NCBI GenBank assembly: GCA_964534375.1
Contig: CAZHPN010000068.1
Coordinates: forward strand, 1-27,664
Reading direction: 5' to 3'
Origin: an uncultured bacterium
GTDB taxonomy: Bacteria > Lernaellota > Lernaellaia > Lernaellales > Lernaellaceae
Length of the DNA stretch: 27,664 bases
Part shown: positions 1-27,664 of the stretch, piece by piece
Numbering within the stretch: position 1 is the first letter of the stretch
Layout: each line of letters opens with the position of its first letter
Made by a program: the position numbers and the translations under genes
Notes under the pieces: generated by a model
The model's database searches: none
What the model was told of the DNA's origin: nothing
Seen by the model: the letters and a program-made list of their open reading frames with translations, nothing else

Positions 1-86
1 CGGACCCCGGCCCCCGGCCCCGGAACCCGGAACCTGGACCCCGGCCCCCGGAACCCGGAACCCGGAACCCGGACCCCGGACCCCGA
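1..86. repeat. Degenerate heptamer tandem repeat, consensus GG(A/C)(A/C)CCC, about 12 units, cut by the window edge
   Basis: Directly visible: ggaaccc ggaacct ggacccc ggccccc ggaaccc ggaaccc ggaaccc ggacccc ggacccc. Confidence 0.9.
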
Positions 87-184
87 CCGCCGCCCCCCGC
101 GCCTTCGGCGCGTCTTGTCTGCCCGTCTGCGTCCGCTCGAACGCGATTTTTTCGGATTCGCCCTGCGCCCCTTCCACTGTAAGA

Positions 185-357
185 GCGCCCTTCCGGGCGC
201 GATTCACGCGCCGCAGGCGCGGACCGCAAGCGCCAACGGCGCGAAATATAACAGCCTGGGTCGGAGGCCGAAGGCCGCAGGCCCAGGTACGATACGGCGC
301 ATTGTTTTTCATTCATTCCGCGCGCCATCGGTGCGCGATACGGGCGCCAACGGTGCG
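185..357. repeat. Cluster of short GC-rich REP-like hairpins
   Basis: gcgcccttccgggcgc (185-200), cgcgccgcaggcgcgg (207-222), three copies of gcgcca(a/t)cgg(c/t)gcg (230-243, 322-335, 344-357) and a cctggg...ggccgaaggcc...cccagg stem (255-287). Confidence 0.7.
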
Positions 358-375
358 AACCAACGCAACCGACGA

Positions 376-396
376 CTGTTCGCTGTTCGCTGTTCA
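376..396. repeat. Heptamer tandem repeat (CTGTTCG)x3
   Basis: ctgttcg ctgttcg ctgttca. Confidence 0.75.
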
Positions 397-574
397 CCGC
401 TCCGCGCGGCCCGCGGCCGATCCGCCGGGGAAGAAGACGATGGGAGAAAAATGGGGGTTGGATCGCACGATTTGCTTTGACGTTCGGGGTCACGAACCCG
501 CAAAGGCCGCGCGCGGAAAACGGACAAAAACGGTTGAATGTCCCGAACGGCTCCCCCAAAAGTGTTTCATCGCC

Positions 575-3500
575 TTACGCGTTCCTTTTTTGTGCCAACT
601 TTCCTAGTCTCGGCCTTTGTTTTTTCCTTTTTTTCTTCGGATTGCGTACGGGCCATCCGCAGACTTTAAAAATCTCTAGGATATCTGGATTTCCTGACTC
701 AATCATCGCCTCGAATATCGCCACGCCTGTTTCATCGCCGTAGCAAATGTCCCTAAAACAATGTGCAATTTGTAAGGGGGCTTCGTGGCGTTGACGGGTG
801 CTCTCGGCTATTGCGGAGAAGTTCTTTTTCAGTTCCGCCGCGGCGATTCGGTGTTCCTCAACGTGTTCGTCAGAATATTTCAGCTGCTTGCGCAAGCCGT
901 CTTCATTTGGGCCATAAAATCCAATGACAAAAAGCATCCCGTCAAAAAGCACCTGCCAACTGGCCGAATAAATATCAGCCCTGGACGGTTCGCCGTCGGC
1001 GAACGCCGAAACCGTTTTATGCCACCGCGCAGGGTCGGCCAGCGGTGCTCGGCGTGGCACAGTCGGCAAAAACAAAGTACCCAAAGCCTCGTCCCAAAGA
1101 GGCAACGGCCTTAGATCGAAAATCGAAATTACAAATTGGTTAATGATTCTGGCCTTCACCGGGTCGGCAATCAGAGCGGCCCAATTGATATCTGGGTTTT
1201 CCGCCCATAGGCGATCGTACATGGAGGGGGATCTGAGAACATGCCTCAACGTCTTGTCTGAGTGCCGCCCCGAAGAGAGAGCAAGATCAAGTGGCATCGC
1301 GTGATCAGCCTCTAGCTGTTCGGCCTGACTCATCGAAATTCGAATAACTTTTGAATCGCCGGGGTCCCGTACGGTAACCGGATTCCGTCCCAACTTTCTT
1401 GATAGGGCCAAAACGTCCTCCCGCGAAGTCAACCTCCCGGTCGCCTGAATGGCGCGTAGCTGAAAAATTTTCCACAGGATACGACTGCGGCCCTCAACCA
1501 CCTTCGTAAGTTCTCCCTCAGACATTCTCGTAAGCAAGACTGCCGCTGCAAAGCGAACGGCGGACTTGTTCGGCGAAAAAAGGAGCAGATGACATACAAA
1601 ATGAGTAAATGGCCCCGACAAGGTAGTCGGGCCGGCAATAGTTGATTGCAGGTATACCAGTGTCTCAAACCAGGTCTTCGAAGCCACCAGATCATCCCAC
1701 GACGGAAACGACAGCAAAGATGCCGCCAACCGATTCATACCCGGCGATGTTGTTATGGCGTGCCTAATCGTGGCCCAAAGAAGATTAAAATCCGGCTCAA
1801 GTTCAGTCGCTTCTGTTGAGTTCAATGCTTGCCCGGCGAAAAAAGACAGCTGCGCTCGCTCGCGTATCGGTCCTCGTCGGCAAAGTTTCCAGGTCTCCGG
1901 CAAATCCATCCCCGCCGCAAGAATTACCAGACGAAGACACGTCAATTCTTTCTCCGTTTTCAACCCTCTAGACAACGATCGTGCGGCGCCTTTGAAAGCC
2001 TCCCAATTCCCGTCCGTTTTTTCGCGACACGCTCTGAGCATCGCCAGCGTGTCGTGCAAAAGTCCGGAGTCATCCAGGCCCGTGCATGCAAGAACCAATG
2101 TCCGGATCACAAGCGTTTTATGCACGACGGCAGACGCGACGCCATCCAACAGCAGTCCGCCAAGAACCTGAGCAACATTTGCGTCAGCCCCGGCGCAAGC
2201 AAGAATTTTTTCGACAAGGAACAACTGCGCTTCGTCAGCATATCCCGCAACAAGCAACCGAAGCACCTCTCTCCAACGCGGATCCGCGCAATGGTTTTCT
2301 ATTTCGGCTCCCCACGCGTCGCTAACGCCATTCAACTCCGCAAGCGTTTTGATTCTGGCTGCGGTCAAATATTCTTGGAACGTCAAATGAATGAAACTAA
2401 ACTGTCTGTCGCCGATCTCCACGAGGAGGCCAGCGCGATCTTGAACAAACTCAATAAAATCCGTTGCAAGTATGTCCGGGGAGTAATCCGGATCGGGTGG
2501 CTTTTCTTCTGATATATGTTCGGATAACACAGCCTTCAGCGCCTTATATGTAACCACTGCCTGTCGCCCCGACTCCTCGCCCCCCATTTCATGGTGCATC
2601 CAATACGCGATTGCTTGCATTCTATGCATATTATGCTGATCAACTTTGGCCCGGTGAAGGCGATCCTTCTCGTGGAATTTTGAGGTATGCCACGTATTTA
2701 AAAGAGTTTCCGTACATTTTTGATATAACACATGACGCTCGTCCGGAAGTACTGCATCAATCCGATGCACGAGAACCATGATTGTCAAAAGAAGAGGGTT
2801 ACGTGCCAAATCGCGGATCGCGACATGCTGATCGTTGCGCAATATCGCCAGCAAGCTATCAAGATATTCTTCTCGTTCACGCGGGCTTTCGAACCTCACA
2901 TTGTACCAATCTTTTACGAATTGTGCGATTTCTTCGTCACGAAGTTTTGCCAATTTGTGATGAACAAAATCGCTTTTGTCGAAGCTGAACGGCCCTTGAT
3001 AGCCGTAAACCCGTGACGTAACAATAATTGAAGTCCCCGGATATGTTGCCGCAAGATTGCGAATGCGGTTACGTATTTGTATTTTGAAAGTGGGCGACGG
3101 TAATTCGTCAACGCCATCAAAAAGTAGAATCGCATTTCCCGATTCGAGGTAATATTCGATAAACTCAATGGGAACCCCACCGATCGATAGGTCCGCCTCT
3201 ATGTTGGCGCGCATATACTCTATTAGAGAAAGATTATCGTCTGATTTGATCGCGTCGGCATACCGGCGTAGGGTCACAAACACAGGAAGGCGTTCATCGG
3301 ATATGAATTGAAACCGCGACGCTCTGTCCGGCTTCCACGAACGCCGTTGAAGCGCTTTTGATCTCCCCAGCAGGGCTAGAAACTTCAAAAGAGTCGTTTT
3401 CCCAGAGCCGGGATCCCCAAGAATGACATGGCAAGACCCGAGCGCAAGAAAATCGACCGGATCGCGGCGAGGCGTATTGGGGTCATTTTCATCGGCATCG

Positions 3501-4303
3501 TTTGCAATTGCCGAAAGCGGGATATAGATTTGTTCTATAGGGACAGCATGCGTCGACTCTTCTTTATAAACTGACATCCCGACGAATTCGATACGACCGT
3601 GCTCTTCGACTATCGCTTTATCATATTGAGCGCGTATACCATTTATCGTTTTCTTTCGTTCGACGCCATTTGGATACAGTTCGGGATAATAGTAGAGCCC
3701 GATCGAAGGGATCTGAAGAAAGAGGCCTTGAAGGTGCGTGTGACCCCAATGTTCAATATCGAAGTCGCAGCCGACGTCGTCTCTAAGTTTTTTAAACCAT
3801 GAAACGTCGCCGGCGTCTTTCCGACCCGACGGTTCGACGAAATCCTCAGGAGTAACAAGAATCCATTTTTTTAATCGTAGCCTGTCCTTTGGTGGTATTC
3901 TTTCGTGCTCAGGAGAGTCTTTTGACTTGCCGGCGGCGCGAATTAGCGATTCTTTTATCTCAGCGCGATGCGCCGCGCTCAAAGGACACGGAAAAAATTT
4001 GTGCTGATAGCCGACGATGCCATCCGGTTTCTCTTCATACGCATCAAGTCCTTGAACGTCGCCTGCACGGTCGTCGAAAAGGGTAATCGATCCTTCTTCC
4101 CTGCGTCGGGTGTGAAAAAGGAGCAAATTGACGACTCGGGCAAACTCCCGCCCGCTTGACGAACTCCTCGGGGGCAGGATGGTGTAAAGACTTGACACTT
4201 CGGGAATTCGTTGCCTCATCCTCGCGCTCACACGCAGTCTCGCAGGCTCGTGCTGCTGGCCTTTTGTTTTTTTGCCACTTGGTTCGCCGATTTTTCCTGT
4301 CAT
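575..4303 (-). CDS. NACHT (STAND) NTPase with an N-terminal Mrr/PD-(D/E)xK-like nuclease domain; putative NLR-like antiphage protein
   Basis: 1242-aa ORF. Walker A GDPGSGKTT, PVFVTLRRY, Walker B LLFDGVDE, IIVTSR, LARNPLLLT, FSFIHLTFQEYL and WREVLRLL are NACHT-module motifs. N-terminal REF..V / GDVQGLD / YQHK resembles a QxK-type restriction-nuclease fold. GGAGA RBS lies upstream of the ATG. GC is visibly lower than in neighbouring genes. Confidence 0.9.
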   Translation of the reverse strand: MTGKIGEPSGKKTKGQQHEPARLRVSARMRQRIPEVSSLYTILPPRSSSSGREFARVVNLLLFHTRRREEGSITLFDDRAGDVQGLDAYEEKPDGIVGYQHKFFPCPLSAAHRAEIKESLIRAAGKSKDSPEHERIPPKDRLRLKKWILVTPEDFVEPSGRKDAGDVSWFKKLRDDVGCDFDIEHWGHTHLQGLFLQIPSIGLYYYPELYPNGVERKKTINGIRAQYDKAIVEEHGRIEFVGMSVYKEESTHAVPIEQIYIPLSAIANDADENDPNTPRRDPVDFLALGSCHVILGDPGSGKTTLLKFLALLGRSKALQRRSWKPDRASRFQFISDERLPVFVTLRRYADAIKSDDNLSLIEYMRANIEADLSIGGVPIEFIEYYLESGNAILLFDGVDELPSPTFKIQIRNRIRNLAATYPGTSIIVTSRVYGYQGPFSFDKSDFVHHKLAKLRDEEIAQFVKDWYNVRFESPREREEYLDSLLAILRNDQHVAIRDLARNPLLLTIMVLVHRIDAVLPDERHVLYQKCTETLLNTWHTSKFHEKDRLHRAKVDQHNMHRMQAIAYWMHHEMGGEESGRQAVVTYKALKAVLSEHISEEKPPDPDYSPDILATDFIEFVQDRAGLLVEIGDRQFSFIHLTFQEYLTAARIKTLAELNGVSDAWGAEIENHCADPRWREVLRLLVAGYADEAQLFLVEKILACAGADANVAQVLGGLLLDGVASAVVHKTLVIRTLVLACTGLDDSGLLHDTLAMLRACREKTDGNWEAFKGAARSLSRGLKTEKELTCLRLVILAAGMDLPETWKLCRRGPIRERAQLSFFAGQALNSTEATELEPDFNLLWATIRHAITTSPGMNRLAASLLSFPSWDDLVASKTWFETLVYLQSTIAGPTTLSGPFTHFVCHLLLFSPNKSAVRFAAAVLLTRMSEGELTKVVEGRSRILWKIFQLRAIQATGRLTSREDVLALSRKLGRNPVTVRDPGDSKVIRISMSQAEQLEADHAMPLDLALSSGRHSDKTLRHVLRSPSMYDRLWAENPDINWAALIADPVKARIINQFVISIFDLRPLPLWDEALGTLFLPTVPRRAPLADPARWHKTVSAFADGEPSRADIYSASWQVLFDGMLFVIGFYGPNEDGLRKQLKYSDEHVEEHRIAAAELKKNFSAIAESTRQRHEAPLQIAHCFRDICYGDETGVAIFEAMIESGNPDILEIFKVCGWPVRNPKKKRKKQRPRLGKLAQKRNA

Positions 4304-4518
4304 GGCGTCATCTCCGAACGCAAATCATCGCGTTTGCAAACTGTACGGTGAAATTCCGGAACACAACACCTATTTCCCTCCTCACTTCGGCCGTCGTCCC
4401 GCTTTCCGGGGCCAGAGCGGACGTTGAAGCAACCGTTCGGAGGCTTCAGGGGGGACAAAATGCTTAATTCGGCCTCCCGTGTCGGATTCGTCAAACAATC
4501 GCACCTCGCCTCGCTTGT

Positions 4519-4547
4519 TTAACATGTTTCGCATCCCGGATTGTCAA
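4519..4547 (-). promoter_or_regulatory. Possible sigma70 promoter for the NACHT gene
   Basis: On the minus strand, TTGACA (4547-4542) is followed 17 nt later by TGTTAA in an AT-rich patch; the -10 match is weak. Confidence 0.3.
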
Positions 4548-4596
4548 TGATTTAATATCAGCGTCCGCATCGCGGCGCAAGGGCGCGGGGTTCCGC

Positions 4597-4629
4597 CTTC
4601 GCCAAGGCTTCCCGACTTCGCCAAGGCTT
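4597..4629. repeat. Direct repeat CTTCGCCAAGGCTT x2
   Basis: Identical 14-mers at 4597-4610 and 4616-4629. Confidence 0.8.
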
Positions 4630-4685
4630 GGTCACGTCAAGCCCCGCGCTCCCGGGGCGTCGGCCCCGCGGTGCGCGGCCGATGA

Positions 4686-4709
4686 GGGCACAGCGCGCTG
4701 TGCCCCTAC
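4686..4709 (-). repeat. GTAG-type REP element
   Basis: Reverse complement reads GTAG-GGGCACAGCGCGCTGTGCCC: GTAG foot plus a perfect palindrome. Confidence 0.8.
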
Positions 4710-4715
4710 GCCGGA

Positions 4716-4853
4716 CCGCGCCTGCGGCGCGGGTAATTTTCGGGGCCGGCCGGAGCGCCGGTCTTCAGACCGGCCCTGGGAGCGCCGACGCCCCCGTCGG
4801 CGCCGAAATCATAAACGCCGACGAGGGCGTCGGCGCTCCCGGCAAGGCGCGGG
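4716..4853. repeat. About 137-bp multi-hairpin repeat, copy 1 (BIME/REPIN-like)
   Basis: Near-identical to 5117-5253 (core offset exactly 400 nt). Contains gccggtcttcagaccggc and a long inverted pair gggagcgccgacgccc...gggcgtcggcgctccc (4778-4840). Confidence 0.9.
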
Positions 4854-4864
4854 GCGGGTCGGAG

Positions 4865-5064
4865 CCGAATTTCGAATTGCGAATTGCGAATCGCGAATCC
4901 CGCGCGTTGTTCGCCGATGGACGCAACATGAACCGCCGGGTTCCGGGGTCCGGGATCGCAAATGGCGAATGGCGAATGGCGAATGGCGGGTAGAAAGTCT
5001 CACGCGGAGACGTGCAGAGCCAAGCAGAGCCGACCCCGAAGCCCGAATCCCGAATCCCGAATCC
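4865..5064. repeat. Mosaic of heptamer tandem repeats: (GCGAATT/C)n, (CCGGG(T/G/A)T)n, (GGCGAAT)n, (TCCCGAA)n
   Basis: Tracts at about 4865-4899, 4936-4956, 4957-4991 and 5034-5064 read directly from the sequence. Confidence 0.85.
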
Positions 5065-5074
5065 TGGCGAATGG

Positions 5075-5110
5075 CCCTCACCCCGGCCCTCTCCCAAAGG
5101 GCGAGGGAGA
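5075..5110. repeat. CCCTCACCCC...CCCTCTCCC-N-GGGCGAGGGAGA palindromic element
   Basis: ccctcaccccggccctctcccaaagggcgagggaga; resembles the interspersed palindrome family often seen next to DUF559 endonuclease genes (from recall, not searched). Confidence 0.7.
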
Positions 5111-5116
5111 ATGGGG

Positions 5117-5253
5117 CCGCGCCCGCGGCGCGGTAATTTACGGGGCCGGCCGGAGCGCCGGTCTTCAGACCGGCCCTGGGAGCGCCGACGCCCCCGTCGG
5201 CGTCGAAATCATAAACGCCGACGAGGGCGTCGGCGCTCCCGGCAAGGCGCGGG
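5117..5253. repeat. About 137-bp multi-hairpin repeat, copy 2
   Basis: Differs from 4716-4853 at only a few positions (e.g. 4803 C vs 5203 T). Confidence 0.9.
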
Positions 5254-5296
5254 CAAATCGAAAAAAGTCGCTCCCAGGGCCAGACGTGCCGGCCGT

Positions 5297-5323
5297 GTAG
5301 GGGCAGGTCCCCGAGCCTGCCCC
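5297..5323 (+). repeat. GTAG-type REP element
   Basis: GTAG-GGGCAGG tccccgag CCTGCCC hairpin. Confidence 0.8.
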
Positions 5324-5596
5324 AATGATAATGCCTGCCGGCGCCGGCACATAAGAAGGCGGTTGTCGCGTCCGGGCTTTCCGCGTTGTTATTTTGATAG
5401 TATTTAATACTCGCGAAGGGCGTCGAACGCCGTTTTCCCTACCGCGAAGGCCGGTATATGGCGGTCCGACGGCGGTCAAATTCAGTAAAATTACGAAACA
5501 AAGCCAATTTCGCTCTGCTTGACGGCGACGGCGAGGGAGGCGATCATTTTCCGCCTCTGGGCGGAAGAAAACGGACCGGCGGCGAAAGGCGACGTG

Positions 5597-7666
5597 ATGC
5601 GTTTCTGGCTTTGCGTGCTGTTGATTCTGGCGAGCGTCGCGGCGGTTGCGTGCGGCCACGGGGCAAGCAGTTCGGCGAGCGCCGGCGGCGACGACGACGA
5701 CGACGACAATAACGATGCGTCGCCGCCCGCCGATGACGACACGTACCCGCAATGCGACCAGCGGGCGGGCTCGCCGATGTTCACGATTCACATCGATCCA
5801 TCCGACAAGGGCCGCGTGTTCGATGGCCTCGGCGCGATCTCCAGCGCCGGCAATTCCCGCTATTTGATCGATTATCCCGAGCCGCAGCGCAGCCAGATTC
5901 TCGACTACCTGTTCAAGCCCGGCTACGGGGCGGCGCTGCAGATTCTCAAGGTCGAGATCGGCGGCGACGCCAACAGCTCCAGCGGCGCCGACGCCAGCCA
6001 CATGCACACCGCCGACGATCTGAATTGCGACCGCAGTTACGAATGGTGGTTGATCGAGGAGGCGAAGAAGCGCAACCCGAATATCAAGGTTTACGGGCTG
6101 GCCTGGACCTCGCCGAGTTGGATTCTCGCGCCGTTCTGCTGGTCGCCCGAATATATGGATTATCTGCTGGCTTGGATCGACTGCGGCCAGACGCACGGCT
6201 TCACGGCCGACTACCTCGGCGGTTGGAATGAGGGCCTGTGGAACCGCCGCTGGTTCATCCGCCTCGCCGCGGAGATCAAGAAGCGTGGGCTGCCGACCAA
6301 GATCGTGGGGGCGGACACGCACGGCGACTTCGGCTGGCTCTTCCCGGATTTGCTCGCGCTCGATCCGGGCTTCGCGGCGGCGATCGACGTCATCGGCGTG
6401 CATTATCCGTGCAACGACACGGGCTGCACGTCGTCGGCCGCGGCGATCGGCCTGGGCAAGCCGCTGTGGGCGAGCGAAGACGGCGGCAGCGCGGCGGTCT
6501 GGGCGCGCAACATCAATCGCGGCTACATCGACGCCCGGTTGACGGCGCACATCAACTGGCCGCTGGTCGCCGCGGACTCGGACGGGGCCGCCATGGCCGG
6601 CGCGGGCGTGCTGCAGGCGAACCAGCCGTGGTCCGGCGCGTACACGATCGATCAGCAAATCTGGGTGTGGGCGCACCTCACCCAATTCACGCAGCCGGGC
6701 TGGCGCTATCTCGACGGCGCGGTCGGCTATCTGCAAGGCTACCGCCGATTCGGCAGCTACACGACGCTGATCTCGCCGGACGGGGCGGATTTGGCGGTCG
6801 TCATCGAAACCACGACGGCGATCGGCGACCAGTACGTCGAATTGGTGCTGGACGGCGCCGCGCCGCAGAAAACGCTGCACCTGTGGGCGTCGGACACGTC
6901 ATCCTCGAACAACGACGACTATTTTCTTCACTCGTGCGATGCGACGCCGAGCGGCGGGGTCGTGCGCCTGTTGTTGCAGCCGAATCGTCTGTACACGCTC
7001 TCGACCGTCGGCGGGCAGGGCAAGGGAACCGCCGCCGGGCCCGCGCCGGCGCCGTTCCCGCTGCCGTACGAAAACGACTTCGAGAGCGACACGCTCGGCC
7101 GCGAGGCGCGCTGGCTGGTGACGCAGGAGGGCTCGTTCGAGGTCGCGCCGTGCACCGGGCGCACGGGCCAGTGCGTGCGCCAGACCACGCCGGAGTTGCC
7201 GGTTTTCTGGGGCGGCCTGCAGATGATCGATACGCCGTTCACGCTCGTCGGCGACGGCAACCTTGCCGATTACACCGTCACGGTCGACGCCATGCCCGAA
7301 ACCGACGGCACGATCCGCCTGCTCGGCCGCTACGCCGCGCAGGTGCCGTTTTATCTGCCGCAGCACACGGGATATGAATTCTCGCTCGCAACCGACGGAA
7401 CGTGGGAGATTCGCCGTGTCGATTTGGACAATGCCACGGTCCTCGCTTCGGGAACCGCCGCCGCCTGGCCGGCCGGCGCCTGGCGCACGCTCGCGTTGTC
7501 GATGAAGGGCGATCAAATCACCGCCTCGGCCGACGGCGCCGCGCTGGCAACGGCGACCGATGCCACCTACGCGACCGGTGTCGCCGGATTCGGCCTGGGC
7601 GGGCATCCGGGCGCCGGCGGCTACTTCTACGCGCAATTCGATAATTTGGAGATTGCCGCCGAGTAG
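5597..7666 (+). CDS. Glycoside hydrolase family 59 (galactosylceramidase-like) lipoprotein
   Basis: FDGLGAIS..GNSRYLIDYPEPQRSQILDYLFKPGYGAALQILKVEIGGDANSSSG matches the GH59 N-terminus. WNE acid/base, WASE nucleophile and a C-terminal lectin-like beta-sandwich are present. Signal peptide with lipobox VAAVA-C is followed by an Asp-rich linker. Start moved to ATG 5597. Confidence 0.92.
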   Translation: MRFWLCVLLILASVAAVACGHGASSSASAGGDDDDDDNNDASPPADDDTYPQCDQRAGSPMFTIHIDPSDKGRVFDGLGAISSAGNSRYLIDYPEPQRSQILDYLFKPGYGAALQILKVEIGGDANSSSGADASHMHTADDLNCDRSYEWWLIEEAKKRNPNIKVYGLAWTSPSWILAPFCWSPEYMDYLLAWIDCGQTHGFTADYLGGWNEGLWNRRWFIRLAAEIKKRGLPTKIVGADTHGDFGWLFPDLLALDPGFAAAIDVIGVHYPCNDTGCTSSAAAIGLGKPLWASEDGGSAAVWARNINRGYIDARLTAHINWPLVAADSDGAAMAGAGVLQANQPWSGAYTIDQQIWVWAHLTQFTQPGWRYLDGAVGYLQGYRRFGSYTTLISPDGADLAVVIETTTAIGDQYVELVLDGAAPQKTLHLWASDTSSSNNDDYFLHSCDATPSGGVVRLLLQPNRLYTLSTVGGQGKGTAAGPAPAPFPLPYENDFESDTLGREARWLVTQEGSFEVAPCTGRTGQCVRQTTPELPVFWGGLQMIDTPFTLVGDGNLADYTVTVDAMPETDGTIRLLGRYAAQVPFYLPQHTGYEFSLATDGTWEIRRVDLDNATVLASGTAAAWPAGAWRTLALSMKGDQITASADGAALATATDATYATGVAGFGLGGHPGAGGYFYAQFDNLEIAAE

Positions 7667-7700
7667 GCCGGGTCGCCGGGCGCCTCGAGGAACGGCGGAC

Positions 7701-8057
7701 TTATCGGTTCCGGTCGTAGTCGTCCGCGAGCCGCACGATGTCGTCTTCGCCGAAGTAGTCGCCGCGCTGGATTTCGATGACGATCAGCATCTCGGCGCCC
7801 GTGTTGCGCAGGCGATGCGGCGCCTCGACTGGGATGTCGAGCGCCTGGCCGGCGGCGACGGGAATTTCGTCAACGCCGCGCGTGACGACGCCCTGGCCCA
7901 CGACGACGAACCAGTGCTCGGCGCGGCGGCGATGATATTGCAGGCTCAGCCGGTGTCCGGGATTCACGGCGAGCCGTTTCACCTTATACGTCGGCTCGTC
8001 GAGCAGAACCTCGAACCAGCCCCACGGCCGATGGCTGATTTCGCCGCCGGAACTCAT
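7701..8057 (-). CDS. Stand-alone mannose-6-phosphate isomerase type II C-terminal cupin domain
   Basis: RPWG, LSLQYH..RAEHW, HRLRN and IEIQRGDYFGEDDIVR motifs of the ManC C-terminal cupin. Confidence 0.92.
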   Translation of the reverse strand: MSSGGEISHRPWGWFEVLLDEPTYKVKRLAVNPGHRLSLQYHRRRAEHWFVVVGQGVVTRGVDEIPVAAGQALDIPVEAPHRLRNTGAEMLIVIEIQRGDYFGEDDIVRLADDYDRNR

Positions 8058-8069
8058 GCCGCATCCTTG

Positions 8070-8300
8070 CTAGGCGAAGGTGTTGCCGCCGCACATCGGG
8101 CAGCGCCGGCGGATGCGGGGCACATCGCCGCGCCAGCCGCACGAGGCGCACTGGGCGTTGACGGTGTCCATCGCTTCCACCGCGCTTTTGCCGGCGTCGC
8201 CGAGGAAGAGCAACTTGATAATGGAGCCCAACGTGCCGAGCGCGAGAGCGGCCGTCACCCCGAGCCAAACCGAATACTCGACGGGCCAGATGCCGTGCAT
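8070..8300 (-). CDS. Small membrane-anchored zinc-ribbon protein
   Basis: 76 aa; N-terminal hydrophobic helix and C-terminal CASC...CPMC; GGGGAAAGG RBS-like sequence; co-oriented between trxC and the cupin gene. Confidence 0.7.
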   Translation of the reverse strand: MHGIWPVEYSVWLGVTAALALGTLGSIIKLLFLGDAGKSAVEAMDTVNAQCASCGWRGDVPRIRRRCPMCGGNTFA

Positions 8301-8384
8301 GTCACGCCTTTCCCCACGCCTGATTTGCGCCGGTCTTTTCTAGCAACCGCCCGGCGCCCTGTCAACAAACGAGGCGGACCGGCC

Positions 8385-8819
8385 TCACAGGAACCCGGCC
8401 AGTTCGGCTTCGAGGCGGGCGAGCGGCATCGCGCCGAGCACCTGCTTCACCGGCTGGCCGTTCTTGAAAAGGAACATGCACGGAATGGACCGAACGTCGA
8501 ACGGCGCGGCCGTCTCCGGAAACTCCTCGGTGTTGAGTTTGACGACCTTGACGGCGCCCGCGTGTTTGGCCGCGAACTGGGCCAGCACCGGCGCCATCGC
8601 CTTGCACGGGCCGCACCAGGGGGCCCAGAAGTCGACCAGCGTCGGCAACTCGCCTTCCAGGACGTCGACTGGAAAGAGCTTGTTGTTGGTGTCGATCGGC
8701 CGGTCCGGCGCGGTCAACACGGCTTGGCACTTGCCGCAGCGCGCCTGGCCGGCGCGCAAGCGATCCAACGGCGCCCGGTTGGCGGCGCCGCACGAGGGAC
8801 AACGGACTGTGTCGGGCAT
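8385..8819 (-). CDS. trxC: Thioredoxin 2 (zinc-finger thioredoxin)
   Basis: N-terminal CPSC...CGKC, active site WCGPC, cis-Pro motif VRSIP; GAGG RBS. Confidence 0.93.
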   Translation of the reverse strand: MPDTVRCPSCGAANRAPLDRLRAGQARCGKCQAVLTAPDRPIDTNNKLFPVDVLEGELPTLVDFWAPWCGPCKAMAPVLAQFAAKHAGAVKVVKLNTEEFPETAAPFDVRSIPCMFLFKNGQPVKQVLGAMPLARLEAELAGFL

Positions 8820-8866
8820 GGTGAAATCCTCTTGTGGCTACGTCCAAAAGCCGCCCGGCGCCGCGC

Positions 8867-9562
8867 TTATTGGCGATCGCGCAGAATCAGCAGGCGGATC
8901 AATGTCAGAATCGCCGCCAGCGTTGCCGCGACATAGGTCATGGCCGCCGCCGACAGAACCTTGCGTGCGCCGCCAATCTCGTCCGGATGCAACGCGCCGC
9001 TGCCTTCGAGCACGGCGAGCGCGCGCGACGAAGCGTTGAATTCGACCGGCAACGTCACGACCTGAAACAACACCGCGAAGCTGTAGAGCAATATGCCGAT
9101 GGAAACCAAGACCGGGATATGAAACAGAAACCCCCCGAGGAGCAACGGCCAGAGCATCCCCGAGCCGAGGTTCGCCACCGGAACCAGAGAGGACCGGACG
9201 CTCATCGGCCAATAGCCGTCTTTGTCTTGCAGGGCATGGCCGGCCTCATGGGCGGCGACGCCGAGCGCGGCGAGACTGGGCGAACTGTACACGCCTTCCG
9301 ACAGGCGCAGGACCTTGCCGCGCGGGTCGTAATGGTCGGTAAGCTGGCCCGCGATCGGCTCGACGGCGATGTTGGACAGCCCGGCGCGATCGAGCAGGTA
9401 ACGAGCGGCCTGCGCCCCGGTCATGCCCGAGGCGGCGCGAATTTTGCTGTATTTCGAGAAGGCGCTGCGTATCTTCGCCTGCGCCCAAATACCGAGAATC
9501 AAAGCGGGAATCAGCAGGATCATCGTCGGATCCCAGAAGAACAGCGAATGCGGCGCAACCAT
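8867..9562 (-). CDS. Putative neutral zinc metallopeptidase (YugP / Zn_peptidase_2 family), membrane-bound
   Basis: LTDHYDP, AAHEAGHALQ (HExxH), TLPVEFNASSRA and AAMTYVAA motifs; AAGGAGGAG RBS. Confidence 0.93.
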   Translation of the reverse strand: MVAPHSLFFWDPTMILLIPALILGIWAQAKIRSAFSKYSKIRAASGMTGAQAARYLLDRAGLSNIAVEPIAGQLTDHYDPRGKVLRLSEGVYSSPSLAALGVAAHEAGHALQDKDGYWPMSVRSSLVPVANLGSGMLWPLLLGGFLFHIPVLVSIGILLYSFAVLFQVVTLPVEFNASSRALAVLEGSGALHPDEIGGARKVLSAAAMTYVAATLAAILTLIRLLILRDRQ

Positions 9563-9803
9563 TTCGAACTCCTCCTTCTCGGCCCGAAAACCTAACCACG
9601 GGCCGCATTGGTTTCAAGCAACGGCGCGACCAACCGGCCGTTCGGCGCGGCGTTGGCGCTCGAACGCCGATCACCTCAGACACATGTTTTTTTGAAAAAA
9701 ACCGCTTAAGGTAAACATATACTTCTTCGACTATTAATGAAAGATTATTGCGTGACAGGGAAGCAGCTTCAGTACAATGATGGCCAACGTTGAGGCAACG
9801 TCA

Positions 9804-10034
9804 ATGTTGTGCGAGTGTCCGTACAAGACCAAGTGCCCGTACTATCAGAACACGATTGGCTTGCCGCTCATTTCATGGGAAACGGTGCTTAACGCGTATT
9901 GTCTTGGAAAGACGGAAGAGTGCGCGCGGTTCGTGATCTATCGCGAACTGAGCGCCAGCGGCGTCCCGGTGGATTTGCGTCCCGACCAGCAGGGCCGGGC
10001 GCATGACATTTTGTCCTGTTCCTTTTATAGCTGA
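9804..10034 (+). CDS. Small Cys-rich hypothetical protein
   Basis: C-x5-CPYY...YC-x6-CARF...VP.DL.P pattern; GAGG 8 nt before ATG 9804; AT-rich promoter-like region upstream. Confidence 0.75.
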   Translation: MLCECPYKTKCPYYQNTIGLPLISWETVLNAYCLGKTEECARFVIYRELSASGVPVDLRPDQQGRAHDILSCSFYS

Positions 10035-10180
10035 CGCGGGACATGGTCGCAGATTCGCCGCTTCGCGCCGCCGGCGCGAGGTGAGGTGGGGTTTCGCCTG
10101 CGACCGGCATCACGGCGTGCGGCTGATTTGATTTTGGCCCCCCTAATTCGAGGTTCGCCGTGCCGCGGGTTGAGGTCGCC

Positions 10181-10209
10181 TTGGCCCGCGCGCCAATTGT
10201 TTCTATAAT
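10181..10209 (+). promoter_or_regulatory. Sigma70-type promoter of the peptidase gene
   Basis: TTGGCC-N17-TATAAT, upstream of the GAGGAG RBS and ATG 10245. Confidence 0.6.
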
Positions 10210-10244
10210 GGCTTGCACGTTCGAACGTTCTCGAGGAGTCCGCC

Positions 10245-11291
10245 ATGCGTCGCTTTGCGCTGTTGCTTCTCGCCGTGTTCACGGCATCGTGTTGGGCCGC
10301 CGCCGTCGAGGCGCAAACCATCCGTGAAATCCAGGACGCGATCGCCGCGGCCGGCGCGAATTGGACCGCCGGCGAAAACGAAGCGTGGGATCGATTTGCC
10401 GCCGGCGGCTGGGGCCCCAACGACGCCGGGTATCCGCTGCTGGACGGAACCGAGAACTATTTCCAACCGCTGGGCTTGAAAGACCTGCCGGCGACTCTGG
10501 ATTGGCGGAACTACAACGGCAAGAATTACATCACGCCGATCAAGGACCAGGGGAACTGCGGCGCGTGCTGGGCGTTCGCGACCACCGGTCCGATCGAGAG
10601 CCACATCGCCATCGCCGAAAACCTATCCGATCCGAAGCTCAATTTGTCCGAGCAGGATTTGCTCAGTTGCTGCCAATTGCCCGGCTGCCGCAACGGCTGC
10701 ACCGGCGGCTTTACCACCTCGTCGTTCGATTATGCGCGCGACGACGGCCTGTTCGACGGCGCCTGCTTGCCGTATTTGGCCATCGACACCATCCCGTGCG
10801 ACAATCGGTGCGCCGATTGGCAAAAGCGGATCTACAAGATCGACAGTTGGGCGCTCGTCGGCCCCGGTCTGCAAGGCGTATTCCCGACGCCGCAGGAAAT
10901 CATCGAGGCGCTGCAACACGGGCCCGTCGGCACGAGCATGATCATCTACAAAGATTTCTATTCGTACACCGGCGGCATTTATCAAACGGTCATCGGCGCG
11001 CCGCAGGGCATGCACGCGGTCACGATCATCGGCTACGATTCCGACCAGGAATATTGGATCTGCAAGAACTCGTGGGGCGCCGCTTGGGGCGAGAACGGCT
11101 TCTTCCAAATCAAGTGGGGCGCGGGCGAGATCGGCATGTTGACGATTCTGCCGGTCTACACCGACCAGGGGCCGACCGGGGATGACGACGACAACGACGA
11201 CAATGACGACAACGACGAGGACAGCACGCCCGACGCGCCGCACCACGGCGAAGGCACGAGCCACACCACTACCACTGGCTGCGGCGGCTGA
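10245..11291 (+). CDS. Secreted papain-like cysteine peptidase (C1A) with an Asp-rich C-terminal tail ending GCGG
   Basis: Signal peptide; LPATLDWR, QGNCGACWAF (catalytic Cys), LSEQDLLSC, HAVTIIGY (His) and KNSWG (Asn). Confidence 0.95.
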   Translation: MRRFALLLLAVFTASCWAAAVEAQTIREIQDAIAAAGANWTAGENEAWDRFAAGGWGPNDAGYPLLDGTENYFQPLGLKDLPATLDWRNYNGKNYITPIKDQGNCGACWAFATTGPIESHIAIAENLSDPKLNLSEQDLLSCCQLPGCRNGCTGGFTTSSFDYARDDGLFDGACLPYLAIDTIPCDNRCADWQKRIYKIDSWALVGPGLQGVFPTPQEIIEALQHGPVGTSMIIYKDFYSYTGGIYQTVIGAPQGMHAVTIIGYDSDQEYWICKNSWGAAWGENGFFQIKWGAGEIGMLTILPVYTDQGPTGDDDDNDDNDDNDEDSTPDAPHHGEGTSHTTTTGCGG

Positions 11292-11324
11292 ACCGACGCG
11301 GCGCCTACGTCCGCCCGTGCGCCG

Positions 11325-12269
11325 CTACGCCACGCCGGTGTAGCGAAACGTGTAGCGGCTCGGCCGCGGCGTCAGCTTCTCGCGGGCGACGGCCGCTGCG
11401 CGGGCAACCATGCGCCGCGTGATCAACCCGTCTTCGAGGCGGAACGACCGTGCGTGTTGGTCGGGCAGGAAGCCGGCGAAGAAACAGCGCACCTTTCGAT
11501 TGGCTTTGAGAGTCGCCAACATTTCGCCGCGGATGAGGCCGTCGGACAGGCGCAGCGACCTCGCATTCGGATCGGGCGCCAGGTGGCGGAGAGCGGAGCG
11601 GAGGCCGATGACGATTTTTTCCAGCACCAGCGAACCGCGTTCGAACTCGGCGACCACCAGCGGGTTTCGCGAATTGAGGCGATAGGCCAGCCGAAAACAG
11701 CGCCGCGCGGCGAGCAGTTTCTTCTGTTGTTCGCGCAGCTTGCCGAGCATCAAGTAGCCGTCCCAATCGTCGGGCTCCAATTCGATGACCTTTTCGATCA
11801 CCTGCGTCGCGAGGCGCGATTGGCCGGCGGCAAGATAAGCCTTGGCCGTCAGCTTCAAAAGGAAGGGGTTGTTCTTCTCGTGCTGCATCACCTTGCGAAG
11901 GCACACGGCGGCGTCTGCGTTCCGGCCGTTGCGCAAGTGTTCCAAGCCCTGGCGATAGATCGCCTCGCGCGCCCGAAAGTCCGTGGGCATTTGGAACGCC
12001 GCCTTGGCTTTGAGCGCATGAATCGTCGCTTGGTCCGTCAGCCGCAACTCGTCGTATTGCCGGCGCTTGGCGGCGTCGGACAGGACGAGATACGCCTCTT
12101 CGATCGCGCCCATTTCCTCGCGGCAGTTGTCGGTCGGGTCGTCGGCATCCCACTCGTATCGGCATTTTTGATCAAGCGCGACGTAGGCCTCCTTGATCTT
12201 CAACGCGCTCGCGTACTCCGGGATCCCCAAGATATCGTAGTAATTTGGCAGTTCGTCTCGCGCCGGCAT
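11325..12269 (-). CDS. J-like domain + TPR protein
   Basis: NYYDILGI...IKEAY...IEEAYLVLSD..KRRQYD J-domain scaffold without HPD, followed by about three TPR-like helical pairs. Confidence 0.85.
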   Translation of the reverse strand: MPARDELPNYYDILGIPEYASALKIKEAYVALDQKCRYEWDADDPTDNCREEMGAIEEAYLVLSDAAKRRQYDELRLTDQATIHALKAKAAFQMPTDFRAREAIYRQGLEHLRNGRNADAAVCLRKVMQHEKNNPFLLKLTAKAYLAAGQSRLATQVIEKVIELEPDDWDGYLMLGKLREQQKKLLAARRCFRLAYRLNSRNPLVVAEFERGSLVLEKIVIGLRSALRHLAPDPNARSLRLSDGLIRGEMLATLKANRKVRCFFAGFLPDQHARSFRLEDGLITRRMVARAAAVAREKLTPRPSRYTFRYTGVA

Positions 12270-12552
12270 TTGCTTGCCTTTTCATCCGGCGAGCGCGTCC
12301 TCCCGGTTCCGCCCGCCGCTCGCGTGGCCCGTGCGGCTCCGTCGACGCCCACCGTCCGACCGCCGCTGGACGCGCCGAGCTACGCGTCCGCTTTCGAATG
12401 ATTCAAAATCGGCGCCAAACGCGAAATTAATTCGCCTATTGAATCAACCGGTTGCCGGACCCGCCGGCGGTGCACGAAAAACCGGCCGGAAATCGGGTAA
12501 CGTTGCGTTACGGCACGTAACGTTCGCGCGTCCGGCCGGCGCCGGTTTTCGT

Positions 12553-12581
12553 TTGACCGGCGGGCGACGGGCCGGTATACA
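12553..12581 (+). promoter_or_regulatory. Sigma70-type promoter of the GT2 gene
   Basis: TTGACC-N17-TATACA just upstream of ATG 12597. Confidence 0.5.
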
Positions 12582-12596
12582 TGCAGTCGGGTTCCC

Positions 12597-13607
12597 ATGA
12601 GCGACACGCCCAAAATCACGGTCATCGTGCCGTTTTACAACGCGCACGAAACGCTCGCCCGCTGCCTGGACGCGATTGTGCGCGAGTTGCCGCCGGGCGG
12701 CGAGGTGATTTGCGTCGACGACCGCAGCACCGACGATTCGGCGCAGATCGCCGCGCAATTCGACGTGCGCTTGGTGCAGATGATCCGCCGGTCGGGCGCC
12801 GCGACGGCGCGCAACCTCGCGGCATCGATCGCGCAAGGCGGTATTTTTTTCTTTCTCGACGCCGATGTGATCGCCCCGCCGGGCTTGCCGGCGCGGGTCG
12901 CCGCGGCATTCGCCGACGATCCGGAACTCGACGCCCTGTTCGGCGCGTACACGATCTTCCCCGAGGCGGAGAATTTCACGTCGGTCTACAAGAACCTGGT
13001 GCACCACACGACGCATCTGACGAGCCGCCGCGAGGCCTCCACCTTTTGGTGCGGCTGCGGCGCCATCCGCCGCGAGGCCTTCGCCCGCGTCGGCGGTTTC
13101 GACGAAAGCTACGCCGCGGCGAGCGTCGAAGACATCGACCTCGGCTATCGTCTGAACAAGACCGGGGCGAAGATCCGGCTCGATCCGAGCCTGCGCGTCT
13201 CGCACGCCAAACGGTACACCCTGCGCAGCCTGATTCGCTCCGACCTGCTCGACCGTGCGGCGCCGTGGGCGAAGTTGATGGCGCGGGAACGGGTCTTCAA
13301 GCTCGACCTCAACCTCAAGCTCGCGAACGTGCTCTCCGGCGCCGTGCTGGCGTTGGCCGCGGCGGCCGGAATCGTGCTCGCCGCGCTGAATCCGCCGGCG
13401 CTGGCCGCGGCCGCACTGGTCGCACTAGTCGTCTGCGCGGCGCTGAACGCCCGCGTGCTGTGGTACGTCGCGCGCCTGTGCGGTTTTTGGTTCTCGGTGA
13501 AATTCTTCCTCATGTACGTGGTGACGTACTTCTACAGCGTCATCGGCCTCGTTCTCGGGTTGGCCGAATACCTTCGCGAACGATGGCGGCGGGACAGAAC
13601 CGCGTGA
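12597..13607 (+). CDS. Glycosyltransferase family 2 with C-terminal transmembrane helices
   Basis: ITVIVPFYN, VDDRSTD, ARNLA, FLDAD (DxD), GGFDE, EDIDLGYRL; hydrophobic C-terminus. Confidence 0.93.
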   Translation: MSDTPKITVIVPFYNAHETLARCLDAIVRELPPGGEVICVDDRSTDDSAQIAAQFDVRLVQMIRRSGAATARNLAASIAQGGIFFFLDADVIAPPGLPARVAAAFADDPELDALFGAYTIFPEAENFTSVYKNLVHHTTHLTSRREASTFWCGCGAIRREAFARVGGFDESYAAASVEDIDLGYRLNKTGAKIRLDPSLRVSHAKRYTLRSLIRSDLLDRAAPWAKLMARERVFKLDLNLKLANVLSGAVLALAAAAGIVLAALNPPALAAAALVALVVCAALNARVLWYVARLCGFWFSVKFFLMYVVTYFYSVIGLVLGLAEYLRERWRRDRTA

Positions 13608-13636
13608 CCCCTGCTTTACGGACTTCTGAAACACTG

Positions 13637-13689
13637 TTCAATATTGCTTGACTTTATGCAAGACAACGTTATATATTGAATCGATTCAA
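13637..13689 (+). promoter_or_regulatory. Promoter with overlapping palindromes upstream of the ATPase-RloB operon
   Basis: TTGACT (13648)-N18-TATATT; perfect 14-bp palindrome TTGAATCGATTCAA (13676-13689); inverted pair TTCAATAT/ATATTGAA. Confidence 0.55.
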
Positions 13690-13748
13690 CGGCGGGAAAT
13701 GCAAATCAGTAATTTTCATGAACTTTCGCGACGGAGGTCGCTTCGGCC

Positions 13749-15098
13749 ATGCTAATCGAATTCAGCGTCGAGAATTTCAAATCTATTAAGGACCGCGTCA
13801 CACTCAGCATGTTGGCCTCGAACGCCACGGGCGAGGATGAAGGCACGAATCAAAACGTGATTGTCGACGTCGGCAAGCCGAAACATCGGCTGCTGAAAAC
13901 AGCGGCAATCTACGGCGCAAATGCATCCGGCAAATCGAATCTGATCGAGGCGATAAGTTTTTTCTGCAATTTCGTCAGGGATTCCGCGAAGGAAGGTCAG
14001 TCTGGTGAGAAAATTCCCATTGACGTGTTCCGGTTGGACGCACGTTGCGCAGCAATGCCTTCGTCGTTCGAGATTGTCTTTCTCCGTGAAAACATCCGGC
14101 ATGAATACCGATTTGTCGCCGATGGCGAGAGAATCCACCACGAAAGACTGCGTGATTATCCGAAAGGACAGCCGCGAAAAGTCTTTGAGAGACGCTGGGA
14201 TCCTGGGGAAAAGACATACGCTTTTGAAAAGGGCTCGGGGTGGATTGGGGAATGGAAAACCCTTCAGGACCTGACGCGACCGAACGCTTTGTTTTTGTCC
14301 GTCGCGGCGCAACTGAACAACGAACTTGCGGGCCGCATCGTCGAATGGATTGGCGGCAACATAAAATTTCTGGGATTATTCCCAGAAGATAATACCGGGT
14401 ATTATTTTACACTGATCCTGGCGCAAGAAAACCTTGGAATTCACAATGCAATGTTGAAATGGCTTAGGCATGTTGATCCGGGAATTGCGGATTTCGAGAT
14501 CAAGTTCGACGAATTCGCTGCGTTTGGGGATTCCACCAGCGTTTATCCGGTGAAAACCAAAACGGTCGTCACCATTCACCAAGGTGTCGCCCCCGACGGA
14601 ACCGCAAAACCAGTCCTTTTTCGGCTTGAGCAAGAATCTCATGGAACGCAGAGGTTCTTTTCCCTTTTATTTCCATTGTACGTTTCTTTGGAGTCGGGCT
14701 TCACGCTCGTCGCCGACGAGTTGGACACGCGGCTTCACCCGCTGATCACGCGATGGATCATCAATCTCTTCCACGACCCGAAAACCAACCCGCACACTGC
14801 ACAGTTGGTATTTGCCACGCATGACGCGGGTTTGCTGGGCAAGAGACTTTCCCGCCGCGGCCAAGGTACGAGAACCGACCGGCCCGATGAAGAATCGGCA
14901 ATCGCGGCGGATGGTTCGAGAAGGCGCGGCGAAGAATTATTCCGTCGCGACCAGATTTGGCTGACCCACAAAGAAAACGGCGCGACGCGTCTTTATTCGT
15001 TGTGGGACCTTCGCATCCGGAATACCGAAGATCTGCGGGCCAACTATTTGTTAGGGCGATACGGCGGCGTGCCTTTCATCGACGAGTTGGATCCTTAG
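13749..15098 (+). CDS. AAA_21 / ABC-type ATPase (RloA / AbiLi-like)
   Basis: MLIEFSVENFKSI, Walker A GANASGKS, signature QESHGT, Walker B VADELD, LHP, ATHD, RRDQIW and YLLGRYGGVP; GGAGG RBS. Confidence 0.92.
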   Translation: MLIEFSVENFKSIKDRVTLSMLASNATGEDEGTNQNVIVDVGKPKHRLLKTAAIYGANASGKSNLIEAISFFCNFVRDSAKEGQSGEKIPIDVFRLDARCAAMPSSFEIVFLRENIRHEYRFVADGERIHHERLRDYPKGQPRKVFERRWDPGEKTYAFEKGSGWIGEWKTLQDLTRPNALFLSVAAQLNNELAGRIVEWIGGNIKFLGLFPEDNTGYYFTLILAQENLGIHNAMLKWLRHVDPGIADFEIKFDEFAAFGDSTSVYPVKTKTVVTIHQGVAPDGTAKPVLFRLEQESHGTQRFFSLLFPLYVSLESGFTLVADELDTRLHPLITRWIINLFHDPKTNPHTAQLVFATHDAGLLGKRLSRRGQGTRTDRPDEESAIAADGSRRRGEELFRRDQIWLTHKENGATRLYSLWDLRIRNTEDLRANYLLGRYGGVPFIDELDP

Positions 15099-15107
15099 GG
15101 AGACGCC

Positions 15108-15782
15108 ATGACGACGCGCAAACGCCGCCCAACGCGAGACAGTATTTCACGACCCCGGAACAACATCGGGCGTTTCCCAAGACGCAACATGTTGATCGTT
15201 TGCGAGGGAGAGAAAACCGAACCGAATTATTTCGATGACGTTCGTCGTTATTTCCACGTACAGCGCGAATTTTGCATCGTGATCGGCCGATGCGGCGATC
15301 CTCGATCGGTCGTCCAACGCGCCAAACGCGAAAAAATCGCCGCAGAAAGCATCGATGAGCCGTTTGACGAAATCTGGGTCGTCTTCGATCGTGACGATGT
15401 CGCCGGCGTCGAAAACGCCATCCAAATGGCCCGCGACAACGACTTCAACGTCGCGTTTTCGAACCCGTGTTTCGAGTTGTGGTACCTACTGCATTTTCGC
15501 GACCAGACTGCCCATCTGAATCAGCAAGCAGCCAAGAGAGCCATGCGGCAATGCATCGAGGGGTACCGCGAGAGCCAGGCAGGCTTGTACGAGGAATATT
15601 TTCGCGACCGTGAAAATCGTGCGATTGCCCGGGCCGAAAAGCTGCGGGCCAGGTATGACGACGAATTGAAATGGAGCGGGCGGAACCCATTCACGACCGT
15701 TGACCTGCTCGTAATTGCTATCGCGGAGTCTTACGGCCCGGCGCCGGCCTCGCCCTCGCCATGCGTCGCGGAAGACTACTGA
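15108..15782 (+). CDS. rloB: RloB-like protein (TOPRIM-like; AbiLii-like)
   Basis: LIVCEGEKTEPNYF, WVVFDRD, FSNPCFELWYLLHF and NPFTTV motifs; starts 10 nt after the ATPase stop. Confidence 0.92.
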   Translation: MTTRKRRPTRDSISRPRNNIGRFPRRNMLIVCEGEKTEPNYFDDVRRYFHVQREFCIVIGRCGDPRSVVQRAKREKIAAESIDEPFDEIWVVFDRDDVAGVENAIQMARDNDFNVAFSNPCFELWYLLHFRDQTAHLNQQAAKRAMRQCIEGYRESQAGLYEEYFRDRENRAIARAEKLRARYDDELKWSGRNPFTTVDLLVIAIAESYGPAPASPSPCVAEDY

Positions 15783-15873
15783 AAATCGCCTGACCTTTCG
15801 CCAACTTGCATTTCCCGGTCAGACCTGCGAAAGTCCGCGCCGAAAGTCGTGAGACAACTGCGAGAAACACACC

Positions 15874-17844
15874 ATGCGCTCCCCCTCATTTCTGACCGTA
15901 TCCGTGTTCGTGTGCCTGTTGGTTGCCGGCTGCGCGGCAACGGACCGCGGCGCCGCGGCGGCGATCCCGGCCGCGGCCGACGACGACAACGATGACAACG
16001 ACGACAACGACGACGATTCCTCGCCATATTCGCCATGCGAGTCGACGGCGACGGCCGTCTATTCGCTCGACGCCGGGGCGGTCGACATCCCGTACCCGAA
16101 CAATTTCTTCGCCGTCGCGGATCCGTCGACGCCGACCGGCCTGCACTTGCGCCTGGTCGGCGAAACCACCCGCATGCTCGACTACTTCCTGCCCGTAAAG
16201 GCGGTCCAATGCCTGCGTTGGGGCCTGAACACGTTGAACGGTTTCGGCACGATGCCGACGGGTTGGTTCACGCTCAGCGATCCGCCGAATCTCGACACGT
16301 TCTCCTTGCACGAGAAACCGACGTTCGACGACGGCGCGCTGCTGATTCGTCTGGGCGACGTCGCCGCCGATGACGCGCCGGTGGCCATCGTCCCCAGTTG
16401 GACGCCCGGCGACAAACTGCTGGAACTGGCGCCGCACACGCCGCTCGACCAGACGACGCGCTACGCATTCGTGCTCACCGATCGTACGCGCACCGCCGAC
16501 GGCCGCTGCTACGCCGCGTCGGCGACGTTCGATCGCATTCGCCGCGGCCAGCCCGCCACCGACGCCGAAGCGCACGCCGCCGAGGCGCTCGGCGACTTGT
16601 TCGACCGGCTCGCCGCGCACGGCATCGACCGGTTGGCCGTCAGCGCGGCGACGGTGTTCACGACGCAGGATTTGCGCACCGATATGGAAGACATTCGCAC
16701 CTATCTCGACACGCATGACGCGCCGGCGCTGGAGATCGACGAGGTGCAGCCGCCGCCCGCCGACTGGCAGGGCGTCAGCGAATTGCTCGTCGCGACGTTG
16801 CACGCGCAAAGCTGGCGCAACGCCGACGGCGCGCTGCAACGCGATGCGAGCGGCGCGCTCATGACCTTCGGCGACGAAAAGTTGGCGACGTGGATCGCCA
16901 TGCCCTTGCCGGAAAACGCACAAGAGCCGATGCCCGTCGTCGTGTTCCAACACGGATTCCAAGCGGACAAGAGCGAAATGAGCGGCGTCGTGCCGTGGCT
17001 GTGCACGGCCGGTTACGCCGTGGTCGGCATCGACCTCCCGGCGCACGGCTCGCGCAATCCGCTGCCGGCGTTCCTGAACGGCTGGGGTTACATGAACTTT
17101 TTCAATCCGCTCGCGTGGCGCGACAACAGCCGGCAGGCCGCGGCCGACCAGATGGCGCTGGTGCGGGGGCTGGCCAACCTGGCGAAGATGGACGTCTGGC
17201 CGCCGGGCGGCGACGGCAAGCCCGACCTCGACGTCGGCAACGTTTTGTTTCTCGGCCACAGCCTGGGCGCGATGACGGGCGGCATCACGACCGCGCTCGA
17301 TCCGACGTTCCAGGTCAGCGCGCTGCATGCGCCGTTCGCCGATTTCCACAGTTTGATTCTCAACAGCCCCTTCGGCGAAATCGCGTTGTTCATTCTGAAG
17401 GAAATTCAGGACCACGCCGGGTTGCCGGCCGACGACCGCACGCTGGAGTTCATGGACGTCTACTTTCCGATTCTCGAATCCGGCGTCATGCTCGGCTACG
17501 CGCCGCTTTACGGGCAGAGTCTGCCGGGCGGCTCCGGGCCGCCGGAGGCGCTGATCGAGATCAACGCCTTCGATTGGGCCGTGCCGCCGCCGTCGACGTA
17601 TCTGCTGCTGGGCTCCGCCGGCATTCCGCTGATGGAGCCGCTGGTGTACTCGGTGACGGGCCTGCAAACGATCGCCGCGCCGCACGCCGGAACCACGGCA
17701 TTTCAATACCCGACGGCGGTCCACGGGAGCCTGCTCGGCGATCCGTCGAACCCGGTTTTCGCCGCGGTTCAGCGCCAGGTCGTGACGTATTTCAATTCGA
17801 AGCTGGCGACCGGCGTAGCGGAAGCGATCAATCCGTGGGAATGA
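15874..17844 (+). CDS. Lipoprotein alpha/beta hydrolase (extracellular lipase Pla-1/Cef-like) with Asp-rich linker
   Basis: Lipobox LVAG-C; Asp tract; PYPNN...LNGFG...L.P..PL N-terminal domain; VVFQHG, GIDLPAHG and nucleophile elbow GHSLG; late His in VHGSL. Confidence 0.85.
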   Translation: MRSPSFLTVSVFVCLLVAGCAATDRGAAAAIPAAADDDNDDNDDNDDDSSPYSPCESTATAVYSLDAGAVDIPYPNNFFAVADPSTPTGLHLRLVGETTRMLDYFLPVKAVQCLRWGLNTLNGFGTMPTGWFTLSDPPNLDTFSLHEKPTFDDGALLIRLGDVAADDAPVAIVPSWTPGDKLLELAPHTPLDQTTRYAFVLTDRTRTADGRCYAASATFDRIRRGQPATDAEAHAAEALGDLFDRLAAHGIDRLAVSAATVFTTQDLRTDMEDIRTYLDTHDAPALEIDEVQPPPADWQGVSELLVATLHAQSWRNADGALQRDASGALMTFGDEKLATWIAMPLPENAQEPMPVVVFQHGFQADKSEMSGVVPWLCTAGYAVVGIDLPAHGSRNPLPAFLNGWGYMNFFNPLAWRDNSRQAAADQMALVRGLANLAKMDVWPPGGDGKPDLDVGNVLFLGHSLGAMTGGITTALDPTFQVSALHAPFADFHSLILNSPFGEIALFILKEIQDHAGLPADDRTLEFMDVYFPILESGVMLGYAPLYGQSLPGGSGPPEALIEINAFDWAVPPPSTYLLLGSAGIPLMEPLVYSVTGLQTIAAPHAGTTAFQYPTAVHGSLLGDPSNPVFAAVQRQVVTYFNSKLATGVAEAINPWE

Positions 17845-17912
17845 CGTCCCGCGACGCCCCGTTCGAGGGATGCCGACCGAAATAGTTACCGAATCTCAAT
17901 AATCTACCCTTG

Positions 17913-17941
17913 TTGACATCGGCCCTAACGGTGCCTATATA
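17913..17941 (+). promoter_or_regulatory. Sigma70-type promoter of the CDF gene
   Basis: TTGACA-N17-TATATA. Confidence 0.6.
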
Positions 17942-17985
17942 TTTTTTGAGTCCGCATCAGTTCTGCTTATGGTTTCTTTGGGGGC

Positions 17986-18969
17986 GTGTCACCTGTGAGC
18001 GTCGATCGCCGCAAAGCGCTGGCCGCGTGGGTTTCGGTCGGCTCGAACAGTTCGCTGATGGCGCTGAAGCTGTGCGTCGGTTTCCTGACCGGCTCCGTGT
18101 CGGTGCTATCCGAGGCGGTCCATTCAGGCATCGACTTGCTTGCGGCGGTGGTCACGTTGACCGCGGTGAAATCCGCCGCCCTGCCGGCTGACGAGAACCA
18201 CCCATACGGCCACGGCAAATTCGAGAACGTCTCCGGCACGCTCGAAGCGGCGCTGATTCTCGGGGCGGCGATTTGGATTATCGTCGAGGCCGTTCAAAAA
18301 ATTCGCCACCCGCAGCCGCTCGGCGCGCCGTTTTGGGGCGTAGTCGTGATGCTGATTTCCGCGGCGGCCAACTGGCGCGTGTCCCGCTACCTGCTCAGCG
18401 CGGGCCAGGAAACGGAATCGGTGGCCCTGGTGGCCGACGCCTCGCACTTGCGCACCGACGTTTACACGTCCGCCGGCGTGATGGCCGGCCTGGCGGCAAT
18501 CACGGTCGGCCGCTGGTTTTTCCCGCGCGCCGCGCTGCACCTCATCGACCCGATCGCCGCACTCTTCGTCGCGGCGCTGATTCTGCGCGCCGCGGTCAAA
18601 CTGACGGTGCAGGCCGGCCGCGACCTGGTGGACTTCAGCCTGCCGCCCGCGGAAGAGGCCGATATCCGCACGTGCATCGACCGTTTCGCCGGCGGCAGTT
18701 GCGGCTACCACAAGCTGCGCACGCGCAAATCCGGCCCGCAGCGTTTCGTCGAATTTCACCTGTTGGTCGATCCGGCGATGAGCGTCGTCGATTCGCACCG
18801 CATCACCGAAAAATTAGAGACCTGCATCCGCGAGAAGCTGCCGGAAACGAACGTGCTGGTGCACATCGAACCGTGCGACGGCGTCTGCAGCGAATCGTGC
18901 GAAGAGGGCTGCTTGCTGACGCCCGAGCAGCGCGCCGAGCGGCAGCAGACCGCAGCGGGAAAGGCGTAG
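17986..18969 (+). CDS. Cation diffusion facilitator (FieF-like) metal transporter
   Basis: SEAVHSGID, PADENHPYGHGKFE, ADASHLRTD, IDP, HKLRTRKSG and VHIEP; the start may be GTG 17995. Confidence 0.93.
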   Translation: MSPVSVDRRKALAAWVSVGSNSSLMALKLCVGFLTGSVSVLSEAVHSGIDLLAAVVTLTAVKSAALPADENHPYGHGKFENVSGTLEAALILGAAIWIIVEAVQKIRHPQPLGAPFWGVVVMLISAAANWRVSRYLLSAGQETESVALVADASHLRTDVYTSAGVMAGLAAITVGRWFFPRAALHLIDPIAALFVAALILRAAVKLTVQAGRDLVDFSLPPAEEADIRTCIDRFAGGSCGYHKLRTRKSGPQRFVEFHLLVDPAMSVVDSHRITEKLETCIREKLPETNVLVHIEPCDGVCSESCEEGCLLTPEQRAERQQTAAGKA

Positions 18970-19077
18970 AACCGCACCCTGGCGCGTTTCCCGGCAACCC
19001 GGCAGCAGCGTTTTCCGCATGCGGCGCTAAACCGCGGCGGTTGACCCGCCGCGGCCGGCAGCGCCATAACTATTTCA

Positions 19078-19362
19078 ATGACCGCCTGTCCGAATTTGAC
19101 CGTTGACCCGACCCACTGGCCGGCGGAGGCCATTTACGACAACATCGCGATGTTCACCAATGTGGGCGCCGACCATGGCGGCAATCTGAACGCCACGTGG
19201 AATATGTTAAAATGGCTTTGGCTTGATTTTCCGGGACAATTCCCCTATGAATTCGTCACGCAAAATGGCGACGGCACGACCACCACTCAGTGGTTGCCGT
19301 CGCCGGCGGGTCCGGTGACGGCGCCTGCTTTCGCGGTGCGCGGCGGGTCAGGACTCCGATAA
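19078..19362 (+). CDS. Hypothetical 94-aa ORF, possibly a gene fragment
   Basis: Protein-like Trp/Pro/Thr composition, fills the gap between two plus-strand genes, no clear RBS, no recognised motif. Confidence 0.35.
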   Translation: MTACPNLTVDPTHWPAEAIYDNIAMFTNVGADHGGNLNATWNMLKWLWLDFPGQFPYEFVTQNGDGTTTTQWLPSPAGPVTAPAFAVRGGSGLR

Positions 19363-19410
19363 CGGGGACCGCCGGCGCGCGCCGGCGATAGTTTGGTTGA
19401 GGAGGAGAAC

Positions 19411-20601
19411 ATGCAGCGCACGATGGCAGTTATTCTGAGCCTGCTCCTCGTCGGGTTGTTCGCCGGCGCGTGCGCGCCGCACGGCCACGCTGGCGACGAC
19501 GACCAGAGCCCCACGGCCGATGACGACAACGACTCCATCGACGACGATGGGTCGCCTGATGACGATGACAATGACAACGACGACCTTTCGCCGCCGGTCG
19601 ATGACGACGATGACGATGATGATGACGACGACGACAACGATAACGACGACGCTTCGCCGGTCGACGACGACACGAGCAGTAGTCTCTACGGGGTGTGGGG
19701 CGCGTCACCCTCGGATGTCTTCGCCGTCGGCGCATTACTTTCTTCCGTGCCGTCTCCGATCGTCCTCCATTACGACGGCGCGGCCTGGTCCGCAATCGCG
19801 AGTGCTTCGGCAGTGGAAAATCTAAATTCCGTCTGGGGGTTTTCCCACACTGATGTATTCGCCGTGGGCGCGGACTCGACCGGCAGCGCGCTTGTGGAAC
19901 GTTTCGACGGCTCCGCTTGGTCGGCGATGCCCGGCGTCATCGGAACCGGTCCCTTAACGGGTATCTGGGGCGACGCACCGACGGATATATTCGCTGTGGG
20001 CTACCAACCCTCGTACGTGCCGTTGCCGTTCATCCTCCATTACGACGGTTCATCATGGGCAACGTCGGCGGGCGATTTTCAGTCGGACATGCTATTCGGC
20101 GTCTGGGGCGCGTCGGGCGGCAATGTGTTTGCTGTCGGATGCGAGGTCGGCGACAGCGGTTGTAATTCCGGCGCCGTCTTCCACTTCGACGGCATTTCTT
20201 GGTCCCGGATGCCGAATACCGGGTCGGCCCACGTTTATTCCGGCGTCTCTGGCTCGTCGCTCACCGATGTGTATGCAGTCGGCGACGCCGTCGAACATTA
20301 CAACGGATCCGGTTGGTCGCCCGTTGACGCTCCGGCCGGCACGTTCGCTGCGGTTTGGGTTGAATCGCCTACCGAGGTATTCGCCGTCGGCCGAGAGGTG
20401 ATCGCGCATTACAATGGCGTCGTGTGGTCGCCCATGTCCGGGTTTGAACGTGGCTCATTTCAAGGCGTCTGGGGCGCGTCGTCGTCAGATGTCTATGCCG
20501 TCGGCAACGACGACCAAATCAGTGCAATGATTTTGCACTACGACGGCATGGTCTGGACGCGTCAGTGGCCGCCACCACCGAGTCTGTTTTTCCAAAGGTG
20601 A
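19411..20601 (+). CDS. Lipoprotein with a long Asp-rich stalk and seven VWG-S--DVFAVG...HYDG--W repeats (predicted 7-bladed beta-propeller)
   Basis: GGAGGAG RBS before ATG 19411; lipobox FAGA-C; seven repeats counted in the translation. Confidence 0.88.
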   Translation: MQRTMAVILSLLLVGLFAGACAPHGHAGDDDQSPTADDDNDSIDDDGSPDDDDNDNDDLSPPVDDDDDDDDDDDDNDNDDASPVDDDTSSSLYGVWGASPSDVFAVGALLSSVPSPIVLHYDGAAWSAIASASAVENLNSVWGFSHTDVFAVGADSTGSALVERFDGSAWSAMPGVIGTGPLTGIWGDAPTDIFAVGYQPSYVPLPFILHYDGSSWATSAGDFQSDMLFGVWGASGGNVFAVGCEVGDSGCNSGAVFHFDGISWSRMPNTGSAHVYSGVSGSSLTDVYAVGDAVEHYNGSGWSPVDAPAGTFAAVWVESPTEVFAVGREVIAHYNGVVWSPMSGFERGSFQGVWGASSSDVYAVGNDDQISAMILHYDGMVWTRQWPPPPSLFFQR

Positions 20602-20662
20602 TTCAAGCCACGCGGCGGTGGCATAGAAAAAGCTGGCCTCCGAAATCGGCCTTTCTCGATCC

Positions 20663-20690
20663 TGCGGAAAAATCAAAAGATTTTTCCGCA
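20663..20690. other. Perfect 12-bp inverted repeat between convergent genes (possible terminator or protein-binding site)
   Basis: TGCGGAAAAATC-AAAA-GATTTTTCCGCA; no canonical downstream U-tract on either strand. Confidence 0.5.
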
Positions 20691-20768
20691 CAAAAAAACG
20701 GCTTCAAGAATCCTTTGTTTCCAGGGGGTTCAAGTGTGACCCATTCCGGTCGTGGCCGAAGGCCGCGG

Positions 20769-22226
20769 TCAATCGTAGCTCGTGCAGCGCTGCCACCCGC
20801 CGAACTGTTCTTCGAGAAACTTCGCCACGCGGAAGACCAGTTGCTCGCGGCCGACGCGCCCGGCCACCTGCAGGCCGATCGGCAGGCCGTCGGCGGAGCG
20901 GCCGCAGGGCACGACGATCGCCGGCAGGCCGAAGGCGTTCGCCAGCGTGATAAACGGCAGCACCCAGCGGAAGGTTTTGGCGATGTGCATGATCTCGGCG
21001 TAAACCTCGCCGTGTTTCTTGGCGGGCGTCGGATACGCGGGCGTCACGAACACGCCGCTGTCGCCGAGCAAGTCGTCGATCGCTTGCTTGTCCCGGGCGA
21101 TTTCCGCCAGCACCCAACGGCTCTGCTTTTCGTTCGGCGGAAAGAGGTTCGTGCCGACAAACGCCCACGACAGCCACCAGTGGTTGACCGACGGCAGGCC
21201 CAGCCGCGCGCGCAGGTTATCATAGATGATGTAGGCGAGCGATCGGCCCGGATAGGCGACCTCCATATAGCGTTTGGCGCGGTCCTCGCTCATCACCATT
21301 TGCCAGATGACCGGCGCGTCTTTTGCGTACGGCGGCGCATCGCGGTCGAGCGTGGCGCCGTGCGCCGCGAGCGCCTGCTGCGCCTTTTCCAGCGTCGCGG
21401 TCGTTTCCGGCGAGCAGACCGTCTTGTGGAACGAACCGTACGTCACCACTTTCAATTCCGCCGGCAGCGACCAATCGGTCGGCGGCGCGAACTCGGGAAA
21501 CGCGACCGAATACAGCAGCGCGGCGTCGCGCACGCTTTTCACGATCGGCCCGTAGCCGAGCATGTTGTCCTGATTCGGCGTCCCGTAATACGGATAATGC
21601 CCGCCGAAGAGGAAGCGATGCGCGCCGGGTTTGAAGCCGACCACGCCGTTGAAGTGCGAGGGGATGCGAATCGACCCGCCGATATCCGAACCGTAGCCCG
21701 CCGCCGCGCCGCCGACGGCCAGCAGCGCCGCCTCGCCGCCGCTGGAGCCGCCCGTGGTGCGTTCGAGGTTCCACGGATTGTTCGAGCGCCCGAAGAGCAG
21801 GTTGTCGGTCTCCTGGCAGAAACACAGTTCGGGCGTGTTGGTCTTGTTCAAGATGATCGCGCCGGCCTCGCGCAGCTTCGCCGCCGTCGGCGCCTGCGTC
21901 TGCACGACGTTGTCCTTGTTGCGCCGCAGCCCGCCGGTCGAACGCAGGCCGGGCACATCGAACGCTTCCTTGATGCTCATCGGCACGCCGAACAGTGCGC
22001 CGTCCATTTTCCCGGCGGCGAGCAGCGCGTCGCATTTCGCGGCCTCGGCGCGCGCGGCGGCGTAACGCTCGTCGGTGATCGCGTTGAGCTGCGGATTAGC
22101 GCGCTGCTGCTGCGCGATGCAGACCTCGACCGCTTCGCTCGGCGTCAGCGTTCCGGCGCGATAGGCCGCGAGCACGGCCGTCGCGTCCATGTCGAGAATT
22201 TGCGCTGGCGCGTTTTTGTCAGTCAC
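20769..22226 (-). CDS. Amidase-signature family protein (fatty-acid amide hydrolase-like)
   Basis: GVPMSIKE (Lys), GGSSGGEAA and GSDIGGSIRIP (Ser-cisSer), GLPIGLQ; GGAGG RBS before GTG 22226. Confidence 0.93.
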   Translation of the reverse strand: MTDKNAPAQILDMDATAVLAAYRAGTLTPSEAVEVCIAQQQRANPQLNAITDERYAAARAEAAKCDALLAAGKMDGALFGVPMSIKEAFDVPGLRSTGGLRRNKDNVVQTQAPTAAKLREAGAIILNKTNTPELCFCQETDNLLFGRSNNPWNLERTTGGSSGGEAALLAVGGAAAGYGSDIGGSIRIPSHFNGVVGFKPGAHRFLFGGHYPYYGTPNQDNMLGYGPIVKSVRDAALLYSVAFPEFAPPTDWSLPAELKVVTYGSFHKTVCSPETTATLEKAQQALAAHGATLDRDAPPYAKDAPVIWQMVMSEDRAKRYMEVAYPGRSLAYIIYDNLRARLGLPSVNHWWLSWAFVGTNLFPPNEKQSRWVLAEIARDKQAIDDLLGDSGVFVTPAYPTPAKKHGEVYAEIMHIAKTFRWVLPFITLANAFGLPAIVVPCGRSADGLPIGLQVAGRVGREQLVFRVAKFLEEQFGGWQRCTSYD

Positions 22227-22416
22227 GGCTTTTCCTCCGTCGCGCATTCGGCGACTTCTTGCGGTCGAACGGCGCCAACCTTAGCACCGCCCGACGGCGA
22301 AAGTCGAACGCTTGCCCGATCGGCGCGGCGCGAAAAACCCGAAGTCGATTGACTCCGGCGACTTGGAATGATTACAGAGTGAATCAGCCGTGCTAACCAA
22401 GAAAGGATAGGAAGCC

Positions 22417-22752
22417 ATGGCAATCGTAATGAAAATGAGTTGGAAGGAAATGAGCGTCAAGGACTATGAGAAAGCCCACGAGATTCTCCGCTTGGACATC
22501 AACCCGGCGATCGGTCTGATCTTCCACACCTCGTGGTTGACCAAGGACGGCCTCAACGTGTTGGACGTTTGGGAGTCCAAGAACGCGTACGAGACCTTCG
22601 TCAAGGATCGGTTGCTGCCGGTCGCGAAGGGCCAGTTGAAAATCGCCGGCGAACCGAAGGTGGAGATTCTGCCGGCCAACTTCTATTTCAAGCCCGTTAC
22701 GCCCAACGATTGCGAAGCGTACGACAAGACCACCCATACGTTTACGGCCTGA
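22417..22752 (+). CDS. 111-aa hypothetical protein, probable dimeric alpha-beta barrel (ABM-like); paralogue 1
   Basis: Y.....PA.GLIFH....DG..V.DVWES...F...RL.P pattern; AGAAAGGATAGGAA leader; clear paralogue immediately downstream. Confidence 0.85.
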   Translation: MAIVMKMSWKEMSVKDYEKAHEILRLDINPAIGLIFHTSWLTKDGLNVLDVWESKNAYETFVKDRLLPVAKGQLKIAGEPKVEILPANFYFKPVTPNDCEAYDKTTHTFTA

Positions 22753-22776
22753 ACGCCATCGGCGAGTAAAACGAAG

Positions 22777-22810
22777 CGGAGGCCGTCCGCGAACAAGTTG
22801 GCGGCCTCCG
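22777..22810 (+). terminator. Intergenic hairpin after paralogue 1
   Basis: CGGAGGCCG...CGGCCTCCG stem; homologous hairpin 423 nt downstream; no U-tract. Confidence 0.45.
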
Positions 22811-22839
22811 TCCGTACGAACGAAGAAAGGATAGGAAAC

Positions 22840-23175
22840 ATGGCAATTATCGTAAAAAGGACTTGGAAGGACGTTACATTGGCGGATTACGAGAAGGCGC
22901 GGCAACTCGTCGCGTGGGAAGCCAACCCCGCGGCCGGTTTGATTTTCCACGCTGCGTCATACGCGAAGGGTGAACTCAGCGTGCTGGAAGTTTGGGAAAA
23001 CGAAAACGCGCTCAACAAATACGTCAAAGATCGATTGCTGCCGGTCGTGAAGGGCCAAATGAAAATCGCCAGCGATCCGAAGACGGAGATTCTGCCGGCC
23101 ATCGCCTACTTCAAGCCCGTCTCGCCGAACGATTGCGACACGTACGACAAGACGACGCACTCGTTTACGCACTAA
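22840..23175 (+). CDS. 111-aa hypothetical protein, ABM-like; paralogue 2
   Basis: Same length and leader as 22417-22752; shares GLIFH, VWE, VKDRLLPV.KGQ.KIA, YFKPV.PNDC..YDKTTH. Confidence 0.85.
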   Translation: MAIIVKRTWKDVTLADYEKARQLVAWEANPAAGLIFHAASYAKGELSVLEVWENENALNKYVKDRLLPVVKGQMKIASDPKTEILPAIAYFKPVSPNDCDTYDKTTHSFTH

Positions 23176-23202
23176 AGTCTATCGGCGCGCAGAACCAAAC
23201 GG

Positions 23203-23230
23203 AGGCCGCCCGCGAAAGAGTGGGCGGCCT
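23203..23230 (+). terminator. Hairpin after paralogue 2, possible terminator
   Basis: AGGCCGCCCGC-GAAAGA-GTGGGCGGCCT followed by AT-rich ACTTAATTT. Confidence 0.5.
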
Positions 23231-23320
23231 ACTTAATTTACGCCGCCCCGCAGCGAAAGCCGCGGGCCCGGCTTGTCGCCCGCTCGGCATTTTTGCATGA
23301 TGGCGTCCGAAGGAGATCCC

Positions 23321-23875
23321 ATGAAAAAATCGCTGGGCGCGAAAAATTGCCTGTATCCGTTGCCGACGGTGCTCATCGGCGCGAATGTCGGCGGCAGGCC
23401 GAATTTCGTCACGATGGCGCACGTGGGGATCATGGACCTGGGCTCGGTGTCGCTGGGCATGAACAAGACCCATTACAGCAACGCCGGCATCAAGGAAAAC
23501 CAGACGTTCAGCGTCAATCTGCCGAGCGTCGCGATGGTGAAGGAAACCGATTATTGCGGGCTCGTGTCGGGCAAAGACGCCAACAAGGCGGCGCTGTTCG
23601 AAACCTTCTACGGCAAGCTGAAAACCGCGCCGATGATTCGCCAGTGCCCGCTGAACATGGAGTGCCGGCTGATCCAGACCGTCGATTTTCCACGCCACGA
23701 CATTTTCATCGGCGAGGTCGTCGAAACCCACTGCGACGAGGAATTCCTCACCGACGGCCTGCCGGATTTCGCCAAAATTCAGCCCCTCCTGTTCGTCATG
23801 AGCGACCGCAGCTACTACCGCCTCGGCGACCGCTTCGCGAAAGCGTGGAGTGTGGGCAAAGAGCTGATGAAATAG
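23321..23875 (+). CDS. Flavin reductase family protein (flavoredoxin-like)
   Basis: LYPLPTVLIG, G.PN, FSVNLPS, TDYCG.VSG, AP.I..CP.N.EC, HDIFIGEVV; AAGGAG RBS before ATG 23321. Confidence 0.92.
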   Translation: MKKSLGAKNCLYPLPTVLIGANVGGRPNFVTMAHVGIMDLGSVSLGMNKTHYSNAGIKENQTFSVNLPSVAMVKETDYCGLVSGKDANKAALFETFYGKLKTAPMIRQCPLNMECRLIQTVDFPRHDIFIGEVVETHCDEEFLTDGLPDFAKIQPLLFVMSDRSYYRLGDRFAKAWSVGKELMK

Positions 23876-23879
23876 CGCC

Positions 23880-24443
23880 TCAAAGAAGGCTTGGTTGAAC
23901 CGGATCCGCCGTCACGGCGTCGCACGAGTCTTTTTCCGCAGAGGATTTTCGGAGAACGGAATGTCGGATTTCTTCGGGATACCGCGCGAAAAGCGGTGGC
24001 CAGTCTGTCTCGCTCTTGAGTTCCACAAACATGCGTGCCGGCGCGAGGTACGCGACAACTTTCTTGCTTCGGCGAACGAGCCGGCGCACGTTCATCAACG
24101 TGCCGACGCTTTGCCAGTCCAGGAGCATGAAGCCGAATGACGCCTCGTCAGCCATTGCGCAGTCCTTCGTCGCGTAAAACGAGAAATCCTTGCGGTTTCC
24201 CGGGGCCGAAATCATTCGCGTCGGCCAGCCGCCGATGTTGTTCCGGCACGAGTCGCCCGCGCAAAACACTTCGACCAAATCGTAATTTTTCGCGTGCAAA
24301 TAGCTTTGCACAATTTTGTCGGCGCCGTTCGCGTCGCCGATAATTACGAACAGACGTTTTTCGACGATGCGGTCCAAACGTCGCTTCACATCCGGGTCCA
24401 GGAAACGAATGCGCCGGGAACCGCCCAGAAAGACCTTGGTCAT
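23880..24443 (-). CDS. SLOG-superfamily (Smf/DprA-LOG-like Rossmann fold) hypothetical protein
   Basis: VFLGGSR, IIGDANGAD, KD.AMAD.A, W.S.GT..N are the glycine-rich motifs of the SLOG fold; its ATG overlaps the upstream stop (ATGA). Confidence 0.8.
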   Translation of the reverse strand: MTKVFLGGSRRIRFLDPDVKRRLDRIVEKRLFVIIGDANGADKIVQSYLHAKNYDLVEVFCAGDSCRNNIGGWPTRMISAPGNRKDFSFYATKDCAMADEASFGFMLLDWQSVGTLMNVRRLVRRSKKVVAYLAPARMFVELKSETDWPPLFARYPEEIRHSVLRKSSAEKDSCDAVTADPVQPSLL

Positions 24444-25030
24444 TGCCGGCTCCGCGTGCGCGTAACCGCGAGCGCCACGACGTCCGTCGCGCCGCCCTCG
24501 TCATAAAGGGCGGCGGCGATTGCATTCATCGTTGCGCCGGACCGGTAGAGATCGTCAAAAAGCAAAACCCGCCGACCGGCTACGGGCGCCTTGTCGATCC
24601 GATGCGCCCCCGAAAGAAGACGAATTCGCTCATTGTAATCAAAGATGTCTTTCAATTCCGGGGTCTCGCGAATTTTTGTCACGCAATTCGGGAAATAATG
24701 CAAACCAAGTTGATTAGCGACAGCTTCGGCCAAGAGCAACACGGGCTGCATCCGCCGGGATCGCGACGGCGGCACGGGCACAATGAGATCTGCGCCGGGC
24801 TTCCACGAGGCGATGAACGCCGCCACGGACTCGGCCAACGGCTTCAACGCCGAAATCTCCGCACCGTATTTTAGCTTATAAAGCAATTCACCTGCTTCGG
24901 AAAGCTTGGTTTCGAACTGCGGATGCCCGTATTCGTCGTCGCCCAAGTAGGTGCTGCTGACCGTATGAAAATCCAGGACAAATCCGTCGCGCCAGCGCCC
25001 GGGAATCTTCATCGGCCGGATGTTTACCAT
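24440..25030 (-). CDS. ComF-like type I phosphoribosyltransferase
   Basis: GELLYKLKY, IVPVPPSR and PRPP-binding loop VLLFDDLYRSGATM; no N-terminal zinc finger; start moved to ATG 25030 (GGGTGA RBS). Confidence 0.88.
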   Translation of the reverse strand: MVNIRPMKIPGRWRDGFVLDFHTVSSTYLGDDEYGHPQFETKLSEAGELLYKLKYGAEISALKPLAESVAAFIASWKPGADLIVPVPPSRSRRMQPVLLLAEAVANQLGLHYFPNCVTKIRETPELKDIFDYNERIRLLSGAHRIDKAPVAGRRVLLFDDLYRSGATMNAIAAALYDEGGATDVVALAVTRTRSRQ

Positions 25031-25156
25031 ATTTTCACCCGCCAAAGAAAAGCTAATCATGCCATTGCATTTCACGCGCGGCGCGTTTCATCGTCAAGGG
25101 CAGCGGCCGCCCATAGGCCTGCCGTTCCTTGTCGCTCGGCCGCGACGCAGAAATCC

Positions 25157-26395
25157 TCACGCCTCGCCGTGGTTTTTCTTCTCTTTCGCGTCCGCCGCTT
25201 CCTGCTTCTTGCGCGCTGCCTCGTCGCGGTCTTGGTCGCCGATTTCTTCGATCAATTCGCGGAGCCTGGGCACGACGTCGGTGATCGACGGCGGGAACGC
25301 CGCGGGCGGCAGCGGCGGGCCTTCGATTTCGAGCGTCACGATTTGCACGACGCGGTCGTTTTTCAAGTAGATTTCCACGTAGGGCTTGAGGGCGGGGCGG
25401 AGCGCCGCGCCGCCGTCGACGATGAGGAACTCGTCGCGGAAGCAGCCCAGTTGGAGCACGCGTTTTTCGCGATGGAGATCGTTGCCGCTCCAGTGCAAAT
25501 GGCCGGTGACAAAAAGGTGCTGCGGGTTCTTTTCGACGACTTCGGCGAGCCACGTCTTACTGAAGCTCACGTCGGTGTCGCCGGTGGTGAAGCGCCGGAC
25601 GACCTCCTTCACCATCGTCCAGTTGAGGCGCAGCAGCGGGTCTTTCTGCATGATGAAATCGCGCCAGAAATCGCGCGTCCAATATTTCCACGCCTGGCCG
25701 GTCAACAGTTCGCGAATTTCCGGAATCAACTCGATCAGGATGCTGCGCGGTTTGAGCCGGTCGTGAAAATAAAGCAGCGGCTGAAACGGGATCGCGATGT
25801 CGAGCAGCGCCACCGACGCCCAACTGATGTTCAGGAGCCGCTGACCGCGGTAATCGATGAACGGCCGGTCGGGATTGGTCCGAAACAGCGGGTCCGACTG
25901 GCTGCCGTGCTCCACGTACACCGGGCCGAGCGCCAGCGAAAAGCCGGGGAAGGCGATCCGCTCCGCCCCGCCGCACCGCGCCCGCACGAAGTTCTGCACC
26001 TTCGGAAACAGCAGTTCCGGATCGTGATTGCCGATAATGAAATGCACCGTCTTGTCGCCGGCCGGATGGTCGGCGAGTTGCCCAATCGCGTCGAAGAACG
26101 TCGGATGCGCCGCCGCGACCGCCGCCATCTTGCCCAGGGCGACCTCGTTGGTGATGTGCCGCCGATGCTCGCCGAGATACGGCGTTTTCAACAAATCGAA
26201 GGTATCGCCGTTGAAGACGAAGTCGATCGGGCGGTCGGCAGTTTCGCCCGCCAGGTAGCGCAGGAGCAGTCGCGCGAGAAATTCGCTGTGCGGGAAATCG
26301 TCGTACGGCCCGCCCGCTCCCATCTCGACGTCGCCGAGCACGACAATCAGGCGATCGTAGTCCGGCGTCTCCCGATGCGAAGTGTTGAGTTCCAT
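25157..26395 (-). CDS. Calcineurin-like metallophosphoesterase
   Basis: GDVEMG, NGDTFD, IGNHD, EHG...D and TGHLH motifs; AAGGA RBS before ATG 26395 (alternative start 26425). Confidence 0.85.
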   Translation of the reverse strand: MELNTSHRETPDYDRLIVVLGDVEMGAGGPYDDFPHSEFLARLLLRYLAGETADRPIDFVFNGDTFDLLKTPYLGEHRRHITNEVALGKMAAVAAAHPTFFDAIGQLADHPAGDKTVHFIIGNHDPELLFPKVQNFVRARCGGAERIAFPGFSLALGPVYVEHGSQSDPLFRTNPDRPFIDYRGQRLLNISWASVALLDIAIPFQPLLYFHDRLKPRSILIELIPEIRELLTGQAWKYWTRDFWRDFIMQKDPLLRLNWTMVKEVVRRFTTGDTDVSFSKTWLAEVVEKNPQHLFVTGHLHWSGNDLHREKRVLQLGCFRDEFLIVDGGAALRPALKPYVEIYLKNDRVVQIVTLEIEGPPLPPAAFPPSITDVVPRLRELIEEIGDQDRDEAARKKQEAADAKEKKNHGEA

Positions 26396-26579
26396 CCAGA
26401 CATCCTTTGCCGCGTTTCGAACCATTGTAGCTTAATCACACCGGGCAGCGGCAAGCAGGGGCCGTAGCTTGACACCGATCGCCGGGACAGATAGGTCTTG
26501 ATTCGAGAATTCATTCTGCTGAATTGTCGACGAATGTTGACACAGGCTCGACGATGACCGCACGGCGAGATTGCGGGTC

Positions 26580-27644
26580 ATGAAAACGCTGCTCACCCCG
26601 ACGCCGTCCGAATCCCCGGCGCCATTGGCCCGCCATGCCGCGCCCTGGGTCGGCGCCATCCTGCTTCTCCTGGCGTTTCACGGCCTCGACAATTGGCGCT
26701 GGGCGAGCCGCAATTTTCAATCGACGAACTGGGACGATCAGTTGTGCTATTGGCGCGGGATGCTGGAACTGCGCTGGGGCCTGCGCGCGCTCGTTCACAA
26801 CCCGGCGCTCGGCCCGCCGCAGAAACTCGCGCGCGCCTATTGGCTGACCGGGCAATTCGACTGGCCGCATTGGTCGCGCTTGTCGCAGTGGGCCGGACTG
26901 CTCTCGACGCGCCTTCTGGGCAGCGGCTATTCCGGTTTGACGGCGGCGAATTTGTTATGGACCGCTGTTTTGTTGTTCTCCGTTTACTGGCTCGGGCAGC
27001 GTCTCGCCGGGCCGGCGGCCGGCTTCGCGGCGGCCTTTCTCGTCAGCTTCTACCCCGGCGTCGTCGGCCTCTCGCGCAACTTCGCGCCCCATTACGCCGC
27101 CGCCGCGATGTCCGCGGCCTGCTTCGCATTTCTTTTGCGCGCGGCGAGCTTCCGTTCGTTTTCGCGGTCGCTGCAACTGGGCGTCGTCCTGGGCATCGGA
27201 CTTTTGGTGAACCCCAAAATCCTGTTTTATTTCCTGGCGCCGTTCGTCATGTGTTTCTATAAAGCGTGCCGGCGCCGCCGAGACCGGCGGGTTCCCCAAC
27301 TGGCCGCAAATGCGGCGGCGATCCTGGCGACGGGTGCGTTGGTGTCCGTGAGCTGGTGGTTCCCGTATGCGGCCAGGCTCATCCCGTTTTTCGCCGGCGT
27401 CAGCGTGAACGGCCATTACGATTACCCAACCGCTTCGTTTTGGTCCTCATGGATCACCTGGCGACACGCGTACTATGCGACCGCGCTCTATTTCGAGTTG
27501 TCGCCGCTCCTGGCCGTGGCGGCCGTGGCTGCGCTGGCGTTCTCATTTGCGAAGGCCGACGGCTTTCTCAGGGAATTCCGCGGCGAATGGATCGCGTGGC
27601 TGGCCGGGCCGCTAGCCCAACTTCGCCAGTTAGGAAAAAAATGA
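26580..27644 (+). CDS. GT-C (ArnT / PMT_2-like) membrane glycosyltransferase, probably C-terminally truncated
   Basis: Multiple TM helices, WDD acidic loop, VYWLG.RL.G..AG.AAA, LG..LGIGLL..P, WW.PY; short for the family, and a TM helix ends abruptly in AQLRQLGKK. Confidence 0.75.
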   Translation: MKTLLTPTPSESPAPLARHAAPWVGAILLLLAFHGLDNWRWASRNFQSTNWDDQLCYWRGMLELRWGLRALVHNPALGPPQKLARAYWLTGQFDWPHWSRLSQWAGLLSTRLLGSGYSGLTAANLLWTAVLLFSVYWLGQRLAGPAAGFAAAFLVSFYPGVVGLSRNFAPHYAAAAMSAACFAFLLRAASFRSFSRSLQLGVVLGIGLLVNPKILFYFLAPFVMCFYKACRRRRDRRVPQLAANAAAILATGALVSVSWWFPYAARLIPFFAGVSVNGHYDYPTASFWSSWITWRHAYYATALYFELSPLLAVAAVAALAFSFAKADGFLREFRGEWIAWLAGPLAQLRQLGKK

Positions 27645-27664
27645 GGGCTGATTTCGCCTGCGGC
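27612..27664. mobile_element. Possible end of an insertion sequence interrupting the GT-C gene
   Basis: CTAG at 27612-27615 is followed by an abrupt change in composition (CCCAACTTCGCCAGTTAGGAAAAAAA) and a premature stop; no transposase is visible in the window. Confidence 0.35.

Follow-up and report, generated by a model that had tools for sequence, protein, structure and literature searches.

A low-GC nuclease–NACHT gene within a mosaic of native heptamer arrays, REP elements and hairpin modules in an uncultured bacterium

Enterobacterial BIMEs are intergenic mosaics in which several REP-like modules occur in varying order and orientation, and in the REP/RAYT system the REP carries a conserved 5′ GTAG tetranucleotide. 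REP and REPIN elements are described together with RAYT transposases of the Y1 HUH type (Bertels and Rainey 2011, PMC3116915). Heptamer repeats of Xanthomonas and Nostoc are reported, in passages of Rehm et al. (2015, PMC4692102), to be over-represented in noncoding DNA and scarcer between divergent genes, and the Xanthomonas arrays are described there as often forming convergent inverted pairs, with 70–75 cases. Finally, as excerpts of PMC4990558 have it, a small S23p (PF05635) four-helix-bundle ORF is enclosed, in the intervening sequences of 23S rRNA, by inverted arms at the termini that have heptameric repeats.

The locus studied here lies in a 27,664-nucleotide stretch of an uncultured Lernaellota bacterium (the window; coordinates refer to it unless given for contig L045). 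Because the window is one whole contig, the left flank was incomplete in an earlier note on this DNA; on L045, a second contig of the same organism, the gene of interest is flanked by gaps of 1.39 kb and 1.21 kb. In total, a 6.3-kb gap, bounded upstream by DUF2239 and downstream by a GH59 hydrolase, both ordinary genes, houses a nuclease–NACHT (Avs-like STAND) gene at 575–4303 on the minus strand, encoding 1,242 amino acids. The gene has a GC content of 0.506 in comparison with 0.642 for the genome, and GC is 0.46–0.55 across 501–4500 and 0.67–0.68 in the flanks. Pfam NACHT (PF05729) matches residues 293–466 (E 5.5e-7, 30 bits, cut-off 26.7), in agreement with the earlier description of a low-GC NACHT gene, and the Walker A and downstream motifs are near-invariant across 16 homologues. 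The N-terminal effector domain has no Pfam match. Its AF2 model (residues 1–290) has a mean pLDDT of 64.7, with the core at 78–93, and the best Foldseek match of the model is Avs4 (8dgf_B, E 2.5e-4), followed by restriction endonucleases; EcoT38I, MspJI and Cdn1 are among the matches. D87, Q100 and K102 are invariant among the homologues (D87...Q100-x-K102). On the basis of fold and motif, the domain is a predicted PD-(D/E)xK nuclease. No Pfam family matched the C-terminal 773 residues, and PADLOC and NCBIfam gave matches at the P-loop level with no family-level match for the protein. The gene product is a predicted antiviral STAND protein in which the nuclease effector and the NACHT NTPase are followed by a C-terminal region that is uncatalogued.

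The gene looks foreign and horizontally acquired. It has no second copy in the genome and no orthologue in 40 relatives, 4 of which give matches to the NACHT domain only, at 25–35% identity, and its full-length homologues (34–58% identity) come from scattered taxa, with names from Desulfosporosinus, Dongia and Pseudomonas. The N-terminal domain family was found at 47 loci in many phyla. The family gene averages 6.9 GC points under the flank upstream of it, as measured at 31 loci, and heptamer arrays are not in excess around the family's loci, where 279 kb gave 16 period-7 rows. The foreign composition is confined to about 483–4560. No recombinase family was found in a Pfam scan of 19 window ORFs and 9 upstream ORFs, and the earlier statement that no integrase or transposase is present holds for the ORFs scanned. 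Neither did the foreign segment show terminal inverted repeats, its best inverted match being equalled in 18 of 200 shuffles, or a convincing target-site duplication: a direct repeat at 402–421 and 4664–4683 matches at 17 of 20 nt and was equalled in 5 of 200 shuffles. We found no clean excision joint at the locus among the joints of assembled contigs, and no strain showed an empty site or other cargo; no close relative exists for comparison.

Both gaps around the gene are mosaics of heptamer arrays, REP elements and small hairpin modules, all of which are repeated genome-wide. In the left gap, the window opens within the A(+) heptamer array (CGGAMCC)n at about 1–86, which TRF resolves into 12.3 copies of a 7-nt unit at 1–85; the full array on L045 (9216–9324, 15.7 copies by TRF) begins 23 nt ahead of the window. 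The A family (AACCCGG, ACCCCGG, AACCCCG, ATCCCGG and near variants) has 43 arrays genome-wide. Then follow, all on the plus strand, the spacer module sp (87–176; nine loci genome-wide, with 41 nt at 97.6% on contig C126), the two-hairpin module M (CTGTAAGAG..., 177–222; 71 loci on 43 contigs), the element REP1 (229–287; 21 loci genome-wide), a (CTGTTCG)3 array (376–396, TRF) and the native segment S (397–482). The right gap, likewise given on the plus strand, contains a 19-nt tandem repeat T (4593–4629, 1.9 copies by TRF), the module modR (4683–4751; five loci, with copies on C111 and C125) with a hairpin ending in CTAC, and two copies of a 141-nt direct repeat (4713–4853 and 5114–5253, 96.5% identical), each with a REP2 element, that of the first copy being a doublet hairpin at 4776–4847. 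Between the copies lie the TRF arrays (CGAATTG)4.7 at 4866–4898, (CGAATGG)4 at 4961–4988 (canonical unit AATGGCG, 88 arrays genome-wide) and (CCCGAAT)4.3 at 5035–5064, together with a unique flank and the A(−) arm (CCGGGKT)3 at 4902–4956. A REP3 hairpin of the type GTAGGGGCAGG...CCTGCCCC (5286–5335; 11 loci, including three inverted copies on C190) and a module P upstream of the GH59 gene (5388–5510; 23 loci, and 74% over 125 nt, inverted, on C190) follow. The segment 4560–4865 folds stably (z −6.2), whereas the imperfect pairing of 5035–5064 with 4934–4956 seen in the fold is no stabler than in shuffles (z +1.5).

The earlier note had read four inverted motif pairs, A to D, as imperfectly nested delimiters of a candidate defence cassette. 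Pairs A and B are real as sequence matches: the array at 1–85 is inverted relative to (CCGGGKT)3 at 4936–4954, with arms 90–95% complementary, and the motif B copies at 207–226 and 4712–4731 match at 19 of 20 nt. At one mismatch, motif B has two sites in the 6.3-Mb genome, both at this locus, and the numbers rise to 7 at two mismatches and 72 at three. Fifteen of its 20 nt form the self-complementary hairpin CGCGCC-N3-GGCGCG, found 97 times genome-wide (49 intergenic), and its two copies occupy different repeat modules, M on the left and modR on the right; motif B is a hairpin submodule common to two unrelated modules. Pair C stands only as a weak match, the units CTGTTCG and CGAATGG giving five Watson–Crick and two G–T pairs and CTGTTCG and CGAATTG pairing at 6 of 7 positions. 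When three arrays for one side and four for the other were drawn at random from the genome's arrays (20,000 trials), 21% of the draws contained a perfectly complementary pair, 11% a wobble-only pair and 75% a pair matching at 6 of 7 positions or better, and pair C is a weak wobble match of the kind that chance often gives. Pair D is attributable to chance, with 559 genomic occurrences of TGTCCC and 587 of GGGACA. With B a hairpin submodule, C weak and D due to chance, the four pairs do not make up a nested boundary.

Two other sites in the genome throw light on the flanks. Contig C161 has a compact, gene-less 560-nt element with an interior of 423 nt, and both A arms and their unique flanks match its two ends, the scores of both flanks exceeding those of all 200 shuffles. 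On the left, sp is homologous to the element's spacer (score 27, shuffle maximum 22); on the right, 4902–4956 is 87% identical over 53 nt to the element's right end, and the flank of A(−), taken without the arm, scores 35 (shuffle maximum 27). Because this compact paralogue exists, A(+) and A(−) probably belong to a single element as its two ends. The second site is a gap of 1.39 kb on C190, just ahead of a PD-Lambda-1 defence gene (PADLOC E 4e-158). It is collinear with the NACHT gene's left gap over V, X, Y, Z+A, (CTGTTCG)3 with its flank, and S. S of the window aligns with its sole paralogue there at a score of 46 (maximum 28 in 200 shuffles), nhmmer found only two significant copies of it (E 1.5e-21 and 2.7e-18; next match E 0.21), and segment V is likewise limited to these two loci. 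The homology ends at the same TTGACG just before each cargo, and the cargo differs. The right-hand flank is not common to both loci; repeat T has a weak 25-nt match (88%) upstream of (CTGTTCG)3 on C190 and is there on the left. Because 4.8% of gaps adjoin a low-GC gene, the colocation of S and V next to two defence genes has a chance of roughly 5% under pure coincidence. The paralogous flank beside a different defence gene is a weak hint of an insertion hotspot.

To place the flanks in their genomic context, we surveyed the repeats. TRF gave 1,250 rows of period 7, whereas period 5 had 111, period 8 had 520 and period 10 had 546. There are 1,183 nonoverlapping heptamer arrays with 176 canonical unit types, and 785 of the arrays are mostly intergenic, though intergenic DNA makes up 19% of the genome. 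Arrays are present in 504 of 4,651 gaps, and in 12.6% of divergent, 18.4% of convergent and 9.6% of same-direction ones. Same-family arrays at most 300 nt apart were inverted in 51 cases and direct in 12 (about 7 each in label shuffles), and one mismatch per unit raises the inverted pairs to 98; the A arms, 4,851 nt apart, and those of the C161 paralogue, with a gap of 423 nt, fall outside this distance. As to the genes that the earlier note linked to such repeats, the genome has seven PF01797 (RAYT) matches above the cut-off and eight PF05635 matches, five of them above the cut-off, the latter family lying wholly on contigs other than the window's. Its proposal of REP-type elements with cognate RAYT genes is borne out: REP1 brackets the C324 RAYT gene in inverted orientation and also lies upstream of that on C23, and REP2 (37 loci) lies around RAYT-like genes on C380 and C59. 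The GTAG/CTAC tetranucleotide is seen on the low-copy REP3 and modR hairpins, and GTAGGGGC occurs 104 times genome-wide, with just 36 copies intergenic. At least four of the five strong PF05635 genes are enclosed by inverted same-family heptamer arrays, that on C6 having AACCCGG arms.

These repeats, scattered genome-wide, have no link to low-GC cargo by gene or by island, which goes largely against the earlier idea of repeat-delimited cargo. With gene calls from a crude, home-made ORF scorer that missed some low-GC genes, an array was found beside 13 of 85 low-GC genes and 714 of 3,248 others (P = 0.18), and 15 of 462 array-bearing gaps adjoined a low-GC gene, the baseline being 188 of 3,889. 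For dispersed repeats, counted by gene, the figures were 21 of 139 and 350 of 2,850 (P = 0.36), and 15 of 56 low-GC islands had an array within 1 kb, with 13.5 expected. Eighteen genes lie between two repeat-rich gaps, where 4.9 were expected, and 16 of the 18 have a GC of at least 0.58; 56 of the 62 long-range inverted array pairs, in both arm orders, enclose DNA of GC at least 0.58. A point on the other side is a second low-GC segment, of 2.3 kb on C196, which lies between inverted AAAAAGG arms. The island of the AbiLi/AbiLii defence pair in the same window as the NACHT gene (13749–15782) has flanks without repeats. Arrays of the A superfamily were found within 1 kb of 4 of the 56 islands (0.77 expected, P = 0.013), all four in the same orientation and on the same side, in a post hoc test where the family was picked after seeing the data and eight family sets were tried; without the window's own island, three islands remain (P = 0.052). 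Among the neighbouring cargo are a 5-hmdU DNA kinase island, on C52, and, on C59, a DUF3800 gene.

We consider it somewhat more probable than all other outcomes taken together that a foreign gene was inserted into a native repeat mosaic and that its flanks are not a purpose-built boundary. A low-GC predicted antiviral STAND gene would have been gained by horizontal transfer into DNA already rich in repeats: heptamer arrays that form hairpins genome-wide and at times enclose a PF05635 gene of the rRNA-intervening-sequence type, REP and REP-doublet elements presumably dispersed by the genome's RAYT (Y1 HUH) transposases and, as a third component, small GC-rich hairpin modules. The A arms probably started as a single compact hairpin element like that of C161, whose interior may later have grown through several insertions, the defence gene among these. 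We infer this order of events, in which the bracket would have no active part, from the comparisons above; movement of cargo in trans would be pure conjecture. With palindromic repeat families this abundant, and with repeat-rich gaps clustered by region, one expects a gene to have inverted matches on its two sides, and those seen here are mostly by-products of the bacterium's own intergenic repeats. Taken further, to unrelated matches in two repeat-rich gaps and nothing else, this becomes very improbable: complementary pairs are common among random arrays, pair D is trivially frequent and same-family arrays cluster locally in both orientations, but the DNA next to each A arm, unique and not part of an array, matches the ends of the C161 element, which already weakens pure coincidence, as does the uniqueness of motif B to the locus at one mismatch.

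Alternatively, the mosaic (CCCGGAA)n, (CTGTTCG)3 and S could be a preferred, integrase-free site of insertion and exchange of defence genes, working by homologous recombination via shared flanks or by breakage at hairpin-forming DNA. The collinearity with the PD-Lambda-1 gap, the restriction of S and V to two defence loci with different cargo after the same TTGACG, the A-superfamily arrays with their neighbouring cargo and the short, gene-less interior of the C161 paralogue all argue for such a site. However, S is common to just two loci without a shared right-hand flank, the statistics are post hoc and borderline without the window, islands show no enrichment of arrays as a whole, the AbiL island lacks repeats and neither an empty site nor alternative cargo was seen in any strain, and we regard this as a tentative possibility. 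It is doubtful that the native mosaic marks integrase-free hotspots where defence genes enter after the TTGACG of S, with C161-like elements as the empty form. On a further reading, in line with the mechanism proposed in the earlier note, the A arms would be the ends of an rRNA-intervening-sequence-type element that has the NACHT gene as cargo and moves in one piece, perhaps in single-stranded form with a RAYT or another HUH enzyme acting on it in trans. This is consistent with the arrays around the PF05635 genes and with the same arms and flanks around the C161 interior. We find it very improbable, as the arms are native and GC-rich, the right arm has just three units and the interior, with REP1, modR, REP2 and three other arrays, looks piecemeal; the stable long-range stem of C161 pairs M with M′ and not A with A′, the arms on C6 are in the order opposite to the window's, the gene is single-copy and its homologues elsewhere travel without such arms. 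Finally, recombination between inverted copies of A or B, present on both sides of the gene, could flip it as a switch, and in four runs joints on opposite strands were seen between L045 positions 9461 and 14349. These joints come from assembled contigs, have only 30–45 nt on the shorter side and fall inside multi-copy hairpin modules; they are repeat-derived. The gene's own upstream region (4304–4560) lies inside the segment and inversion would therefore leave it switched on, making this reading hardly credible.

If the gene was simply inserted into a native mosaic, the locus is a caution that, in genomes rich in repeats, a gene bracketed by inverted matches is not thereby a cassette. If the flanks are instead a hotspot, abundant and unexplained heptamer/REP mosaics would be integrase-free landing sites for defence genes, with a bearing on the assembly of defence islands in little-studied phyla. 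The gene contributes a widespread nuclease–NACHT family that is missing from the PADLOC and NCBIfam defence models.

Among known systems, integron cassettes share with this locus the idea of exchangeable cargo between imperfect inverted repeats, but the scanned ORFs have no integrase and the locus has no attC-like single site and no cassette array. BIMEs differ in sequence and lineage, and the mosaics here add heptamer arrays. As in the REP/RAYT system, REP1, REP2 and M are short extragenic palindromes with tens of loci each, REP2 is an inverted doublet hairpin and cognate REPs lie around RAYT genes; here, however, REPs are only one component of the flanks, and one may at most suppose that they mobilised the NACHT gene. 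With the Xanthomonas heptamers, as covered by the passages cited, the arrays share the 7-nt unit, an excess in noncoding DNA, frequent convergent inverted pairs and a lower frequency in divergent than in convergent gaps, whereas, unlike in Xanthomonas, same-direction gaps are the poorest in this genome. Where those passages give one dominant G-rich unit in Xanthomonas and Nostoc and place the arrays of a pair next to each other, this genome has its many unit types and the window an A pair 4.85 kb apart. In comparison with the 23S intervening sequences as excerpted, the window has no PF05635 gene, lies outside rRNA and has an interior roughly tenfold longer; what the genome shares with them is its strong PF05635 genes, at least four of the five between inverted same-family heptamer arrays. 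The nuclease–NACHT protein has no family match at the sequence level, but its predicted architecture is like that of Avs4-type antiviral STAND NTPases (PDB 8dgf), with an N-terminal effector of restriction-endonuclease fold ahead of the STAND/NACHT NTPase and of an extended C-terminal region.

The window, contig C68 in full, belongs to a 6.30-Mb genome in 381 contigs (GC 64.2%). A metagenome contig, L045, shows 100% identity to it across 10,490 nt and links it to C216, another contig of this genome, thereby supplying the missing left side. With genes called by a home-made, crude ORF scorer, L045 carries in order genes for sulfatase, enoyl-CoA hydratase, acyl-CoA synthetase and DUF2239, then the NACHT gene between gaps of 1.39 kb (left) and 1.21 kb (right), and finally the GH59 hydrolase gene. 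The NACHT ORF (575–4303, minus strand, 1,242 aa) has a GC content of 0.506, and the 500-nt bins flanking it have 0.67–0.68. The N terminus of the GH59 protein (window 5519–5720) consists of a lipoprotein-like signal and a poly-Asp stretch that match at 51 places in the genome, where dozens of other ORF starts resemble it; a GH59 paralogue with 62% identity lies on C11.

The NACHT domain spans residues 293–466 (Pfam), and no Pfam family matched residues 1–290; searching solved structures by protein sequence gave no meaningful match. An AlphaFold model of the N-terminal 290 residues (mean pLDDT 64.7, core 78–93) had Avs4 as its top structural match (8dgf_B, E 2.5e-4), with EcoT38I, MspJI and Cdn1 next, and D87, Q100 and K102 were invariant across 16 homologues. 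Given this modeled fold and motif, "nuclease-NACHT" seems a reasonable label. No orthologue was found among 40 relatives, and full-length homologues are scattered, with 34–58% identity. The N-domain family occurs at 47 loci in many phyla, usually with gene GC below that of the upstream flank, and at these loci the gene is not accompanied by heptamer arrays. Judged from sequence, the gene is typical of defence genes that move horizontally, with a predicted antiviral role. About 2 kb upstream of one acidobacterial nuclease-NACHT homologue, on a Pyrinomonadaceae contig (L064, 863–988), we observed inverted arrays of AGTAGTC (4.7 copies) and CTACTGA (4.9 copies), probably background repeats of that host.

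Four motif pairs, A to D, on opposite sides of the gene had been claimed as inverted matches and read as the bracket of a defence cassette. Pairs A (arrays of AACCCGG/ACCCCGG) and B are indeed inverted matches. B consists of a self-complementary hairpin and five further bases, and its copies lie in different modules, the left one in module M (71 loci) and the right one in modR (5 loci). The complementarity of pair C (CTGTTCG with CGAATTG/CGAATGG) is at the wobble level often given by random draws of the genome's own arrays, and pair D is noise. A predicted hairpin of 4934–4956 with about 5046–5069 was rejected, its stability not exceeding that of shuffles (z +1.5). Close to each end of the low-GC segment lies a direct repeat (402–421 and 4664–4683, 17/20; …GCGGCCGAT); because 5 of 200 shuffles reach the same match, it makes a weak candidate duplicated junction.

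In favor of a meaningful bracket, the A arms have a counterpart on contig C161. The reverse complement of C161:6800–7360 is collinear with window 61–234 (array, spacer and M) and also with 4902–4954 (unique flank and inverted arm). The non-array parts of this alignment outscore all 200 shuffles, and the A arms are therefore probably the two ends of one element. In the compact form on C161, the 423-nt interior contains no gene and the stable long-range stem is that of M with M'; its loop shows no homology to the window interior above shuffles. The reading that we somewhat favor, as the most likely, is that a foreign antiviral gene sits within a native mosaic of repeats, in a former small hairpin element.

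A minority reading, still live although we hold it to be unlikely, is that the repeats define a hotspot for insertion. It draws on C190, where the gap on the upstream side of a PD-Lambda-1 defence gene contains the modules of the NACHT left gap in nearly the same order. Module V is common to these two loci and found nowhere else in the genome, and S (window 368–482) has its only two significant copies there; the homology of S stops at TTGACG, beyond which the cargos differ (NACHT versus PD-Lambda-1). Of 56 low-GC islands, 4 have A-superfamily arrays nearby, compared with 0.77 expected (P 0.013), and 3 do with the window left out (P 0.052), both in post hoc tests. Against a meaningful bracket, the enrichment beside low-GC genes that the earlier note led one to expect did not materialize, either for arrays or for dispersed repeats. 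Nor were arrays enriched at the 56 islands, defined by composition alone, where they were observed at 15 versus 13.5 expected. A second low-GC island in the window (13749–15782), encoding AbiLi (E 1.8e-89) and AbiLii (E 1.9e-30), in Pfam terms AAA_21 and RloB, has flanks without genome-wide repeats or heptamer arrays. Repeat-rich gaps cluster regionally, occurring on both sides of 18 genes versus 4.9 expected, and 16 of these genes have a GC of at least 0.58. Among 62 long-range inverted pairs (arms without a near partner), 56 enclose DNA with a GC of at least 0.58, in either arm order; of the six exceptions, four are PF05635 cassettes and the others are C196 and the NACHT locus.

That the whole bracket moves as a cassette is very improbable. 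Pair A would give such a unit its inverted ends. Some contig joints skip 4,945–4,957 nt (L045 9316/9325 to 14271/14274). The read evidence comprises assembled contigs only, and four wetland runs contain the NACHT stretch. The skipping joints, with a shorter side of 30–33 nt, match contiguous (ACCCCGG)n(AATCCCG)n arrays on C112 and C126; these paralogues explain them, and they are not taken as excision; the remaining joints are equally short-sided. Terminal inverted repeats of the NACHT segment were sought and none found. None of the 7 other family genomes has an orthologue of the GH59 gene, whose protein found no match in the metagenome scan, and DUF2239 occurs in G004 only, without synteny. 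These results therefore do not count as a negative for an empty site. The arm order, first thought "wrong" relative to a cassette on C6, is shared by C161; as family A uses both orders, it is uninformative. At the level of titles and the opening lines of abstracts, we found no report of REP- or heptamer-delimited defence cassettes.

Several other repeat loci were noted. On C190 (7365–8123, within L050, C190:6400–11021), a composite unit (X, Y, inverted REP3, Z and an A array), about 320 nt long, is present three times in tandem upstream of the PD-Lambda-1 gene, directly downstream of which lies a 180–207-nt sequence repeated on C76 and C368 at 93–98%. X modules with an array on C52 were considered as a repeated composite unit and rejected, the gaps being different. 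Also on C52 (L051, C52:6000–13000), a low-GC island about 6.9 kb long starts 27 nt past a 14.7-copy (TCCCGGA)n array and encodes a 5-hmdU DNA kinase (PF18723, E 2e-113), an enzyme typical of phage DNA hypermodification. On C196 (L027, C196:3900–6600), inverted AAAAAGG arms (4072–4102 and 6424–6454) with no nearer partners enclose a 2.3-kb segment of GC 0.535, with the left GC shift exactly at the arm, containing two small ORFs and one that resembles a ClpP-like SDH protease. A 55-copy array of the AGCAGCG family on C126 (16835–17219; L049, C126:15000–18824) has an A-type array on one side and, on the other, a low-GC 471-aa ORF that reaches the contig end. This ORF matched no family, an Atlas search yielded nothing usable (best score 0.80), and it was dismissed as a NACHT paralogue for want of similarity.

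The native mosaic into which we place the gene is built of genome-wide repeats. The gaps contain REP1 (229–287) and a REP2 doublet (4776–4847 and 5176–5247), and RAYT genes on C324, C23, C380 and C59 are flanked by elements of the REP1/REP2 type. Using TRF with a score threshold of 30, we called about 1,183 heptamer arrays, which comprise 176 unit types and lie mostly between genes. Short-range arrays of the same family are inverted in 51 cases and direct in 12, with about 7 of each expected, and the inverted ones are predicted to form hairpins. Allowing one mismatch per unit gives 98 short-range inverted pairs, and in 97 of these the purine-richer arm comes first (5' side), a near-absolute rule for which we offer no explanation. 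At least four of the five strong PF05635 genes lie between inverted arrays of the same family. The heptamer hairpin pattern agrees with Rehm et al. 2015 (PMC4692102), and the inverted arrays around PF05635 genes agree with the paper on Coxiella intervening sequences (PMC4990558).
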